Origin: Myxococcota bacterium
GTDB taxonomy: Bacteria; Myxococcota_A; Polyangia; Polyangiales; Sandaracinaceae
Length of the DNA stretch: 64,000 bases
NCBI GenBank assembly: GCA_036149055.1
Contig: JAYZQJ010000014.1
Location: 64,001 to 128,000, forward strand
Direction of reading: 5' to 3'
In this document: positions 1 through 64,000 of the stretch, piece by piece
Numbering within the stretch: the stretch's first letter is position 1
Layout: the number at the start of each line of letters is the position of its first letter
Translations under genes and position numbers: made by a program
The notes under the pieces: model-generated
Told to the model about the DNA's origin: nothing
The model's database searches: none
What the model saw: the letters and a program-made list of their open reading frames with translations, nothing else

Positions 1-363
1 GACATCCGCGCCTACCGCGAGGCGCAGCTCGAGGGGACCGGGCTCCAGCCGATCTTCCCGCTCTGGGGCCGGGACACCGCGGCGCTCGCCGACGAGATGA
101 TCGCGGGCGGGCTCGAGGCCGTCGTGACCTGCGTGGATCCGAAGCAGCTCGACGCGTCGTTCGCCGGGCGGCGCTGGGACCGGGCGCTGCTCGACGACCT
201 GCCGGAGGGCGTCGATCCCTGCGGCGAGAACGGCGAGCTGCACACCCTGGTCACGGACGGGCCCATGTTCGCGCGTGGGCTCGAGGTGGTGGTCGGCGAG
301 GTGGTGGAGCGCGGCGGCTTCGTCTTCGCCGACGTTCTCCTCGCCGACGCGCGGCCGGGGTGA
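1..363 (+). CDS. DUF71/MJ0570-like ATP pyrophosphatase (diphthine-ammonia ligase family), 5'-truncated by window edge
   Basis: Frame 1 open from base 1: DIRAYREAQLEGTGLQPIFPLWGRDT...VDPCGENGELHTLVTDGPMF; FPLW and DPCGENGE motifs typical of the family. Confidence 0.85.
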   Translation, partial: DIRAYREAQLEGTGLQPIFPLWGRDTAALADEMIAGGLEAVVTCVDPKQLDASFAGRRWDRALLDDLPEGVDPCGENGELHTLVTDGPMFARGLEVVVGEVVERGGFVFADVLLADARPG

Positions 364-400
364 CTGGACAGTCCGGCGTCCGTGCATACGGAGGAGGTTG

Positions 401-1300
401 GTGAGGCTGGTCACCACAGCGACGATCATCGCCCTGGCCGCGGGGGTCGCGACCGCCGGGGTCGCGGCGCCCGCCCAGGCGCAGGCCGAGCCCGAGGGGC
501 CCCGGCTGCGCTGGGACGACGACTGGGCGCGGGGCCACCCGGCGACGTGGGTGGTGATGACGTCCGCCGCCGCCGGCGCGCTGGTGTTCCGCAGCCTCTA
601 CGAGCCGGGCTCGGAGGCGCTGCTCCGCGAGCCGACCGCGCTCGACACCGCGGTGCGCGACCACGTGATGGCGCCCGACGCCGAGGACCGGGAGCGCGCC
701 TCGCGGATCAGCGACGTGCTGCTCACCGGGCTGATCCTCTGGCCCTTCGTGGACTCGCTCCTGGTGGCGGGCGCGGGGGACCAGAACAGCGACGTCGCCT
801 GGCAGCTCTTCACGGTGGCGGTCGAGGCGCTGGCCGCCGACTACGCGCTGAGCTCGATCGTGAAGGTGTTCGTGCACCGCAACCGGCCGCACGCCGAGCG
901 CTGCTCGCTCGAGGACCGCCGCCTCCGCCCGGGCCGCTGCGGCACCGAGGGGCGCACGATGAGCTTCTACAGCGGCCACTCGTCGGCGGCGTTCAACAGC
1001 GCGTTCGTGACCTGCATCACCCACGCGTATCTGCCGATCTACGGCTCGGACGCGGCGGACGCCTTCGCGTGCGGCACCTCGCTGGTGCTCGCCACCACGG
1101 TGGCCGCCCTCCGGGTCATCGCCGACCGCCACCACGCCACCGACGTCATGCTCGGGGCCGTGTCGGGCGCGCTGACCGGGCTGCTGCTCCCTTACCTCCT
1201 GCACTTCGGGTGGGACCCGGTCGAAGGCGAAGCCGACGCCATGACCGCCCCCCTCCGCGGCGCGACGCCGGTGATGTTCTCCGCCGGCGGCACCTTCTGA
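401..1300 (+). CDS. PAP2-family membrane phosphatase
   Basis: Motifs KVFVHRNRP, SFYSGHSS, RVIADRHHATDV; GGAGG RBS before GTG at 401; signal-peptide-like N-terminus. Confidence 0.85.
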   Translation: MRLVTTATIIALAAGVATAGVAAPAQAQAEPEGPRLRWDDDWARGHPATWVVMTSAAAGALVFRSLYEPGSEALLREPTALDTAVRDHVMAPDAEDRERASRISDVLLTGLILWPFVDSLLVAGAGDQNSDVAWQLFTVAVEALAADYALSSIVKVFVHRNRPHAERCSLEDRRLRPGRCGTEGRTMSFYSGHSSAAFNSAFVTCITHAYLPIYGSDAADAFACGTSLVLATTVAALRVIADRHHATDVMLGAVSGALTGLLLPYLLHFGWDPVEGEADAMTAPLRGATPVMFSAGGTF

Positions 1301-1305
1301 GGCGC

Positions 1306-1812
1306 TCAGCCCATCTGGCCGGGCAAGAGCGGGCAGGCGCCGCGGCGCATCATCTCGGCCTCCTCGCGCACCTCCTGCCGGAGGCTCTGCACGCGGTCGG
1401 GCTCGGTGGCCCTCAGCTCGATGCGGCCGCCCCGCCGGAGCTCGTGGTAGCTGACCGCGGCGTCCGGGAAGCCGTCGTAGTGGTAGTGCTGATCGGACGC
1501 GTGCTCGTGGCGGGTGTGCACGTGGTCGTCCTCGCCGTCCGAGTAGGACACCGCGAGGTGGCGCACGGCGGCGCGCATCCGGGGCACGAAGCGGCGGTCG
1601 ATGGTCGTGAAGTCGAGCGCGATGCCGTCCTCGATGCGATCGACGTCGAGGCTCGCGCCCGGGATCTCCATGACGCAGACCTGCGCGGTCTCGGCGTCGG
1701 CCTGGCTCGCGGCGGCCTGGCCGGTGGAGGCCTGGCTCGTGGAGGCCGTCGCCCCGCCGCAGCCCAGCATCAGGCCGCACGCGGCGAGGATGTGTGGGAC
1801 ATGTCGGGCCAT
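1306..1812 (-). CDS. hypothetical lipoprotein with His-rich patch
   Basis: Lipobox LMLGC; HVHTRHEHASDQHYH segment; C-terminal GACP. Confidence 0.65.
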   Translation of the reverse strand: MARHVPHILAACGLMLGCGGATASTSQASTGQAAASQADAETAQVCVMEIPGASLDVDRIEDGIALDFTTIDRRFVPRMRAAVRHLAVSYSDGEDDHVHTRHEHASDQHYHYDGFPDAAVSYHELRRGGRIELRATEPDRVQSLRQEVREEAEMMRRGACPLLPGQMG

Positions 1813-1865
1813 ACCGTGAAGGTAAGCAGCGCCCAGGGGCTATCAAGAGGTAGCCTCCGGGGGTC

Positions 1866-2675
1866 ATGCGCCCGGTCCTGCTGCTGATCTGTGTGCTCCT
1901 CGCGGTGGGGTGCGACGCCATCCGCGAGGCGCAACGCGACGCGCTCTTCCACCCCGAGCGCACGACGCCGAGACCCGAGCTGGCCGACGGCGCGGAGGGG
2001 CTCGAGCGATGGTGGCTCGAGGTCGAGGGCGGCGAGGTCGAGTGCTGGTTCCTCCCGGCGCCGGCGGTCGAGGGGCCGGGCCCGGCGGTGGTCGTCGCCC
2101 ACGGCAACGCCGAGCTGATCGAGGACTGGCTCCCGCGCGTGGCCCCCTACCGCGCGCTCGGGCTGAGCGTGCTGATGCCGGAGTACCGGAGCTACGGGAG
2201 GAGCGGCGGCCGCCCGGGCGAGGCGGCCATCCTCGGCGACTTCGTCCACTTCTACGACCGCATGGTCGACCGCCCGGAGGTCGATCCCACGCGGGTCGTC
2301 TTCCACGGCTACTCCCTGGGCGGCGGCGTGCTCGGCGCGCTCTCGGACCGGCGCCGGGCCCGGGCGCTCATCCTCGAGTCCACCTTCACCAACGTGCCCG
2401 ACGTGGCGAGCCACCACATGGCGCCGATGGGCGCGATCACCGATCGCTTCGACACCCGGGCCGTGCTGTCGCGGGCCTCCACGCCGGTGCTCCTGATGCA
2501 CGGCGTGAACGACGAGGTGATCCCCTTCCGCCACGCGGTCGAGCTCGATCGCGTGGCCTGGGACTCGCGGCTGGTCGCCTTCGAGGCCGGCCATCAGGAC
2601 CTGCCCCGGGGCGACGTCTACTGGCGCACCATCGGCGCCTTCCTCACCGAGACCGGCGTGATCAGTCCACGTTGA
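1866..2675 (+). CDS. alpha/beta hydrolase lipoprotein (BEM46/ABHD-like)
   Basis: HGNAE, EYRSYGRS, nucleophile elbow GYSLG, HGVNDEVIP, GH; lipobox AVGC. Confidence 0.85.
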   Translation: MRPVLLLICVLLAVGCDAIREAQRDALFHPERTTPRPELADGAEGLERWWLEVEGGEVECWFLPAPAVEGPGPAVVVAHGNAELIEDWLPRVAPYRALGLSVLMPEYRSYGRSGGRPGEAAILGDFVHFYDRMVDRPEVDPTRVVFHGYSLGGGVLGALSDRRRARALILESTFTNVPDVASHHMAPMGAITDRFDTRAVLSRASTPVLLMHGVNDEVIPFRHAVELDRVAWDSRLVAFEAGHQDLPRGDVYWRTIGAFLTETGVISPR

Positions 2676-3330
2676 CCGGCACCGTCATGCGGGCGCCGCC
2701 CTGGAAGATCAGCCCGTTGACCTCGATCTGCTGGCCGCCGAAGCGGAGCGTGCCCGCGTAGCGTCCGGGCGTGACCGGCACGTGCTCGCGGCTCGGCTCG
2801 AGCTGGAACTCGGTCGCCTCCTCGCCGGGCCCGGGGTTCTCGCGCGCGACGGTGAGCTGCCAGCGCGCCACCGGCCGGTTGCGGCGGCGGACCTCGATGA
2901 GCACCCGCGAGACCGGGAACTCCACCGTCACCTCGGCGGTCTCGCCCGGCGTGACGGTGGCCATGCCGTCGAGCTCGCGGGTCGGGGTGTCGGCGAGGAC
3001 CGAGGCGTCGGTGACCGACGCCGCGACCCGGTAGCTCCCGGACTCGACCGAGAACATGTCCCCGGGCGCGCCCTCGGCGACCACCTCGCCGGCCTCGTCC
3101 ATCACCCGCACGGTCGCGCTCTCGGCGGCTTGCCCGCCCACGGTCACGTTCACCCGGAGCTGGCCGGGCCCCGTCGGTGGCGGCGGCTCGGGCTCCTCCA
3201 TCGCGGGCTCGGGGTCCGCCTCGACCTCGTCGCCCGTCGTCGCGACCTGATCGTCCATCGGCTCCTCGGCGGGAGCGTCGGATCCTCCGCACGCCCCGAG
3301 CAGGAGCGCGGCCAAGAGCATGGTGCGCAT
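2662..3330 (-). CDS. hypothetical lipoprotein with beta-sandwich-like domains
   Basis: Lipobox LGAC, acidic Pro-rich linker, GGAGG RBS upstream. Confidence 0.75.
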   Translation of the reverse strand: MRTMLLAALLLGACGGSDAPAEEPMDDQVATTGDEVEADPEPAMEEPEPPPPTGPGQLRVNVTVGGQAAESATVRVMDEAGEVVAEGAPGDMFSVESGSYRVAASVTDASVLADTPTRELDGMATVTPGETAEVTVEFPVSRVLIEVRRRNRPVARWQLTVARENPGPGEEATEFQLEPSREHVPVTPGRYAGTLRFGGQQIEVNGLIFQGGARMTVPVNVD

Positions 3331-3361
3331 GTCGTCCTCCCCTTCGTGGGGAGCGAGCCTA

Positions 3362-4777
3362 TCACTCGCGCACGGTCTCGGTCGCGCGTCGCAGCTCCCC
3401 GATGGTGCGGTTGTGTGACGAGGTCTCGACGGCGTCCTGCAGCCCCTCGAGCACCCGGGTGAGCGGCTTCTCCGCGTCCTCCCAGGGCAGGGTCGGGTCG
3501 GCGTTGCGGCCGAGCGCGTCGAGCACCGCGGCCACCCGCAGCGAGTCGGGGTCGGACGCGGGCGCGTACAGGGGATCGTACGGCCCCGAGGTGCGCGTCA
3601 GGAGCCCGTGCTGGACGAGGGAGTCGAGCACCTCCCGCAGCGGCTCGACCGCCACCCCCACGTCGCGGGCCAGCTCCCGGAGCCGCTCGCCCTCCCCCGC
3701 CGTCGCGAGCGCGACCATCGCCCGGAGCGCGACCGCCTGCCGCGCCGCGTGGTCGTCGAGCCGACGCCGGGCGAGCTGCCGCAGCGTCGGCGCGTTCTGG
3801 TGCGCGGCCGCGACCTGAGCTCCGAGCAGCACCCACACCCACGAGAGGTGCAGCCAGAGCATGAAGATGGGGAAGGCGCCGAAGCCGGAGTAGAGCGCGT
3901 TGGTGCGGGCGACCCCGATCTGGAAGCGCACGTGCAAGACCTGGAAGAGGTACCAGCCGAGCCCGCCCACCAGCGCGCCGATCAGCGCGGAGCGGCGGCC
4001 CACGGTGGCGCTCGGCAGCAGCACGTAGAGCGGCAGCATGGCCGCGCAGACGAGGAGCGGCGGCACCGCGAAGGCCACCAGGTCGACCAGGATGGCGGCC
4101 GGGGCGATCGCCTCGAACCAGGCCATCAGCGGCTGGCCGTGGCGGGCCGCGGTCAGGGTCGAGGCGAAGGCGAGCAGGATCGGGGTGACGAAGACCACCA
4201 TCAGGTAGGCGGGGATCCGACGGGTCAGCCGGCGCTTGCCCGGGTAGCCCCAGACCGCGTCGAAGGACTCCTCGGCGCCGAGCACCACCCTCGACGCGGT
4301 CACCAGGAGCACGACGAAGCCGATGACCCCGAGACCGAAGACGTCGGTGTCGCTCACCAGGTCGAGCACCCGGTCGAGGTTCGTCCGGAGGATGTGCACC
4401 CCCTCGGGCACGTCCTCCCCCGGGCCGCCGAGCGCGTCGTGCAGGAACGGGCGCACCGTCTCCTTCACCACGCTCTCGTAGAGCCCGACGCCCTTGGCCA
4501 CCGCGAAGACCAGCGCCGCCAGCGGCACCACCGAGAGCAAGGTGAAGAAGGCGAGCGCCGCCGCCCGCATCTGGAGCCGCTCGCGAAAGAAGGCGTCGAC
4601 GGTGACGAAGCCGAGGCGGACCACGGTGAGCAGCCAGCGCCGCGGCCGCGGCAGGGAGCGCTCGTCGACCTCCCAGAGCGTGCGGTAGATCGAGCGGCGC
4701 AGGCGCGTCAGGCGCTTCTCCGCCCGCTTCACCGTCTGCTCGAACCCGCTGACCGCCCTGGGCACGCCAGGGAGCAT
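3362..4777 (-). CDS. YihY/BrkB-family inner-membrane protein with C-terminal HTH (Rrf2-like)
   Basis: AAALAFFTLLSVVPL and YSGFGAFPIFMLWLHLSWVWVLLGA motifs; C-terminal LRELARDVGVAVEPLREVLDSL helix-turn-helix; start codon uncertain. Confidence 0.85.
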   Translation of the reverse strand: MLPGVPRAVSGFEQTVKRAEKRLTRLRRSIYRTLWEVDERSLPRPRRWLLTVVRLGFVTVDAFFRERLQMRAAALAFFTLLSVVPLAALVFAVAKGVGLYESVVKETVRPFLHDALGGPGEDVPEGVHILRTNLDRVLDLVSDTDVFGLGVIGFVVLLVTASRVVLGAEESFDAVWGYPGKRRLTRRIPAYLMVVFVTPILLAFASTLTAARHGQPLMAWFEAIAPAAILVDLVAFAVPPLLVCAAMLPLYVLLPSATVGRRSALIGALVGGLGWYLFQVLHVRFQIGVARTNALYSGFGAFPIFMLWLHLSWVWVLLGAQVAAAHQNAPTLRQLARRRLDDHAARQAVALRAMVALATAGEGERLRELARDVGVAVEPLREVLDSLVQHGLLTRTSGPYDPLYAPASDPDSLRVAAVLDALGRNADPTLPWEDAEKPLTRVLEGLQDAVETSSHNRTIGELRRATETVRE

Positions 4778-4845
4778 ATGCCATCGGGCTCGATTGACAT
4801 CGAGAACGCCAGGACTTACGCCTCCCGGCTGAGGAGAGCAGAAGC

Positions 4846-5100
4846 ATGGTCGAACCGCAGGTGGTGATGGACAAGATCCGTGAGGGGCTCGGCGAGGTGA
4901 CCCACCTCGAGCTGGAGGACCTGACCGGGACCAAGGACCACTACCGGGCGGTCGTCGTGAGCCCCACGTTCGAAGGCAAGAGCCGGATCGAGCAGCACCA
5001 GGCGGTCTACGCCGCGCTGGGCGAGCTGATGGCCGGGCCGGTGCACGCGCTCTCGCTCGCCACGTACACGCCGGACAAGTGGAACGCCCGGGAAAGCTGA
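4846..5100 (+). CDS. bolA: BolA-family protein
   Basis: DHYRAVVVSPTFEGKSRIEQHQAVYAAL...VHALSL; adjacent to monothiol glutaredoxin. Confidence 0.93.
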   Translation: MVEPQVVMDKIREGLGEVTHLELEDLTGTKDHYRAVVVSPTFEGKSRIEQHQAVYAALGELMAGPVHALSLATYTPDKWNARES

Positions 5101-5108
5101 AGGAAGCC

Positions 5109-5432
5109 ATGGACGAAGCCGTCAAGACCCGCATCCAGTCGATCCTCGACGCGCACTCGGTCGTGCTCTTCATGAAGGGCACCCAGCACTTCCCCCAGTG
5201 CGGCTTCAGCCACCGCGCGGTGGAGATCCTCAAGCGCTGCGGCGCCAAGGAGATGCACACCGTCAACGTGCTCGAGGACCCCGAGATCCGTCAGGGCATC
5301 AAGGACTTCGGCAACTGGCCGACGATCCCGCAGCTCTACCTGAAGGGGAAGCTCGTCGGCGGCTCCGACATCCTCATGGAGATGTTCGAGAGCGGCGAGC
5401 TCCAGCCGATGGTCGAGGACGCGCAGAAGTAG
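5109..5432 (+). CDS. grxD: monothiol glutaredoxin Grx4
   Basis: VLFMKGT, PQCGFS active site, WPTIPQLY, GGSDI. Confidence 0.95.
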   Translation: MDEAVKTRIQSILDAHSVVLFMKGTQHFPQCGFSHRAVEILKRCGAKEMHTVNVLEDPEIRQGIKDFGNWPTIPQLYLKGKLVGGSDILMEMFESGELQPMVEDAQK

Positions 5433-7296
5433 CGCGCTCTCGCAGATCGAAGCGCAAGAGGCGCTGCTCGGACTCGATGCCCTTGAGCGCGGCGGTGAAG
5501 CCGCTGCGCGGCACGTCCTCGAGCAGCGCGGCCACCGCCGGCTCGTCCGCGACGTCCTCGGTCACCACGATCTCGCTGGCCGCCGCCTGGGCTTGAAGCC
5601 GGGCGGCCATGTTCACGGTGGTGCCGAAGAAGTCGAGCCGCTCGTTGGCCCGCACCGCCAGGCACGGCCCGGCGTGCACCCCGATCTTCACGCCGAGCTC
5701 GCCGTCCGGGTGGGCCGCGTCGTGGCGCGCGATCATGTCCACCGCGGCGGCCGCGGCGTCGGCGGCCGACGGGAACGACGCCATCACCGCGTCGCCCATG
5801 GTCTTCACGATCGCGCCGCCGTGGGCCGAGACCGCGCCGCCCATCAGCCGGAAGTGCTCCTCGACGATCGCGAACGCGCGCGCGTCGCCCACCCGCTCGT
5901 AGAGCGCGGTCGACCCGACGAGGTCGCTGAAGAGCAGCGCGAGGTGACCGACCCGCAGGTCCACCCCGGAGGCGGGCGCCTCGGTCGCGAAGAGGTCCAC
6001 GAACTCCGGGAAGCTCGCGACCACCGTGCCGAGCACCGCGTCCGCCGCCCACCCGGCGCGCTCGAGCAGCACCGTCGCGTCCCCCGCGCGCGCGTTCTCG
6101 ACCACCCAGCGGGTGATCCCGTCGCTCGCCTCCCCTTCGGGAGAGAGCGTGATCCCGTCGTCGAGCGTGACCCGGAGCGTGGCCGGCGGGCCGGCGAGCT
6201 CCACGTCGGCGCCGCCCTGGGTCCCGAGGGTGCGGGCGTGCAGCGGCCCCGGCGGCAGCTCGACCGCGCGCTCGATCGTCTCGCCCGGCTTCACCCGGAG
6301 CTGCGCCATCACGTGGGGCAGGAACGCGGGGCTCGAGGCGCAGTAGAGCGCGGTCTCGACCGGCCGCACCGCCGGGTTCGAGGGGAAGACGGCCTCGACG
6401 TGCTGGGCGAAGTCGGTGTCGAAGTGGATCTGGCAGGCGTCGCAGTGGGTCTGCTCGCCGAGGCTGTCGAGGCTCTCGACCACGCTCGCGCCGACCCGGC
6501 AGACGGGGCAGTTGATCTGCCAGCGCAGGTCGGTCAGCCCGCTCACGGTGGCGTGCAGGAAGCCCCGCAGCACGTCGCGTCGATCGAGCCCCCAGTGCCG
6601 CGCGAGCTCGAAGGGGCGCATCTGCTGCACCTCCTCGTCGGGCCGCTCGTCGAGGTGTCGGACCAGCCGCTCGACCACCTCCTCGGGGACCGGCGCGCCG
6701 CGCAGCCGGGCCGCTCGGGTCTTCAGCTGCAGGGCGTCCGGCGGGGTGCGCGCGCCGGTCGCCGTCTCCGAGCGCGCGTCTCCGAGCAGCCGCTTCACCC
6801 GGATCGCGGCCGGCTCGTCCGGGTCGTCGACGCCCTTGTCGCGCCAGCCCTCGAGCACCTCCTCAATCGCGTCGAGGTAGCGGGTGAGCCCCACCTTGAA
6901 CTTCCGGCGCTGCACCGGCCCGAGGAAGAGCGCGAACGCGCCGCCGGCGTCGACGTAGGCGCGCGCGGTGATGCGGGTCGCCCCCTCGTGATCCTCGAGC
7001 TCGGCCTCGAAGCCGCCCTCGAGCGCGGGCCCGGCCCGGAAGTCCCGCTGGCCGCGGATGTACCGCCCCTCGATCCACTCGTAGGGCGGCTCGACCCACT
7101 CCAGCTCGACGCCGAGCTCCTTCGCCTTGGCGACCCGGACGAGCTTGCCGTCGTCCTGCGTCTCCCAGCGGTAGCTCGCCGCCGCCAGCCCGAGCGCGCG
7201 GTCGGAGCGGTTGGTGTCGGAGACGATGCCCCACACCAGATCCCGCGGGGCGTCGAAGACCCGCGTCACCTCGCTCTGAAAGCGCTTCGCCGCCAT
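5374..7296 (-). CDS. class III adenylate/guanylate cyclase with N-terminal SRPBCC-like and central Cys-containing (DUF5939-like) domains
   Basis: LLFSDLVGST, VKTMGDAVMA, KIGVHAG, DFFGTTVNMAARL; CPVC...CDAC; N-terminal FDAPRDLVWGIVSD. Confidence 0.88.
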   Translation of the reverse strand: MAAKRFQSEVTRVFDAPRDLVWGIVSDTNRSDRALGLAAASYRWETQDDGKLVRVAKAKELGVELEWVEPPYEWIEGRYIRGQRDFRAGPALEGGFEAELEDHEGATRITARAYVDAGGAFALFLGPVQRRKFKVGLTRYLDAIEEVLEGWRDKGVDDPDEPAAIRVKRLLGDARSETATGARTPPDALQLKTRAARLRGAPVPEEVVERLVRHLDERPDEEVQQMRPFELARHWGLDRRDVLRGFLHATVSGLTDLRWQINCPVCRVGASVVESLDSLGEQTHCDACQIHFDTDFAQHVEAVFPSNPAVRPVETALYCASSPAFLPHVMAQLRVKPGETIERAVELPPGPLHARTLGTQGGADVELAGPPATLRVTLDDGITLSPEGEASDGITRWVVENARAGDATVLLERAGWAADAVLGTVVASFPEFVDLFATEAPASGVDLRVGHLALLFSDLVGSTALYERVGDARAFAIVEEHFRLMGGAVSAHGGAIVKTMGDAVMASFPSAADAAAAAVDMIARHDAAHPDGELGVKIGVHAGPCLAVRANERLDFFGTTVNMAARLQAQAAASEIVVTEDVADEPAVAALLEDVPRSGFTAALKGIESEQRLLRFDLRERATSARPRPSAGARRSRTSP

Positions 7297-7366
7297 GATG
7301 AACCGCGAAGGGAGCGTAGCACGCGACCTTGAACGGCCCCGCGCGGGCCGCTATCTGGGGGCTCGG

Positions 7367-8206
7367 ATGACGACGACGGCACGATGGGGGTTCTGGATCG
7401 TGGTCGGCGCGGGCCTGCTCGTCCCGCTGGCGAGCTGCGCGCGCGGCGGCAACGACCGGACGGACATGGACAGCGGCGTGACGATCCCGATGGACACCGG
7501 GGTGAGCGACACCGGGGTCACGGCGCCGGTGGACACCGGGGTGACCCGCCCGCCCGACTCCGGGGTGGTCCGCGACACCGGCGTCGACCCGAGCTGCAGC
7601 GAGACCCCGTGCCGGCTGCTCCCGCCGCAGTGCGGCTGCCCCGGCGGGCAGGGCTGCTACATCACCGGCGCGACCACCCGCGAGTGCGGGACGCCGGGCC
7701 CGGAGCGCGAGGGCCAGTCCTGCTCCGGCGTGACCGCCTGTCAGATCGGCCACCTCTGCATCGGCGCCACCGCGTCCTTCTGCGCCCGCTTCTGCAACAG
7801 CGACGCGGACTGTCCCGGCGGCCCGGGCTCGCTCTGCCTCATCGAGCTGAACGACGGCATGGGCGGCACCATCCCGAACGCCACCCTGTGCAGCGTGCAC
7901 TGCACGCCGACCAGCGGCGCCGGGTGCCCGAGCGGCATGGGCTGCGCGGTCTTCGAGGAGTCCGACGGCGCCATGCGCACCTTCACCCAGTGTCGTCCCG
8001 CGGGCAGCGGCACCCGCGGCTCCTCCTGCGTCGACGAGGAGGACTGCGCCGCCGGCTACTTCTGCGGCGACCCCGGCACCGGCAACGAGTGCATCCGCCT
8101 CTGCACGGTCTCGAGCGGCGGCCCCGAGTGCTCCGGCTTCGAGCTCTGCAACAGCTTCACCGACCCGATCACCGTCGGCGGCACGGAGTACGGCTACTGT
8201 CTCTAG
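7367..8206 (+). CDS. Cys-rich lipoprotein
   Basis: Lipobox LASC, D(S/T)GV linker repeats, about 30 Cys. Confidence 0.8.
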   Translation: MTTTARWGFWIVVGAGLLVPLASCARGGNDRTDMDSGVTIPMDTGVSDTGVTAPVDTGVTRPPDSGVVRDTGVDPSCSETPCRLLPPQCGCPGGQGCYITGATTRECGTPGPEREGQSCSGVTACQIGHLCIGATASFCARFCNSDADCPGGPGSLCLIELNDGMGGTIPNATLCSVHCTPTSGAGCPSGMGCAVFEESDGAMRTFTQCRPAGSGTRGSSCVDEEDCAAGYFCGDPGTGNECIRLCTVSSGGPECSGFELCNSFTDPITVGGTEYGYCL

Positions 8207-8215
8207 CTATGGTCT

Positions 8216-10594
8216 CTAGCGAGAGCGCCGGACCGCGATCCCGAGGAGGGCGATCAGGAGCACGAGCGCCCACCGAGACGACGGCCACTCGCCCGGGGCC
8301 GCGCGACACCGGCACCCTCCGTAGGTGACGACCTCGGCCGCGCCGCCGTCGGGCCGAACACCCCCATCCAGGCCGGCGTCGTCCTCGAGAACACCCGCGT
8401 CGACGGGCAGCCCCGCGTCGCACGTCGCGGGAGTCGTGATCGGGCAGCTGGCGAGGACGCCATCGCACACCACCGGGCCGCCGCACGTGTCCTCGCCGCA
8501 CGCGGTCCCGGCGGACGCGACCGCGTCGGGAGGACAGTCCCACGCGCCTTCCTCGCAGCGCTCCGGGAGGTCGCAGGGGGCAGACGCCGCCCGACAGACG
8601 TCCCCGGCTCTCGTGCCGTCCTCCGGACACTCCGCCTCGACTCCGTCGCAGACCTCGGCCCGATCGCACTCTCCGCGGGCGGGCCGACACACGTGCTCCG
8701 CGGGGAGCGCGGTGCAGCGCCCGTCGGCGGACGCACCCAGCGCGGCCGCGCAGACGACGCAGTCCGCGTCGCTCCCGCCGCCGCACGCGGCGTCGCAGCA
8801 GACTCCGTCCACGCACCAGCCGCTCAGGCAGTCGGCGTCGACCGAGCAGGCGTCCCCCTGCTCCAGGCGGAGCGCGTAGAGCCGGACCGCCCCGGCGTAG
8901 GTCAGCCCCGCGACGGTCTCGAGCCGGCTGCCGACCGCGAGGTGATCTCCCGACCCGGCGAGGCTGACGGCGTAGCCGCTCGGGGCCGGCGGGGTCGGCG
9001 CCTCGAGCGGGGCGTCGAAGACCTCCACGAGCGCGACCGAGCCGCTCGGATCTCTCCGGTACAGGAACGACTGCCCCTGCCGCCCATCGGGCAGCGGCGC
9101 GCCGCTCCAGCCGACGGCGAGGTGGTCTCCCCACGCGGCCAGTCGCCCCCCGAACCCCGGCAGCGGGCTCCCCGGCGTGCCGTGAGTGAGCTGCCCGTCG
9201 TGTACCCACCCCGCCCCATCGCGCGAGAAGAAGTGCACGGCGTTCCCCTGGTAGGTGCCCACCGCGACGCCCCCCCACGGGAGCGCGACGACCGACTCTC
9301 CGAGCCCCCGCGCGCCGGGCGGCCGGGGGAGCTCCCCCTGCAGCGTCCAGCCGCCGGGGTCGCGCCCGTAGTGGAACACGCTGCCGTAGCCCGCGCTGGG
9401 GAAGCTGGTCGGAGCGTCCTGACGCGACGCGCCCCAAAGGAGCGAGCCTCCGACGAATGCGAGGTACTCCGACGAGATCGTGCACACCCGCTGATCGGCG
9501 CGGGGCCCCGGCAGCTCGGCCTCCTGGGTGTAGGTCCGGTCGGCCGCCCGGCGGAAGACGTAGGCCCGCCCCGGGTCGTCGCTGAACCCCTGGCATGCGC
9601 CGACCGCGAGGGTGTCCCCCTCGATCGCCAGCGCCTTCCCGAACCAGAGCTCCGCGCGCGCGCCCGTCGGGACCACGGTGGAGTCCAGCGTCCACGCGCC
9701 GCCGTCCAGGCGGTGCACGTACACGGCCCCGCCGACCTCGGCCCGGGGAGCGCCGACGAAGAGGTCGTCTCCGACGAGCTCCAGCGTCAGCCCGAAGGCG
9801 TCCCCGCTCCGGGGGCTCGGCGCCATGAGGGTGGAGTGATGGACCCAACCTCCGCCGCTCCGTTCGTAGACGAGCACCCGGCCCGGGCCTCCGCTGACCG
9901 CGCCCGCGAACACGTAGTCGTCGTTCATGACCACGCTGGCCCCGAGCTCCTCACGCGCCGGCGGCGCGCCGACCAGACGGGCCGTCTCCCCCCAGATGAG
10001 GGGATCGACGAGCACGGGGTAGACGGCGTCCCGATCGTCGATCGCGAGGACCACGCCCCCACGCGCGGCCCGCATCGAGATCGGGAGCGGCCGCCCGGTC
10101 GCGTCCCAGGCCGCCGGTGAGTCGTAGCCGAAGGCGCGGCGGCCCTCCGCGTAGAGGGCCACGCCCGTCGCCTCGTCGCGGACCTCGACCGGGCCGGTGA
10201 CCGCCACCCGCAGCTCGAGCGCGCCCTCTCCCGGTGGGCGCCGGTCGAGCCACCAGAGCTGCTCCACCGCGTCTCCCTCCCGGGAGAACCACTCCAGCGC
10301 GCCGTCGTGCGCGTAGACCCGCTTCTGACCGACGTCTCGCCCCTCGCTGGGCTTCGCGGAGCGCCACGGTCCTCGCTCGCGCTGCCAGCCGAGCGTCTGG
10401 AAGCGCACCGCGAGGCCCCCGTGGCTGAGCTCGATCCCGCCCGCGCGGAGCGCGATCTGCAGCCTCGAGCGGCGCTCGGAGGCGAGCCGGTTCGCGGCGG
10501 GCGCAGCGGCCCGGAGCTCCGCGCGCGGGCTCACGCACCCGGTGAGCGCGGCGACGGCCAGCGCCGCGAGCCAACCCGCCCGCCGAGCCCTCAC
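8216..10594 (-). CDS. FG-GAP repeat surface protein with disintegrin-like Cys-rich region and MYXO-CTERM-type anchor
   Basis: YPVLVDP, FG/LG..xVGA repeats, CRPARGECDRAEVCDG, C-terminus GGCRCRAAPG...ALVLLIALLGIAVRRSR; start estimated from lipobox LTGC. Confidence 0.8.
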   Translation of the reverse strand: MRARRAGWLAALAVAALTGCVSPRAELRAAAPAANRLASERRSRLQIALRAGGIELSHGGLAVRFQTLGWQRERGPWRSAKPSEGRDVGQKRVYAHDGALEWFSREGDAVEQLWWLDRRPPGEGALELRVAVTGPVEVRDEATGVALYAEGRRAFGYDSPAAWDATGRPLPISMRAARGGVVLAIDDRDAVYPVLVDPLIWGETARLVGAPPAREELGASVVMNDDYVFAGAVSGGPGRVLVYERSGGGWVHHSTLMAPSPRSGDAFGLTLELVGDDLFVGAPRAEVGGAVYVHRLDGGAWTLDSTVVPTGARAELWFGKALAIEGDTLAVGACQGFSDDPGRAYVFRRAADRTYTQEAELPGPRADQRVCTISSEYLAFVGGSLLWGASRQDAPTSFPSAGYGSVFHYGRDPGGWTLQGELPRPPGARGLGESVVALPWGGVAVGTYQGNAVHFFSRDGAGWVHDGQLTHGTPGSPLPGFGGRLAAWGDHLAVGWSGAPLPDGRQGQSFLYRRDPSGSVALVEVFDAPLEAPTPPAPSGYAVSLAGSGDHLAVGSRLETVAGLTYAGAVRLYALRLEQGDACSVDADCLSGWCVDGVCCDAACGGGSDADCVVCAAALGASADGRCTALPAEHVCRPARGECDRAEVCDGVEAECPEDGTRAGDVCRAASAPCDLPERCEEGAWDCPPDAVASAGTACGEDTCGGPVVCDGVLASCPITTPATCDAGLPVDAGVLEDDAGLDGGVRPDGGAAEVVTYGGCRCRAAPGEWPSSRWALVLLIALLGIAVRRSR

Positions 10595-10751
10595 GAGGCC
10601 CCCTCCGGCAGAGTCGGCGCGCGCCGCGGGGCGAGGGTCGAGATGCGAGAGCCTCGTTCCAGAGAAGGGCACCCGCTCACGATCACCCGCGCGCCTGAAT
10701 GATGTCAATCGACCCTGGCGAGCCTCCACCTCACCTCGAGCGACGGAGGCG

Positions 10752-12212
10752 TCATCTCGGGCGGTAGAGGAAGACGTCCGCCTCGGTGCTGGAGACGCCG
10801 ACGAAGACGTCGTAGCGGGCGCTGTACTGGAAGCGGCCGAAGACGCCGTTGTCGGTGGCCGGGCCGGGGTCGTCGCCGGCGGCGTCGACGCGGGTCCAGG
10901 CGTTCGTCGTGAAGTCGTAGGCGTGGACCGCGCGGCCGCCGTGCCAGCCGATGAGGCGATCGGTGCGGGGGTGGTAGGCGAAGGCGGCGCCCACCGCGTC
11001 GACGAGCGCGGTGTCGCCGGTGGAGGCGACCATGGTCGGCGCGGCGCTCGGGGCGGCGAGCTCGTAGCGGAGCATCGAGCCGGACCCGATGTGGAAGAGC
11101 TCGCCGGTGCTCTCGCGCACCACCGAGTCCTTGCCGTTGCGCCAGCCGCCCCAGGGGTTGAGGTCGTAGCTCTCGTGGGCCTCGGTCGTCGCGTCGAAGC
11201 GGCCGAGGCGACCGCCCGAGTCCTTGCCCGAGATCCAGACGGCCCCGCTCCAGTACTGGGTGAAGCCGCCGAAGCCCGGCACGCTGCCGACCTCGGGGAC
11301 CGGCGAGGCGAGGCGACTCCAGCGCTCGGCGGTGAAGTCGTAGCAGTCCACCCACGCGTGGCTCGTCTGCCCGCTCGGGTACAGCGCGACCGCGCCGAAC
11401 GCGCAGAGGGCGTCCCGCTCGGGCACGTAGGTGAGGCCGTCGTAGGTGTGGCGAGAGCGCGGGTGCTGCCAGTCGATCAGGTCGACGTAGGGCGCCTGAT
11501 CGCAGAGCTCGGGGCGGAGGTAGGTGAGCTCGCCGGTGCGCCGGTTGCGCTGGCGGTCCGCGTCCGGCACCGCGTCCACGTCGAACGGGCCGCGCGCGTA
11601 GTAGCCGCAGGACTCGAAGAGGCGCGCGCCCTCGGCCGACTGGTCCGCGTCCGGGTGCTCGCTCGGGGTCGTGAGGCGCTGCCAGCTCAGGGTGTCGAGG
11701 TCGAAGGCGTAGAGCTCCTCGCCGCCGTAGTCCGCGTGGCCGCCGCCGAAGATCACGAGCCGCTGCCGCCGGGTGTCGAAGACGGCGCCGCTCCAGCCGC
11801 CGACGATGGACCGGAAGCGCCCCGGCGGGCAGACCCCGATCGTGTCGCACGGGTCGAGCTGCGACAGCTCGGTGCCCGGCACGCTCCCGAACGCCCCCGG
11901 CTCGAGCCCGGCGAGGAAGTCGTGGATCGGGAGATCGCAGTCGCCCTCGTTGGCCTCCGACTCCGCGTCCGCGTCGAGGCAGCCGCAGTCCTCGGGGAAG
12001 TCGAAGAGCCCGTCTCCGTCGTTGTCGAGCCCGTCGGCGCAGGCGCTCACCGGCCCCTCGTCGCCGCCCGAGCCGGAGTCCATCGCCCCCGCGTCTGCGG
12101 CGGCGCCCGCGTCGATCGCGGCGCTGCCGTCCGGCGAGGTGCCGGCGTCGAGGTGGAGCTCGCCGTCGGAGCAAGCGACGAGGAGCAGCGAAGCCAAGAA
12201 GAGTCGAGTCAT
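10752..12212 (-). CDS. lipoprotein with CxDGxDNDGDG metal-binding motif and Kelch-like beta-propeller
   Basis: Lipobox LVAC; CADGLDNDGDGLFDFPEDCGC; WSGAVFD..LVIFGGGHADYGG. Confidence 0.75.
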   Translation of the reverse strand: MTRLFLASLLLVACSDGELHLDAGTSPDGSAAIDAGAAADAGAMDSGSGGDEGPVSACADGLDNDGDGLFDFPEDCGCLDADAESEANEGDCDLPIHDFLAGLEPGAFGSVPGTELSQLDPCDTIGVCPPGRFRSIVGGWSGAVFDTRRQRLVIFGGGHADYGGEELYAFDLDTLSWQRLTTPSEHPDADQSAEGARLFESCGYYARGPFDVDAVPDADRQRNRRTGELTYLRPELCDQAPYVDLIDWQHPRSRHTYDGLTYVPERDALCAFGAVALYPSGQTSHAWVDCYDFTAERWSRLASPVPEVGSVPGFGGFTQYWSGAVWISGKDSGGRLGRFDATTEAHESYDLNPWGGWRNGKDSVVRESTGELFHIGSGSMLRYELAAPSAAPTMVASTGDTALVDAVGAAFAYHPRTDRLIGWHGGRAVHAYDFTTNAWTRVDAAGDDPGPATDNGVFGRFQYSARYDVFVGVSSTEADVFLYRPR

Positions 12213-12239
12213 GGCCACACGCTGCCCGGCAGAGGCCGC

Positions 12240-12344
12240 CGCGACGATTACCCCGCCTGCGCGGGTCGGCGCGGATGGCGCGCTCGAGGGCCTTGGCGTC
12301 GAGGGACTGAATGGAGCGGACGAGGTCGTCGACGATCTCCTCGC
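12240..12344. repeat. direct repeat copy 1: degenerate duplicate of 13193-13330
   Basis: Identical to 13193-13330 apart from a 33-bp deletion and one substitution (gactgaatgg vs gactgcatgg). Confidence 0.95.
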
Positions 12345-12351
12345 AAGCGAC

Positions 12352-13146
12352 CTACCCCTGCTGGACGACCACGTTCGGACCGAGATCCTCCTGCATCCGA
12401 CGCCGGTCCGGCTCGCCCAGCTGCGGGTGGTAGACGTTGAGGGTCAACGGCTCGGGGCGCTCGACGCGGCCGATCTCGCGGCCCTGGCGAGCGAGATCGA
12501 GCGCGGTCTCGGCCCGAACGCAGAGGGTCTGGAGGCGCGAAGTCTCGAGCAGGAGGCGAGCGTGCTCCGCGTCGGCCCGCTGGGCGTTGAGGACCAGCTT
12601 ACGAAGGCGACGCCGGGAACGGAGGCCCTCGATCACGCCTCGGTCGAGCGGACACGGCGACGCCCAACCCAACTGAAACGGGTCGAGCACGTCGAGCAGG
12701 TTGGCCACGAGCTCGGGCGCGCGAGGGCTGCGCCGCGGGTCTACGACCGCGACTCCGAGACGCTCCACGGCGTCGACGACCTCGGGCGAGAGCGGCGGGA
12801 TGGGAGTCGTGGGCAGCTCGGTGACCACACTGAAGCTCCAGGGACGAAGCGCCTGGAGCAGCCGCGCGACGCCGGCGCCCGACAGACGATGCCGAGCCTC
12901 GAGGCTCAGGCCCTCGACTTCGCTTCCCTCACACGCCGCCGCGGTCTCGTCGACGTGCGCATCACAGAACCCGTTGCTGACGCCGAGCCAAACTCTGGCG
13001 TTCCGGGCATCCACATCCCCGGGAGTGTCGACCACCGAGTCGCCACTCTCTCTGTACAGGACCCAGTGCGCCGGGGCGTCGACGTACACGACGCCGGCCT
13101 ACCGCCCGTCTCGGCGCAACTGAAGCTCGCGCGTCTCGAAGCCCAT
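12352..13146 (-). pseudogene. hypothetical gene inside the duplicated-end insertion, probably interrupted by a premature TAG
   Basis: ATG at 13146 reads MGFETRELQLRRDGR, in-frame TAG at 13101-13099, then continues in frame into the 245-aa ORF; codon usage looks atypical; could instead start at GTG 13089. Confidence 0.5.
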
Positions 13147-13192
13147 GAGACGGAAGCATAGCACGCCAGACTCACCGAGGACGAGAGGTCGA

Positions 13193-13330
13193 CGCGACGA
13201 TTACCCCGCCTGCGCGGGTCGGGTCACGGCTCGTCGGGCTTCGGGCGCTCGGAGGCGCGGATGGCGCGCTCGAGGGCCTTGGCGTCGAGGGACTGCATGG
13301 AGCGGACGAGGTCGTCGACGATCTCCTCGC
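13193..13330. repeat. direct repeat copy 2: intact 3' end plus downstream 30 bp of the NTT/HEAT gene
   Basis: cgcgacgattaccccgcctgcgcgggtcgg ... gacgatctcctcgc shared with 12240-12344. Confidence 0.95.
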
Positions 13331-15467
13331 GGCTGCGTCGCTTGCGGATCTCCACCCGCACGTCGAGCATCGGGAAGAGCGCCTCCTTGATGTCCTCGGG
13401 GAGCACGTTCTCGAGGTACTCGAGCGCGGTGCCGCGGAGCTTGCCGTCCTCGGTGGCGAGCGCGACCAGCGAGAGACGGAGCGGCTCGGGGTCGTAGGCG
13501 AGGCTGAGGACCGTGAAGACGTGCTCGACGCTGCGGTGCACGCGGTCGCGGCGGGCCTTGTCGAGCAGCGGCGCGTCCTCGTCGGTGTCGTCGTCGAGCA
13601 GGCGGCGCTGCTCCCAGACCTTGCGGCCGATGCCGAGCTCGCTCTTCACCGCCGCGTGCACCGTCTCGACCGCGAGGCGGCGCTCGGGGTGGCGGGTCGC
13701 GATGCGGGACAGGGCGAGCGCGCAGCGGTAGCGCACCTCGAAGAGGGAGTCGTCGAGGCCGCGAGCGAGGCCGTCGAACGCCTCGGGCGCGTCGCAGACC
13801 TCGAGCACCCGCGGGAGGCGTCGCCGGATCGCGAAGGGCTGGTCGGCGTCGGCCACCGCCTCGGACAGCTCGGTCGGGATCTCGTCGGCGATCCCGCGCA
13901 GGGCGCGGATGGCGTCGTGGTGCACGTCGCGCCGGGCGAGGAGCGCGATGGCGAAGGGCGCGAGCCGCGGGTCGAGGACCTCGTCGGTCAGCGCGGCGCG
14001 GATCTCGTCGGGGGTGCCGCTGCGCAGGGTGCGGGCGCGGGCGTGCACCGGATCGTCGGCCGGCGCGTCGATCCCGTCCGGCGGCACGGAGGGCGCGCTG
14101 TCGACCGTGGGGTGGGTGCTGCGGTCGCTCCAGGACTGGTGCGCGGCGAGCTGCTCGAAGAGCGCCTCACGGTCGAGGCCGAGGGTGGAGAGCGTCTGCA
14201 GGGTCGCGGCCTCGAGCACCGCGCGCTCGGCGGCGAAGGGCGTGCCCTGCCGCAGGCTCTCCTCGAGCTGGCCGACGTAGCCCTTGTGGAGGCGGCGGGC
14301 GATGACGAGGCTGAGGGCGGCGAACGCGGCCGCGAAGCCGAGCACGAGGTCGAGCGACACCGCGGGGGCGACGGCGAGGATGACGATCACGACGCCGCTG
14401 CCGAGCGCGTCGCCCACCCGGTTGCCGGCCACGTCGATGAGCGCCTTGGTCGGGCGCTTCTTCTCCGGCGACACCGGCGTGTAGAGCAGCTCGTAGCCGC
14501 TCCGGAAGATGCTGTTGGCCAGCACGAGCTCCGCCGCGCGGGCGACGACGACGGTGCCGATGCGGGTGAGCCCGGCCGCGACCGCCGCCGTCATGAGCAC
14601 CACCGTGGGCAGGGTGGCCACGCTGCCCGCGACGCCGAGCCGCTCGAGCGCCGGCTTGGCGGCCACCGTCTGGAGCAGCAGCGAGAGCACCGCCGCGCCC
14701 ACGTGGAAGATGGCGAAGAAGCTCAGCATGTCCTGCGAGCCCTGCTCGAACTGCCGGGCCGCCTCGGCCTTGAAGGCGTAGTCCAGCAGGCCCGCGCTCA
14801 CCGCGGTGAGCACCACGATCGCGGCCAGGGCGCGCAGGTAGGGCGCGCGCAGCAGCACGCGGAGGCCCGAGGTGCTCGCCGCCACCGGGTCGTCGTGCTC
14901 GCCCTCCCCGCCCCCGATCCGCGCCACGCCGAGCGCGGCCAGCCCGTTGAGGCCGGCGAGCACCACGAGCATCGCGTTGGCGTCGAACGCCTCGCCGACC
15001 CGCCACGCGACGATGCCGCCGACCACGCCGCCGACGGTCGCGCCCGTGCCGATGCGGCTCACCATGCCCTTGGCGGAGTGGGGGTCGAAGCGCTCGTTGA
15101 CGACCGACCAGAAGCCGCTGATCACGAGCGCGCCGAAGACCGCCGTGTGGAGGAAGAGCACGACCGCGATCGGGCGCGGCGCCTGGTCGACGAGCAGCCA
15201 CTCCGTCAGGTAGAGCGCGCCGCTGACCCCGAACGCGACCGGCACGACCCGGGCCGGGCCGAAGCGCGCGAACGCCCGCGAGGCCGCGAAGACGGCGACC
15301 ATCGACGCGGCGGCCGAGGCGATGACCACCCGCGGGAGGTCCTCCGCGTCGAAGCTCGACAGGAAGAGCGCGTCCCGCGTGGCCTTGCTGCCGACCTGCT
15401 GGGCGATCATCACCGCCGCGGAGATCAGCGCGGCGAGCGCGGCTCGCCGGTCCGTGTTTCGCGCCAC
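13224..15467 (-). CDS. Npt1/Npt2 (ATP/ADP translocase-like) MFS transporter fused to HEAT repeats
   Basis: KATRDALFLSSF, FWSVVNERFDPHSAK, GLLDYAFK, RSGYELLYTPV..KRPTKALID; C-terminal HEAT-like helices (LRGTALEYLENVLP). Confidence 0.82.
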   Translation of the reverse strand: MARNTDRRAALAALISAAVMIAQQVGSKATRDALFLSSFDAEDLPRVVIASAAASMVAVFAASRAFARFGPARVVPVAFGVSGALYLTEWLLVDQAPRPIAVVLFLHTAVFGALVISGFWSVVNERFDPHSAKGMVSRIGTGATVGGVVGGIVAWRVGEAFDANAMLVVLAGLNGLAALGVARIGGGEGEHDDPVAASTSGLRVLLRAPYLRALAAIVVLTAVSAGLLDYAFKAEAARQFEQGSQDMLSFFAIFHVGAAVLSLLLQTVAAKPALERLGVAGSVATLPTVVLMTAAVAAGLTRIGTVVVARAAELVLANSIFRSGYELLYTPVSPEKKRPTKALIDVAGNRVGDALGSGVVIVILAVAPAVSLDLVLGFAAAFAALSLVIARRLHKGYVGQLEESLRQGTPFAAERAVLEAATLQTLSTLGLDREALFEQLAAHQSWSDRSTHPTVDSAPSVPPDGIDAPADDPVHARARTLRSGTPDEIRAALTDEVLDPRLAPFAIALLARRDVHHDAIRALRGIADEIPTELSEAVADADQPFAIRRRLPRVLEVCDAPEAFDGLARGLDDSLFEVRYRCALALSRIATRHPERRLAVETVHAAVKSELGIGRKVWEQRRLLDDDTDEDAPLLDKARRDRVHRSVEHVFTVLSLAYDPEPLRLSLVALATEDGKLRGTALEYLENVLPEDIKEALFPMLDVRVEIRKRRSREEIVDDLVRSMQSLDAKALERAIRASERPKPDEP

Positions 15468-15536
15468 GGCGCGAGGATAGCCCGAGGGCTCCGGTGCGCC
15501 CACGGGCTATCCGTCCGCTGCGTTCGGCGGCGGAGC

Positions 15537-17096
15537 TCAGCGGAGGAAGTACGGGGTCGCCACCGCGCTGCGGCACTGCCAGTTGAAGCTGCGCACGTGG
15601 GGCGCCCTCCCCTGGGCGCGCAGCCCCTCGAGCAGCTCCAGCGCGACGGCCCGGAGCGACGCGTCCTCCCGCCCGTCGAGGTGCCAGGCCATGGCGACCA
15701 GGTAGGCGCTCTCGCCCCAGTGCTCGTCGTAGCGATCGGGCTCGTCCTCGTCGGTGCCGACGCCCATGAAGTAGAAGGGCTTGCCCGAGGCGTCCCGCCC
15801 GTCGCGCGCGACGATCCGGCCGAGCTGGACGAGCGAGGCGTGCACGCGCTCGGCCTCGGCGCCGCCGCGCAGCGCGGCGTAGGCGTGGAGGCCGTCGGCG
15901 AGGATCGCGCTCATCCAGGGGCTGCAGCCGAAGTAGCCGTAGCCCTCGCCGTGCGCGTCGGCGTGGTGCGCGAAGCAGCGCGCGTCGGGGTCGCCGTAGC
16001 CCTCGGGGTAGGTCGCCTGGATGTCCAGGTAGGCGTCCACCGACGCCTCGGCGAGGCGCACGTAGTCCTCGGCGCGGTCGTCGGACACGATCGCGGCCCA
16101 CACATAGGCGAGCAGCGCGAAGCCGGCGTGGCGCTCGGTCCAGAAGTCGGAGCCGCCGGCGTAGCCCGGGCTCGTCCACATCTCCGCGACCCGGTCGGCC
16201 ACCGCCTCCACCGCCTCCCGGTACCGCTCGTCGCCGGTGAGGAGGTAGTGGAGGGCCATGCCCTGCGTGTAGTGGTACTTGAGGTCCCGCTCGGCGCCGG
16301 GCACGCCGATGCGGACCGAGCCGTCGGTCTCGCTGATCCCCTCGCGGTAGAGCGTGGCCTCGCGGTACGCCGATCGGAGCGGCGAGCGCGCGCCGGTGCG
16401 GGCGTGGCCGCGGTACATCGCGGTGACCCGGTCGAAGAGCCAGACCGCGCGGGAGTCGCTGCCCGGGAGGAAGGCGTCGGTGTCGTGTCGCTCGTAGTCG
16501 CAGACGCCGTCCCACGCGCCGCCCAGCTCCGGCGCGAGCTCGGACTCGGCGACGAGCGGCCCGAGGACTCCGCTGGACGCGAGCCAGGTGGGCGGCACGA
16601 GGACCCACACCCGGGGCTCGTCGCCCTGGAGGGTGTCGGCGACCGGCGCCGCGTCGAGCTCGGCCGTCCCGGGGGCCGCGCCGACCTCGATCGTCAGCTC
16701 CGCCTCGCTCGCCGGGAGCTCGACCTGGATCCGCACGCTCCGCAGGCTGCCGTCGGGCCAGCGCGCGAGACCCAGGCGCGAGGCGGCGAGCTCCTCGGCC
16801 CCGGACCGCACGACGACGCGCGACGCGTCCGAGAGCGCGCCGGGCGCGAGCGGGAGCGCGAAGCTCACCCGCTCCACGCCGCTCGCCTCGGTGTTGGGGA
16901 CGACGCGGACGGAGACCGAGGTCGGCGCAGGCGGGCGCCCTGCGTCTTCGTCCACGCGGCCGGCGTCCGGCGACGCGGCGTCGGCGAGGGCCTCGCTAGC
17001 GTCGCGCGCGCCGCCGTCCACGTCTTCCGGCGCGGCGCCGTCGCAGGCCGTCAGCGTCAACGCGAGCGCGAGGAGGCGCAGGCGGTCACTCGCCAC
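15537..17096 (-). CDS. lipoprotein with PcRGLX/YetA-like N-terminal barrel and alpha/alpha-toroid domain (putative glycan lyase/hydrolase)
   Basis: Lipobox LTAC; VSFALPLAPGAL...LARWPDGSLRSV; YLLTGDERYRE. Confidence 0.65.
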   Translation of the reverse strand: MASDRLRLLALALTLTACDGAAPEDVDGGARDASEALADAASPDAGRVDEDAGRPPAPTSVSVRVVPNTEASGVERVSFALPLAPGALSDASRVVVRSGAEELAASRLGLARWPDGSLRSVRIQVELPASEAELTIEVGAAPGTAELDAAPVADTLQGDEPRVWVLVPPTWLASSGVLGPLVAESELAPELGGAWDGVCDYERHDTDAFLPGSDSRAVWLFDRVTAMYRGHARTGARSPLRSAYREATLYREGISETDGSVRIGVPGAERDLKYHYTQGMALHYLLTGDERYREAVEAVADRVAEMWTSPGYAGGSDFWTERHAGFALLAYVWAAIVSDDRAEDYVRLAEASVDAYLDIQATYPEGYGDPDARCFAHHADAHGEGYGYFGCSPWMSAILADGLHAYAALRGGAEAERVHASLVQLGRIVARDGRDASGKPFYFMGVGTDEDEPDRYDEHWGESAYLVAMAWHLDGREDASLRAVALELLEGLRAQGRAPHVRSFNWQCRSAVATPYFLR

Positions 17097-18741
17097 GGGG
17101 CAGCTCCCACTCCTCGAGGCGGCTCCCCGACGGCGCGTAGCGCACGACGTAGCGTCGGTCGGCGCGCACCCCGGTGAACGTCTCGGTCCCGTAGCCGCTC
17201 GGCCAGGTGACGCGCAGGTCGACCGTCTCGTGGGTGTCGGTGCCGAGGTGCGCGACGGTCGGGATCCCCTGCTGGTAGGAGCGCACCGTCCGGTAGCTCG
17301 AGCCGACGCGCGTGCTCGTCCCGGGCGCGAGCGCCTCCACCACCGCGCCGAGCGCGTCGCGGTTGCGCCCCGCGCCCATCGCCTCGGCCGAGAGCACGAC
17401 CTGCACGTAGTGTCCGGCCTCCGGGGTGGTGTTCCGCCAGAGCATCAGCTCCGCGTCCGGGATCTCGTCGCGCAGATCGTAGCCCACGAAGTCCACGCGC
17501 CCGTCGCCGTCGTAGTCGTGCGGCGCGGTGGTGGGCCGCGACCCGTGGTGATTCCCGTCGATCGAGATGTCGAAGGTCCGCGCGTTGTCGGCGCGCTCGA
17601 AGACGAGGCCGCCGCGGTTGAGCAGGAGGTTCGTGGAGCCGGGGCCCCGGCCCATGATCAGCACGTCCACGTGCCCGTCGTTGTTGTAGTCGGCGACGCT
17701 GTGCGCGGCCTTGGTCGCCACCGTGTCGATGACGTTGAAGGGGGTGGCGAGCGGGTGACGGCGGAAGCTGCCCCCCGCCTGCTGCACGACGATCCAGAGC
17801 TCGTCGTCGCCGGTGTAGCAGAGCACGTCGACGTCGCCGTCGAGGTCGGCGTCGAACACGAGCGAGCGCGATCCGGAGCAGCCCGCGAACGCCGGCCCGA
17901 CCGATCCGCCGCGGAAGGTGCCGTCGCCGTTGCTCTCCCAGCTCGGGCCGTCGGGGACCACGAGGTCCGGGTAGCTGTCGCCCGTCCAGTCGAAGACGAT
18001 GGCCGAGTCGACGCTGTCGAGCGTGGCGAGCACCGACCCATCCAGGCGGTAGAGCACCGGGCCCTCGTGGGCCACCTCGAGCGCGCCGTCTCCGTCGAAG
18101 TCGGCGACGGTGAGCGCGGCGCGGTTGCCCCACGGGCCGTGGTGGAAGACCGCGCGGGGCACCCCGCCCACGCGGCTCGTGGTGTTCTCGATCCACCCGT
18201 CTTCGCCCTCGGTCGTCCGGCCGATCGCGTCGAGGTCGCCGTCGCCGTCCAGGTCCGCCAGCTGGACGTTCCAGCCCCCGGTGAAGAACGGGGCGGTCTC
18301 CGCGGTCCAGCCGGACGCGACGGTGAAGGTGCCGTCGCCGTCGCCGGTCCACATGCAGTGGGTCGTCCGGGAGTGCGACCACGACTGCAGGTCCACGTGC
18401 CCGTCGCGGTTCCAGTCGCCGAGGCTGAAGCCGAAGGGGTTGGCGCTCTCGCACGCCCCGTCGAGCGCGCCGATCGTCGCGTGGGCGAAGCTCGGGTCAC
18501 CCGCCTCGGGGGGCGGCCGCGGGGGGCCGGCGTCCGGGGGCGTCGCCGGGCCGCCGTCCTCTCCGCGCCCGGCGTCCTCCTCGCCGCCGCCGTCCGCGGG
18601 GGGCGGGACGATGGGCCCGGCGCCGTCGGTCGGCGCGCCCCCGTCGGGGAGGCGGCGCGCGGCGTCCGGCTCGACCGGGGCGGGGTCACAGCCGGCCGCG
18701 AGGAAGACCAGGAGGAGGGCGAGGATGCGTGAAGCGTGCAT
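17086..18741 (-). CDS. FG-GAP/VCBS repeat lipoprotein with ASPIC/UnbV C-terminus (CRTAC1-like)
   Basis: Multiple DxDGDGxxD repeats; NRDALGAVV..AHLG..LRVTWPSG; lipobox AAGC. Confidence 0.85.
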   Translation of the reverse strand: MHASRILALLLVFLAAGCDPAPVEPDAARRLPDGGAPTDGAGPIVPPPADGGGEEDAGRGEDGGPATPPDAGPPRPPPEAGDPSFAHATIGALDGACESANPFGFSLGDWNRDGHVDLQSWSHSRTTHCMWTGDGDGTFTVASGWTAETAPFFTGGWNVQLADLDGDGDLDAIGRTTEGEDGWIENTTSRVGGVPRAVFHHGPWGNRAALTVADFDGDGALEVAHEGPVLYRLDGSVLATLDSVDSAIVFDWTGDSYPDLVVPDGPSWESNGDGTFRGGSVGPAFAGCSGSRSLVFDADLDGDVDVLCYTGDDELWIVVQQAGGSFRRHPLATPFNVIDTVATKAAHSVADYNNDGHVDVLIMGRGPGSTNLLLNRGGLVFERADNARTFDISIDGNHHGSRPTTAPHDYDGDGRVDFVGYDLRDEIPDAELMLWRNTTPEAGHYVQVVLSAEAMGAGRNRDALGAVVEALAPGTSTRVGSSYRTVRSYQQGIPTVAHLGTDTHETVDLRVTWPSGYGTETFTGVRADRRYVVRYAPSGSRLEEWELPRGE

Positions 18742-18753
18742 GCCCCCGCCCAC

Positions 18754-18769
18754 AGCAAGCGCCGCGCCG
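18754..18769 (-). promoter_or_regulatory. putative sigma54 (-24/-12) promoter
   Basis: Minus strand CGGCGCGGCGCTTGCT = GG-N10-GC with TTGCT, immediately upstream of ATG 18741; sigma54 activator gene in same cluster. Confidence 0.65.
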
Positions 18770-18811
18770 CCCGCCCTGGCGGGGGGACGGCGCGACGGAT
18801 CGCCGGCTGCG

Positions 18812-18840
18812 CCAGACCAATGGTCTGGGCCAGCAGACCA
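18812..18840. promoter_or_regulatory. palindromic candidate enhancer (UAS)
   Basis: CCAGACCA-A-TGGTCTGG perfect inverted repeat plus extra CAGACCA half-site at 18834-18840. Confidence 0.6.
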
Positions 18841-18856
18841 GCTCACCCAGGCCAGG

Positions 18857-19672
18857 TCAGCCGCCGGTGCCGACGAAGAGGTCGATCACGAACAGGACCG
18901 CTCCGGTGACGGCGAGCCCGAGGGCCACGTTGGTCGCGTCGCGGAAGGCGCTGCCCTCCCTCGCGGCGTCGAGGGTCGGGCGCATCACGTAGTCGTCGTG
19001 CAGGCTCTGGGCGTGCACGCCGAGGCCGATCGTCGCCCCGGTCGCGCCGGCGGAGAGCGCGAGGCCGAGCCCGCCGAGCCACCCGATCGCCGGCGATCCG
19101 CCGGGCTCGGAGACCGGCGCGGCGGCCGGGACCTCGATGACGCGCGCCGGGGGCTCGACCACCGAGAGCAGCACCCGCTCGCCCTCGCTCAGGTCGACCT
19201 CCTCGCTCCAGGCGCGGTCGTCGAGGTGGGCGGAGATCCGGTGCGCGCCGGGGTCCTCGGCCGTCTCGCAGGGGAGCCGGCACCGCGGCTCGTCGTCCAC
19301 CGAGAGCAGCGCGCCGTCCCAGCCGCTCGCGCGCACGAGGGCCAGCCGGGCCCGGTTCGCCTCCGCCTGCGCCGCGGCCTGCTGGCGAGCCTCCTCCGGC
19401 ACCTCCTCGCTCTCGGCCGCGCGCTCGAACTCCTCCGCCGCCTCGCGGTGCCGACCGAGCTGCTCGAGGCAGAGCGCGATGTTGAAGCGCACCGCGTCCC
19501 GCGGGTCGATCTCGAGCGCGCTGCGGAAGCGCGCGAGGGCCTCGCCCCAGCGCTCGCCCTCGAACGCCTCGAGGCCGAGCCGGAACTCGTCGGCGGCGCT
19601 CGTCTGCGCGTGGGCGAGCCCCGGCGCGAGGAGCGCGACGAGCGCGAGCAGGAGCGCGAGCCGCCTCATCAT
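18857..19672 (-). CDS. TPR + PEGA-like domain membrane protein
   Basis: Signal peptide (AHA), TPR helices (FNIALCLEQLGR), GALLSVDDEP..PGAHRI, two C-terminal hydrophobic segments. Confidence 0.8.
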   Translation of the reverse strand: MMRRLALLLALVALLAPGLAHAQTSAADEFRLGLEAFEGERWGEALARFRSALEIDPRDAVRFNIALCLEQLGRHREAAEEFERAAESEEVPEEARQQAAAQAEANRARLALVRASGWDGALLSVDDEPRCRLPCETAEDPGAHRISAHLDDRAWSEEVDLSEGERVLLSVVEPPARVIEVPAAAPVSEPGGSPAIGWLGGLGLALSAGATGATIGLGVHAQSLHDDYVMRPTLDAAREGSAFRDATNVALGLAVTGAVLFVIDLFVGTGG

Positions 19673-21264
19673 GGGTCCTCGTAGGGCGAGGCGAGCGGCC
19701 GGACCTGCGTCGGCTCCTCCCGGGGCGCGCGTCGCCGACGCCTCGCGCGTCGGGTGGTCCGACGCTGCGGCTCGACCTCCTCGGTGGGCTCGGCGCTCCC
19801 TGACACGACCTCGGGGGCCGCGACCTCGGGGGCCGCGACCTCGCGGGGCGAGACCTCGGGGAGCGTGAGCGTGGCGCCGTCGTCCGCCTCGGTCAGGGTG
19901 CGGGCGTGCGCCCGGCCGGCGGTGTCCACGAGCACGACGCTGCGCTCCCCGCCTTCGCCGAGCGCGACGCGCAGCGGGCGGCGCGCGTCGGCCACGCCGT
20001 CGACCAGGACCGACGCCACCCCCGCGCCGACGTCCACCCGCACCTCCCGCGGGGCCGCCTCCGCGGCGACCGGGGCCTCGGCCGGGGCCGGGGACGCGGT
20101 GCTCCGCTGCAGCCACCACCCCGCGCCGACGCCGACCGCGGCCAGCCCGACCGCGACCGCCACGAGCGGCCAGCGCAGGCCCCTCCCGGCTCCATCGGGC
20201 GCGGAGGCGTGCGAGGGGGCGGCGATCTCGCGGGTGTCCTCGCGCAGGCGCGCCGGCGCCGAGCGGAGGGTGGCCGCGATCCGCTCGTCCTCGACCGAGC
20301 GCTCGGCGGCGAAGGCGGCCTGCACGACGTCGCGCAGCGGCCCGACCCCGAGCCCGCCGCCGGCGGCCGCCGCCTGCTCGAACACGCGCGCCACCTCGGC
20401 CGCGCTCGACGGGCGCCGGAACGTCCGCCGATCGAGGCAACGATGAATGCACTCGCACACCGCCGCGGGCACCTCGGGCGCGAACGTCTCGAGCCGCGGG
20501 ACCTCGCGGTTGATGATGTTGAAGAGGGTCTCGCCGTCGCTCTCCCCGCGGAAGAGCCGGCGGCCGGAGAGGGTCTCGTAGGCGATCACGCCCAGCGCCC
20601 AGAGATCGGTGGCCCAGGTCGCGCGCGCCCCGTTCACCTGCTCGGGGGCCAGGTAGCTCACCTTGCCCTTCACCTCGCCGCTCCGGGTCGACGTGATGCG
20701 GCCGCGCGCGGCGGCGATGCCGAAGTCCACCACCCGCACCACGCCGTCGTAGCTGACGTGCACGTTCTGCGGGCTGACGTCGCGGTGCACGATCTCGAGC
20801 GGGGCGCCCTCTCGGTCCGTGGCGACGTGGGCGGCGTGCAGGCCCGAGGCCACCGACGAGAAGATCCCGTAGAGCATCGCCGGGGTGAGCGTCCGGGGCT
20901 CGGAGAGCCAGGTGCGCTGGAGCAGCCCCACCAGCGAGCGGCCGCGCAGGTACTCCATCACCATGAACGGCAGCCCGTCGCGCGTCGTGCCCACGTCGAA
21001 GACCTGCACGACGTTGGGGTGGTGCACGAACGAGGCGATGCGCGCCTCGTCGACGAACATGTCCACGAACCGCGGCTCGCCGGCCAGGTGAGGCAGCATC
21101 ACCTTCATCGCGAGGAGCCGATCGAAGCCGCCGGTGTCGTGTCGGCGCACGAGGTACACGGCCGCCATCCCGCCCTGCGCGATCTCGCCGACCACCTCGT
21201 AGCGATCGATCTCGTCGCCCGGCCCGGGGAGCGTGGCCCGCCGCTGCGTGAGCGCCTCGTTCAT
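19669..21264 (-). CDS. membrane Ser/Thr protein kinase
   Basis: IAQGGMAAV, AMK, HRDVSPQN, DFGIA, GKVSYLAPE, DLWALG; TM helix; ATGA overlaps at both ends. Confidence 0.95.
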   Translation of the reverse strand: MNEALTQRRATLPGPGDEIDRYEVVGEIAQGGMAAVYLVRRHDTGGFDRLLAMKVMLPHLAGEPRFVDMFVDEARIASFVHHPNVVQVFDVGTTRDGLPFMVMEYLRGRSLVGLLQRTWLSEPRTLTPAMLYGIFSSVASGLHAAHVATDREGAPLEIVHRDVSPQNVHVSYDGVVRVVDFGIAAARGRITSTRSGEVKGKVSYLAPEQVNGARATWATDLWALGVIAYETLSGRRLFRGESDGETLFNIINREVPRLETFAPEVPAAVCECIHRCLDRRTFRRPSSAAEVARVFEQAAAAGGGLGVGPLRDVVQAAFAAERSVEDERIAATLRSAPARLREDTREIAAPSHASAPDGAGRGLRWPLVAVAVGLAAVGVGAGWWLQRSTASPAPAEAPVAAEAAPREVRVDVGAGVASVLVDGVADARRPLRVALGEGGERSVVLVDTAGRAHARTLTEADDGATLTLPEVSPREVAAPEVAAPEVVSGSAEPTEEVEPQRRTTRRARRRRRAPREEPTQVRPLASPYEDP

Positions 21265-22565
21265 GGCCGCGGGCTCGCGAGCAGGTGCGGGGGCACGATG
21301 AACTCGACCAGGTTGCCGTCCAGCTCCTGGCTGGCGGTACCCCAGTCGCTGTTGAGCCAGACCGAGGCCAGCCCGCCCGAGGCGCCGAGGCGGGTGTGCA
21401 CGGTGGGGTGAGCGCGGTGGCTCATGAAGTGCCACGCGAAGGGCACCACCCGCGGGGGCTCGACCCGCGCGTCGATCAGGGCGAGCTGCGACCGCCGCGG
21501 GAGCACCTCGCTGACCTCCGGTCCGCAGTCCGCCCCGCCGTCCTGGCAGGAGCGGAAGGCCGCGACGAAGAGCCCGAGGTCGGGCGGCGCGCCGGCGATC
21601 AGCACCGGCACGATGTGGCGCTCGCCGACCGTGACCCGGGCGTCTCGCAGCTCGCCGCCGGTCGTCTCGGCGCCCAGCCGGACGTAGCGGAGGAAGTCGC
21701 CCTCTTCGTAGATCACGACGTGCTCGATCGCGTCGCCCGGCAGCTCCGTGACCCAGACGCGGGAGGGCGCGCGGGCGAAGGCGTGGCGCAGCGCCTCGGC
21801 GCCGTCGTCGCTCGCGTAGAAGACGATCTCGCTGCCCACCAGCGCGTAGTGATGGCGCCCGGTGGGCGTGAAGCGCGCGTCCGCCGTGGGGTGCTCGACC
21901 ACGACGCGGGGAGCGCCGCGGTCGCTCAGGTCGATCACCGCCGAGCCGCCGCCGCCCCGGACGATGAACCGCTCGCGGGCCGGATCGGCGTCCACCAGGG
22001 CGTAGCCGGAGGCGGGCAGCCCGGGGAGCAGCGGCGCGAGCGCCCACTCCTGCTCGCAGGTCAGCCGGAGGCCGGACACCGGCGGGCGGCAGAGCCCCAG
22101 CGCGTCGCCGTCCCGGCTCACCTGCCACACCTCGCGGCTGTCGTCGTCGAAGTAGGCCTGCCCCTCGACGATGAAGTCCGTCCTCCCCGCGGTCTCCAGC
22201 TCGTGGAGGCTCCACTCCGAGACGCTGCGCGTGAGCACGCGCTCCCCGAACGGCCCGAGGGGCGCCTCGGCCGGGTGCACCGTGTCGGCGACGTCGGCGA
22301 GGATCACGCGATGGCAGCTGCCGAAGTCCGGGTCCTCGCCGCGCTCCCCCTCGGCGGGCAGCGGCGGCGGCGTGGGCTCGGGGCCGAGCTCGCCGACGTC
22401 CTCGACCGGCGGATCACACGGCGTCGACGCGTCGACGTCGGCGTCCGGGTCCCCGGCGTCGCCGCGCCCCCCGTCGCTCTCGATGAGCGAAGTGTCGAAC
22501 GGCAGCGTGCAGCCCATCAGGCCCAGCGCCGCCCAGAGCACGAGAGCAGCCCTACCTGAAGCCAT
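21261..22565 (-). CDS. hypothetical lipoprotein (beta-propeller-like)
   Basis: Lipobox LMGC, DAG linker, overlaps both neighbours. Confidence 0.7.
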   Translation of the reverse strand: MASGRAALVLWAALGLMGCTLPFDTSLIESDGGRGDAGDPDADVDASTPCDPPVEDVGELGPEPTPPPLPAEGERGEDPDFGSCHRVILADVADTVHPAEAPLGPFGERVLTRSVSEWSLHELETAGRTDFIVEGQAYFDDDSREVWQVSRDGDALGLCRPPVSGLRLTCEQEWALAPLLPGLPASGYALVDADPARERFIVRGGGGSAVIDLSDRGAPRVVVEHPTADARFTPTGRHHYALVGSEIVFYASDDGAEALRHAFARAPSRVWVTELPGDAIEHVVIYEEGDFLRYVRLGAETTGGELRDARVTVGERHIVPVLIAGAPPDLGLFVAAFRSCQDGGADCGPEVSEVLPRRSQLALIDARVEPPRVVPFAWHFMSHRAHPTVHTRLGASGGLASVWLNSDWGTASQELDGNLVEFIVPPHLLASPRP

Positions 22566-23859
22566 GACGCCGGAGGAGCTCCATCAAGTAAGACCGGTTC
22601 ATCTTCGCGTCTCGCGCCGCCTGCCGCATGTTGCCGTCGGCGCGCTGCAGGGCGCGCTCCAGATAGCGTCGCTCGAAGTCCTCGACCAGCCGCGCCTTCG
22701 CGTCGCGGAACGGGAGCTCGAGCAGCGCGGCCGCGACGTCGGTCCCCGGGGCCGCCTCGGAGAGCGGGGTGGGCGGCGCGCCGAGCACCACCGTGCCGGC
22801 CACGAAGTTGCGCAGCTCGCGCACGTTCCCGGGCCAGTCGTGGCCCTGCGCCGAGCCGAGGGCCTCGCGGGAGAAGACCGTTCGGACGTCCTCGATGCCG
22901 TGGTCGAGGGAGAGGAAGTGCTCGATGAGCGCGGGGATGTCCTCGGGGCGCTCGCGGAGCGGCGGCACCCGGAGCGCGACCACCGCGACCCGGTAGTAGA
23001 GGTCGAGCCGGAACCGCTCCTGGTTCACCGCGGCCCGCAGATCGCGGTGGGTCGCCGAGATGACGCGCACGTCGACCTCGATCTCCTCGGTCCCGCCGAC
23101 CCGACGGAGCCGCCCGCGCTCGAGCGCGCCGAGCAGAGCGACCTGCTGCTCCTCGCCGAGCTCGCCGATCTCGTCGATGAAGAGCGTCCCGCCGTGGGCT
23201 CGCTCGAAGGCGCCCGCGTGGGCGCGGTCGGCCCCGGTGAACGCCCCCTTCTCGTGCCCGAACAGCTCGCTGGTGAAGAGCGTGCTCGAGAGCGCCCCGC
23301 AGTCGACGGTGACGAAGGCCTCGTCCTTTCGAGGGCTCGACTCGTGAATGGCCCGGGCGAGCAGCTCCTTGCCGGTGCCCGACTCGCCGAGGAGCAGCAC
23401 GCTCACGTCCGAGCGCGCGACCTGCTTCGCGGTGGCGAAGAGCTGGCTCATCATCGGCGCCGCCGCGTGCAGCTCTCCGAGCCGCTTCGGCCCGGCCAGC
23501 TCCATCACCACGTCGCCGTCGCCCACCTCGATCAGGGTGTTGCCGAGCCGCAGCCGCGCTCCCGAGGCCACCGAGAGCACGTCGCCCTCGAGGCGCCCCT
23601 CCACGCCCGTGCCGTTGGTGCTGCCGTGGTCGACGACCGCGATGCGATCGAGGTGGCGGCGCAGCTCGACGTGGTAGCGCGAGACCGCCGGGTCCGAGAG
23701 GCGCAGGTCGTTCCCCTCCGCCGTGCCGATCGAGAGCGAGTCGCTCGACGCGAGCGCGCGCGCCCCTTGATCCGGGCCGTCGATCACCCGGGCGCGGATG
23801 CGCCGGACCGGGTGTCCACGCTCGTGCATCGGAGCGGTCTCGTCGATCGGGGGCGCCAC
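22552..23859 (-). CDS. FHA-domain sigma54-dependent transcriptional activator (EBP)
   Basis: FHA (IGT..VSRYH..GSTNGT), GESGTGKE, GAFTGA, LFIDEIGE, WPGNVREL, Fis-type HTH. Confidence 0.95.
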   Translation of the reverse strand: MAPPIDETAPMHERGHPVRRIRARVIDGPDQGARALASSDSLSIGTAEGNDLRLSDPAVSRYHVELRRHLDRIAVVDHGSTNGTGVEGRLEGDVLSVASGARLRLGNTLIEVGDGDVVMELAGPKRLGELHAAAPMMSQLFATAKQVARSDVSVLLLGESGTGKELLARAIHESSPRKDEAFVTVDCGALSSTLFTSELFGHEKGAFTGADRAHAGAFERAHGGTLFIDEIGELGEEQQVALLGALERGRLRRVGGTEEIEVDVRVISATHRDLRAAVNQERFRLDLYYRVAVVALRVPPLRERPEDIPALIEHFLSLDHGIEDVRTVFSREALGSAQGHDWPGNVRELRNFVAGTVVLGAPPTPLSEAAPGTDVAAALLELPFRDAKARLVEDFERRYLERALQRADGNMRQAARDAKMNRSYLMELLRRHGFR

Positions 23860-23890
23860 CCCGCATACCCTAGCAGGCTATGCTCGGGCG

Positions 23891-24493
23891 ATGTGGCAGC
23901 TGGAGGGTCGTGCCCTGGTGATCGCCAGCCACAACGCGGGCAAGGCGCGCGAGGTGGCCGACCTGTTTCGCCCCCTCGTGGGGGCGCTGCGGTTCGCGGC
24001 GGAGCTCGGCCTGCCCGAGCCGGTCGAGGACGGCGCGACCTTCGTCGAGAACGCGTCGATCAAGGCGCGCGCGGCGGCGGCGGCGACCGGCGAGCTCGCG
24101 GTGTCGGACGACTCGGGGCTGGTGGTCTTCGCGCTCGACGGGGCGCCGGGCGTGCACGCCAAGCGCTGGGGCGGCGGCGACTACGAGCGCGCGATGCGCA
24201 AGGTGCACGAGGCGCTCGGGGACCGCGACCGCGCGGCCGAGATGGTCTGCGCGCTGGTGATCGCCGCGCCCGACGGGTCCACCTGGAGCGCCGAGGGGCG
24301 GGTGCGCGGGCAGCTGACCTGGCCGCCCCGAGGGCAGCTCGGCTTCGGCTACGAGCCGATGTTCGTGCCGGAAGGCGAGCGCCGGACCTACGGGGAGATG
24401 GAGCGCGACGAGAAGCACCGGGACGATCCCCGGGCCCGGGCCTTCGGCGCGCTGCGGTTGCGCGCGAACTTCCCCGAAGCCAAAGGCAAGTGA
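23891..24493 (+). CDS. rdgB: RdgB/HAM1 non-canonical purine NTP pyrophosphatase
   Basis: ASHNAGKARE, TFVENASIKA, DDSGL, GAPGVH, GFGYEPMF. Confidence 0.88.
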   Translation: MWQLEGRALVIASHNAGKAREVADLFRPLVGALRFAAELGLPEPVEDGATFVENASIKARAAAAATGELAVSDDSGLVVFALDGAPGVHAKRWGGGDYERAMRKVHEALGDRDRAAEMVCALVIAAPDGSTWSAEGRVRGQLTWPPRGQLGFGYEPMFVPEGERRTYGEMERDEKHRDDPRARAFGALRLRANFPEAKGK

Positions 24494-25299
24494 TGACCGA
24501 GCTCGAGCACGGCCGCGGGAGCGGCGAACGAGAAGAGCCCCTGACCCCGCCCGAGACCAAGGCGCCGAGCCACGCGGAGCGGGCCCGGACCCTGGTGGCC
24601 TCCCAGAAGACCGGCACGCTGTGCACGGTCGCGCGCGATCCCGAGGGCTACCCCTACGGATCGTTCGTGACCTTCGCGCTCGACGGGCCCGACCCGGTGT
24701 TCCTCATCAGCACGCTCGCGGCCCACACCAAGAACCTCGAGGGCGACGGCCGCGCCTCGCTCCTCGTCGCCGAGCACGGCGAGGGCGACCCGCTCGCCTA
24801 CGGGCGCGTGACCCTGGTGGGCGACGCGGCCAAGCTCGACGACCCGGGCCCGGCGCGGGAGGCCTTCCTCGCGGCCCACCCGAACGCCGCCTACTACGCC
24901 GACTTCAGCGACTTCGCCTTCTGGAAGCTGCGGGTGACGAGCGTGCGCTACATCGGCGGCTACGGGCGCATGTCGTGGGTGGACGTCGCGGACTGGCGCG
25001 GCGCGGAGGCGGACCCGCTGGCCGCGCACGTCGACGGGATCGTCTCGCACATGAACGAGGACCACGCCGACGCCCTCGTCAGCTACGCCCGCGCCTTCAC
25101 CCGGGCGACCGAGGCCGAGCAGGTCACGATGAGCCACATCGATCGCTACGGGTTCGAGATGAGCGTGGAGACCGAGCGGGGCCCGCGGCCGGCTCGGATC
25201 GCCTTCGAGGCCGAGATCGCGACGCCGCAGGAGGCGCGCAAGGCGCTGGTGGCGATGGTGAAGGCGGCCCGGGCGAAGCTTCAGGCGCAGACGCCGTAG
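24493..25299 (+). CDS. HugZ-like pyridoxamine 5'-phosphate oxidase-family protein with DUF2470
   Basis: GYPYGS, ISTLAAHTKNL, RYIGGYGRMSW, HMNEDHAD, IDRYG; TGATG coupling with rdgB. Confidence 0.9.
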   Translation: MTELEHGRGSGEREEPLTPPETKAPSHAERARTLVASQKTGTLCTVARDPEGYPYGSFVTFALDGPDPVFLISTLAAHTKNLEGDGRASLLVAEHGEGDPLAYGRVTLVGDAAKLDDPGPAREAFLAAHPNAAYYADFSDFAFWKLRVTSVRYIGGYGRMSWVDVADWRGAEADPLAAHVDGIVSHMNEDHADALVSYARAFTRATEAEQVTMSHIDRYGFEMSVETERGPRPARIAFEAEIATPQEARKALVAMVKAARAKLQAQTP

Positions 25300-26501
25300 C
25301 GGACGCCTCGGATCGTGGTGCGCGGCGTGAGCTCGTTGCATCTCCCGACCGCGCAGCTCGGGGCGTCGAGATCGCAGACCTGACGACAGACGTCGTCGGC
25401 GCACGCGAAGCCGGGCCGGCACTCGGTGAAGGTCGGGCAGGGCTCGCCCTCCCCGGCCGTGCCGGGCACGAGGCACACCGTGTCGATGATGGTCGCGCCG
25501 GTCTCGACCGCCGTGAAGGCGCTGAGGTAGCAGCCGCCGCCGGCCGTACAGCCCGAGCCGTCTCGGGCGTCGCACACGTGAGTGCAGAGACCGACGGCCG
25601 CTCCGGACGTGGGCTCCACGCACCGGGCGCCATCGCAGATGGCGTCGGCGTCGCAGTAGGGGCGGCAGGTCGCGCCGTTGGTGGGACACGTCAGCCCGGC
25701 CGCACAGTCCTCGTCGCGCGCACAGGGCTCGCCCTCGTTCGCGCTCCCCTCCGGGATGCACCGCGGGGCGGCCGCGCGGGAGCACATCTCGCCGGCCGGG
25801 CAGCCGCACTGGGGCGCGACGAGCCGGCAGGGATCGTCCGGGCAGAAGCCCGCGTCCGCGAGGCCGGCGTCCACCGGGCCGGCGTCGAGCCCGCCGTCGC
25901 CGAGGGTCACGCAGCCGTCGACCCGATCGCAGACGCCGCTCCCGCAGGCGCTCGACTCGAGGCGCTCGCCGCAGACGCCCTCGAGGCAGACCGCGTCCGC
26001 GCAGTCCTGGGCCGGCGCCGGGCAGTCGGCCGCGACCGCGCACTCCGGCGACGCGCAGAGCTCCGGGGTCTCGGGGCTGCAGCGGGCGTCCACGCAGGCG
26101 CCGCCGCGGCAGGTCTCGGTCAGCTCGTCGCAGGGCACGTCGCGGCAGTCCGCCGTCACCACCAGGGTCACCGCCTGGGCCGACTCGCGGAGGGTGACGA
26201 TCACGCTCCCGCGCACCACCTCGGTCGCGCCCTGGAAGAGGCCGAGCCGGACCCGGTAGGTGCCGGCCGGGAGCCCGTCGAGCTCGGCGACCCGCCCCGA
26301 CTCGCGCGGCGCGTCCTCTTCGACCGTGCGCAGCGGCGTGCGGCTCGACGCGGGGAAGAGCTGCGTCACCGCGCGATCGAATTCCTGGCCGGCGCGGAGA
26401 TCGGTGCGGAGGTCCACCGTGAGCAGCCGGCCCTCGTCCTCGCAGCCGAGCCCGGCCAGGGCGACGAGCAAGATCGCGAGGCGTCGCATCCCCCTCGTCA
26501 T
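25281..26501 (-). CDS. Cys-rich lipoprotein
   Basis: Lipobox GLGC, VDLRTDL N-domain, CRLVAPQCGCP module. Confidence 0.8.
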   Translation of the reverse strand: MTRGMRRLAILLVALAGLGCEDEGRLLTVDLRTDLRAGQEFDRAVTQLFPASSRTPLRTVEEDAPRESGRVAELDGLPAGTYRVRLGLFQGATEVVRGSVIVTLRESAQAVTLVVTADCRDVPCDELTETCRGGACVDARCSPETPELCASPECAVAADCPAPAQDCADAVCLEGVCGERLESSACGSGVCDRVDGCVTLGDGGLDAGPVDAGLADAGFCPDDPCRLVAPQCGCPAGEMCSRAAAPRCIPEGSANEGEPCARDEDCAAGLTCPTNGATCRPYCDADAICDGARCVEPTSGAAVGLCTHVCDARDGSGCTAGGGCYLSAFTAVETGATIIDTVCLVPGTAGEGEPCPTFTECRPGFACADDVCRQVCDLDAPSCAVGRCNELTPRTTIRGVRYGVCA

Positions 26502-26511
26502 ACGCCCCGCG

Positions 26512-27789
26512 TCACAACCTCGCGAGTCTCCGCCGCGCGATCGCCGATCCCGGGTCCCGCTCCAGCGCCCGCTCCCAGGCCGCCCGGGCGGCCACGTCGT
26601 CGCCCTCCCGCTCGTGCAGGAGCGCGAGGTTCATCAGCGGGTTCGGGTCGGCGCGGTCGAGCGCCGCCGCCCGATCGAGCGCGATGCGCGCCTGCTCCGC
26701 GCGGCCGAGGTGCATGAGCGAGGCGCCGAGCCCGTTGAACGCGGCGGCCAGCTCCGGAGCCCGCTCGATCGCGTTCCGGAAGGCGCCGGCCGCGTCGTCG
26801 TAGCGCTCGAGCAGCGCCAGCGCGTTGCCGAGCTTGAGCCAGCTCGCGGCGTCGGCGTCCTCGCGCGCGATGGCGGCCCGGTAGGTCGCGACCGCGTCCT
26901 CGTAGCTCCGGAGGTCGCGCTGCAGATCTCCGAGCGCGAGCAGCGGCTCGGCGTCGTTCGGGCTCAGCTCGGCCGCCCGCGCGAAGTCCGCCTGCGCGCC
27001 GTGCACGTCCCCGAGGGCCGCCCGGGTCAGGCCGCGCCCGAGGTGGGCGTCCCCGTCGCTCTCCGCCGCCCGCACCGCCTGGTCGAACGCGTCGAGCGCT
27101 CGCTCGTGCGCGCCGCGGCGGCGCCGGAGCCGGCCGAGGTTGATCCACGCCTCGTGCGCCGTCGGATCCACCCGCACCGCGTCGGCGTAGGCCTCCGCCG
27201 CCGCCTCGTCGTCCGCGCCCAGCTCGTGCGCGAGCCCGCGCCGGTTGTGCACCGCGGCCACGTCGTCCTCGATCTCGCGCAGGTGCCCGAGCGCCGCGCG
27301 GCCGTCCTCGGCGTCGAGCGCGAGGTCCGCGGCCAGGAGCCGCCCGTGCACGTGATCGGGCTCGAGGGTCAGCGCGCCCGCGAGGATCGCCTCCGCCTCG
27401 CTCTGCCGGCTGCGGGCCCGGGCCACCGCCGCCGCGAGCACCTCCACGTCGGCGTCCCGCCCGAGCCGGTGGCGCGCCGAGGTCAGCTCGCCCTCCGCGA
27501 GCACCATGTCGCCGCGCTGGTAGTCCTCGAGCGCGTGCGCGTAGGCCAGGAGCCCCACGGTCTCGTCGTCCCGCCGCCCCGCCTCGATGGCCCGCTCGAG
27601 CAGCGAGGCCGCCGTCGAGGCCTGCAGCCGATCGATGCCCGGCGCCTCGGAGAGCGGCGCGTCCAGCCGGGCCCGCGCCCGCTCCACGAGCTCCCCGGCC
27701 GTGTAGTCCCGCCACCCCGCCCAGGCGATCGCCGCCACCACGCTGAGCGCGGTCACCCCGAGGGACACGAAGAGCAGTCTCTGCCGCAT
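26512..27789 (-). CDS. membrane-anchored TPR protein
   Basis: N-terminal TM then many TPRs (AWINLGRL, SWLKLGNAL, AFNGLGASL). Confidence 0.88.
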   Translation of the reverse strand: MRQRLLFVSLGVTALSVVAAIAWAGWRDYTAGELVERARARLDAPLSEAPGIDRLQASTAASLLERAIEAGRRDDETVGLLAYAHALEDYQRGDMVLAEGELTSARHRLGRDADVEVLAAAVARARSRQSEAEAILAGALTLEPDHVHGRLLAADLALDAEDGRAALGHLREIEDDVAAVHNRRGLAHELGADDEAAAEAYADAVRVDPTAHEAWINLGRLRRRRGAHERALDAFDQAVRAAESDGDAHLGRGLTRAALGDVHGAQADFARAAELSPNDAEPLLALGDLQRDLRSYEDAVATYRAAIAREDADAASWLKLGNALALLERYDDAAGAFRNAIERAPELAAAFNGLGASLMHLGRAEQARIALDRAAALDRADPNPLMNLALLHEREGDDVAARAAWERALERDPGSAIARRRLARL

Positions 27790-27834
27790 GCCCCGAGAGG
27801 ATCCCGCGCGCGCGGAGCGGTCAAGTTTTCGGCG

Positions 27835-30800
27835 CTACCAGATGACGGCGGTGGGGGTGAGGCGAGTGGTCCGGGTCCAGTCGCCGAGCTGGTAGTAGTA
27901 GTTGTAGCCCCAGCAGCGCAGCTCTCCGGACGTCAGGGTGGCGCAGGTGTGACTGCTGCCCACGGAGACCGAGGCGGCGTCGGTGAGCCCGGGATCGGCG
28001 GTGGGCCACGGGGTGGCGGCGGTCGTGCCGTCGCCGAGCTGACCCTGGTTGTTCCAGCCCCAGCAGCGCATCTGGCCGCCGGTGCGGACCACGCAGGTGT
28101 GGCTCTCCCCGATGGCCACGTCGGCGACGTCGGTCAGGGTGGGGACCGCCAGCGGGGTGCCGCGCGAGGTGGTGGAGCCGTCGCCGAGCTGCCCCGACGT
28201 GTTCTGACCCCAGCAGCTCACCCGGCCGTCCATGTGCCGCGCGCACGTCGAGTTCCCGCCGACCGCGATCTGCACGGCGTCGGTGATACCGCTCACCGTC
28301 ACCGGGGTCGGCGTGCTGGTCGTGGTCCCGTCTCCGAGCTGCCCGTAGTTGTTGAGGCCCCAGCAGCGCACCGTGCCGTCGGTGAGGCGCGCGCAGGAGT
28401 GGGATGTCCCGGAGCGCACCTCGGCGACGCCCGTCAGGCCCGAGACCGCGGTGGGGGTGGTCACGTATCCACCGCTCGAGCCCGCCGCGCCGCTCGAGTT
28501 GCGCCCCCAGCACACCACGGTCTCGTCGGTGAGCACCGCGCACGCGGCGTAGCCCCCGACCGAGACCTGCGACGCCGTGAGTCCGCTCAGCGTGACCGGC
28601 GCCCATCGAGTCGAACGGGTGCCGTCGCCCACCTCGTAGTTGCTGTTGTACCCCCAGCACCAGAGCGCGCCGTCGGTGGCGACGTAGCAGTGGGTGATGC
28701 CGTTGGTGTCGAAGTCGGCGGCGTCGGTCGGGGAGGAGCGGCGCGTCGGGCGGGTGCCCGCGCCGAGGCCGTAGCGCTCGTAGCCCCAGCAGTAGATCCG
28801 GCCGTTCGTCATCACCGCGCAGGACGACTCGGCGCCGAGCCCGAGCGAGCCGACGGTCGCGCAGCTCCCGCCCGCGCAGAGCATCGAGCAGGTGTTGCCG
28901 CAGGCGCCGCAGTTCATCTCGTCGTCCTGCACGTCGATGCACGCGCCGCCGCAGACCTGCTGGCCCGCCGGGCAGGCGCAGCTGCCGCTGAAGCACGTGG
29001 CCCCGGTCGCGCACGTCGTGCCGCAGCTGCCGCAGTTGTTCTCGTCGGTGCTCGTGTAGACGCACGCGCCGCCGCAGACCTCGGAGGTGCCGGGGCACGC
29101 GCAGGTCCCGCTGACGCAGGTGGCGCCGGTCGCGCACGTCGTACCGCACGAGCCGCAGTTCGCCTCGTCGCTCTGGAGGTCCGCGCAGGCGCTGCCGCAG
29201 ATGGTCTGCGCCCCCGGGCAGTAGCAGGCGCCGCTCAGGCAGGTCGCCCCGCTCGCGCAGGTGGTGCCGCACGAGCCGCAGTTCAGCTCGTCGTCCTGGG
29301 TGGAGACGCAGCGGCCGCCGCAGACGCTCCCGCCGCCCGGGCAGGTGCAGCTGCCGCTCAGACACGTCGCGCCCGACGCGCAGACCGTGCCGCAGCCGCC
29401 GCAGTTCAGCTCGTCGTCGGAGGTGGTCACGCAGCGACCGCTGCACACCTCGCCGCCGCCCGGGCAGGCGCAGGCGCCGCTCGCGCAGACGCCGCCGATC
29501 GCGCAGCTCGTGCCGCAGGCGCCGCAGTTGGCGGTGTCGGACGAGAGATCGACGCAGCGACCGCCGCACACGACCTGCCCGGCCGGGCACTCGCAGACGC
29601 CGGCGTTGCACGTCTGGCCCGTCGCGCAGGCGTTGCCGCACGTCCCGCAGCTCGCCTCGCTGGTGTTCAGGTCGACGCAGCGGTCGCCGCACACCGACTG
29701 CCCCGCCGGACAGGCGCAGGCGCCGGACGCGCAGGTGGCGCCCCACGGGCAGCGGTTGCCGCAGGTGCCGCAGTTGCTGAAGTCATTGTCCAGGTCCCGA
29801 CAGGTGGAGCCGCAGAGCGAGCCGCCGCCGGGGCACTCGCAGGAGCCGGACACGCAGGTCTGGGCCGAGGGGCACACCCGCCCGCACGCGCCGCAGTGGT
29901 AGCGGCTCGAGCCGACGTCGGTGCAGCGCCCGGAGCAGTCGATCTGCCCGCTCGGACACTCGCACGAGCCGGCGACGCAGCTCCGCCCACCGGCGCAGCC
30001 GGTGCCGCAGCGCCCACAGTTCCGGATGTCGGTGTCGGTGTCGGTGCAGCCCGCGCTGCAGTAGCTGCCGCCGCCCGGGCAGACGCACGCCCCGTCGCTG
30101 CAGACCTGGCCCGACGCGCAGCGCACGCCGCAGCCGCCGCAGTGGAGCGGATCGCTCGTGAAGTTCCGGCACGCGCCGTCGCAGACGCCGCCGTCGCCGG
30201 GGCAATCGCAGGCCCCGTCCACGCACGCCACGCCCCGCGGACACTCCTGCCCGCAGCCGCCGCAGTGCAGACGGCTCGCGTCGAGGTCCACGCACTCCGT
30301 CCCGCACAGCGCGCCGCCGCCCGGGCAGGTGCAGGCGCCGCGATCGCAGCGCTCCGAGGCCGCGCAGGCGTTGCCGCACGCGCCGCAGTTGGCCTCGTCG
30401 TCCTGGGTGGAGACGCAGACCCCGTCGCAGCGCTCGCCGCCGTCCGGGCACACGCACGCGCCGCCTTCGCAGACCTCGTCCGCGTCGCAGGAGACGCCGC
30501 ACGCGCCGCAGTTCTCCGCGTCGCTCCGCACGTCGACGCAGACGTCGTCGCAGGCGAGCTCGCCGTCGTCGCAGCCGCAGAGCCCCTCGATGCAGGGCAC
30601 GTCGAACGCGCACGCGGTGCCGCAGCCGCCGCAGTGGTTCTCGTCGTAGGCGACGTCGACGCAGCGCTCCCCGCACTGGATCTCGCCCACGGGGCACTCG
30701 CAGACGCCGTCGGCGCAGGCCGCCCCCGAGGGGCACTCGACGCCGCAGCCGCCGCAGTGGCGCAGATCGTTCAGCGAGACCTCTTCGCCGTCGCAGACCT

Positions 30801-31155
30801 GGCAGTCGTCGACCGCGCCGTCGCAGTCGTTGTCGAGCCCGTCCCCGCAGACCTCGGTGGTGGCGTCCGGGACGCAGCCGCAGACGCGCCCGTCGAGGCG
30901 GTCCGGCTGCACGCAGCCCCAGTTGTCGCCCGACGGGCAGTCGGTCTCCCCGAGGCACGTCCGGGTGCAGACCCGTCGCCCCGGCGTCAGCTCGAGGCAG
31001 AGGCCGCTGAGGCAGTCCTCGCTCACGGCGCAGGGCTCACCGAACTCGGCGAAGGCGCCGCCGTCCGGCCCGAGCGGGCGCTCGCCTTCGCAGGCGACGA
31101 GCAGGAGGCACGCGAGCGCGAGCCCGGAGAAGCGAAGATTCAGTACCACGAGCAC
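27835..31155 (-). CDS. lipoprotein with 16 x 40-aa Cys-rich repeats and C-terminal RCC1 beta-propeller
   Basis: 16 (N/H/S)CGxCGxxC repeats; CWGxNxxGQLGDG RCC1 repeats; lipobox LVAC. Confidence 0.9.
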   Translation of the reverse strand: MLVVLNLRFSGLALACLLLVACEGERPLGPDGGAFAEFGEPCAVSEDCLSGLCLELTPGRRVCTRTCLGETDCPSGDNWGCVQPDRLDGRVCGCVPDATTEVCGDGLDNDCDGAVDDCQVCDGEEVSLNDLRHCGGCGVECPSGAACADGVCECPVGEIQCGERCVDVAYDENHCGGCGTACAFDVPCIEGLCGCDDGELACDDVCVDVRSDAENCGACGVSCDADEVCEGGACVCPDGGERCDGVCVSTQDDEANCGACGNACAASERCDRGACTCPGGGALCGTECVDLDASRLHCGGCGQECPRGVACVDGACDCPGDGGVCDGACRNFTSDPLHCGGCGVRCASGQVCSDGACVCPGGGSYCSAGCTDTDTDIRNCGRCGTGCAGGRSCVAGSCECPSGQIDCSGRCTDVGSSRYHCGACGRVCPSAQTCVSGSCECPGGGSLCGSTCRDLDNDFSNCGTCGNRCPWGATCASGACACPAGQSVCGDRCVDLNTSEASCGTCGNACATGQTCNAGVCECPAGQVVCGGRCVDLSSDTANCGACGTSCAIGGVCASGACACPGGGEVCSGRCVTTSDDELNCGGCGTVCASGATCLSGSCTCPGGGSVCGGRCVSTQDDELNCGSCGTTCASGATCLSGACYCPGAQTICGSACADLQSDEANCGSCGTTCATGATCVSGTCACPGTSEVCGGACVYTSTDENNCGSCGTTCATGATCFSGSCACPAGQQVCGGACIDVQDDEMNCGACGNTCSMLCAGGSCATVGSLGLGAESSCAVMTNGRIYCWGYERYGLGAGTRPTRRSSPTDAADFDTNGITHCYVATDGALWCWGYNSNYEVGDGTRSTRWAPVTLSGLTASQVSVGGYAACAVLTDETVVCWGRNSSGAAGSSGGYVTTPTAVSGLTGVAEVRSGTSHSCARLTDGTVRCWGLNNYGQLGDGTTTSTPTPVTVSGITDAVQIAVGGNSTCARHMDGRVSCWGQNTSGQLGDGSTTSRGTPLAVPTLTDVADVAIGESHTCVVRTGGQMRCWGWNNQGQLGDGTTAATPWPTADPGLTDAASVSVGSSHTCATLTSGELRCWGYNYYYQLGDWTRTTRLTPTAVIW

Positions 31156-31745
31156 CCCGGCTGAGCGTTGCAGGCGAATCGATCGAAGTAGGAGCCACAG
31201 CTGCGCGGGACGCCCGAGCAGTCACTCTCCCATCGGCAGCCCTCTTGACGACGACAGGTGGAGTCGCCGGAGTAGAGCGAGCAGGGTCGCGCGGAGCCGC
31301 TGCAGTCGTCGCGCGAGCTGTTCCAGTAGCAGCCGTCCTGGCTGATGCAGGTGTAGTGGGTCCACTGCGAGTAGCAGCTCGCCGAGATCCCCTCGCACTG
31401 CTCGTCGTAGATGCAGCCCTCGATCTGCTCGCAGGTCGTGCGGGTGGTCCGCGCGAAGCAGCCCGAGGGGACGCCGTGGCAGCTCTCGGTCGGGCTCGGC
31501 CGCGTCACCCCGGAGTCGCTCGACGGCTGGGTGATGCCGGAGTCGCGCGTGGGGCGCGTGGCGCCCGAGTCGGTCCGAACCGGCGGTGACACCCCGGCGT
31601 CCGCCGGATCGCCGTCGATCATCGCCGCGTCGAAGCGCAGCACGCCACCCTCGGGGCCGCGGAGCATCGGAGGCGCGGGGCCGTCGCACGCGGCGAGGGC
31701 GAGCGCCGCGAGCGCGGCGGCGTGAAAAGACTTCCGGGACGACAA
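31140..31745 (-). CDS. small Cys-rich repeat lipoprotein
   Basis: Lipobox LAAC; repeated CxG...C...GCxW units; GGAGAG RBS before TTG. Confidence 0.7.
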   Translation of the reverse strand: MSSRKSFHAAALAALALAACDGPAPPMLRGPEGGVLRFDAAMIDGDPADAGVSPPVRTDSGATRPTRDSGITQPSSDSGVTRPSPTESCHGVPSGCFARTTRTTCEQIEGCIYDEQCEGISASCYSQWTHYTCISQDGCYWNSSRDDCSGSARPCSLYSGDSTCRRQEGCRWESDCSGVPRSCGSYFDRFACNAQPGCSWY

Positions 31746-31787
31746 AACGACTCTCCCTCGCGCGCCAGGAGAGACGCACCGGGAGGG

Positions 31788-31816
31788 ACGCTATTTGTTC
31801 AGGACTGAACCGTCAA
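31788..31816 (-). promoter_or_regulatory. putative sigma70 promoter with palindrome in spacer
   Basis: TTGACG-17 nt-TAGCGT on minus strand; GTTCAG-GA-CTGAAC at 31797-31810. Confidence 0.55.
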
Positions 31817-31906
31817 GGGAACCGAAATTGTCAACGGGATCGACTTCACCCCCGCAAAACGGGGATATCGAGTGGGGATGAGGCCTTCACGGGACGGTGC
31901 GCAAGC

Positions 31907-32677
31907 TCACTCGCAGGCGAACGCCGGGATGCAGAGGTCGGTGAAGCAGCCTCCGTCGCCCTCCGGCACGGTGCCCTCGGGGCAGTCCGGAGGCTCGCGC
32001 TCGCAGAACGCCGTGCAGCTGTCGCCGGTGAGGGGGACGCAGACGGGCATGGCCGCCGGGGCGTCGCGCGGGACCACCGCGGGCACGCAGCCGGCGACGC
32101 TGCAGCTGTCGTCGTCGACCACGAACGCGCCCTCGCAGCTCGGCCCGGCCGGCCCGCAGCCCCACGAGGGCACGACGCCGCAGCTCGGGCTGCGACACCC
32201 GTCGAAGGCGATGCACCCCTGGTAGTCGGGGTTCGTGCAGTCGGCGCAGGGCCCGTCGGTGCAGGTCGGGCAGCACGAGTCGTCCCAGACCGGGGCGCAG
32301 TCGAGGCTCCCGAAGCACGCCACCGCGCCGAGGCCCTCGCAGGGCTCGGGCGGCGGAGGCGGCGGCACCACCCCGCACGCGGGCGCGCTCCGATCCTCGA
32401 TCAGGACGGCGCAGCCCATCGCGTCGACGGACCGGATGAACGGCTGGCCGTCGAAGCCGGCGATGGTGGCCGTGCACGCGCGCGCCGACGGCGCCCAGCC
32501 CCCCGCGGGGAGGGGCGTGGCGCCGGGCGAGCAGCCCATGAAGTCCGCGATCGGACAGCAGACCCCGCCGTCCGGTGGGTCACCGGCGTCGGGGTCTCCG
32601 TCCATACCGTGGGAGGAGGAGCACCCCACGAGCGCGAGGAGCGAGAGCAGTGCCAGCGTGTGCCGCGTCGTCATCAC
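31907..32677 (-). CDS. Cys-rich lipoprotein
   Basis: Lipobox LVGC, many Cys, poly-Pro linker. Confidence 0.75.
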   Translation of the reverse strand: MMTTRHTLALLSLLALVGCSSSHGMDGDPDAGDPPDGGVCCPIADFMGCSPGATPLPAGGWAPSARACTATIAGFDGQPFIRSVDAMGCAVLIEDRSAPACGVVPPPPPPEPCEGLGAVACFGSLDCAPVWDDSCCPTCTDGPCADCTNPDYQGCIAFDGCRSPSCGVVPSWGCGPAGPSCEGAFVVDDDSCSVAGCVPAVVPRDAPAAMPVCVPLTGDSCTAFCEREPPDCPEGTVPEGDGGCFTDLCIPAFACE

Positions 32678-32705
32678 TGCGCAGCCTACGCAATCTGCGG
32701 GCCGC

Positions 32706-33917
32706 TTACTCCTCGCGGACCTGGAGCAGGCCGCCCTCGAAGCGGAGCAGCAGCGTGCCGGACGGCCCCTCGAGCACCCCGCGGAAGCTGTCGCCGACGG
32801 TCAGGGGGCGGGCCGCCTCGAGGTCCGGGTCCTCGGAGCCGCTCACCGTGACGCGGTAGCCGGAGATGTCGACCGCGGCGTAGGGCGCCTCGTCCATGAA
32901 GCGGGCGGGCACGAACACCGAGTCGCCGGCGTCGCCGAAGCTCGAGAGCATGCAGCCGGTGCAGACGCGGCGGCCGTCGGCCGGCGTGAGATCGGTGATC
33001 GGGGTCGCGATCGCGCTCCTCACCGCGTCGAGGCGGAAGGCGTGCAGCTCGTTGCCGCCGGTCGCGAGCGCGCCGACCACGACGCCGCTCGGGGTCACGG
33101 CGACGCCGCCGGAGTAGTCACCGAAGTCGGTGATCACCGCGTCGGTGGTGACGCCGAGGGCGCCGAAGGAGAGCGCGTAGATCGCCTGGCCGGCGCGACC
33201 CGAGTCGAGCGCGTTGACCAGGAGCGCGTCGTCGGAGAACCAGCTCGCGTCGAAGTTGCCGGCGAGCGCGGTGGGGAAGGTGCCGTCGGTGCTCAGGTCG
33301 AAGACCACGATCTCACCCGGGAAGGTGAAGGCCGCGTCCTGGAGCGTGTAGCCGACCGCGAGCCGGTTGCCGTCGGGCGAGAGGACCACGAAGCCCGAGG
33401 GGGCGACGGGGCTCTCGGCGTCGTGGGTCACGGGGTAGGAGCGAGAGACGGGCGGCGCGGCGCGACCGGCGCTCCAGTCCCACTCCCGGATCTCGAGCAG
33501 CGTGCCGCCCGGGGTGGCGCTGGTGCTCAGCTCGTACACGGTGGCGGCGTCGCCGCTCACGCGGGTGCCGAGCGCGTCCGCGTCGGTGCAGTGCCCGCCG
33601 ACCACGCTCAGGCTCGCGCCGAGCTCGTCGTTCCAGGTGCTGGCGTCGGCGCCGCAGGTGGGCACGCAGGCGCCGCGGAGCTCGACCTCGTCGGCGCCGC
33701 AGCCCACGCCGGAGTCCGGGTCCATCACGCCGGAGTCCGGGTCCATGACGCCGGTGTCGGGGTCCATCACGCCGGTGTCGGGGTCCTGGCCCCCGTCGCC
33801 GAGGCCGGCGTCGCCGAGGTCCGGGCCGCCGTCGACCGGGTCCATCTCGCCGTCACAGGCGCTCAGGGACAGCGCCAGAAGGAGGGCGCCAAGAATGCGG
33901 AAACGTCGAATGCTCAC
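32706..33917 (-). CDS. cobalamin-riboswitch-controlled lipoprotein (beta-propeller-like)
   Basis: GAGAGGAG RBS before GTG 33917; lipobox LSAC; DPD(T/S)GVM linker repeats; beta-rich C-terminal domain. Confidence 0.8.
   Translation of the reverse strand: MSIRRFRILGALLLALSLSACDGEMDPVDGGPDLGDAGLGDGGQDPDTGVMDPDTGVMDPDSGVMDPDSGVGCGADEVELRGACVPTCGADASTWNDELGASLSVVGGHCTDADALGTRVSGDAATVYELSTSATPGGTLLEIREWDWSAGRAAPPVSRSYPVTHDAESPVAPSGFVVLSPDGNRLAVGYTLQDAAFTFPGEIVVFDLSTDGTFPTALAGNFDASWFSDDALLVNALDSGRAGQAIYALSFGALGVTTDAVITDFGDYSGGVAVTPSGVVVGALATGGNELHAFRLDAVRSAIATPITDLTPADGRRVCTGCMLSSFGDAGDSVFVPARFMDEAPYAAVDISGYRVTVSGSEDPDLEAARPLTVGDSFRGVLEGPSGTLLLRFEGGLLQVREE
33706..33786 (-). repeat. 21-bp coding tandem repeat (about 4 copies, DPD[T/S]GVM)
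   Basis: gccggagtccgggtccatcac-like units in tandem. Confidence 0.85.
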
Positions 33918-34020
33918 TGCTGCTCCTCTCGCCCCGCTCCCCGCGAGGCCGTTCGAGCGGGTGAGCGCTCGCGGAGGGCGAGAGGCTCGACGCCTCCACA
34001 CCCCGTGAAGGCTCACCAGC

Positions 34021-34195
34021 TCGTGCGCGCGGCAGGTCTCCTGGCTCGCCGGATCGTCCGGCCGGGCTGCCTTCCCGACGATCGCTCGTCAGTGGCGTCA
34101 GCGCCCGGACCGTCCCCGGTCACAGTGGCGGGGGCCGCGCCGGCTTCTCACCGGCTTCCCTTTCACTCCGCGCGAATCGCGGACCGCGTGCACGT
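34021..34195 (-). ncRNA. cobalamin (B12) riboswitch
   Basis: Minus strand AAGGGAA...GCCCCCGCCACTGT...GCCACTG...GGGAAGG...AGCCAGGAGACCTGCC; closing stem 34022-34032 / 34184-34194. Confidence 0.95.
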
Positions 34196-34275
34196 TCGTC
34201 GATTGTCAGGCGACGCCCCCACCCTGGGAGCGACGGCCCTCCTTATCCCCCGCTCGCGCCGCGGTCAAACGCCGT

Positions 34276-35553
34276 ATGATGCGCGCGATGCGCTGGACCG
34301 TGCTCACCGCTCTCTGCGCCCTGCTGCCCGCCTGCGTGGTGCCCTGCCCCGACGAGCCGCTCGCCCGGCCGAGCGAGCCGCCGGCCTTCGTGGTGCGATT
34401 GCACGACCGCCTGACGCCGCCCGAGCCGGGGGTGCCGGGCGTCGACCGGATCCTGCCGCCGATCGGCGCGGGCGAGTACGCCCTGCACGCGCTCTACGCC
34501 GCCGACGGCCGCCCGATCGCCGAGCGCTGGCTCGACACCGTGACCGTCTGGGAGGGCGCGACCGGCGTGGTCGACGCCGCCTCCGTCCTGCCGGCGCGCA
34601 TGCGGCCGGGCGCGCTCACCCTGCTGCTCGCCGACGGGCCGCGCGCGCGGGTGCGCTTCGAGACGTCCAGCGGGCTCCTCCTCGGCCAGCGCGACACCTG
34701 GGGCGCGACCCCGGCCGCGGGCGGCGAGCTGGTGGCCCAGATCGATCTCGGCGACGGCACCGTGCTCCTGTCGCGCCGCCGCACCGACGCCTCGCCGGCC
34801 GGCGTCCTCTGGATCGACGCGGACGAGCGCGACGGCGAGCCGCGGGACGTCTTCGCGCTCGACGGGCTCTCGAGCGGCCGGGTCACGCCGGGCCGGGGCG
34901 CGCCGGCGGGGGTGGGCCGCGCGATCCTGACGGTCGGGCTGGAGGACGAGCCGGCGGCCGGCGCGGTCGCGCTGATCACCCCCGGCGACGACGACCTCAG
35001 CCGCTTCGAGCTGCCCGGGGTGTCGGGCTGCGTGGACGCCGCGCCGCTCGCGCCGGCCGGCGACGTGGCGCGGGTGGCCGTGCTCTGCGTCGGCGATCCG
35101 TCGAGCGCGGCGCGAGACGGCGCCGGGCTCGTGCTCCTCGAGGCGGCCCCGGCGCTCCCGCCGCGCGTCGCCGTCACCCGCGCGCAGGCCGAGCTCTTCG
35201 TCGACCACCCGCCGACCGGCGCCCTCGTCGCGCTCGCCGGGAGCTGGGTGGCCTACCTCTCGGCCGGCGACGAGGAGCGCGCGGACGCGCTGATCGCGGT
35301 CGACCTCACGAGCGACGCGGGCGCGATCCTCTGGGAGGAGGACCGCTCGGAGAGGTGGGGCGGCGCGCTCGGCGAGGGAGACTTCTCGCCCGGGACCGGG
35401 GAGCTGTGGTGGCCGAGCGTGGAGGAAGGCGTCTTGCGCTTCCAGCAGGTCGGCGAGGGCGCGGACGCCCGCTTCGACGTGCTCGCCGCCGCGCCGCCGC
35501 CGGGCTGCACGAACCTGCCCGCCCGTCAGGCGCGTCACCTGCCCGCGCCTTGA
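34276..35553 (+). CDS. hypothetical lipoprotein (beta-rich)
   Basis: Lipobox LPAC; host-like codon usage; divergent from riboswitch. Confidence 0.7.
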   Translation: MMRAMRWTVLTALCALLPACVVPCPDEPLARPSEPPAFVVRLHDRLTPPEPGVPGVDRILPPIGAGEYALHALYAADGRPIAERWLDTVTVWEGATGVVDAASVLPARMRPGALTLLLADGPRARVRFETSSGLLLGQRDTWGATPAAGGELVAQIDLGDGTVLLSRRRTDASPAGVLWIDADERDGEPRDVFALDGLSSGRVTPGRGAPAGVGRAILTVGLEDEPAAGAVALITPGDDDLSRFELPGVSGCVDAAPLAPAGDVARVAVLCVGDPSSAARDGAGLVLLEAAPALPPRVAVTRAQAELFVDHPPTGALVALAGSWVAYLSAGDEERADALIAVDLTSDAGAILWEEDRSERWGGALGEGDFSPGTGELWWPSVEEGVLRFQQVGEGADARFDVLAAAPPPGCTNLPARQARHLPAP

Positions 35554-35589
35554 CCCGGACCGCGCGTCTCTGGTGTAACCCGGGGCGCG

Positions 35590-36438
35590 ATGACCCTGGT
35601 CGACCAGTTCGAGAGCGTCTTCCGCTCCGCCGAGCGCAGCCGCTACCGGTTCAGCGCCATCGACGTGAAGAAGGTGGTGCTGGTGACCGACCTCGACGCC
35701 GAGGCGGCGGCGGCGTTCCTCGCGAAGACGAAGGCGTTCCTCGTGGAGCTCGAGGGCGCCGAGTGGGTGACCCTCGACAACGACGACTACGGCGACGTGG
35801 ACGCGCTGCGAGACGCGGTCGCCGAGGCGCAGCCGGACTTGATCGTCAGCTACCGGAACGTCCGCTACAAGACGTGGCGCTGGCCCTACAGCCTCGGCGT
35901 CTACCTCAACGTGCTGACCCGCGAGACCCACTACCCGGTGCTCGTGATGCCGAACCCGCACGAGCTGCCCGACTGGACGGGCGGCGAGACCGAGGCGGTG
36001 ATGGTGCTCGCCGATCACCTCACCGGCGACGACGCGCTGGTGAACTGGGGCGTCCGCTTCGTGCGGCCCGAGGGCAAGCTCTTCCTCGCCCACGTCGAGG
36101 ACGACGCCGTCTTCGAGCGCTACGTCGACGTCATCGCGAAGCTGCCGAGCATCGACACCGAGGTGGCCCGCGAGGACATCCGCGAGCGGCTCGTGAAGGA
36201 GCCGCGCGACTACATCGAGAGCATCGGTGAGGTGCTGGCCGAGCAAGGCCACCTGACCCACGAGCTCGTCCCCGTCGTGCGCTGGGGCCACCGCCTCGGC
36301 GACTACGTGAAGCTCATCGAGGAGCACGACGTGGATCTGCTCGTCTTCCACACCAAGGAGGAGGACGACCTCGCGCTGCACGGCAAGGCCTACTCGCTCG
36401 CCGTCCGCCTGCGCGACGTGCCGATCCTCATGCTGTGA
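35590..36438 (+). CDS. universal stress protein-like (tandem USP fold)
   Basis: KVVLVTD, PDLIV, PVLVMP, DVDLLV, VPILML. Confidence 0.65.
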   Translation: MTLVDQFESVFRSAERSRYRFSAIDVKKVVLVTDLDAEAAAAFLAKTKAFLVELEGAEWVTLDNDDYGDVDALRDAVAEAQPDLIVSYRNVRYKTWRWPYSLGVYLNVLTRETHYPVLVMPNPHELPDWTGGETEAVMVLADHLTGDDALVNWGVRFVRPEGKLFLAHVEDDAVFERYVDVIAKLPSIDTEVAREDIRERLVKEPRDYIESIGEVLAEQGHLTHELVPVVRWGHRLGDYVKLIEEHDVDLLVFHTKEEDDLALHGKAYSLAVRLRDVPILML

Positions 36439-37820
36439 TGCCCGAAGCCGTCGCCGAGACGATCGTCGACCCCCACGTGCCCACCTGGGTCACCGCGCTC
36501 TTCGGCGCGATCCTGGTGCTGATGGTCCTCGCGCTCGCGCTCGAGGAGAAGCTGCACGCCAAGAAGTCCTTCATCACCGGCGTCGCCGCGGTGGTCAGCC
36601 TCGCGCTCGCCGAGGCGCTGCACCTGCTGCCCACCGACGACCTGACCAACTCGCTCCACGAGCACGTGGAGATGCCGGTCTACATCGCCGCGATCGACTG
36701 GGGCGTCATCGCGATCATCCTCGGCTCGAGCATCTTCGTCGACGTCACCAGCAAGTCGGGGCTCTTCGCGTGGATCGCGATCCGGCTGACCCGCGCCAGC
36801 AAGGGCGATCCCTTCTGGCTGCTCGTCTACTACGGCCTGATGACGGTGGTGTTCAGCGCGATGCTGAACAACGTCACCTCGATGATCATCGTCGGCTCGC
36901 TCTCCGGCGTGTCGCTGAAGAAGCTGAAGCGCACCGAGCTGCTGCTCGGCTTCCTGATGGTCGAGGGGCTGCTGACGAACATCGGCGGCCTCCTGACCCT
37001 GATCAGCTCGGTGCCCAACATCATCGTCGGCCAGACGGCGGGCATCAGCTTCGTGGACTTCTTCCTCGTCGCCAGCCCCTACGTCGTGGTCGGCACGGCG
37101 GTCACGCTGCTCCTCGGCGCGCGCCTCTTCGGCATCCGGCGCCTGACCGACGACGAGCGCGAGGAGGCCCAGGCCCTGGTCGACACCTTCGACGAGAACG
37201 AGAGCATCGAGAGCCGCGGCTTCTTCACCTACGGCGCGGTGATGAGCGTGCTCTTCATCGTCGCCATCGCCACCGCGAGCGTCACCCCGGTGGTGAGCGA
37301 GCTCGGCATGGGCTTCGTCGCCCTCGCCTTCGCGGCCGCGATGCTGCTGCGCTTCAAGAGCGAGGTCGACCGCTTCTACCAGGCGGTCGACTGGGACCTC
37401 ATCGGCTTCTTCGCCGCGCTCTTCATCGTCATCAACGTGATGGAGCACGCCCACGTGCTCGAGGCCATCGGGGTCGGGCTCGCGAAGATCCTCGAGCTGC
37501 CCGGCGAGAGCGGGACGCTGCTGGTGAGCGCGGCCGCCGCCTCGAGCGTGACCGACAACATCCCGCTGGCGGCGATGCTCGCGAACATCCTCCGCGGCCT
37601 CGGCACCGCCGGCGACTCGCCGCTCTGGTGGTCGGTGGTCTTCGGCGCGAACCTCGGCGGCAACCTCACCCCGATCGGCTCGGCCTCGACGGTGGTCGCG
37701 GTGACGCTGATGAACAAGCACCGGCTCGGCGTGAGCTTCGGCGGCTTCGTGCGAAGGGCCCTCCCCTTCGCCGCGGTGCAGCTGATCCTCGCGGTGGCCT
37801 ATGTGATGATCTTCCTGTGA
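36438..37820 (+). CDS. ArsB/NhaD/SLC13-type ion permease
   Basis: FSAMLNNVT, NIGGLLTLISSVPNII, TDNIPL, GANLGGNLTPIGSAS; TGATG coupling. Confidence 0.9.
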   Translation: MPEAVAETIVDPHVPTWVTALFGAILVLMVLALALEEKLHAKKSFITGVAAVVSLALAEALHLLPTDDLTNSLHEHVEMPVYIAAIDWGVIAIILGSSIFVDVTSKSGLFAWIAIRLTRASKGDPFWLLVYYGLMTVVFSAMLNNVTSMIIVGSLSGVSLKKLKRTELLLGFLMVEGLLTNIGGLLTLISSVPNIIVGQTAGISFVDFFLVASPYVVVGTAVTLLLGARLFGIRRLTDDEREEAQALVDTFDENESIESRGFFTYGAVMSVLFIVAIATASVTPVVSELGMGFVALAFAAAMLLRFKSEVDRFYQAVDWDLIGFFAALFIVINVMEHAHVLEAIGVGLAKILELPGESGTLLVSAAAASSVTDNIPLAAMLANILRGLGTAGDSPLWWSVVFGANLGGNLTPIGSASTVVAVTLMNKHRLGVSFGGFVRRALPFAAVQLILAVAYVMIFL

Positions 37821-38569
37821 CGCCGCGCACGATCTTCTTCCTGAGCGACTTCGGCACCCGCGACGTGTACGTGGGCGTGGTGGAGGCGGTGATCCACCGC
37901 GTCGCGCCCGACGCCCGGGTGATCCACCTCGGTCACGGCATCCCGCCGCAGGACCTCCGCAACGCGAGCTGGCAGCTGTGGGCGGCGGCGCCGCACCTGC
38001 CGGAGGGCTCGGTGGTGCTCGCGGTCATCGACCCGGGCGTCGGCTCGGCGCGCCACGCGGTCGTCGTCGAGACCGATCGCCGGATCTACGTCGCGCCCGA
38101 CAACGGCCTGCTCGAGGCGACGCTCGCGCGAGAGACGGTGAAGACCGCGCGCGCGCTCACGAACCCCGCCTACCGGCTCGACGAGGTCTCGAACACCTTC
38201 CACGGCCGCGACGTGTTCGGCCCCGCCGCCGCCCACCTCAGCCAGGGCGAGCGCCCCGAGCGCTTCGGCGACGAGGTGGAGTCGCTCGCGACCCTCGGCG
38301 TGCTCCCCCGCGACGCCGGCTACGGAGAGATCTGGACCTTCGACCACTTCGGCAACGCGCTGACCACCATGCTCGCGCCGAGCGCCGCGCCCGACGCGGT
38401 CACGGTCGCCGGCCGGCGCGTGCCCTGGGCCGAGACCTACGCGTCGGTGCAGCCCGGAGAGGCGCTGGCCCTGCGCGGCTCGAGCGGGCTGATCGAGCTG
38501 AGCGTGCGCGAGGGCTCCGCCCGCGAGGCGCTGGGCCTCCGCGAAGGCGCCGAGGTCCGGGTAGTCTGA
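37817..38569 (+). CDS. SAM hydrolase (DUF62, SAM-dependent halogenase superfamily)
   Basis: LSDFG, VIDPGVGSAR, APDNG, TFHGRDVFGP, DHFGN; GTGA overlap. Confidence 0.92.
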   Translation: MTPRTIFFLSDFGTRDVYVGVVEAVIHRVAPDARVIHLGHGIPPQDLRNASWQLWAAAPHLPEGSVVLAVIDPGVGSARHAVVVETDRRIYVAPDNGLLEATLARETVKTARALTNPAYRLDEVSNTFHGRDVFGPAAAHLSQGERPERFGDEVESLATLGVLPRDAGYGEIWTFDHFGNALTTMLAPSAAPDAVTVAGRRVPWAETYASVQPGEALALRGSSGLIELSVREGSAREALGLREGAEVRVV

Positions 38570-38573
38570 GCAG

Positions 38574-39275
38574 TCACCCGACGAGCAGCGCCGTGCACTC
38601 CGGGACCCGGGTCCAGCCCTCCTCGCGGATCCGCGCGACGAGCGGCTCGCCGAAGAAGCCGCCCATGACCCGCGCCGCCGCCTCGACGTCGTCGAAGACG
38701 TAGTCGCTCCGGTGCCAGGCGCGCGTGAAGCCGTGCGCCGCCTCGAGGTGCTCGAAGTAGACGTCGAGGGCCGAGCCGGTGCGGGGCACCTCGTGCCCCG
38801 TGCCGAGGGTCTCCAGGATCACCACCGCGCCGCCGGGCTTCACGACCCGCCGCATCTCGGCGATGGCCTGGTCGACCTCCTCGCGCCAGCCGTCCGGCAT
38901 CCAGTGCCGGAAGTGGCCGAAGACCCACCCGGCGACCGCGTGATCCACCGACGCGTCCTCGAGCGGCAAGGCCCGCGCGTCGGCCACGTGGAAGCGCGCG
39001 CGATCGCCGGCGCCCTCGAGCCGCCGCCGGGCGACGTCGAGCATCGGGGCCGCGCGCTCGACGAGCTCCAGCCGGGCCGCGCGATCGACGAGCCAGCGCG
39101 AGAGCCGGCCGGTGCCCGCCCCCACGTCGACCACCCGCGCTCCGTCGAAGGGCGCCGCGGCGAGGAACGCGTCCCGCAGCCGTCCGTCGGCGTCCTCGGC
39201 CGAGATCAGCGCGTCGTACTCGTCCGCGCGCTCCAGGTAGACGCGGGCCTGCGCGTCGCTCTCACGGTCACTCAT
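38574..39275 (-). CDS. class I SAM-dependent methyltransferase
   Basis: VVDVGAGTGRL, ADARALP, MRRVVKPGG. Confidence 0.9.
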   Translation of the reverse strand: MSDRESDAQARVYLERADEYDALISAEDADGRLRDAFLAAAPFDGARVVDVGAGTGRLSRWLVDRAARLELVERAAPMLDVARRRLEGAGDRARFHVADARALPLEDASVDHAVAGWVFGHFRHWMPDGWREEVDQAIAEMRRVVKPGGAVVILETLGTGHEVPRTGSALDVYFEHLEAAHGFTRAWHRSDYVFDDVEAAARVMGGFFGEPLVARIREEGWTRVPECTALLVG

Positions 39276-39319
39276 GCGCCTTCGTAGCATCGGCGCCGTC
39301 CGGAGCTACCTGCCCGATC

Positions 39320-40225
39320 GTGGGTCGCCTCGTCTCGCTCGCCCTGATGGCCGCGCTCCTGGCTCCGTCGCCGGCCCTCGCCGTGCGCGAAGGCGAGCGA
39401 GCGCCGGGGCTGGACCTCGTCGACGACAACGGCCGCCGCGTCACCTGGCAGCGCTACCGCGGCCGCGTCCTGGTGGTGAGCACCTGGGCCTCGTGGTGCC
39501 ACCCGTGCATGGACGAGCTGCCGTCGCTCCAGCGCCTCTACGCCCGCCACTACCGCCGCGGCCTCCGCGTCCTCGGCGTCAACGTCGACCGCGACGTCGA
39601 CACGATGGAGCGCGCGGCGCGCGAGCTCGGCGTGCGCTTCCCGCAGGTGCACGACCCCGAGCGGCGCTTCGCGCGGCGGTGGGGGGCGCGCACGATCCCG
39701 ATGCTGTGGGTCGTCGACGCGCGGGGCGTCGTGCGGCACGTGCAAGGAGGCTACGAGCCGGGAGACGAGAGGAGGGTCGAGCGGGTGGTGCGGCGGTTGC
39801 TCGGGGCGGAGGAGAGTGAAGGCGACGCCGACGCCCCGGATGAGGCCGAGCCCGAACCCGTATCCGAGCCTGAGTCCGAGTCCGAGTCCGAGTCCGAGTC
39901 CGAGTCCGAGTCCGAGGCCGAGTCCGAGTCCGAAGCCGAGCCCGAAGCCGAGCCCGAAGCCGAGGCCGAGTCCGAGGTCGAGGCCGAGTCCGAGGCCGAG
40001 GCCGAGTCCGAGTCCGAAGCCGAGCCCGAAGCCGAGCCCGTGGCCGAGCCCGTGGCGCCGGTCGGGGGGCCGCGGCCGGTGGCGCCGGCGGGGAGCAACC
40101 GGGCGGGAGGGCTCTGCAGCGCGGGGCGCTCGCCGGGGAGCCGCGGGGCGGCGCTCGCGCTGGTCGCGCTGTTGGGGGCCTGCGGGGTGCGGAGGCGGCG
40201 GAGGTCGCGGCCGTCGAGGGGGTGA
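39320..40225 (+). CDS. TlpA-like redoxin with acidic stalk and MYXO-CTERM-type anchor
   Basis: [10 protein letters not shown] cis-Pro loop, (ES/EA/EP)n linker, GGLCSAG...[17 protein letters not shown]. Confidence 0.85.
39841..40050 (+). repeat. hexamer low-complexity coding repeat (GAGTCC x7 at 39872-39913, plus GAGGCC/GAGCCC variants)
   Basis: Directly visible; encodes [13 protein letters not shown]. Confidence 0.92.
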
Positions 40226-40258
40226 CGGCGTCGCCCGGACGCGGCACCGTGATCCAGA

Positions 40259-40597
40259 TTGGCGGTGCAGGTGGGTGAGCGAGTCGGCAAGCGAGCGTGG
40301 GTGACGGCGCTCGTGCTCAGCGTGATCGTCGGGCTCGTCGGAGTGCTCTGGGCCGTGCTGCTGACCGTGATGGGCGGTCTCATGGAGGCCGGGGCGCTCT
40401 TCGGGCGGGGCGGCGGCGGCGCGCACTACGCCGCGCAAGGGGCGGCGCTGATCGGGCTCGCCGCCTGCGTCTCGGCCGGACCGCTGCTCCTCGGCGTCGG
40501 CCTCGCGGCCACGCGGCGACGCGGCCCCGTCATCACCGCCTACGTCGTCGCCGGGCTGGCCCTCGTCCTCCCGTGGTGCGCGCTGCTGCTGCGGTGA
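40259..40597 (+). CDS. small hypothetical membrane protein
   Basis: Three hydrophobic segments; start uncertain. Confidence 0.55.
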
Positions 40598-40644
40598 CGA
40601 AGAGGAGAGCCCCGCGCTCGTCCCTTCAACCGAGAAGGCAGCGT

Positions 40645-41322
40645 TCACCCCTCGAGGCCAGGCTCGCGCGTCGTCTCGATCCAGAGCCGGCGGAGCCGGC
40701 GTGGGCTGCAGTCGCTCAGCGCAGCGCGTCCGTGCAAGATCCGGCGATTGTCGACGAACAGCAGCTCACCTGGCGCGAGCCTGATCTCGAGCGCTCGACG
40801 CTCGGCCTCGCCAAGCGCCGCGCGCAGCGACCGGAGCGCGCGACGCCCTTCGGGAGTCGCATCGACCGGCGCCAGCCAGGGCGCATGGAAGAGCGCCAGG
40901 CAACCGCCGCGGCGCGAGACGACCGGGGTGAGCGTAGCGGGGTCACCGAGCCGGACCATGGCGGGCAGCCTCGTCCGCTCCAGCTGAGCGATCGTCTCGG
41001 CCGAGAGGCGGCCGAGCACCTCGTGACCATCGACCAGCCGCGAGGCCCCGACGTGGTCATCCTGCGCCTCGCATCGCCAGCCGATGAGGTCCGCCCGCGA
41101 GTGATCCGTGTGGACCGGGATGGGGCCGGGGCTCGCGAGGTAGGTACGGCTCCCAGGTCGCACGCGTACGGACGTGTCGCCGACGATCCGTCCGAGATCC
41201 CGCGCAATCGCCAGCAGCTGAGCGTCGGAGTGGTAGCCCCGCAGCCACGCGACCCCGGACGCGCGCACGCCGCGAACGACGTGACGCGCGCCCGGGCAGC
41301 AACGCTCGTTCAGGACTTGCAC
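40645..41322 (-). CDS. TauD/TfdA-family Fe(II)/2-oxoglutarate dioxygenase (short form)
   Basis: HTD facial-triad motif, GASRLVDG, LFVDNRRILHGR, RRLRRLW. Confidence 0.85.
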   Translation of the reverse strand: MQVLNERCCPGARHVVRGVRASGVAWLRGYHSDAQLLAIARDLGRIVGDTSVRVRPGSRTYLASPGPIPVHTDHSRADLIGWRCEAQDDHVGASRLVDGHEVLGRLSAETIAQLERTRLPAMVRLGDPATLTPVVSRRGGCLALFHAPWLAPVDATPEGRRALRSLRAALGEAERRALEIRLAPGELLFVDNRRILHGRAALSDCSPRRLRRLWIETTREPGLEG

Positions 41323-41807
41323 GCGTGCCAGCAGCGGTTCGAGCAGTCGTGCCAGCAGCTCGTGGCGCTCGACGCCTGGTCCGGCATCCGCTCCACGTAG
41401 GGCTCACCGTACTCGAGCTCCCAGCGCCGCGCGAAATCACGGAAGGCCCGCTTCAGCACCGGAAGCTCCCCGGGACCCAGACCAAAGCCCCCGTCGTGGT
41501 CGAAGATCCGGCCGAAGAGGCGCATGCAATCCGCGTAGTACGCGACCGGATGCAGCATGTGCAGGTGCCAGAGCTCGTCGATCTCCAGCGTCGGGGTGGC
41601 GCGCACCCCCGGATGCTTCGCGGCCAGGCTCAGGAACATTTCGTAGCGGCGAGCCTCGAGCACGCGCTTCTCGTGGCTCCAGTCTCGCGGAAACGTCGAT
41701 GAGCGGTAGCTCGCGGCGACGAGATCCACGCCGAGCTCGAGGCCGGCGTCGTCGCGTACCTCCGGATGCGGAGCGGGCGCAGGGCTGACAGAGAGGGTGG
41801 TGTTCAC
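41310..41807 (-). CDS. GRDP-like His-rich domain protein with C-terminal tandem CWHxC motifs
   Basis: RRYEMFLSL...PTLEIDELWHLHMLHPVAYYADC...IFDHD; tail SCWHDCSNRCWHACKS; AAAGG before GTG 41807. Confidence 0.78.
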   Translation of the reverse strand: MNTTLSVSPAPAPHPEVRDDAGLELGVDLVAASYRSSTFPRDWSHEKRVLEARRYEMFLSLAAKHPGVRATPTLEIDELWHLHMLHPVAYYADCMRLFGRIFDHDGGFGLGPGELPVLKRAFRDFARRWELEYGEPYVERMPDQASSATSCWHDCSNRCWHACKS

Positions 41808-41967
41808 GGTCGTTGCCTTTCGTTGGGTGCAGGTGGACAGAGCTCGGGCGCACGAGCGCGACCGAGTCGGAGGGATGGAGAGAAGAAGGAGGGGAAGCCT
41901 CGGGGTCCCGCAGGGGCGTTCGCCCCATCTCACGGGCGTGGAGGCTGCGGCGCTGCTCGTCGGACCT

Positions 41968-42489
41968 TCAGAGGCGCGCGTACGCAGCGCCCACCACGTC
42001 CGCGTCGGCGGAGAGCTCTCGACGGAGTTTCTCCCGGGCGGCGGTGAGGTAGCGCTTCACGGTCGCGAGGCTGACCCCGATGGCGGCGGCCACCTCTTCG
42101 AGGGACATGCCCTCACCGTGTCGCAGCTCGAACGCGATCTGGTGGTCGGTGGGCAGCGCCTGGAGACCCCGCACCAGGCGGTTGCGCCCATCGAGTCGAC
42201 TGCTGAGCGAGCGCCCCACGTCCATCGCGGTGTGAACGGTGCTGTCGAATGGCGTGGTCGGACGCTGGCGGTCGTAGAACTTGAGGACCTGAAACCGGGC
42301 AATTCCCCAGAGGTAGGCGCGCTCGCCGTGCGTCGCCCGAGCACGCCCGTCGACGAAGGCGAGCATGGTCGCCTGCACCAGGTCGAGCACGTCGCTGTCG
42401 GGGACCTTGGTGTGGAAGAAGCGGCGCAGCCGCGGCCACTCGTCCCGAATCAGCTGCTCGAGCAGCGCGTCTCGCGTCGTCGTCATCAT
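41968..42489 (-). CDS. ECF RNA polymerase sigma factor
   Basis: Region 2 DLVQATML..YLWGIAR; region 4 GMSLEEVAAAIGVSLATVKRYLTAAREKL. Confidence 0.9.
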   Translation of the reverse strand: MMTTTRDALLEQLIRDEWPRLRRFFHTKVPDSDVLDLVQATMLAFVDGRARATHGERAYLWGIARFQVLKFYDRQRPTTPFDSTVHTAMDVGRSLSSRLDGRNRLVRGLQALPTDHQIAFELRHGEGMSLEEVAAAIGVSLATVKRYLTAAREKLRRELSADADVVGAAYARL

Positions 42490-43823
42490 CGCCTCCGCGC
42501 GTCATGTCCGGCGGGGGCTCCAAAACGGCTCACCGGCGCGATAATTCCCTCGTACCGCGGCGCGGTGAACTGCCCGCTCATTCGGCGCGCCGAGTGGAAG
42601 CGGAGCACGTAGCCCCTCCCGTCCTCGAGCTGGACCGCCAGGCGCACCGGGCCGCCCAGCCCGAAGCTGGCCGCGATGGGCTCGTCCGTACGTGCCACGC
42701 GCCGATAGTGATGCTCGCCGCGAGGCCCCGTGTCGCCCGTGTGCACGAGCGAGACGTCGAACTCGCAATCGCTGCGGTGGGTCAGCGTCGCGGTGTACTG
42801 GCCCCGTGTTCCCACCGGGATCGCCCCGCTGGACCGCTCGACGACCGTCTCGAAGCCCCACTCGCCCGAGATCGGCGCGCAGCGGTGGTTGGCGTAGGCG
42901 GCGCGGGCGTGCGGCCAGGCGAAGATGCCGAGCGCCACCAACGCGACCGCGACGCATCCGAGCCCGGCGCCGCGCGGCTGCGTCGCTCGCAACGCCGAAA
43001 GAAGCGCATTCATGTCGCGGTACCGACGCTTCGCCTTCGGGTGACTCGCCCGACGCAATACCGCCCAGAGCCTCTCCTCGACGCCAGGTGGAGGGTCCCT
43101 TGGCGGCGGCGCCGCCGCCCCGGTGAGCGCCTCGATCAAGGCAATGGCGAACGCGAACTGGTCGCTCTTCGCCGTGGCCCTGCCCTCACGCGCCTCCGGC
43201 GCCAAATACGCGTCGGTCCCGGCGACCTCGGCGACTGGCGCGGCCGCGCTCGACCTCGAAGACAGCGCCGGGATCGCGAAACCGAAATCGATCACCTGCG
43301 GGACGCCGTCCTCCCCGATGAGGACATTGTCGGGCTTGAAGTCCCGATGGACGATCTTGCACGCGTGCGCGGCCGCGAGCCCCGCGCCTGCCTGCAAGAA
43401 CATCTCGACGATGTCCGCTGGCGTACGTCGTCGCTCGCGAACCCAGGCCCGCAGTGTCCCTCCCCCCACGCGCTGCATCGCGAGCACGCGCAATCGGAAG
43501 GCGACGCCGTCGAGCCGCACGTGGACGTCGTCCACATCGAACACACGCACGATGTTGGGGTGCTCGAGCCGAGCGAGTGCGCGAGCCTCGCTGAGCGCGC
43601 CCCCACCTGACGCATCGGTGTATGACAGCTTCAGCGCCACCGCTCGGTCCAGCCGTTCGTCTCGCGCGGCGACCACCAAGCCCGAGGCGCCGCGACCCAG
43701 GAACGACTCGACCCGATACCGGCCGATGGACGGAGAGGGCCGGCCGGGTACGAGCCCGGCTCGGAGCAACTCGGCTCCGAGCGCGGTCTCGAGCTTCGAC
43801 AGGTCTCCCATCACAGTACTCAT
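42486..43823 (-). CDS. membrane Ser/Thr protein kinase
   Basis: LGRGASG, VALK, HRDFKPDN, DFG, GTDAYLAPE, SDQFAF; TM helix plus extracytoplasmic domain; ATGA overlap with sigma gene. Confidence 0.92.
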   Translation of the reverse strand: MSTVMGDLSKLETALGAELLRAGLVPGRPSPSIGRYRVESFLGRGASGLVVAARDERLDRAVALKLSYTDASGGGALSEARALARLEHPNIVRVFDVDDVHVRLDGVAFRLRVLAMQRVGGGTLRAWVRERRRTPADIVEMFLQAGAGLAAAHACKIVHRDFKPDNVLIGEDGVPQVIDFGFAIPALSSRSSAAAPVAEVAGTDAYLAPEAREGRATAKSDQFAFAIALIEALTGAAAPPPRDPPPGVEERLWAVLRRASHPKAKRRYRDMNALLSALRATQPRGAGLGCVAVALVALGIFAWPHARAAYANHRCAPISGEWGFETVVERSSGAIPVGTRGQYTATLTHRSDCEFDVSLVHTGDTGPRGEHHYRRVARTDEPIAASFGLGGPVRLAVQLEDGRGYVLRFHSARRMSGQFTAPRYEGIIAPVSRFGAPAGHDARRR

Positions 43824-43924
43824 GAAGAGCTGACGGACGAGTATGCCACGTTCGGCCCCCGTACCGCGCCCCGCCTCGCCGCCCGCTGACGCGGGCCCCG
43901 GCGGCGTGCTACTCGGGGCGGGTC

Positions 43925-46399
43925 GTGCGGTTCGGACACGCGCTGTGCCTGGTGGTCCTGACGGCGTGTGGGTCGCCGCCGCCGTCTCCGCCTCACGTGG
44001 ACGCCGCGACTTCTCCCGAGGCGCGCCCCGAGGCGGCCGCGGAGCCGCACGCGTGGTCGGGGGTCGGGTGCACGCGGAGCGGGTGTCACCTCGGGATCGA
44101 GCCGATCCGCGAGCCGCAGACCGAGATGATGCAGCAGATCTTCGCTCGCGGCGCCGAGGTCGGGGACGACGACGGCTGCGTGGTCTGCCACGGCGGGACG
44201 CCCGGCGCGGAGACCGCCGACGAGGCGCACGCCGGCACGCCGGAGGCGCTGGCCGCGGACGGGGGCCCGGACGACTTCTTCGCCGACCCCGCCTCCCCCT
44301 GGGTCAACGGCCGGAGCTGCGGCCCGTGCCACGCCGAGCACGTGCGCGCGCAGTGGACGAGCCTGATGATGACCGAGGCCGGCAAGATCCAGGGCACGGC
44401 CTGGGGCTTCGGCGGGCTCGAGGGCTACGACCACACGTGGGGCAACTACGATCGCGAGGTCGACCCGCACTTGTCGCTCGGCACCGAGGCCTATCGCGCC
44501 TACATGCAGGTCAAGCGCGAGGCGCACCCGAACGTCTTCCCCGACGCGCAGACGCGCCTCCCCGAGGCCCCCACCGCCGAGGAGGCCGCGGCCCACCCCG
44601 AGCGCGCCGCCTTCACCTACCTGCGCGCCGAGTGCCAGCGCTGTCACCTCGGCGTGCGCGGTCGATTCCGGCGCGGCGACTTCCGCGGCATGGGCTGCGG
44701 CGCCTGCCACGTGCCCTACGGCAACGAGGGCCTCTACGAAGGCGGCGACGAGACCATCGACGGCGCCGAGGAGGGTCACCCGCTCGTGCACAGCCTGCAG
44801 GCCACCCGCGACGCGGTCGTGACCGTGCACGGCGAGCGCTACACCGGCATCCCGGTCGAGACCTGCACCACCTGCCACAACCGCGGCAAGCGCATCGGCG
44901 TGAGCTACCAGGGCCTGATGGAGAGCGCCTGGGGATCCCCCTACACCGAGGGTGGCGGCGGGCAGCTCGACCTGCACAGCAAGCACTACATCGCGATGGA
45001 GGCGGACATCCACTTCCAGCGCGGCATGCTCTGCCAGGACTGCCACACGAGCCTCGACGTGCACGGCGACGGGCACCTCGCGGGCACGAACCTCGCGGCG
45101 GTCGAGATCGAGTGCAGCGACTGCCACGGCACGCCCGACGCCTACCCGTGGGAGCTGCCCCTCGGCTGGGGCGACGAGAACGAGCGCGGCGAGGCGGAGG
45201 GCCCGGCGCGCGGCGTCGCCACCGACATCCCCGAGATGTGGCGGCGGGGCGACGTGGGCCCGGCGCAGGACGGCTTCCTGTTGAGCGCGCGCGGCAACCC
45301 GATGCCCGACGTCGTGCGCGACGGCCGCGAGGTGATCGTGCGCACCGCGGGCGGTCGCGACCTCCGACTCCGTCCGCTCCGCGCCATCGCCGACGCGGAC
45401 GCGCTCGAGGCCGACGCCCGCGTCGCGATGGTGCACGTCGACCAGCACGTGCGCACGATGGAGTGCTACGCGTGCCACACGCAGTGGGCGCCGCAGTGCT
45501 ACGGGTGCCACATCGAGATCGACTACTCGGGCGGCAACCGGTCCTTCGACTGGGTGGCCGCCGGGAACCGACATCTCGAGGCGGACCTCCGGACCGCGCC
45601 CGACGAGCGGGACTTCGGCACCTTCCTCGCGGGCGAGGTCACCGAGATGCGCTCCTTCATGCGCTGGGAGGACCCTCCCCTCGGCCTCAACGGCGAGGGC
45701 CGCGTCACCCCGCTCATCCCCGGCTGCCAGACCACGGTCACGGTGATCGGCCCGGACGGCGAGGACGTGATCCGCAACCACATCTTCCGCAGCCCCGCCC
45801 ACACCGAGGGCGCCGGCGAGGAGGGCCAGCTCGGCATCGACATGAGCCCGGTGCACCCGCACACCGTCGGCCCGGCGCGCCCCTGCGAGAGCTGCCACGC
45901 CTCCGATCGCGCCGCGGGCTACGGCATCGGCGGCACGCGCCCCTGGGAGGACGGCGCGGTCGTCGACCTCACCACCGCCGACGGCCGGGTGCTCCCCCGA
46001 TCGGCGCGGCGGCAGATCGAGCCGATCGCGGGCCTGCGCGACTGGAGCGCGGTGGTCACCCGGGACGGCGAGCAGCTCCAGACGGTCGGCCATCACTGGC
46101 GAGGCTCGGGCCCGCTCGACGCGCGGCAGCGCGCCATCCTCGACCGCCGCGGCGTCTGCGTCGGCTGCCACCAGGAGATCCCCGAGGCGAGCCTCGCGGT
46201 CAGCGCCCTGCATCACGTCGCCGAGATGACCGGCCGGCTCCCCGAGACCGCGAGCGCGCACAACGCGTTGATCAACGAGGTGACGCTCACCGCCGCCTGG
46301 GCTCAGGTCCTCGCCGCCTTCGGCGCCGGCGCGCTGCTCGCCTCGGCCCTCCTCTGGTGGCGCCGCCGCCGGCATATGGCACGTAACGCTGACAGCTGA
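43925..46399 (+). CDS. multihaem c-type cytochrome lipoprotein
   Basis: 11 CxxCH motifs plus one CX4CH (CTRSGCH); lipobox LTAC; C-terminal TM helix. Confidence 0.92.
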   Translation: MRFGHALCLVVLTACGSPPPSPPHVDAATSPEARPEAAAEPHAWSGVGCTRSGCHLGIEPIREPQTEMMQQIFARGAEVGDDDGCVVCHGGTPGAETADEAHAGTPEALAADGGPDDFFADPASPWVNGRSCGPCHAEHVRAQWTSLMMTEAGKIQGTAWGFGGLEGYDHTWGNYDREVDPHLSLGTEAYRAYMQVKREAHPNVFPDAQTRLPEAPTAEEAAAHPERAAFTYLRAECQRCHLGVRGRFRRGDFRGMGCGACHVPYGNEGLYEGGDETIDGAEEGHPLVHSLQATRDAVVTVHGERYTGIPVETCTTCHNRGKRIGVSYQGLMESAWGSPYTEGGGGQLDLHSKHYIAMEADIHFQRGMLCQDCHTSLDVHGDGHLAGTNLAAVEIECSDCHGTPDAYPWELPLGWGDENERGEAEGPARGVATDIPEMWRRGDVGPAQDGFLLSARGNPMPDVVRDGREVIVRTAGGRDLRLRPLRAIADADALEADARVAMVHVDQHVRTMECYACHTQWAPQCYGCHIEIDYSGGNRSFDWVAAGNRHLEADLRTAPDERDFGTFLAGEVTEMRSFMRWEDPPLGLNGEGRVTPLIPGCQTTVTVIGPDGEDVIRNHIFRSPAHTEGAGEEGQLGIDMSPVHPHTVGPARPCESCHASDRAAGYGIGGTRPWEDGAVVDLTTADGRVLPRSARRQIEPIAGLRDWSAVVTRDGEQLQTVGHHWRGSGPLDARQRAILDRRGVCVGCHQEIPEASLAVSALHHVAEMTGRLPETASAHNALINEVTLTAAWAQVLAAFGAGALLASALLWWRRRRHMARNADS

Positions 46400-46421
46400 T
46401 CTTCTGACGGAGGCGCTGCCG

Positions 46422-47102
46422 ATGCACGACGACCACCGGGTGCTCTCACTCGCGCTCACCGCGGTCCTCGCGGTGGGCCTCCTACCTCGGCCGGCCAGCG
46501 CCGACGTCCTGCCGCCCGCGCCGGACGGCTGCCCGCCCGGCAGCGAGCCGGTCGCCTTCAAGGGCGGAGCCTTCTGCGAGCCTGCGCTCCCGGACGACTG
46601 CCCGGAGGGATACGAGCCCCGCGTGGTGCGCGACGTCGCCTACTGCGAGCCGCCGCCGGCCTCCCCGTGCCCGACGGGATCGCAGGCCCACAGCACCGGC
46701 CCCGACCGCCCGATCTGCGTGCTCCTCACCCCGTGCGACGAAGACCCCGCCGTGTGCGGCTCCTTCCAGTGTCGGCCGGCGAGCCTCTGCGTCGCCGACG
46801 GCCTGGTGCCGGGCCCGTTCGACGCGGAGCCCGTCCGCGATGGACGCGCGCATGGGCCGTGCGAGACGGACGCCGACTGCGCGTCCGGCCAGCGCTGCGA
46901 CACGACCCCACGCTGCGACCCGCCCACCCACCGCGCGGCGCCCGGCGGCCGAGCGCTGCCGACCCTCATCCGAGCCCGGGCGGAGCCGAGCTGGCTCTGG
47001 GCGTGGCTCCCCTGGCTGGCCGCTGGCCTCGCGCTGATGGGCGTCGCCGGCGCGATCGGCGTGGCGCGCGTCCGACGTCGACGCGGCGAATCCGCGGCCT
47101 GA
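46422..47102 (+). CDS. secreted Cys-rich protein with C-terminal membrane anchor
   Basis: Signal peptide (ASA-D), Cys-rich core, TM followed by RRRR. Confidence 0.7.
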   Translation: MHDDHRVLSLALTAVLAVGLLPRPASADVLPPAPDGCPPGSEPVAFKGGAFCEPALPDDCPEGYEPRVVRDVAYCEPPPASPCPTGSQAHSTGPDRPICVLLTPCDEDPAVCGSFQCRPASLCVADGLVPGPFDAEPVRDGRAHGPCETDADCASGQRCDTTPRCDPPTHRAAPGGRALPTLIRARAEPSWLWAWLPWLAAGLALMGVAGAIGVARVRRRRGESAA

Positions 47103-47133
47103 GCGAGCGAAGCACACCCAACAAACGCCTTGC

Positions 47134-47150
47134 GTGAACACCCGTTCATG
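47134..47150 (+). promoter_or_regulatory. putative LexA (SOS) box overlapping promoter
   Basis: TGAAC-ACCC-GTTCA palindrome directly after TTGCGT (-35-like), about 15 bp upstream of ATG 47164. Confidence 0.65.
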
Positions 47151-47163
47151 CTATGCGAGTTGC

Positions 47164-48513
47164 ATGGGGGCATTCATCGATCACGGTCCGTCGGCCGACA
47201 CCTCGCGGCACGAGGCGGACGACACCTTGCGGAGGCTCGGGCGCCTGCGGGCGGCGAGCGACTTCGAGCTCTGTCAGTGGTTCCTCTGCGGCTTCCGGCT
47301 GCGGGTCCACGACCTCTACGGCTTCGCCAGCTTCCGGGAGTACGCCGAGCGCTGGTTCGGCTGCCCGGGCCGCGCGACCGAGGAGCGGGTGCGGGTCGCG
47401 GAGCGGCTCGAGGACCTGCCGAAGCTCAGCGCCGCCTTCGCGGCGGGCGAGCTGGTCTTCTCCGCGGTGCGCGAGCTGACGCGGGTGGCCGACCCGGAGA
47501 CCGAGGCCGAGTGGCTCGAGGTCGCGGACGGCAAGACCGCGTCGCAGATCGAGCGCATGACCTCGGGCAGGCGCCCCGGGGACCGGCCGAGCGAGCCGGC
47601 GCGGCCGGAGCTGCAGCGCAAGCGGGTGACGCTGAACCTCTCGCCCTCGGCCTACGCGCTGCTGCGGCAGGCGCGCGACGTACTACGCAAGGAGAGCGGC
47701 GGCGCCCACCTCGACGACGACGCGTTCGTGGAGCTGCTCGCGTCGGGGGCGCTCTCCGGCGGGGGCGAGGCCGACGCGTCGCGGAGTCGGCACCAGATCG
47801 CGCTGACGGTGTGCGAGTGCTGCAAGGCCGCCACCCAGGACGCCAACGGGGAGCAGGTGCCGGTCGGCCCCGAGGTGGTCGCGCGGGCCGAGTGCGACGC
47901 GCAGATCATCGGCCGCGTCGACGGGGCGGGCGACTACGAGCGCGCGAGCCAGGTGATCCCGCCGGCGGTGCGCCGCGCGGTCGTGCGCCGCCACCACGGG
48001 GTCTGCGCGGTGCCCGGCTGCCGGCACACGAGCTGCGACGTGCACCACTGCGACCCGAAGTCGGAGGGCGGCGACCACGATCCCGAGCGGCTGATCTTCC
48101 TCTGCGGGACGCACCACGGGCTCGTCCACGACGGCAAGCTGGTGGTCCGCGGCACCTGGTCCGAGGGCTTCGGCTTCGAGCACGCGGATGGGACCGCGTA
48201 CGGCTCGCCGAAGGTGGAGCCGAAGAAGGTCCGCGTGCTGGCCGAGGTGTTCCAGATGCTCCGGGCGCTGAGCTTCCGGGAGAAGGAGGCCCGCCGGCTG
48301 GTGGACCAGGCGCGCCCTCACGTGGGGGCCGAGACGACGGCCGAGCAGGCGCTGCGGATCGCGCTCCGGTCGGTCCCGCTCGCCGGCGGGGTGAGGGAGC
48401 CGACAGCCCGATACGGCGAGGGGTGGAGCCAGAGAACAGCCCCCACGTGGGGGTTCGTCCGGGTCGGTGAGGGCGCGGCGCGCACGGGAGCGACGGCGTA
48501 CGCGGTGGGCTGA
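47164..48513 (+). CDS. DUF222/13E12-like HNH endonuclease with RuvA-C-like tail
   Basis: CAVPGC..DVHH..GGDHDPERLIFLCGTHHGLVH; YGFASFREYAER; LPKLSAAFAAGEL; LRALSFREKEARR. Confidence 0.85.
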   Translation: MGAFIDHGPSADTSRHEADDTLRRLGRLRAASDFELCQWFLCGFRLRVHDLYGFASFREYAERWFGCPGRATEERVRVAERLEDLPKLSAAFAAGELVFSAVRELTRVADPETEAEWLEVADGKTASQIERMTSGRRPGDRPSEPARPELQRKRVTLNLSPSAYALLRQARDVLRKESGGAHLDDDAFVELLASGALSGGGEADASRSRHQIALTVCECCKAATQDANGEQVPVGPEVVARAECDAQIIGRVDGAGDYERASQVIPPAVRRAVVRRHHGVCAVPGCRHTSCDVHHCDPKSEGGDHDPERLIFLCGTHHGLVHDGKLVVRGTWSEGFGFEHADGTAYGSPKVEPKKVRVLAEVFQMLRALSFREKEARRLVDQARPHVGAETTAEQALRIALRSVPLAGGVREPTARYGEGWSQRTAPTWGFVRVGEGAARTGATAYAVG

Positions 48514-48556
48514 GAGCCGCGACTGCCCTCAGATGGTGTCCCGGTGCCTCCCGGGC

Positions 48557-48686
48557 GGTCCGGGACTACCGCTTCGGTCTTCCCGTAGGCTCCCAAGTGA
48601 TCCCGAACGACCCGCGGGGCCTTCCCGTAGGCTCCGATGTGGTCCCAACTACCGACGAAGCCTTCGCGAAGGCTCGCAGGTGATTC
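48557..48686. repeat. three degenerate 41-42 bp tandem repeats
   Basis: Core cttcccgtaggctcc at 48579 and 48621, cttcgcgaaggctcg at 48662. Confidence 0.7.
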
Positions 48687-48918
48687 CGCGAGGCCGAGCG
48701 CGTGGCCGAGCGCCGCGGCGCCAAGCCCCGTGACCCGGCCGAGCCGAGCGAGCGGGGCGCCTCGTCTCGCATTCGGAGACTCCGACCTGCCCCTTCCTCA
48801 CCAGCGCTCCGTCGCCCACGGCGCCAGCGGGCCCGTCACTTCGACCTGCATTCGAGAAGGGAACCTGTCAGCGCCTGCGTCGACCGTGGCTCTCGTCGTT
48901 CGAGCTTTCTCATGGACA

Positions 48919-50034
48919 TCAGAGCGCGCGAAACGTCCCGCCTTCGTACGAGATGACGTCGACGGCTCCGCAGCCGCCCCGCTCACCCTCTGAGATCAAG
49001 GCCACCACGAAGCCCTCTCCATGAGGCTGCAGCGCGGCCACATGGAGGTCGGGGCGCACCGAGCTCCAGTCGGCGAGCGCTTCCGCGCGGCCGGCGCGGA
49101 GCTCGCCCAGCGAGTGCTCGAGCGCATAGAAAACTCGACCACCTTCCGTGGCTGCGACCGAGACGACTGACCCCGCTCCGACGCGGACGCTCTGCCACCC
49201 TCCCCATCCATCGTGGGTGGCGACTCTGCCGTCGGCACTCCCGAGAACCAGAGAGTCTCGACCCGACATCCACATGGCCGAGATTGGCGGAGAGACCGGG
49301 ACGTCCGAGCGCGGCGCGAGGAGGCCCACGCCACCCGCGCTCGCCAGCACCGCAGCGTCGGTCACTACGTACTGCAGCGTTCGGTCTCCCCACAGCCCGA
49401 GCACGACGCGGGGGGCTGGGCCCTCGACCGAGAAGCGGTAGAGCCGGCCCTCGTCGTCGGTCACGGCGCCGCCGCGCTCGTCCATGAGAATGCCCTCCAT
49501 CGCGAAGGGCGACCGGCCGTCCCCGACAGCGAGCAGCCACAGCTCCCCGCGCCCGGACTGCATGACCGCCGCGCCTCGCCGACGGGTCCTCGGCGGCCAG
49601 GTGCCCAAGCAAACCGTGTTGCCGGCCTCCTCGACCCTCGTGACACCGCACTCGGTGGGCCAGAGCAGGTGGCCACCCTCCACCTGACGGACGCTTCGCA
49701 CGTCGGGGCCGATGTCCCCGGACGTGAGGCGCGTTTCCCAGCGACCGCCTCGACGAACGGCGAGCTCCGTCGTCGTACGCCCTTCGCGCTCCGCCCGGGT
49801 CAGCACCGCAACCTGGTCGCCGTCCGAGCTGAGACCGACCGCCTGGGCGATGCCGGGCAGGCCGCAGTAGGCTCCTCCACGGTCGACACCGGGAAGCGGG
49901 GACTCCCACGCGCTCGCCGCGTCGAGCAGGGAGGCGTCGACGGATCCGTGGCTGCTCGAGCACGCCGCCAGCAGAGACAGCAGCACTGGGAAGCCGCGAG
50001 CTCGCCGCTCAGAACCGGCGGAAGCGTGTGCCAT
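48919..50034 (-). CDS. hypothetical lipoprotein (beta-propeller-like)
   Basis: Lipobox LAAC; atypical codon usage; resembles upstream neighbour. Confidence 0.6.
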   Translation of the reverse strand: MAHASAGSERRARGFPVLLSLLAACSSSHGSVDASLLDAASAWESPLPGVDRGGAYCGLPGIAQAVGLSSDGDQVAVLTRAEREGRTTTELAVRRGGRWETRLTSGDIGPDVRSVRQVEGGHLLWPTECGVTRVEEAGNTVCLGTWPPRTRRRGAAVMQSGRGELWLLAVGDGRSPFAMEGILMDERGGAVTDDEGRLYRFSVEGPAPRVVLGLWGDRTLQYVVTDAAVLASAGGVGLLAPRSDVPVSPPISAMWMSGRDSLVLGSADGRVATHDGWGGWQSVRVGAGSVVSVAATEGGRVFYALEHSLGELRAGRAEALADWSSVRPDLHVAALQPHGEGFVVALISEGERGGCGAVDVISYEGGTFRAL

Positions 50035-51199
50035 CGAACCAGATCACCATGGCGGGACCGCACTCGTACTCGGTGAAGCGGACGTCGAGGAGCGCCAGGT
50101 AGACCTCGCCGGTCTCCCGGTCACCCGCGATGTCCTCGAACCGATGATCTCGACGCTCACCACCGACGGTGGCGATGACCTCGATCCGACCATCCGCGTG
50201 CACCCGGCCGAGCTCGTACACCCGGATGTAGTAGAGCGCATCGCCGTCGTGCCATAGCCGGATCGGCGCGCCCTCCGGGAACTCGGCCGTGACCTCTGCC
50301 ACGCCCTCGACGTACCGGGTGATCCCATCGGAGGACGCAACCCAAACAGCGCCTCCTGGCTCGGTGGCCATCCCGAGGTAGGTCTGGCCACCGGCCGAGA
50401 GCACCCGCGAGAACGATCCATCGACCTGGCCTTCGTAGAGGCTGTGGGTGGTCAACGCGTAGACGCGGTCGCCTTCGCGCACGACCTCGATCGGCTGCTC
50501 CGGCACCTCGAGCGCCTGGACGACTCGCGTGGACCCGTCAGCCTCCAGCCGCCGCAGCTCCTCTCCCAGCAGGAGCCAACCCGTCACCCCATCCTCGGCG
50601 ATGGCCGCCGAGTGCACACGCTCCTGGTCGAAGAGGCAGCGCGGGGTGGACGCGCCGTCGAGATCCAGCAACGGACACGCCGTGGAGTCCACCGCCCAGA
50701 GCGCGTCGCCCACGGGCGCCGCCAGCCCGCGCGGGGGCTCGCTCCCCGGCTCCCGGGGCGAAGCGAACCACGTCACCCAGCCGGTCCCGTCGTTGTGGAG
50801 CACGCTGGCCCCGTCACGGAAGGGCGAGAATCCTCCGAAGGTGTCGTTGTGGACCGAGAGCAGCAGGAACACCCCGGCCTCGCCGGCGACGAGCCGCACG
50901 GGGGCGTCGGCGCTCGGGATCCCGGCGTAGGCGGAGCAAGCCGGCGCCGTGCTCTCCCTCCAGCCCACCCCGTCCTCCAGCTCGATCCCGTCGGGTATCC
51001 AGGTCGGGGCGGGGGGCGGGTCCGGATAGACGCGGGGCCCCGAGTCCAGCAGCTCGGCGTCCACCGGTGCCCGCCTCCCGGAATCGAGGTCCGCGTCAGC
51101 GCCCCCGCCGTCCACGACGCTGTCGGCCCCACAACCCATCGCACCGATGATGGCTGCCGAGAAGAGCGCCACCCCGGAGAGTCGCTGCGTACCTGCCAT
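50009..51199 (-). CDS. hypothetical lipoprotein (beta-propeller-like)
   Basis: Starts MAGTQRLSG, lipobox AMGC; beta-rich repeats. Confidence 0.7.
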   Translation of the reverse strand: MAGTQRLSGVALFSAAIIGAMGCGADSVVDGGGADADLDSGRRAPVDAELLDSGPRVYPDPPPAPTWIPDGIELEDGVGWRESTAPACSAYAGIPSADAPVRLVAGEAGVFLLLSVHNDTFGGFSPFRDGASVLHNDGTGWVTWFASPREPGSEPPRGLAAPVGDALWAVDSTACPLLDLDGASTPRCLFDQERVHSAAIAEDGVTGWLLLGEELRRLEADGSTRVVQALEVPEQPIEVVREGDRVYALTTHSLYEGQVDGSFSRVLSAGGQTYLGMATEPGGAVWVASSDGITRYVEGVAEVTAEFPEGAPIRLWHDGDALYYIRVYELGRVHADGRIEVIATVGGERRDHRFEDIAGDRETGEVYLALLDVRFTEYECGPAMVIWFDGTRFRRF

Positions 51200-51204
51200 C
51201 ACGC

Positions 51205-52620
51205 TCAAGGCGCGTGCTCGCGGGCGCCGATGTCGTGCACGGCCACGCCGTCCCCGTCCCCGTCGATGGGGCGGGGATCGCCGGAGACGTCGACCGCGAC
51301 CACGTAGCCCGTGTCGGCCGCGTCGACGGGGGCGACGCCGGAGCGCAGGCGCAGGTCGCCGGCCACGACGTCGACGAAGGGGGAGACGTCGAGCCGGAGG
51401 TTGTGCGCCTCCTCGTCGGGCGTCGGGCCGTCGTAGGTGGCGCCGACGAAGCCGTAGTAGAGGTTGTTCACCACGCTCCAGCGAGGGTCGTGGCCGTCGG
51501 AGCTGTTGTTCCAGAACGCGTAGGCGCGGCGGGCAGACGGCGCCCCGGTGATCGTGTTGTAGGTGAAGCGATAGAAGCTGTTCCGGGCGTCGTCGCGCTC
51601 GAGGTCGAGGCACTGGATCAGGTAGACCGCGGCGCCGGCGACCGAGAACAGCTCGTTGTTGCGGACCAGCGCGGTGACCCGGGTGCCGCGCGCGGCGGGC
51701 GTGGTGCCGCAGAACCCGCCGGAGCCGATCAGCAGCTCGATCGGTTCCGTCAGCGCGCTCCCACCCCGTGGCTCGAACCGGTTGCGCTCGACCGTCACCG
51801 CGTAGGTGGACGCGGGGGCGGTCTGCCGGACGCCGCCGAGGAAGCGGATGCCGCGCCCGGAGACGCAGCGCGAGTCTTCCATCGTCAGGCTGCCGCCGCG
51901 CCACGCCAGGCTGGTGTGCAGACAGTACGAGGAGCCCCCCGGCATGCGAATGTCCAGACGCGAGAGGTGCAGCGACCAGTCGCTCGCGATGTTGATCTGG
52001 CGACCCGCGCAGCTCCCGCCCCCGAGCGGGCAGGTGTGGATGCCCTCGTTCCGCGTCCCCTCGAGCGTGAAGTCGGCGAGCCGCGTCGCGGTGGGGTCGG
52101 GGTCGTCGAGGTCGCGGACGCTGATCTCGCCGCGCACGATCGTCGCCGGGCCCTCCCCGACGACCGCGACGTGAGGGCGAAGCGAGAAGGCGGCGTCGTG
52201 CGTCCCGGCGCGCACGCACACGACGCCCGGGCTCGGCGCCGCCGCGACCGCGTCCGGGATCGTGGCGTGATCGTCGGGCACGACCAGGTCGCAGGGGTAG
52301 GCGAACATCGGCCCCGCATCGACCCCGGCGTCGACCGCCCCGGAGTCGCCTGCCCCAGCGTCGATGCCCCCCGAGTCGCTCGCTCCGCCGTCGACGGCCC
52401 CGGCGTCGACAGCCCCGGAGTCCACGGCCCCGGAGTCGACCGCGCTCGCGTCCCGGCCGCCCGCGTCCAGTCGTCCCCCGTCCCACTCCGTGACCGACCC
52501 ATCGACGAGCCCCGCATCCGAGGTCGCGCCCGCGTCCCCGCTCGCCTCGCCGTCGCAGCCGGCCAGCAACGTCACCAGCGCGAGCGCCCACGGCGCGGCC
52601 CATCGTGTTCTCACCTGCAT
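51205..52620 (-). CDS. right-handed beta-helix lipoprotein with choice-of-anchor-Q-like tail
   Basis: Lipobox LAGC, D(S/A)GAV linker, VPDDHATIPDAV, NN repeats, DVSGDPRPIDGDGDG..DIGARE. Confidence 0.8.
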   Translation of the reverse strand: MQVRTRWAAPWALALVTLLAGCDGEASGDAGATSDAGLVDGSVTEWDGGRLDAGGRDASAVDSGAVDSGAVDAGAVDGGASDSGGIDAGAGDSGAVDAGVDAGPMFAYPCDLVVPDDHATIPDAVAAAPSPGVVCVRAGTHDAAFSLRPHVAVVGEGPATIVRGEISVRDLDDPDPTATRLADFTLEGTRNEGIHTCPLGGGSCAGRQINIASDWSLHLSRLDIRMPGGSSYCLHTSLAWRGGSLTMEDSRCVSGRGIRFLGGVRQTAPASTYAVTVERNRFEPRGGSALTEPIELLIGSGGFCGTTPAARGTRVTALVRNNELFSVAGAAVYLIQCLDLERDDARNSFYRFTYNTITGAPSARRAYAFWNNSSDGHDPRWSVVNNLYYGFVGATYDGPTPDEEAHNLRLDVSPFVDVVAGDLRLRSGVAPVDAADTGYVVAVDVSGDPRPIDGDGDGVAVHDIGAREHAP

Positions 52621-52650
52621 CGGCGCTCCATCCTCGCTCAGGCAGCGACG

Positions 52651-53166
52651 TCAGTCGAACGCGGCGCGGAGGGTGAAGGAGGAGCCCCGCAAGGTGAGAG
52701 GCAGCTCTACTCTTCCGCCATCCGTAGCGGCGAGAGATGCGCGGGCGAGCGGCCCCGAGGGGATCAGCCAGGTCTCCGCTTCCGGGTCGAGCCTGCCGCG
52801 GTCGACCAGGGCGCGCGCCTTCGTCTCGAGCGCGACCCACCGGACGCGCGCGGCCTCGATGTCGTCTTCGCTGACCGCGACCTCCTCCCCGACGCTCGCG
52901 TCGACTCTGGCCCGCGCGACCACGATCCCCAGGCACCCCAGGACGCTCTCCTCCGGGCCGCGGCGGGTGCGGCCTCCTTCCGGGATGAGCGCCAGGTCGG
53001 GTAGCTCGGCCATGACGCGCTCCGCCAATCGGTGCGCGTCTGCGTGGGCTAGCTCGACGGTGACGCCGAACACGAGGAACGCCTCGGGGGCGCCGTCGAA
53101 CCCGGGCGGGCTCGCCATGGCCTCCAGCGTGCGTCGCTCGCCCTCGTCGACCGCCTTCCCGCTCAT
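52651..53166 (-). CDS. hypothetical protein
   Basis: GAGGAGG RBS before ATG 53166; no recognisable motif. Confidence 0.5.
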   Translation of the reverse strand: MSGKAVDEGERRTLEAMASPPGFDGAPEAFLVFGVTVELAHADAHRLAERVMAELPDLALIPEGGRTRRGPEESVLGCLGIVVARARVDASVGEEVAVSEDDIEAARVRWVALETKARALVDRGRLDPEAETWLIPSGPLARASLAATDGGRVELPLTLRGSSFTLRAAFD

Positions 53167-53304
53167 CTCACGACCTCCTCGGGCGAGCCTGCGCCAGAGC
53201 GACACGCCCCCGCACGCGAGCGGCGGAATCTGCGGCATCGACGGCGCCTATCGCGTCATCGGGCACGCCTGGCCTTCGCGCCCTGGATTCGGCACCCTCC
53301 GCGC

Positions 53305-54486
53305 GTGACCCGCGCCGCCCTGCCCTGGCTCTTCCTCGCCGCCGCCTGCGCCTCGCCCGCGATCGACCTCGACGCCTCCGCGCCGGACGCTGGCGACGCG
53401 GCGGACGACGCGGGGCCGCCGCCGCCCGAGCCCGCCGCGGACTACTTCGCGCGCGGGCCGCACCCGGTCGGGAACGTGCGGGTGACGCTCACCGACGAGG
53501 AGCGCGGGCGCGCGCTGCCGACCGAGATCTGGTACCCGGCCGCGGAGTCGGCGCGGGCCGACGCGGAGCGCGGGCAGCCGCTCGGGGCGTTCGAGGTCGA
53601 GCCGCGCGCGGGACAGCTCGCGACGCTCGTCGCCGAGGCCGACGCGCGCTGCCTGCGGGAGACGACCCGGTCGGCCGCCGCGCCCGAGCCCGCCGCCTCG
53701 CCCGCGCGCTGGCCGCTGGTGGTCTTCTCGCACTGCCACGTGTGCACGCGCTGGGACCTCGCCGAGGTCGCCGAGCGCCTCGCCAGCTTCGGCGTCGCGG
53801 TGGTCGCGCCCGACCACGAGGACAACACGCTCTGGGATCAGCTCGCGGGCGACGCCGCCGAGGTGGGGAGCGAGTTCCTCGAGGTCCGGGTGGCCGACGC
53901 GCGCTTCGTGCTCGACGCGGTGCTGGCCGCCGAAGACGGCGAGCTCGCGGGGCTCGGCGGGCGCTTCGACCCGGAGCGGGTCGGCGTGATGGGACACAGC
54001 TTCGGGGCGGCGACGGCGGGGGTCGCGGCGGCGCGAGACGATCGCTTCCGGGCCGGGCTCGCGGTGGCCGCGCCGATCACCGCGCTCGGCGGAGGCGTCC
54101 GGGCCGGCGACGTCGCCACCCCCTTCGCCTTCCTGCTCGCCCAGGAGGACAACAGCATCACCGAGGTCGGCAACCGCCTCATCCGCGACGAGCACCGGCG
54201 GCTCGGCGCGCCCAGCCTGCTGGTCGAGGTGGCCGACGCCGGCCACTGGAGCTTCTCGGACCACGCCGGGCTCATCGACCTGTTCTCCGCCGGCTGCGGC
54301 GAGGGCGAGCGACAGACCCGGCCGGGCGAGCCCTTCAGCTACCTCGACAACGGGACCGCGCGCGACATCGCCGCAGGGATCGCCGCCGCGTACTTCGCTC
54401 ACCACCTCCAGGGCGACCCCGGCGGGCTCACCCCGATCCTGCGCGGGCACCCCTCCGGCGCGACGACCGCGACGCTGCGCGAGTAG
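53305..54486 (+). CDS. alpha/beta hydrolase lipoprotein (PAF-acetylhydrolase/dienelactone hydrolase-like)
   Basis: GPHPVG, EIWYPA, PLVVFSH, GHSFG, AGHWSFSD. Confidence 0.85.
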   Translation: MTRAALPWLFLAAACASPAIDLDASAPDAGDAADDAGPPPPEPAADYFARGPHPVGNVRVTLTDEERGRALPTEIWYPAAESARADAERGQPLGAFEVEPRAGQLATLVAEADARCLRETTRSAAAPEPAASPARWPLVVFSHCHVCTRWDLAEVAERLASFGVAVVAPDHEDNTLWDQLAGDAAEVGSEFLEVRVADARFVLDAVLAAEDGELAGLGGRFDPERVGVMGHSFGAATAGVAAARDDRFRAGLAVAAPITALGGGVRAGDVATPFAFLLAQEDNSITEVGNRLIRDEHRRLGAPSLLVEVADAGHWSFSDHAGLIDLFSAGCGEGERQTRPGEPFSYLDNGTARDIAAGIAAAYFAHHLQGDPGGLTPILRGHPSGATTATLRE

Positions 54487-54503
54487 CGCCGTATCCTCGC
54501 CGC

Positions 54504-55181
54504 ATGAAGCCGGAAGAGATCGACGGAATCCTCGCCGCCACGCTCGAAGACGAGCGGGTCTCGCGCGGCGAGCGCCACGCCCTGAAGGAGCTGATCCTCG
54601 ACGAAGGGCTCACCGACGAGCAGCTCGCCTTCGTGCGTCACCGCGCGTTCGCGCTGGCCAAGGAGCGGCTCACGAGCGGGCGTCAGGTGCTCGAGTGGCT
54701 CGAGGACGTCGTGAAGATCCTGACCCCGCGCGAAGAGAAGGGGCCGCACCGCGCCGAGGTCCAGTTCAGCCCCGGGCCGGGCTGCCTGAACGCGATCACC
54801 CGCTGCCTCGACGAGGCCCGGGAGGCGGTCGACATCTGCGTCTTCACCATCACCGACGACCGGCTGGCGAGCGCGATCCTGGCGGCGCACGGGCGCGGCG
54901 TGCGGCTCCGGCTGCTGACCGACGACGACAAGTCCTTCGACCGCGGCTCGGACATCGAGCGCCTCGAGGCGGCGGGCGTCCCGGTGCGCACCGACCGCTC
55001 CGAGCACCACATGCACCACAAGTACGCGGTGTTCGACCGCGACCTCCTGGTCACCGGCAGCTACAACTGGACGCGCTCCGCCGCCCAGCACAACCGAGAG
55101 AACCTCCTGGTCAGCGACGACCCCCGCCTCGTGAAGCCCTACCTCCGCAAGTTCGAGGAGGACTGGAGCAGCCTCGGGTGA
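54504..55181 (+). CDS. phospholipase D-like nuclease (Nuc/Zucchini type) with helical N-terminal domain
   Basis: Single HKD motif HHKYAVFD, TGSYNWT, NREN, FSPG. Confidence 0.9.
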   Translation: MKPEEIDGILAATLEDERVSRGERHALKELILDEGLTDEQLAFVRHRAFALAKERLTSGRQVLEWLEDVVKILTPREEKGPHRAEVQFSPGPGCLNAITRCLDEAREAVDICVFTITDDRLASAILAAHGRGVRLRLLTDDDKSFDRGSDIERLEAAGVPVRTDRSEHHMHHKYAVFDRDLLVTGSYNWTRSAAQHNRENLLVSDDPRLVKPYLRKFEEDWSSLG

Positions 55182-55244
55182 CGTGAGGCCGGCGATCAGC
55201 CGAGATTAGCGGTGGGCGTCGGACCCCCGCGCTAGCCTCGCGAG

Positions 55245-56915
55245 ATGCGCCGCGCTGTATTTTTCGCCCTCCTCCTCTCCGCCTGCGGCGGATCCACGCC
55301 CACCGACGCCGGGGTGGAGCCCGACGCCAGCTCCCCCGTCGCCGACGGCGGGGACGCCGCGACGCCGGAGGACGCCGGCCCCACGGACGCGGGGGTCGAG
55401 CCCCGGGAGTGGCAGCTCGAGCCGGGGCACTTCCACCCCGCGGTGATGCCGATGACGCTGGTCTACCCGCGCGGGGACGACGAGACGGCGGCCCACGCGC
55501 GGCACCGCTGGGCCCACCCGGGCATGGAGTACCGGATCCCGGCGGCGGTCATCCAGGGCGGCGCCTGGCCGTTCTTCTACGAGCTCGTCGAGGGGCCCGA
55601 GGGCGCCCGGGTCGGCGCGCAGCTCGACCACGTCGGCGACACGCAGGTCTCCGGGCCCGACTACGGCGTGCTCCGCTGGACCCCGCGGCCCGAGGACGAG
55701 GGGGAGACCTTCACCTTCTCGGTGCGCGTGACCGACCAGGAGGGCGCCACCACCGAGGCGCGCTGGACGGTCACCGTCGACAGCGCGCGCTTCCTCTTCC
55801 TGAGCCCCGACGGTGACGCCGCCAACCCGGGCACGATCGACGCGCCGATGCGCGACGTGGCCGACTGGTACCGCGGCGACCCGGACGACTCGACCTTCGC
55901 CGACCGGATCGTGGTCTTCCGAGGCGGCGACTACCTGCCGATCGGGCAGGACGGCAACGAGAACCTCCGCATGGAGATCGGCTCCAAGCCGATGAGCTAC
56001 ATCGGCTTCCCCGGCGAGACCCCGACCCTCGACGCCACCCGCGCGAGCTGGACCTTCTGGGCCGGCACCACCGACGTGTTCTTCGCCGGCCTGCGCTTCG
56101 TCGGGAGCAAGGTGGTGAACCCCGACGGCGGCGAGGTGAACAACGCGCGCAACATCTCCTTCTACGGCGCGCGCAACCACGACCGGATCACCTTCTTCGA
56201 GATGACCGCCGAGGACATCGCGCCCGGCGCGGTCGGCAACGACAACCCGGCCTTCGTGTGGCGCCCCTCGAGCGGCTCGAACCGTGGTCAGTACTGGGCG
56301 TTCGTGAACAACCGCTTCGGCCCGGGCGGCCCGCGCTCGAGCAACGGGCCGCGGCCGGTCTCGATCTCCTGCGTCAGCTACGTCGTCTACGAGGGCAACA
56401 CCGTCTTCGACTGGCACGGCACCCACACCTTCGGCGACAAGGCGAACGTCGACCACGAGACCCAGCGCGACAACGATCTCTGGGAGGTGGCCCGCACGGT
56501 GGACGGCCCCGGCTACGCGCTCTCGGCCGGCATGGCGGACAGCTACGACCCGAGCCACGTCCCGGGCCACGTCGAGCTCGCCTACAACCGGGTGCGCATG
56601 TCCGACAGCGCCGGCCCGGCCCGCTACGCGGTCTCCATCGGCCGGAGCGCCATCGGGGACGACAGCCGCGGCCCGATCTGGGTCTACCGGAACTCCATCC
56701 AGGGCGGCGTCGCGTTCTGGACCGAGTCCATCTACGAGATCGCGGCCGAGGGCAACGTCGTGCAGGGCGACGTGGAGCGCGCGCGGGCGGTGCAGGACGG
56801 CGACAACCACATCGTGGCCGAGGGCGAGGAGAGCCCCTTCGACGACGCCAGCGGCGCGCTCGTCGGGGACGCGCGCGACCGCTACCTCGGCACGCACGGC
56901 ACCGAGATCCGCTGA
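55245..56915 (+). CDS. lipoprotein with Ig-like domain and beta-helix (pectin-lyase-like) domain
   Basis: Lipobox LSAC; GVLRWTP..FSVRVTD; GDAANPGTIDAP, GFPGETP. Confidence 0.75.
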   Translation: MRRAVFFALLLSACGGSTPTDAGVEPDASSPVADGGDAATPEDAGPTDAGVEPREWQLEPGHFHPAVMPMTLVYPRGDDETAAHARHRWAHPGMEYRIPAAVIQGGAWPFFYELVEGPEGARVGAQLDHVGDTQVSGPDYGVLRWTPRPEDEGETFTFSVRVTDQEGATTEARWTVTVDSARFLFLSPDGDAANPGTIDAPMRDVADWYRGDPDDSTFADRIVVFRGGDYLPIGQDGNENLRMEIGSKPMSYIGFPGETPTLDATRASWTFWAGTTDVFFAGLRFVGSKVVNPDGGEVNNARNISFYGARNHDRITFFEMTAEDIAPGAVGNDNPAFVWRPSSGSNRGQYWAFVNNRFGPGGPRSSNGPRPVSISCVSYVVYEGNTVFDWHGTHTFGDKANVDHETQRDNDLWEVARTVDGPGYALSAGMADSYDPSHVPGHVELAYNRVRMSDSAGPARYAVSIGRSAIGDDSRGPIWVYRNSIQGGVAFWTESIYEIAAEGNVVQGDVERARAVQDGDNHIVAEGEESPFDDASGALVGDARDRYLGTHGTEIR

Positions 56916-57079
56916 CGGCTTGCGTCCACGTTCGGAGGCGCTAGAAGGGGCGACCCCTTCCCAGGGCGACGCTCCGCGCGCCCGCCTCTTCAATCCTCGA
57001 GTCGCCCCCCGCCGTCGCGCGCCACCCCTCCGGGTGCGCGCATCCGCTCGGCCGCGTGGGCGCCACGAAAGCAGTACCC

Positions 57080-58525
57080 GTGCTTCACCGTCTCCGGGAG
57101 CAGTGGCTCCAGAGTCCCCGCGCCGATCTCCTCGCCGGCGCCGTCGTCGCCCTCGCCCTCATCCCCGAGGCGATCGCCTTCTCGCTCATCGCCGGCGTCG
57201 ACCCGCAGGTGGGGCTCTACGCCTCGTTCTGCATCGCCGTCGTGATCGCCTTCGCCGGAGGGCGCCCGGCGATGATCTCCGCCGCCACCGGCGCGATGGC
57301 CCTCGTGGTGGTCCCGCTCGTGCGCGAGCACGGCCTCCCCTACCTGCTCGCGGCGACGATCCTCACCGGCGTGATCCAGATCGTCTTCGGCTACCTCAAG
57401 CTGGCCCGCTACATGCGCTTCGTGCCGCGCGCGGTGATGACCGGCTTCGTCAACTCGCTCGCGATCCTGATCTTCCTCGCGCAGCTCCCGCAGCTCGAGG
57501 GCGGCGGCCTGACCACCTACGCGATGGTCGGCGCCGGCCTGGCCATCATCTATGGCCTGCCGCGCCTCACCCGCGCCGTGCCCTCGCCGATGGTGGCCAT
57601 CCTCGTGCTCACCGCGCTGACCTGGTCGTTCGGCTGGGACGTGCGCACGGTGGGCGACCTCGGGGCGCTCCCGAGCGGGCTGCCCGCGTTCGCGCTCCCC
57701 GCGGTCCCCGCGACCCTGGAGACGCTCGCCATCATCGCGCCCTACTCCTTCGCGCTCGCGCTGGTCGGGCTCATCGAGAGCCTGCTGACCGCGCGCCTGG
57801 TGGACGAGGCGACCGAGACCGAGAGCGACAAGCACGTCGAGTCGCGCGGCCAGGGCGTGGCGAACATCGTCGCCGGCTTCTTCGGCGGCATGGCCGGCTG
57901 CGCGATGATCGGGCAGTCGGTGATCAACGTGAAGTCCGGCGGCCGCAGCCGCCTCTCGACCCTCTTCGCCGGCGTGCTGCTCCTCGTGCTCGTGGTCGGG
58001 CTCGGCGAGTGGGTCGCGCGCATCCCGATGCCCGCGCTCGTCGCGGTGATGGTCATGGTCTCGCTGAGCACCTTCGACTGGTCGTCGATCCGCCGGCTCG
58101 CGGTGATGCCGCGCAGCGAGGCGATCGTGCTCGTGGTAACTGTGGCGGTGGTGGTGACCACCCACGACCTGTCCAAGGGCGTCATCGCCGGCGTGCTGCT
58201 CAGCGCGCTCTTCTTCGCCCGCGTGGTGGGCAAGCTCGTCACCGTCGAGCGCGAGGTCGACGAGGCCCGCGGCCTCTGCACCTACCGGATCGACGGGCAG
58301 CTCTTCTTCGTGTCGGTCGAGGACCTGCTCGGCGCGATGCGCTTCGACCGGTCGCAGCCGAAGGTCGTGCTCGATCTGCGCGACGCGCACGTGTGGGACG
58401 ACTCCGCGGTGGCCGCGATCGACAAGATCGTCACGCGCTTCCGCGCCCTCGACGTCGAGGTCGAGCTGCACGGCATGAACGAGGCGAGCGCGTCCCTGGT
58501 GCGGCGGCTCGGCGCGGCCACCTGA
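57080..58525 (+). CDS. SulP-family inorganic anion transporter with STAS domain
   Basis: [42 protein letters not shown]. Confidence 0.95.
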
Positions 58526-58541
58526 CCCGCCCCTCCGCCGC

Positions 58542-58946
58542 TCAGCGGTCGGTGACGCGCCAGACGAAGCGGAGGCCGGACCAGGTCTCGTCGACGGCGC
58601 AGACCTTGTTGTCCACGAGGCCCTGGGCGAGGCCGTAGGCGCGGACCCCCGCGTCGCCGAGATCGGTGGCCACGCCGCTCGCCTTCTTCGGCCAGCAGAC
58701 CCAGAGCCCGCCGTCCTTGGCGATGCGGGCCTGGGCCTTCGGGAAGCGCGCCCGGAGCGCCCGCTCGGAGAGGGCGAAGAGCAGGGCCACGTCGATGGGC
58801 GCCTTGCCGCGCAGGTCGCGCTTCACGGTCACGCTCTCCGGCAGCCCCTCGAGGGCGAAGCCGTCGGGCGCGTCGAGCAACGCCACGCGGTGCCCCGCCT
58901 TCACCCCGAGCTTCTTCGGGAGCGGGGTGCCGCTGTAGCCGGCCAA
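58542..58946 (-). CDS. DUF3052-like protein
   Basis: AGYSGTPLPKKLG, GLWVCWPKKASG, GLVDNKVCAVDETWSGL; TTG start. Confidence 0.85.
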   Translation of the reverse strand: MAGYSGTPLPKKLGVKAGHRVALLDAPDGFALEGLPESVTVKRDLRGKAPIDVALLFALSERALRARFPKAQARIAKDGGLWVCWPKKASGVATDLGDAGVRAYGLAQGLVDNKVCAVDETWSGLRFVWRVTDR

Positions 58947-58948
58947 GG

Positions 58949-59491
58949 TCAGTTCCCGACGAGCTCGGCGAGGCCGCGGGCGAGGGCGCCCTGCTCGGCG
59001 GGGGAGAAGCCCTCGCTCTCGCGCACGATGCGGCCGTTGCGGTCCACCCACACGCTGAAGGGCGCCGCGCGGCGCGGGTTGAGCTGGGTGGTGACGCGGG
59101 TGTCGAGGTCGGTCACCACGTCGAAGGTCACCCCGAGGCGGCGCGCCGCCGGGCCCGCGCGCATCACCGTCGCCTGCGAGTCCATGCTGATGGCCACGAT
59201 CTTCAGGCCACGCTCGCGGTAGCGCTCGTACATCGCCTGGTAGAACGGCAGCTCCTGCTGGCAGGGCTGGCACCACGTCGCCCAGAACAGGATGACGACC
59301 GGGTCGTCGCCCAGGTGCTGCGACATGCGGAAGGGCCGCGAGGTCGGGCCGCCGGTGGCCGCCGGGAGCTGGAAGGGCGGGGGCCGGCCGCCGACGCGGG
59401 CCGACGCGAGCGAGGGGCCGAAGGAGGCCGGGACGAGCAGGGCCAGGGCCAGCAGGGCGCCGAAGCCGATCAGGAGGGTGCGCGTGCGCAT
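58949..59491 (-). CDS. TlpA-family thiol:disulfide oxidoreductase
   Basis: FWATWCQPC; N-terminal signal/TM. Confidence 0.9.
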   Translation of the reverse strand: MRTRTLLIGFGALLALALLVPASFGPSLASARVGGRPPPFQLPAATGGPTSRPFRMSQHLGDDPVVILFWATWCQPCQQELPFYQAMYERYRERGLKIVAISMDSQATVMRAGPAARRLGVTFDVVTDLDTRVTTQLNPRRAAPFSVWVDRNGRIVRESEGFSPAEQGALARGLAELVGN

Positions 59492-59508
59492 GAGCAATTC
59501 TCCGGGGG

Positions 59509-61203
59509 TCAGATGCGTCCGACGAACTCGAGCCGGATTCCTTCAAAGGTGGGGACATCGCGGCACACCCCGCCCGAGCAGATCTGCCCGCCGGGGGTCT
59601 GCCCGACGAAGAGGCCGAGGTAGGTGCCGGGCTCGAAGGTGTAGCGCCCCTCGAGCGCCGGGTAGAACTCGCCGCCGAGCAAATTGTAGTCGACCATCTG
59701 GCGGCGCTGCACGACGCCGGCCTGGAAGTCGGTCCAGCGGAGCGAGAGCGTCACGGTGAACGGCACCCCGAAGCTGTAGGTCGCCGAGACCCCGCCGATC
59801 TGGAACTCGTGCACCGAGTTGCCGAGCAGCTCCCGCTCGTGGCGGTGGTCGACGACGATGTCCACCGAGTGATCCCCGTCAGCCAGGGTCAGCTCGCCGC
59901 GCCCGTGGATCATCCAGCGGTCCATGTCGCCGGCCTGGAACTCGGTCAGCGGGATGTCGTGGAGCAGGACCTCGAAGCGCGAGCCGAGGATGAAGTCGAG
60001 GCTGTACTGCAGGCCCTCGCCGTACTCCTGACGCTTCTTCAGGCCGACCCAGCTGTGGGTGACGAAGACGCCGTCCCAGGCGTCGCCCCGGACCTCCTCG
60101 TTGAAGCCGTAGGCGACGCTGTTGACCGAGAAGCTCCAGGGCCCTGGCAGGAACGCGTAGTCCATGCGCACGCCGCCGCCGCGCTGGTTGCCGATGGCGC
60201 GGAGCCGCTGCGGCCCGTCGAACTCCACCGGCGGCGCGGCGTTGTAGATGCGCCAGGTGCGGCTCTCGAGGGTCGAGGGCGCCACCAGGAAGTCCGCGTA
60301 GTCCTTCCACTCGACGAGCAGCGTGAGCTCGGAGAGCTGGAGCTGCGCCGAGCCGTAGACCGCGCGACCGCCGCGCACCGACTCCTCCTCGAAGAGGTTC
60401 TGGGTGCGGCGCATGCCGTTGGCCTCGGCGTAGAGCGCCAGCTGCCCGTCGGCGAGCGCCGGCGCCTCCACGCTCCAGCCGGCCACGTCGACCGCGCGGT
60501 TGGTGAAGGCGCTGAACTCCTCGTCCTCGAACCAGACCCGGACCGCGTGCGCGCCCACCGTGATCGGCAGCTCGCCGGGGATCGTCACCGCGGCGTTGGC
60601 GCCGGTGACCACGTCGGTGAACTCGCGAATGATGCTGAGGTCGAGCGGGTCCTGATTCTGCGGGTTGGCGACGCCGCCGTGGATGCCGAACCGGAAGTTC
60701 TCGCCCTGGTAGCGCACGTGCCCGCCGCGGAGCGCGGTGTCGACGCCGAGCAGGTCCACCTTGCGGAACGAGAGCGCGATGCCGCGCCCGAAGACGATCT
60801 GGGTGTCGCCGGCCTCGATGGTCCAGTCCCGCGGCTCCCAGCGCAGCGTCAGCCGCTCGGGGCGGAGGTCCCAGGCGAGGTAGCACCGGGAGTCGCCCGC
60901 CACCGTGCAGGGGCTCTCCTGGAAGACCGTGGTGGGGACGAAGGCGTCGATGCGGCTCTCGACCCGGAGCTCGTCCCCCTGCAGCGCGAGGTCGAAGCGC
61001 TGGTAGAGCGAGCCGAAGTCCTCGTCGTACGGGTCGCCGAGCTCGTAGTCGTTGCCCCGATAACGCAGGATGCTCGTGTTCGTGAGCGAGAACGTGGTCT
61101 CGCCGAACAGCGGCAGCTCGAAGCTCGGCGCCTGGGCCACCGCGGGAGAGGCGGCGGCCAGGGTCAGACAGACGGCGAGCGCGACGACGGCAGTCGCGCG
61201 CAA
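59509..61203 (-). CDS. putative outer-membrane beta-barrel protein (DUF6029-like) with C-terminal CSGGVC motif
   Basis: Signal peptide (AVA-Q), alternating amphipathic strands, FGRGIALS, EWKDY, GGQICSGGVCRDVPTFEG. Confidence 0.72.
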   Translation of the reverse strand: MRATAVVALAVCLTLAAASPAVAQAPSFELPLFGETTFSLTNTSILRYRGNDYELGDPYDEDFGSLYQRFDLALQGDELRVESRIDAFVPTTVFQESPCTVAGDSRCYLAWDLRPERLTLRWEPRDWTIEAGDTQIVFGRGIALSFRKVDLLGVDTALRGGHVRYQGENFRFGIHGGVANPQNQDPLDLSIIREFTDVVTGANAAVTIPGELPITVGAHAVRVWFEDEEFSAFTNRAVDVAGWSVEAPALADGQLALYAEANGMRRTQNLFEEESVRGGRAVYGSAQLQLSELTLLVEWKDYADFLVAPSTLESRTWRIYNAAPPVEFDGPQRLRAIGNQRGGGVRMDYAFLPGPWSFSVNSVAYGFNEEVRGDAWDGVFVTHSWVGLKKRQEYGEGLQYSLDFILGSRFEVLLHDIPLTEFQAGDMDRWMIHGRGELTLADGDHSVDIVVDHRHERELLGNSVHEFQIGGVSATYSFGVPFTVTLSLRWTDFQAGVVQRRQMVDYNLLGGEFYPALEGRYTFEPGTYLGLFVGQTPGGQICSGGVCRDVPTFEGIRLEFVGRI

Positions 61204-61207
61204 AGGA

Positions 61208-61819
61208 TCACTCCGCGAGGAGCATGTCGAGCGTGTTGGTCAGCCCGGCGAGCGCCTCGGTGTAGCCGTACTCGCGGTACCGGATCGTGCCCTCGGAGTC
61301 GACGATGAGGGCGGCGGGGAGCGAGCCGGCCGGGAAGTAGATGCCGGTCTCCTGGGTCGGGTCCATGACGACCGGGTTGGTCAGGCCGTAGGTGTCGACC
61401 CAGTTCTGGCAGAAGGCGGCGTCCGGCGCCGCGTAGTCCTCGTCCTGGATGACGGCGACGACCACGCGCACGTTCTGGTCGGCGTACGCCTGGGTCAGCT
61501 GCGCCTCCATGACCTGCGCCTCGCGGATGCAGGGGCCACACCAGCCGGCGGCGATGGACACGACGGTGAAGCTCGCGTCGCAGTAGCCCTCGGCCTCGCC
61601 GTAGAACTCGTAGGCGCTGCCGTCGCAGCGGTCGAGCGTGAACGGCGAGAACTTGCTGCCCTCGGACGAGCCGAAGCCGCTGGTCGGGGCGGCGCAGGCC
61701 GGCTGCTCGGCGCCCGAGTCCTGGAGCACGATGCCCGCGTCGTCGTCGGCGGGCGGGTCGCCGCCGTCACAGCCGAGGAGACCGAAGGAGAGCGCGGTGA
61801 GGCAGAGAACGAATCGCAT
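61208..61819 (-). CDS. redoxin-domain lipoprotein
   Basis: Lipobox LLGC; AGWCGPC; LP cis-Pro loop. Confidence 0.85.
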   Translation of the reverse strand: MRFVLCLTALSFGLLGCDGGDPPADDDAGIVLQDSGAEQPACAAPTSGFGSSEGSKFSPFTLDRCDGSAYEFYGEAEGYCDASFTVVSIAAGWCGPCIREAQVMEAQLTQAYADQNVRVVVAVIQDEDYAAPDAAFCQNWVDTYGLTNPVVMDPTQETGIYFPAGSLPAALIVDSEGTIRYREYGYTEALAGLTNTLDMLLAE

Positions 61820-61830
61820 GGGTTTCCTCT

Positions 61831-62760
61831 TCAGGGGGCGCAGACGGCGCGGGGGTTGCCGTCGCTCCCGGTCACGGTGACACAGCTGTAGCCGCTCGGA
61901 CAGCCGTCCGTCTGGCAGTTGCCAGGGACGCAGATGCCATTGGAATAGCTGGAGGTGCCGCCGCTGGCGAGCTGGAACTCCTGCAGGCAGGTGTAGCCCT
62001 CGCGGCAGTCACCGTCTCCGGCGCACGACGCGTAGCAGCGCCCGAGGTCGCCGCGCGACTGGCCGTCACCGGCGGGGATGCACACCGCCTCACCCTCGCA
62101 GCTGCCCGCGGGGAGCGCGTCGCCGGCGAAGAAGTCGTTGTTGTTGAAGCCGGAGGGCAGGACGCAGCTGCCGACGCAGTAGCCGCCGACCCATCCGGTG
62201 GGCGCCCCCATCTCGTTCACCTCGGGCACGCAGCTGCCGCTCCGGCAGCCCTCGGCGTCCGCGCAGCCCTCGCCGGTCACCGAGCCCTCGGCGGGCGCGT
62301 CGGTGCACTGCTTGGTGTAGGGGTCGCAGACGAGCCCGAAGCCGCACTGCGCGTCGTCGGTGCAAGACGCCACACAGATGCCGCCGCTCGGCGGGAGCTC
62401 GCCGGTGCAGCTGTAGCCCTCGCGCCGGCAGTCGATGCCGTTGAGGCAGCGGCGCTCGCAGAACGACTGCTCCTCACCCTGGCGGGTGGCGCAGTGGTGG
62501 TAGACGCCGTCGACGTCACAGGGCGTGCGGTCCTCACAGGGCACGGTGCAGAAGCCGTCCGGGTAGCCGTCCGACGGCGGGCGGCAGACCGCGCCCTCCC
62601 CCGGGCACTGCCAGTCCTCGCGGCAGGGGCCGAAGAGCGTGCTCGGCTCGAGCGGAAGGCCGGCGTCCGACTCCGGGCCGGCGTCCAGCTCCGGGGTGCC
62701 TCCGTCGCAGGCGGAGAGCAGAAGGCAAGCGGCCCCGAGGGCCGAGATCGTGAGTCGCAT
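61831..62760 (-). CDS. Cys-rich lipoprotein
   Basis: Lipobox LSAC; many Cys; GGYC motifs. Confidence 0.8.
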   Translation of the reverse strand: MRLTISALGAACLLLSACDGGTPELDAGPESDAGLPLEPSTLFGPCREDWQCPGEGAVCRPPSDGYPDGFCTVPCEDRTPCDVDGVYHHCATRQGEEQSFCERRCLNGIDCRREGYSCTGELPPSGGICVASCTDDAQCGFGLVCDPYTKQCTDAPAEGSVTGEGCADAEGCRSGSCVPEVNEMGAPTGWVGGYCVGSCVLPSGFNNNDFFAGDALPAGSCEGEAVCIPAGDGQSRGDLGRCYASCAGDGDCREGYTCLQEFQLASGGTSSYSNGICVPGNCQTDGCPSGYSCVTVTGSDGNPRAVCAP

Positions 62761-62864
62761 CGAAAGTCCCATCGCGCGTGCGGGTCGCAGGAGCGTTGGT
62801 CGAAGCGAGCCCCGAGTCAATGTGCTATCTGGATCTGCCGGCTCGACGGCCCCGAGGAGCGATC

Positions 62865-64000
62865 ATGACGCGACCCTTCTTTGCTTCCCTGTGTGTGCTC
62901 GCCCTCGCGGGCTGTGATGGCGAGATGCCCGTGGACCCCGACGCCGGCGTGATGGCGGACACGGGCCTGCCCGACTCCGGGTACGACGCGGGCCCGCCGC
63001 TCGCCTGCTCGGACCTCACGCGGATCGAGCCCGCGATGGGCGCCACCGAGTCCGTCATGTTCGACACGACGATGACCGAGACGCGCCCGCGCGACCTCGG
63101 CGTCGGCTGCGGCAACGACGACCCCGAGCTGCGCTGGGCGCCGCAGGAGGTCCTCGAGATCGTGGTGCCGGGCAGCGGCCCGGTGCAGGTCGAGGTGAAC
63201 ACCGCGTTCGCCGAGACCGACTTCTCGTTCAACACCGTCCTCCAGTTCCGCGACACGTGCGAGGCGGTGCCGAGCGGCATCATCCCGCCGAGCTGCTTCG
63301 ACGATCAGAGCCGCGAGGAGGCCCGCGCGCGCGGCGCCATCACCGTCGAGGGCGGCTCGACGATCTACGTCATCGTCACCGGCTACAGCGAGCCGCCCGC
63401 GGCGGCGATGCAGGTGGACGAGGGCCCGGTCCGCGTCGACGTGACCGTCACTCAGAACCAGGCGCCGACCCTCACGAGCGGCGCGCTGCTCCTCGCCGGC
63501 GACGACGTGCTCGTGGTCGCGCAGGGCAACGACCCCGAGGCCGACCCGCGCGGCGTGGCCGTCAACTTCTATGACCGCGCTGGCGCGCTCATCGACATCT
63601 ACGGCGACGGCGTCGCCACCGTCGACGGCGACGCCTTCCTCATCCCCTTCGACCCGCCCCCGATGATGGCCGACTTCGACGGCCGCGGCTTCGTGCCCTC
63701 GAGCGCGGTCAACCTCGGCCCGTTCATCCGGGCCAACATGATCCCGCGGGTCGGCCTGCGCGTGTACGACGGCGGCTGGGCGATCAGCGACATGCTGATG
63801 GTCGACGTCGCCGACGCGGTCGAGGTCGGCCTCGGCGAGGCCTGCGGCACCGAGGCGGTGTGCCGCCAGGAGATGCGCTGCGTCGACGGCCTCTGCGAGC
63901 CCACCCCGAGCGCGGCCGCCGTCTGCGACGCGGCGGTGCCCTTCGACATGCTGATGCCGATGGGCGACACGTCGGCCTCGCAGACCCTCGCGAGCACCGT
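62865..64000 (+). CDS. lipoprotein, 3'-truncated by window edge (absent from ORF track)
   Basis: GAGGAG RBS; MTRPFFASLCVLALAGCDGEMPVDPDAG; frame appears open to window end with host-like codon usage. Confidence 0.8.
   Translation, partial: MTRPFFASLCVLALAGCDGEMPVDPDAGVMADTGLPDSGYDAGPPLACSDLTRIEPAMGATESVMFDTTMTETRPRDLGVGCGNDDPELRWAPQEVLEIVVPGSGPVQVEVNTAFAETDFSFNTVLQFRDTCEAVPSGIIPPSCFDDQSREEARARGAITVEGGSTIYVIVTGYSEPPAAAMQVDEGPVRVDVTVTQNQAPTLTSGALLLAGDDVLVVAQGNDPEADPRGVAVNFYDRAGALIDIYGDGVATVDGDAFLIPFDPPPMMADFDGRGFVPSSAVNLGPFIRANMIPRVGLRVYDGGWAISDMLMVDVADAVEVGLGEACGTEAVCRQEMRCVDGLCEPTPSAAAVCDAAVPFDMLMPMGDTSASQTLAST

Follow-up and report, generated by a model that had tools for sequence, protein, structure and literature searches.

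Borosins and the BURP-domain burpitides of plants join a folded domain to its substrate peptide, carry multi-core repeats and occur in fused and split forms. Repeats, leader fusions and fused or split arrangements are typical of RiPP precursors and of self-processing enzymes such as borosins and BURP cyclases. The oxygenases AsnO, clavaminate synthase (CAS), TmpA and VioC act on small molecules, and FIH beta-hydroxylates Asn, Asp and His. In plants, GRDP genes have been connected with growth, stress tolerance and seed size. The literature on their domain, DUF1399, mostly concerns plant phenotypes or omics, and no molecular activity was found in its titles and abstract openings. Fe/2-oxoglutarate (2OG) beta-hydroxylation of Asp in a RiPP precursor is described for SmaO and CinX, and SmaO requires a Gly-flanked Asp in a double-glycine-leader precursor of a graspetide cluster (PMC12186529, accessible part). 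C-terminal Cys segments have been proposed as substrates of iron enzymes for Cys-tailed TIGR04222 proteins and for MNIO (DUF692) precursors, e.g. bufferins (PMC12452194, accessible part).

The locus described here lies in a stretch of 64,000 nucleotides from a Myxococcota bacterium of the Sandaracinaceae (contig JAYZQJ010000014.1), which we call the window, and comprises a gene for a GRDP-like protein with a Cys-rich tail and a gene for a TauD-type oxygenase. The Atlas neighbours by features and by structure are PF07173 GRDP-like and PF27765 UCP032817-like; PF07173 (DUF1399; plant AtGRDP1/2) and PF27765 have in common with the window protein the domain with its D-x-x-W-H-x-H motif. Unlike plant GRDPs, which are long and have a Gly-rich C-terminus, the window protein is a single domain of 165 aa with a CWHxC tail, tied to an oxygenase and devoid of a Gly-rich end.

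The GRDP family is similar to borosins and burpitides in its domain-peptide fusions, its repeats and its fused and split forms, but it differs in its unsolved fold, its Cys-centred cores and the dedicated TauD partner. The SAM-dependent N-methyltransferase domain of borosins is absent, GRDP-like alone being found in Pfam at E up to 1, and no Pfam match to the BURP domain was obtained at the same threshold. TIGR04222 and MNIO proteins likewise combine a large protein with a C-terminal Cys segment; neither profile matches any of the eight window proteins scanned (both proteins and six neighbours), and the accessible text of PMC12452194 nowhere mentions GRDP, glycine-rich, TauD or dioxygenase. 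The RiPP Asp/Asn beta-hydroxylases SmaO, CinX and YhhC also pair an Fe(II)/2OG enzyme with a gene-encoded Asp/Asn/His peptide (PMC12186529, accessible part), whereas compared with SmaO the window enzyme is TauD/CAS-like, sits in a two-gene cluster and faces a tail in which D is not invariant. With AsnO, CAS, TmpA and VioC the enzyme shares the fold and the HxD...H triad; however, these have 308-377 aa against its 225 aa, and it belongs to a separate clade with a protein partner. By the domain tests the unit is not a borosin, a burpitide or a TIGR04222/MNIO system, and it may work like a fused-precursor RiPP. No literature on the pair or on a GRDP activity was found in the openly accessible texts searched, PMC12710340 included.

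The two-gene unit and its surroundings

Both genes of the pair are intact. The features are as follows, in window coordinates, with the type of evidence in brackets.

40645..41322, minus strand: TauD/TfdA-family Fe(II)/2OG oxygenase gene, 225 aa (ORF, Pfam, profile)
41310..41807, minus strand: GRDP-like (PF07173/DUF1399) Cys-tail protein gene, 165 aa, GTG start (ORF, Pfam)
41397..41726, minus strand: GRDP-like core, residues 28-137, putative metal or catalytic site (residues conserved family-wide)
41358..41396, minus strand: variable linker, residues 138-150 (alignment, mean column conservation 0.35)
41319..41357, minus strand: tail C-W-H-D-C-x-x-R-C-W-H-A-C, residues 151-163, candidate core peptide (mean column conservation 0.90)
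41324..41359, no strand: two exact 12-bp copies encoding the two CWH units, at 41324-41335 and 41348-41359 (repeat count)
41968..42489, minus strand: ECF-type sigma factor gene, upstream of the pair (Pfam)
42486..43823, minus strand: Ser/Thr kinase gene, overlapping the ECF gene by 4 bp (Pfam)

The 165-aa protein, with nine His and five Cys, matches PF07173 at 32.9 bits against the Pfam cut-off of 22.7, and the 225-aa protein matches PF02668 (TauD) at 64.8 bits against 27. What the first-pass annotation had read from the letters is found in the DNA: the translation contains IDELWHLHMLH...FDHD, the linker QASSATS and the end CWHDC-SNR-CWHAC-KS-stop; there are exactly two copies in the window of the duplicated unit, the 12-mer cgtgccagcagc, one at 41324 and one at 41348, giving a period of 24 bp; and the dioxygenase neighbour of 225 aa contains HTD and DNRRILHGR and overlaps the GRDP-like gene by 13 bp.

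The source genome has a single PF07173 match, and in the core tree the closest relatives of the window protein are Polyangiaceae/Myxococcota records. The unit is rare and patchy: the 165-aa protein is matched in 10 of 301 genomes of the phylum, and PF07173 was not found in the 24 searched genomes of the same family. In a genome of the same genus (G301) the flanks match, with other cargo between about 39,800 and 46,500. The gene at 43925-46399, within the same variable region, encodes an 824-aa multihaem cytochrome c that is partly ExtM-like and has no match at this site in G301. The DUF222/HNH protein gene at 47134-48513 is a mobile element with at least seven close copies in G301 (84-87% DNA identity). 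At about 39840-40055 a thioredoxin-like protein carries a Glu-Ser/Glu-Pro/Glu-Ala low-complexity repeat, look-alikes of which occur at many sites of related genomes.

The order kinase-ECF-GRDP-TauD recurs in two other loci (L013 and L096). The ECF sigma factor is likely a regulator at this locus, accessory to the unit rather than a core part of it, and the kinase belongs to the same accessory module. A sigma-54-like promoter stands upstream of the GRDP gene in 1 of 84 loci; neither this type nor a sigma-70-like promoter was found in the window, and the single terminator-like site lies inside the gene, at a frequency expected by chance. One seawater metatranscriptome contains contigs (247 and 217 nt, depth 3-5) that match the two genes exactly; the neighbours are covered as well and the signal may come from DNA, so it does not demonstrate transcription.

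Third genes near the pair occur in no more than 9 of 90 clusters, the commonest being a sigma-54 activator and kinases; no exporter or protease recurs across the 90 clusters scanned, and no substrate-supplying or uptake gene recurs near the pair. MFS/MATE-like genes flank other GRDP subgroups. Since no third gene is recurrent, the unit consists of two genes, without a conserved exporter or protease; either of these may lie elsewhere. The two proteins and the fusion of both match none of the PADLOC families of anti-phage defence (library dated 2023) at E up to 1, and PHROGs and phage records gave no match.

The tail and the oxygenase are kept or lost together

The first-pass annotation had proposed to score TauD adjacency and tail conservation across genomes. 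In a genome scan seeded from core motifs only, with the best 80 of 97 loci kept, the oxygenase adjoins the CWH-tail gene in 52 of 53 loci and an other-tail gene in none of 27; kin are not independent in these linkage counts, and four non-CWH loci have less than 900 bases on one side. By record label the oxygenase-linked genome loci belong to Myxococcota (17), Pseudomonadota (17), Planctomycetota (7), archaea (7) and two candidate phyla, with two unlabelled. A metagenome scan was seeded partly from the tail. Among 167 classed loci, in which the window's own three and two non-matching ones are left out and some contigs are present twice, the oxygenase accompanies 132 of the 136 CWH-type loci (86 in tandem, 35 divergent, 7 convergent and 4 fused) and none of the other-tail loci (0/29). 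Three of the four oxygenase-free CWH loci lie on contigs that end at most 200 bases upstream, where the archaeal arrangement would put the oxygenase; L093 is a genuine exception, with the tail and no oxygenase within its 3.7-kb contig. Two tails are hybrid: the one that keeps the second CWHAC has the oxygenase, and the one that keeps the first CWH only does not. Clustering of the 161 full-core loci at 80% core identity leaves the oxygenase in 65 of 66 CWH clusters, none of 22 other-tail clusters and one of the two hybrids.

The reciprocal search used an oxygenase profile of 57 partner rows cut from open frames, so that some N-termini overrun the true start. In 401 genomes of the phylum this profile, built from linked copies of which several come from genomes counted here, gives nine matches at 212-260 bits in eight genomes, the next best reaching 72. 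In eight of the nine a CWH-tail gene is adjacent or fused; the ninth is an orphan in a genome (G269) whose GRDP gene is without the tail; the orphan (L209, at a contig end) and the tail-less gene (L004, on another contig) each stand behind a sigma-54-type activator, and they are possibly a decaying unit.

In 151 genomes of a marine archaeal order both genes are found in the same four, divergent and about 40 bp apart, and six other genomes have a different GRDP subfamily and no such oxygenase. In this second subfamily (L218-L221, four fetched of the six matching genomes) the GRDP-like protein has a hydrophobic C-terminus and no CWH tail, and its gene is followed by a longer one with a hydrophobic N-terminus. 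Among 251 searched genomes from a planctomycete class, the centre genome alone gave a match.

In the fused form the same tail sits on a GRDP core from a remote subfamily, which has 37% identity over 110 aa and forms its own branch (support 96-100) in a quick tree built on 114 columns. The tail thus follows the oxygenase rather than the ancestry of the core. Core and oxygenase co-diverge weakly (Spearman 0.22 over 56 pairs, reached in 0 of 999 shuffles, kin not being independent), and a search for longer fusions returned one match among 7,998 scored candidates, which is weak evidence.

Retention or loss of the tail goes with that of this oxygenase subfamily, and the two proteins are almost certainly coupled in function. 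A co-encoded candidate modifying enzyme that co-varies with the peptide, as in RiPP systems, is present here, in the genome scan as well as in four of four archaeal genomes.

The tail is a conserved protein motif

The homologue search gave 213 hits, and the tail was counted in the best 120, a sample biased to tailed proteins because the tail contributes to the search score. All 119 non-self homologues keep the spacing C-x3-C-x3-C-x3-C and 117 of them the strict CWHxCxxxCWHxC. In a 49-row alignment column conservation is 0.90 in the tail, 0.82 in the His/Asp region and 0.35 in the linker; the tail is the best-conserved part of the GRDP-like protein. It often ends only 2-4 residues from the C-terminus.

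Among 66 cluster representatives the tail codons at Cys, His, Arg and Ala positions vary freely by synonyms (TGC 55 and TGT 11 at Cys1, CAC 41 and CAT 25 at His3, five Arg codons). Given this synonymous variation, selection acts on the protein, and the tail reads as a 13-residue C-x3-C-x3-C-x3-C motif with a conserved Arg, not as a recent DNA duplication. A lanthipeptide match on the tail (E 0.056) is weak and was discarded as an effect of Cys/Ser/Thr composition.

Residues 10-11 of the 133 oxygenase-linked four-Cys tails are WH (96), WN (21), HN (15) or HH (1); the second unit thus has W or H followed by H or N in all 133, and 131 have D or N at position 4. The seven oxygenase-free non-CWH four-Cys tails have neither W/H nor H/N in the second unit.

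The GRDP-like core and the wider family

The AlphaFold2 model of the 165-aa protein (mean pLDDT 84) has a helical core and a low-confidence tail; the tail is below 50, and fold searches are blind to a Cys-lined helical bundle of the copper-storage or metallothionein-like kind. Against the PDB, Foldseek gave no match at E up to 0.001 and the best Z in VIA was 4.1, which does not prove a new fold. In BFVD only giant-virus GRDP-like or uncharacterised models matched. Since no solved relative was found by sequence search, the catalytic role of the core is proposed from its conserved residues.

A family profile search of 1.84 billion representatives (50% identity clusters) gave 9,406 matches at E up to 0.001, and the comparison is drawn from 150 of these. 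In the 75 short members and in the 73 long ones alike, at least 92% retain Y55, P72, D77, W80, H81, H83, P87, Y90, D93, G99 and H104, a set that includes three His, two Asp and two Tyr, all near-invariant. Of the short representatives, 60 have a tail, which contains Cys in 58 of them (5.8% of the tail against 1.3% of the core), and 15 carry repeated Cys-centred 5-mers in 2-7 copies. The first tail Cys follows D77 by 64-88 residues in 54 of 58 short members, and many tails of the family have a single Cys per repeat. One protein (P0171) combines, in this order, a GRDP domain, an NHLP-type leader (NHase_alpha, E 6e-10) and a Cys-Cys peptide.

Split forms also occur. In three Bacillus loci and on one plasmid each of Halomonas and Macrococcoides, the GRDP domain has no tail, and separate Cys mini-ORFs and transporters are encoded nearby. 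In the Bacillus altitudinis group (L089-L091, about 4582-6375) a 58-aa mini-ORF and an MFS transporter precede the tail-less gene; the mini-ORF has two near-identical repeats around an RTCY motif, and fused Bacillota tails also have TCY. On the Halomonas plasmid (NZ_CP130702.1; L223, 3056-6775) luxR, an AHL synthase, a 42-aa one-Cys peptide, the tail-less gene and a weakly MATE-like transporter form a candidate quorum-controlled peptide cluster. On the Macrococcoides plasmid (NZ_CP080016.1; L222, about 2190-2838) an unannotated 21-codon one-Cys ORF with a GGAGG site stands just upstream of the tail-less gene, which is divergent from MFS and GNAT genes. In four other loci (L077, L078, L080, L082) the tail is I/V-I-C-A-D-E-acidic, in an operon with a semialdehyde dehydrogenase, a PhyH dioxygenase, a protein of no assigned function and an Ldh_2 enzyme.

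Taken over the wider family, the sequences suggest that the tail is a substrate peptide.

The oxygenase

H71, D73, H197 and R208 are invariant in the 57 rows. We take the first three to be the HxD...H iron triad and R208 to be the 2OG-binding Arg; with all four invariant the oxygenase is probably active. The partner oxygenases form one clade, with SH-aLRT 95 against five outgroup rows in a quick tree. The model (pLDDT 94) has its top structural matches in AsnO, clavaminate synthase, TmpA and VioC, with E 9e-14 for AsnO, TM by query of 0.74-0.77 and at most 24% identity to the listed hydroxylases, and with 225 aa it is shorter than every listed structural match (246-386 aa). The small-molecule habit of these closest structures is the main point against a peptide substrate. 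Prediction of the complex of the oxygenase, the GRDP-tail protein and Fe scored 0.00 in two runs with no control folded, and is given no weight in either direction.

Proposed mechanism

We suggest, as the best reading of the sequences, that the pair is a minimal RiPP-type peptide-modification unit: the tail would be the substrate peptide, the GRDP core would act on the tail Cys in cis, the oxygenase would hydroxylate His/Asn/Asp, and the product would be intracellular. We hold this scheme with slightly more than even confidence.

Step 1: With a metal bound at its His/Asp/Tyr site, the GRDP core would act in cis on the Cys residues of the tail, which the variable linker would bring within reach of the core. 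The first Cys would be the family-wide target site, and the reaction might be an oxidative cross-link or the formation of a heterocycle.

Step 2: The oxygenase would recognise the C-[W/H]-[H/N]-x-C unit and oxidise it with O2 and 2-oxoglutarate. In the simplest form this would be a beta-hydroxylation at the His/Asn (or Asp/Asn) position. Since 2OG enzymes beta-hydroxylate His, Asn and Asp and the tail has W/H followed by H/N, our guess is that the second unit is beta-hydroxylated.

Step 3: Because the unit contains neither an exporter nor a protease, the product would probably remain inside the cell, either as the modified protein tail or as a peptide freed by housekeeping proteases, and it is possibly a metal ligand.

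The first-pass annotation had taken the tail for a core peptide or metal clamp modified in cis by the His-rich domain or in trans by the dioxygenase. The two genomic findings that would have refuted its idea did not turn up, since homologues retain the tail and remain adjacent to the dioxygenase. This idea is borne out in part: multi-repeat tails, the NHLP-leader fusion and split mini-genes speak for it, and the lack of a conserved exporter or protease speaks against it. We also note that a tail as conserved as an active site and often close to the C-terminus fits a functional protein motif equally well.

In another reading the tail is a permanent metal-binding motif, with four Cys at i,i+4 on one helix face binding Cu(I) or Zn together with His; the protein would buffer or sense the metal, and the oxygenase would only tune it or be regulated. 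The invariant Cys spacing, which presumably resembles the Cys patterns of copper-storage proteins, argues for such a clamp, as do its survival in oxygenase-free relatives with Arg/Lys-rich tails and the failure to find export machinery near the pair. However, the one Cys per repeat, or per mini-ORF beside an exporter, in many family tails would make a poor clamp, 36 of the 133 linked tails have N in place of H in their second unit, no metal-storage Pfam match appears at E up to 1, and the tracking of W/H/N with the oxygenase is left unexplained. We consider this reading unlikely.

The oxygenase might instead act on a small metabolite, and the GRDP protein would be a second enzyme, or a helper whose tail gives iron or electrons or closes the active site. 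The fold nearest to free-amino-acid hydroxylases fits this, the single-chain fusion in four genomes would suit a two-step enzyme, and the part missing from the short oxygenase could come in trans. A short and possibly open enzyme would, however, equally suit a peptide; substrate-supplying or uptake genes do not recur, and most other family members keep a Cys tail without the oxygenase, often with precursor-like repeats, which makes the small-metabolite reading improbable.

Another possibility leaves the oxygenase as sole catalyst; the GRDP core would then only present the tail, as a long folded leader of the NHLP or Nif11 kind. The succession of core, variable linker and Cys tail is the layout of a long-leader precursor, and other enzymes stand near other subgroups: a methyltransferase at L084, a B12-binding protein at L009 and the PhyH operon of L077, L078, L080 and L082. 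A leader would, however, leave unaccounted for the near-invariant His, Asp and Tyr of short and long members and the tail-less domains retained next to separate peptides; P0171 has a real NHLP leader besides its GRDP domain, and at many other-tail loci the scanned neighbours include no recognisable modifying enzyme. We regard a mere leader as quite improbable. Lastly, that the tandem unit is a chance or DNA-level repeat (e.g. promoter-like TGGCAC words) beside an incidental neighbour can be dismissed: the word TGGCAC, which codes for Trp-His, does stand once immediately upstream of the G269 orphan oxygenase, but the reading is refuted by the synonymous codon variation and by the retention of the tail in divergent, convergent and fused arrangements.

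Significance

The two-gene unit is real, tightly coupled and undescribed in the texts searched, and it is best read as a RiPP-like variant built on an uncharacterised domain. The fixed 13-residue tail and its near-constant oxygenase partner in scattered bacteria and marine archaea suggest, as far as sequences can tell, an undescribed modification of a gene-encoded peptide. More broadly, and with a probability that we put somewhat short of even, the GRDP-like/DUF1399 domain would be a self-processing metalloenzyme of unsolved fold that converts Cys residues in its own tail or in a mini-peptide encoded next to it. It would define a new ribosomal-peptide class (9,406 clusters at 50% identity), of which the two-gene unit would be one branch, reaching marine archaea, with the oxygenase decorating Trp/His/Asn; the chemistry of plant GRDPs would be the same.

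The unit makes the molecular function of a very large family directly testable: the material is a pair of short soluble proteins or their natural fusion, and the read-out is 13 residues long. If the proposal is true, it would reveal a new peptide-modifying enzyme family without a solved fold, a TauD-type enzyme with a protein tail as its substrate and, for uncultured marine archaea, a pathway of the RiPP-like type, and it would give the first biochemical lead for the GRDP genes of plants.
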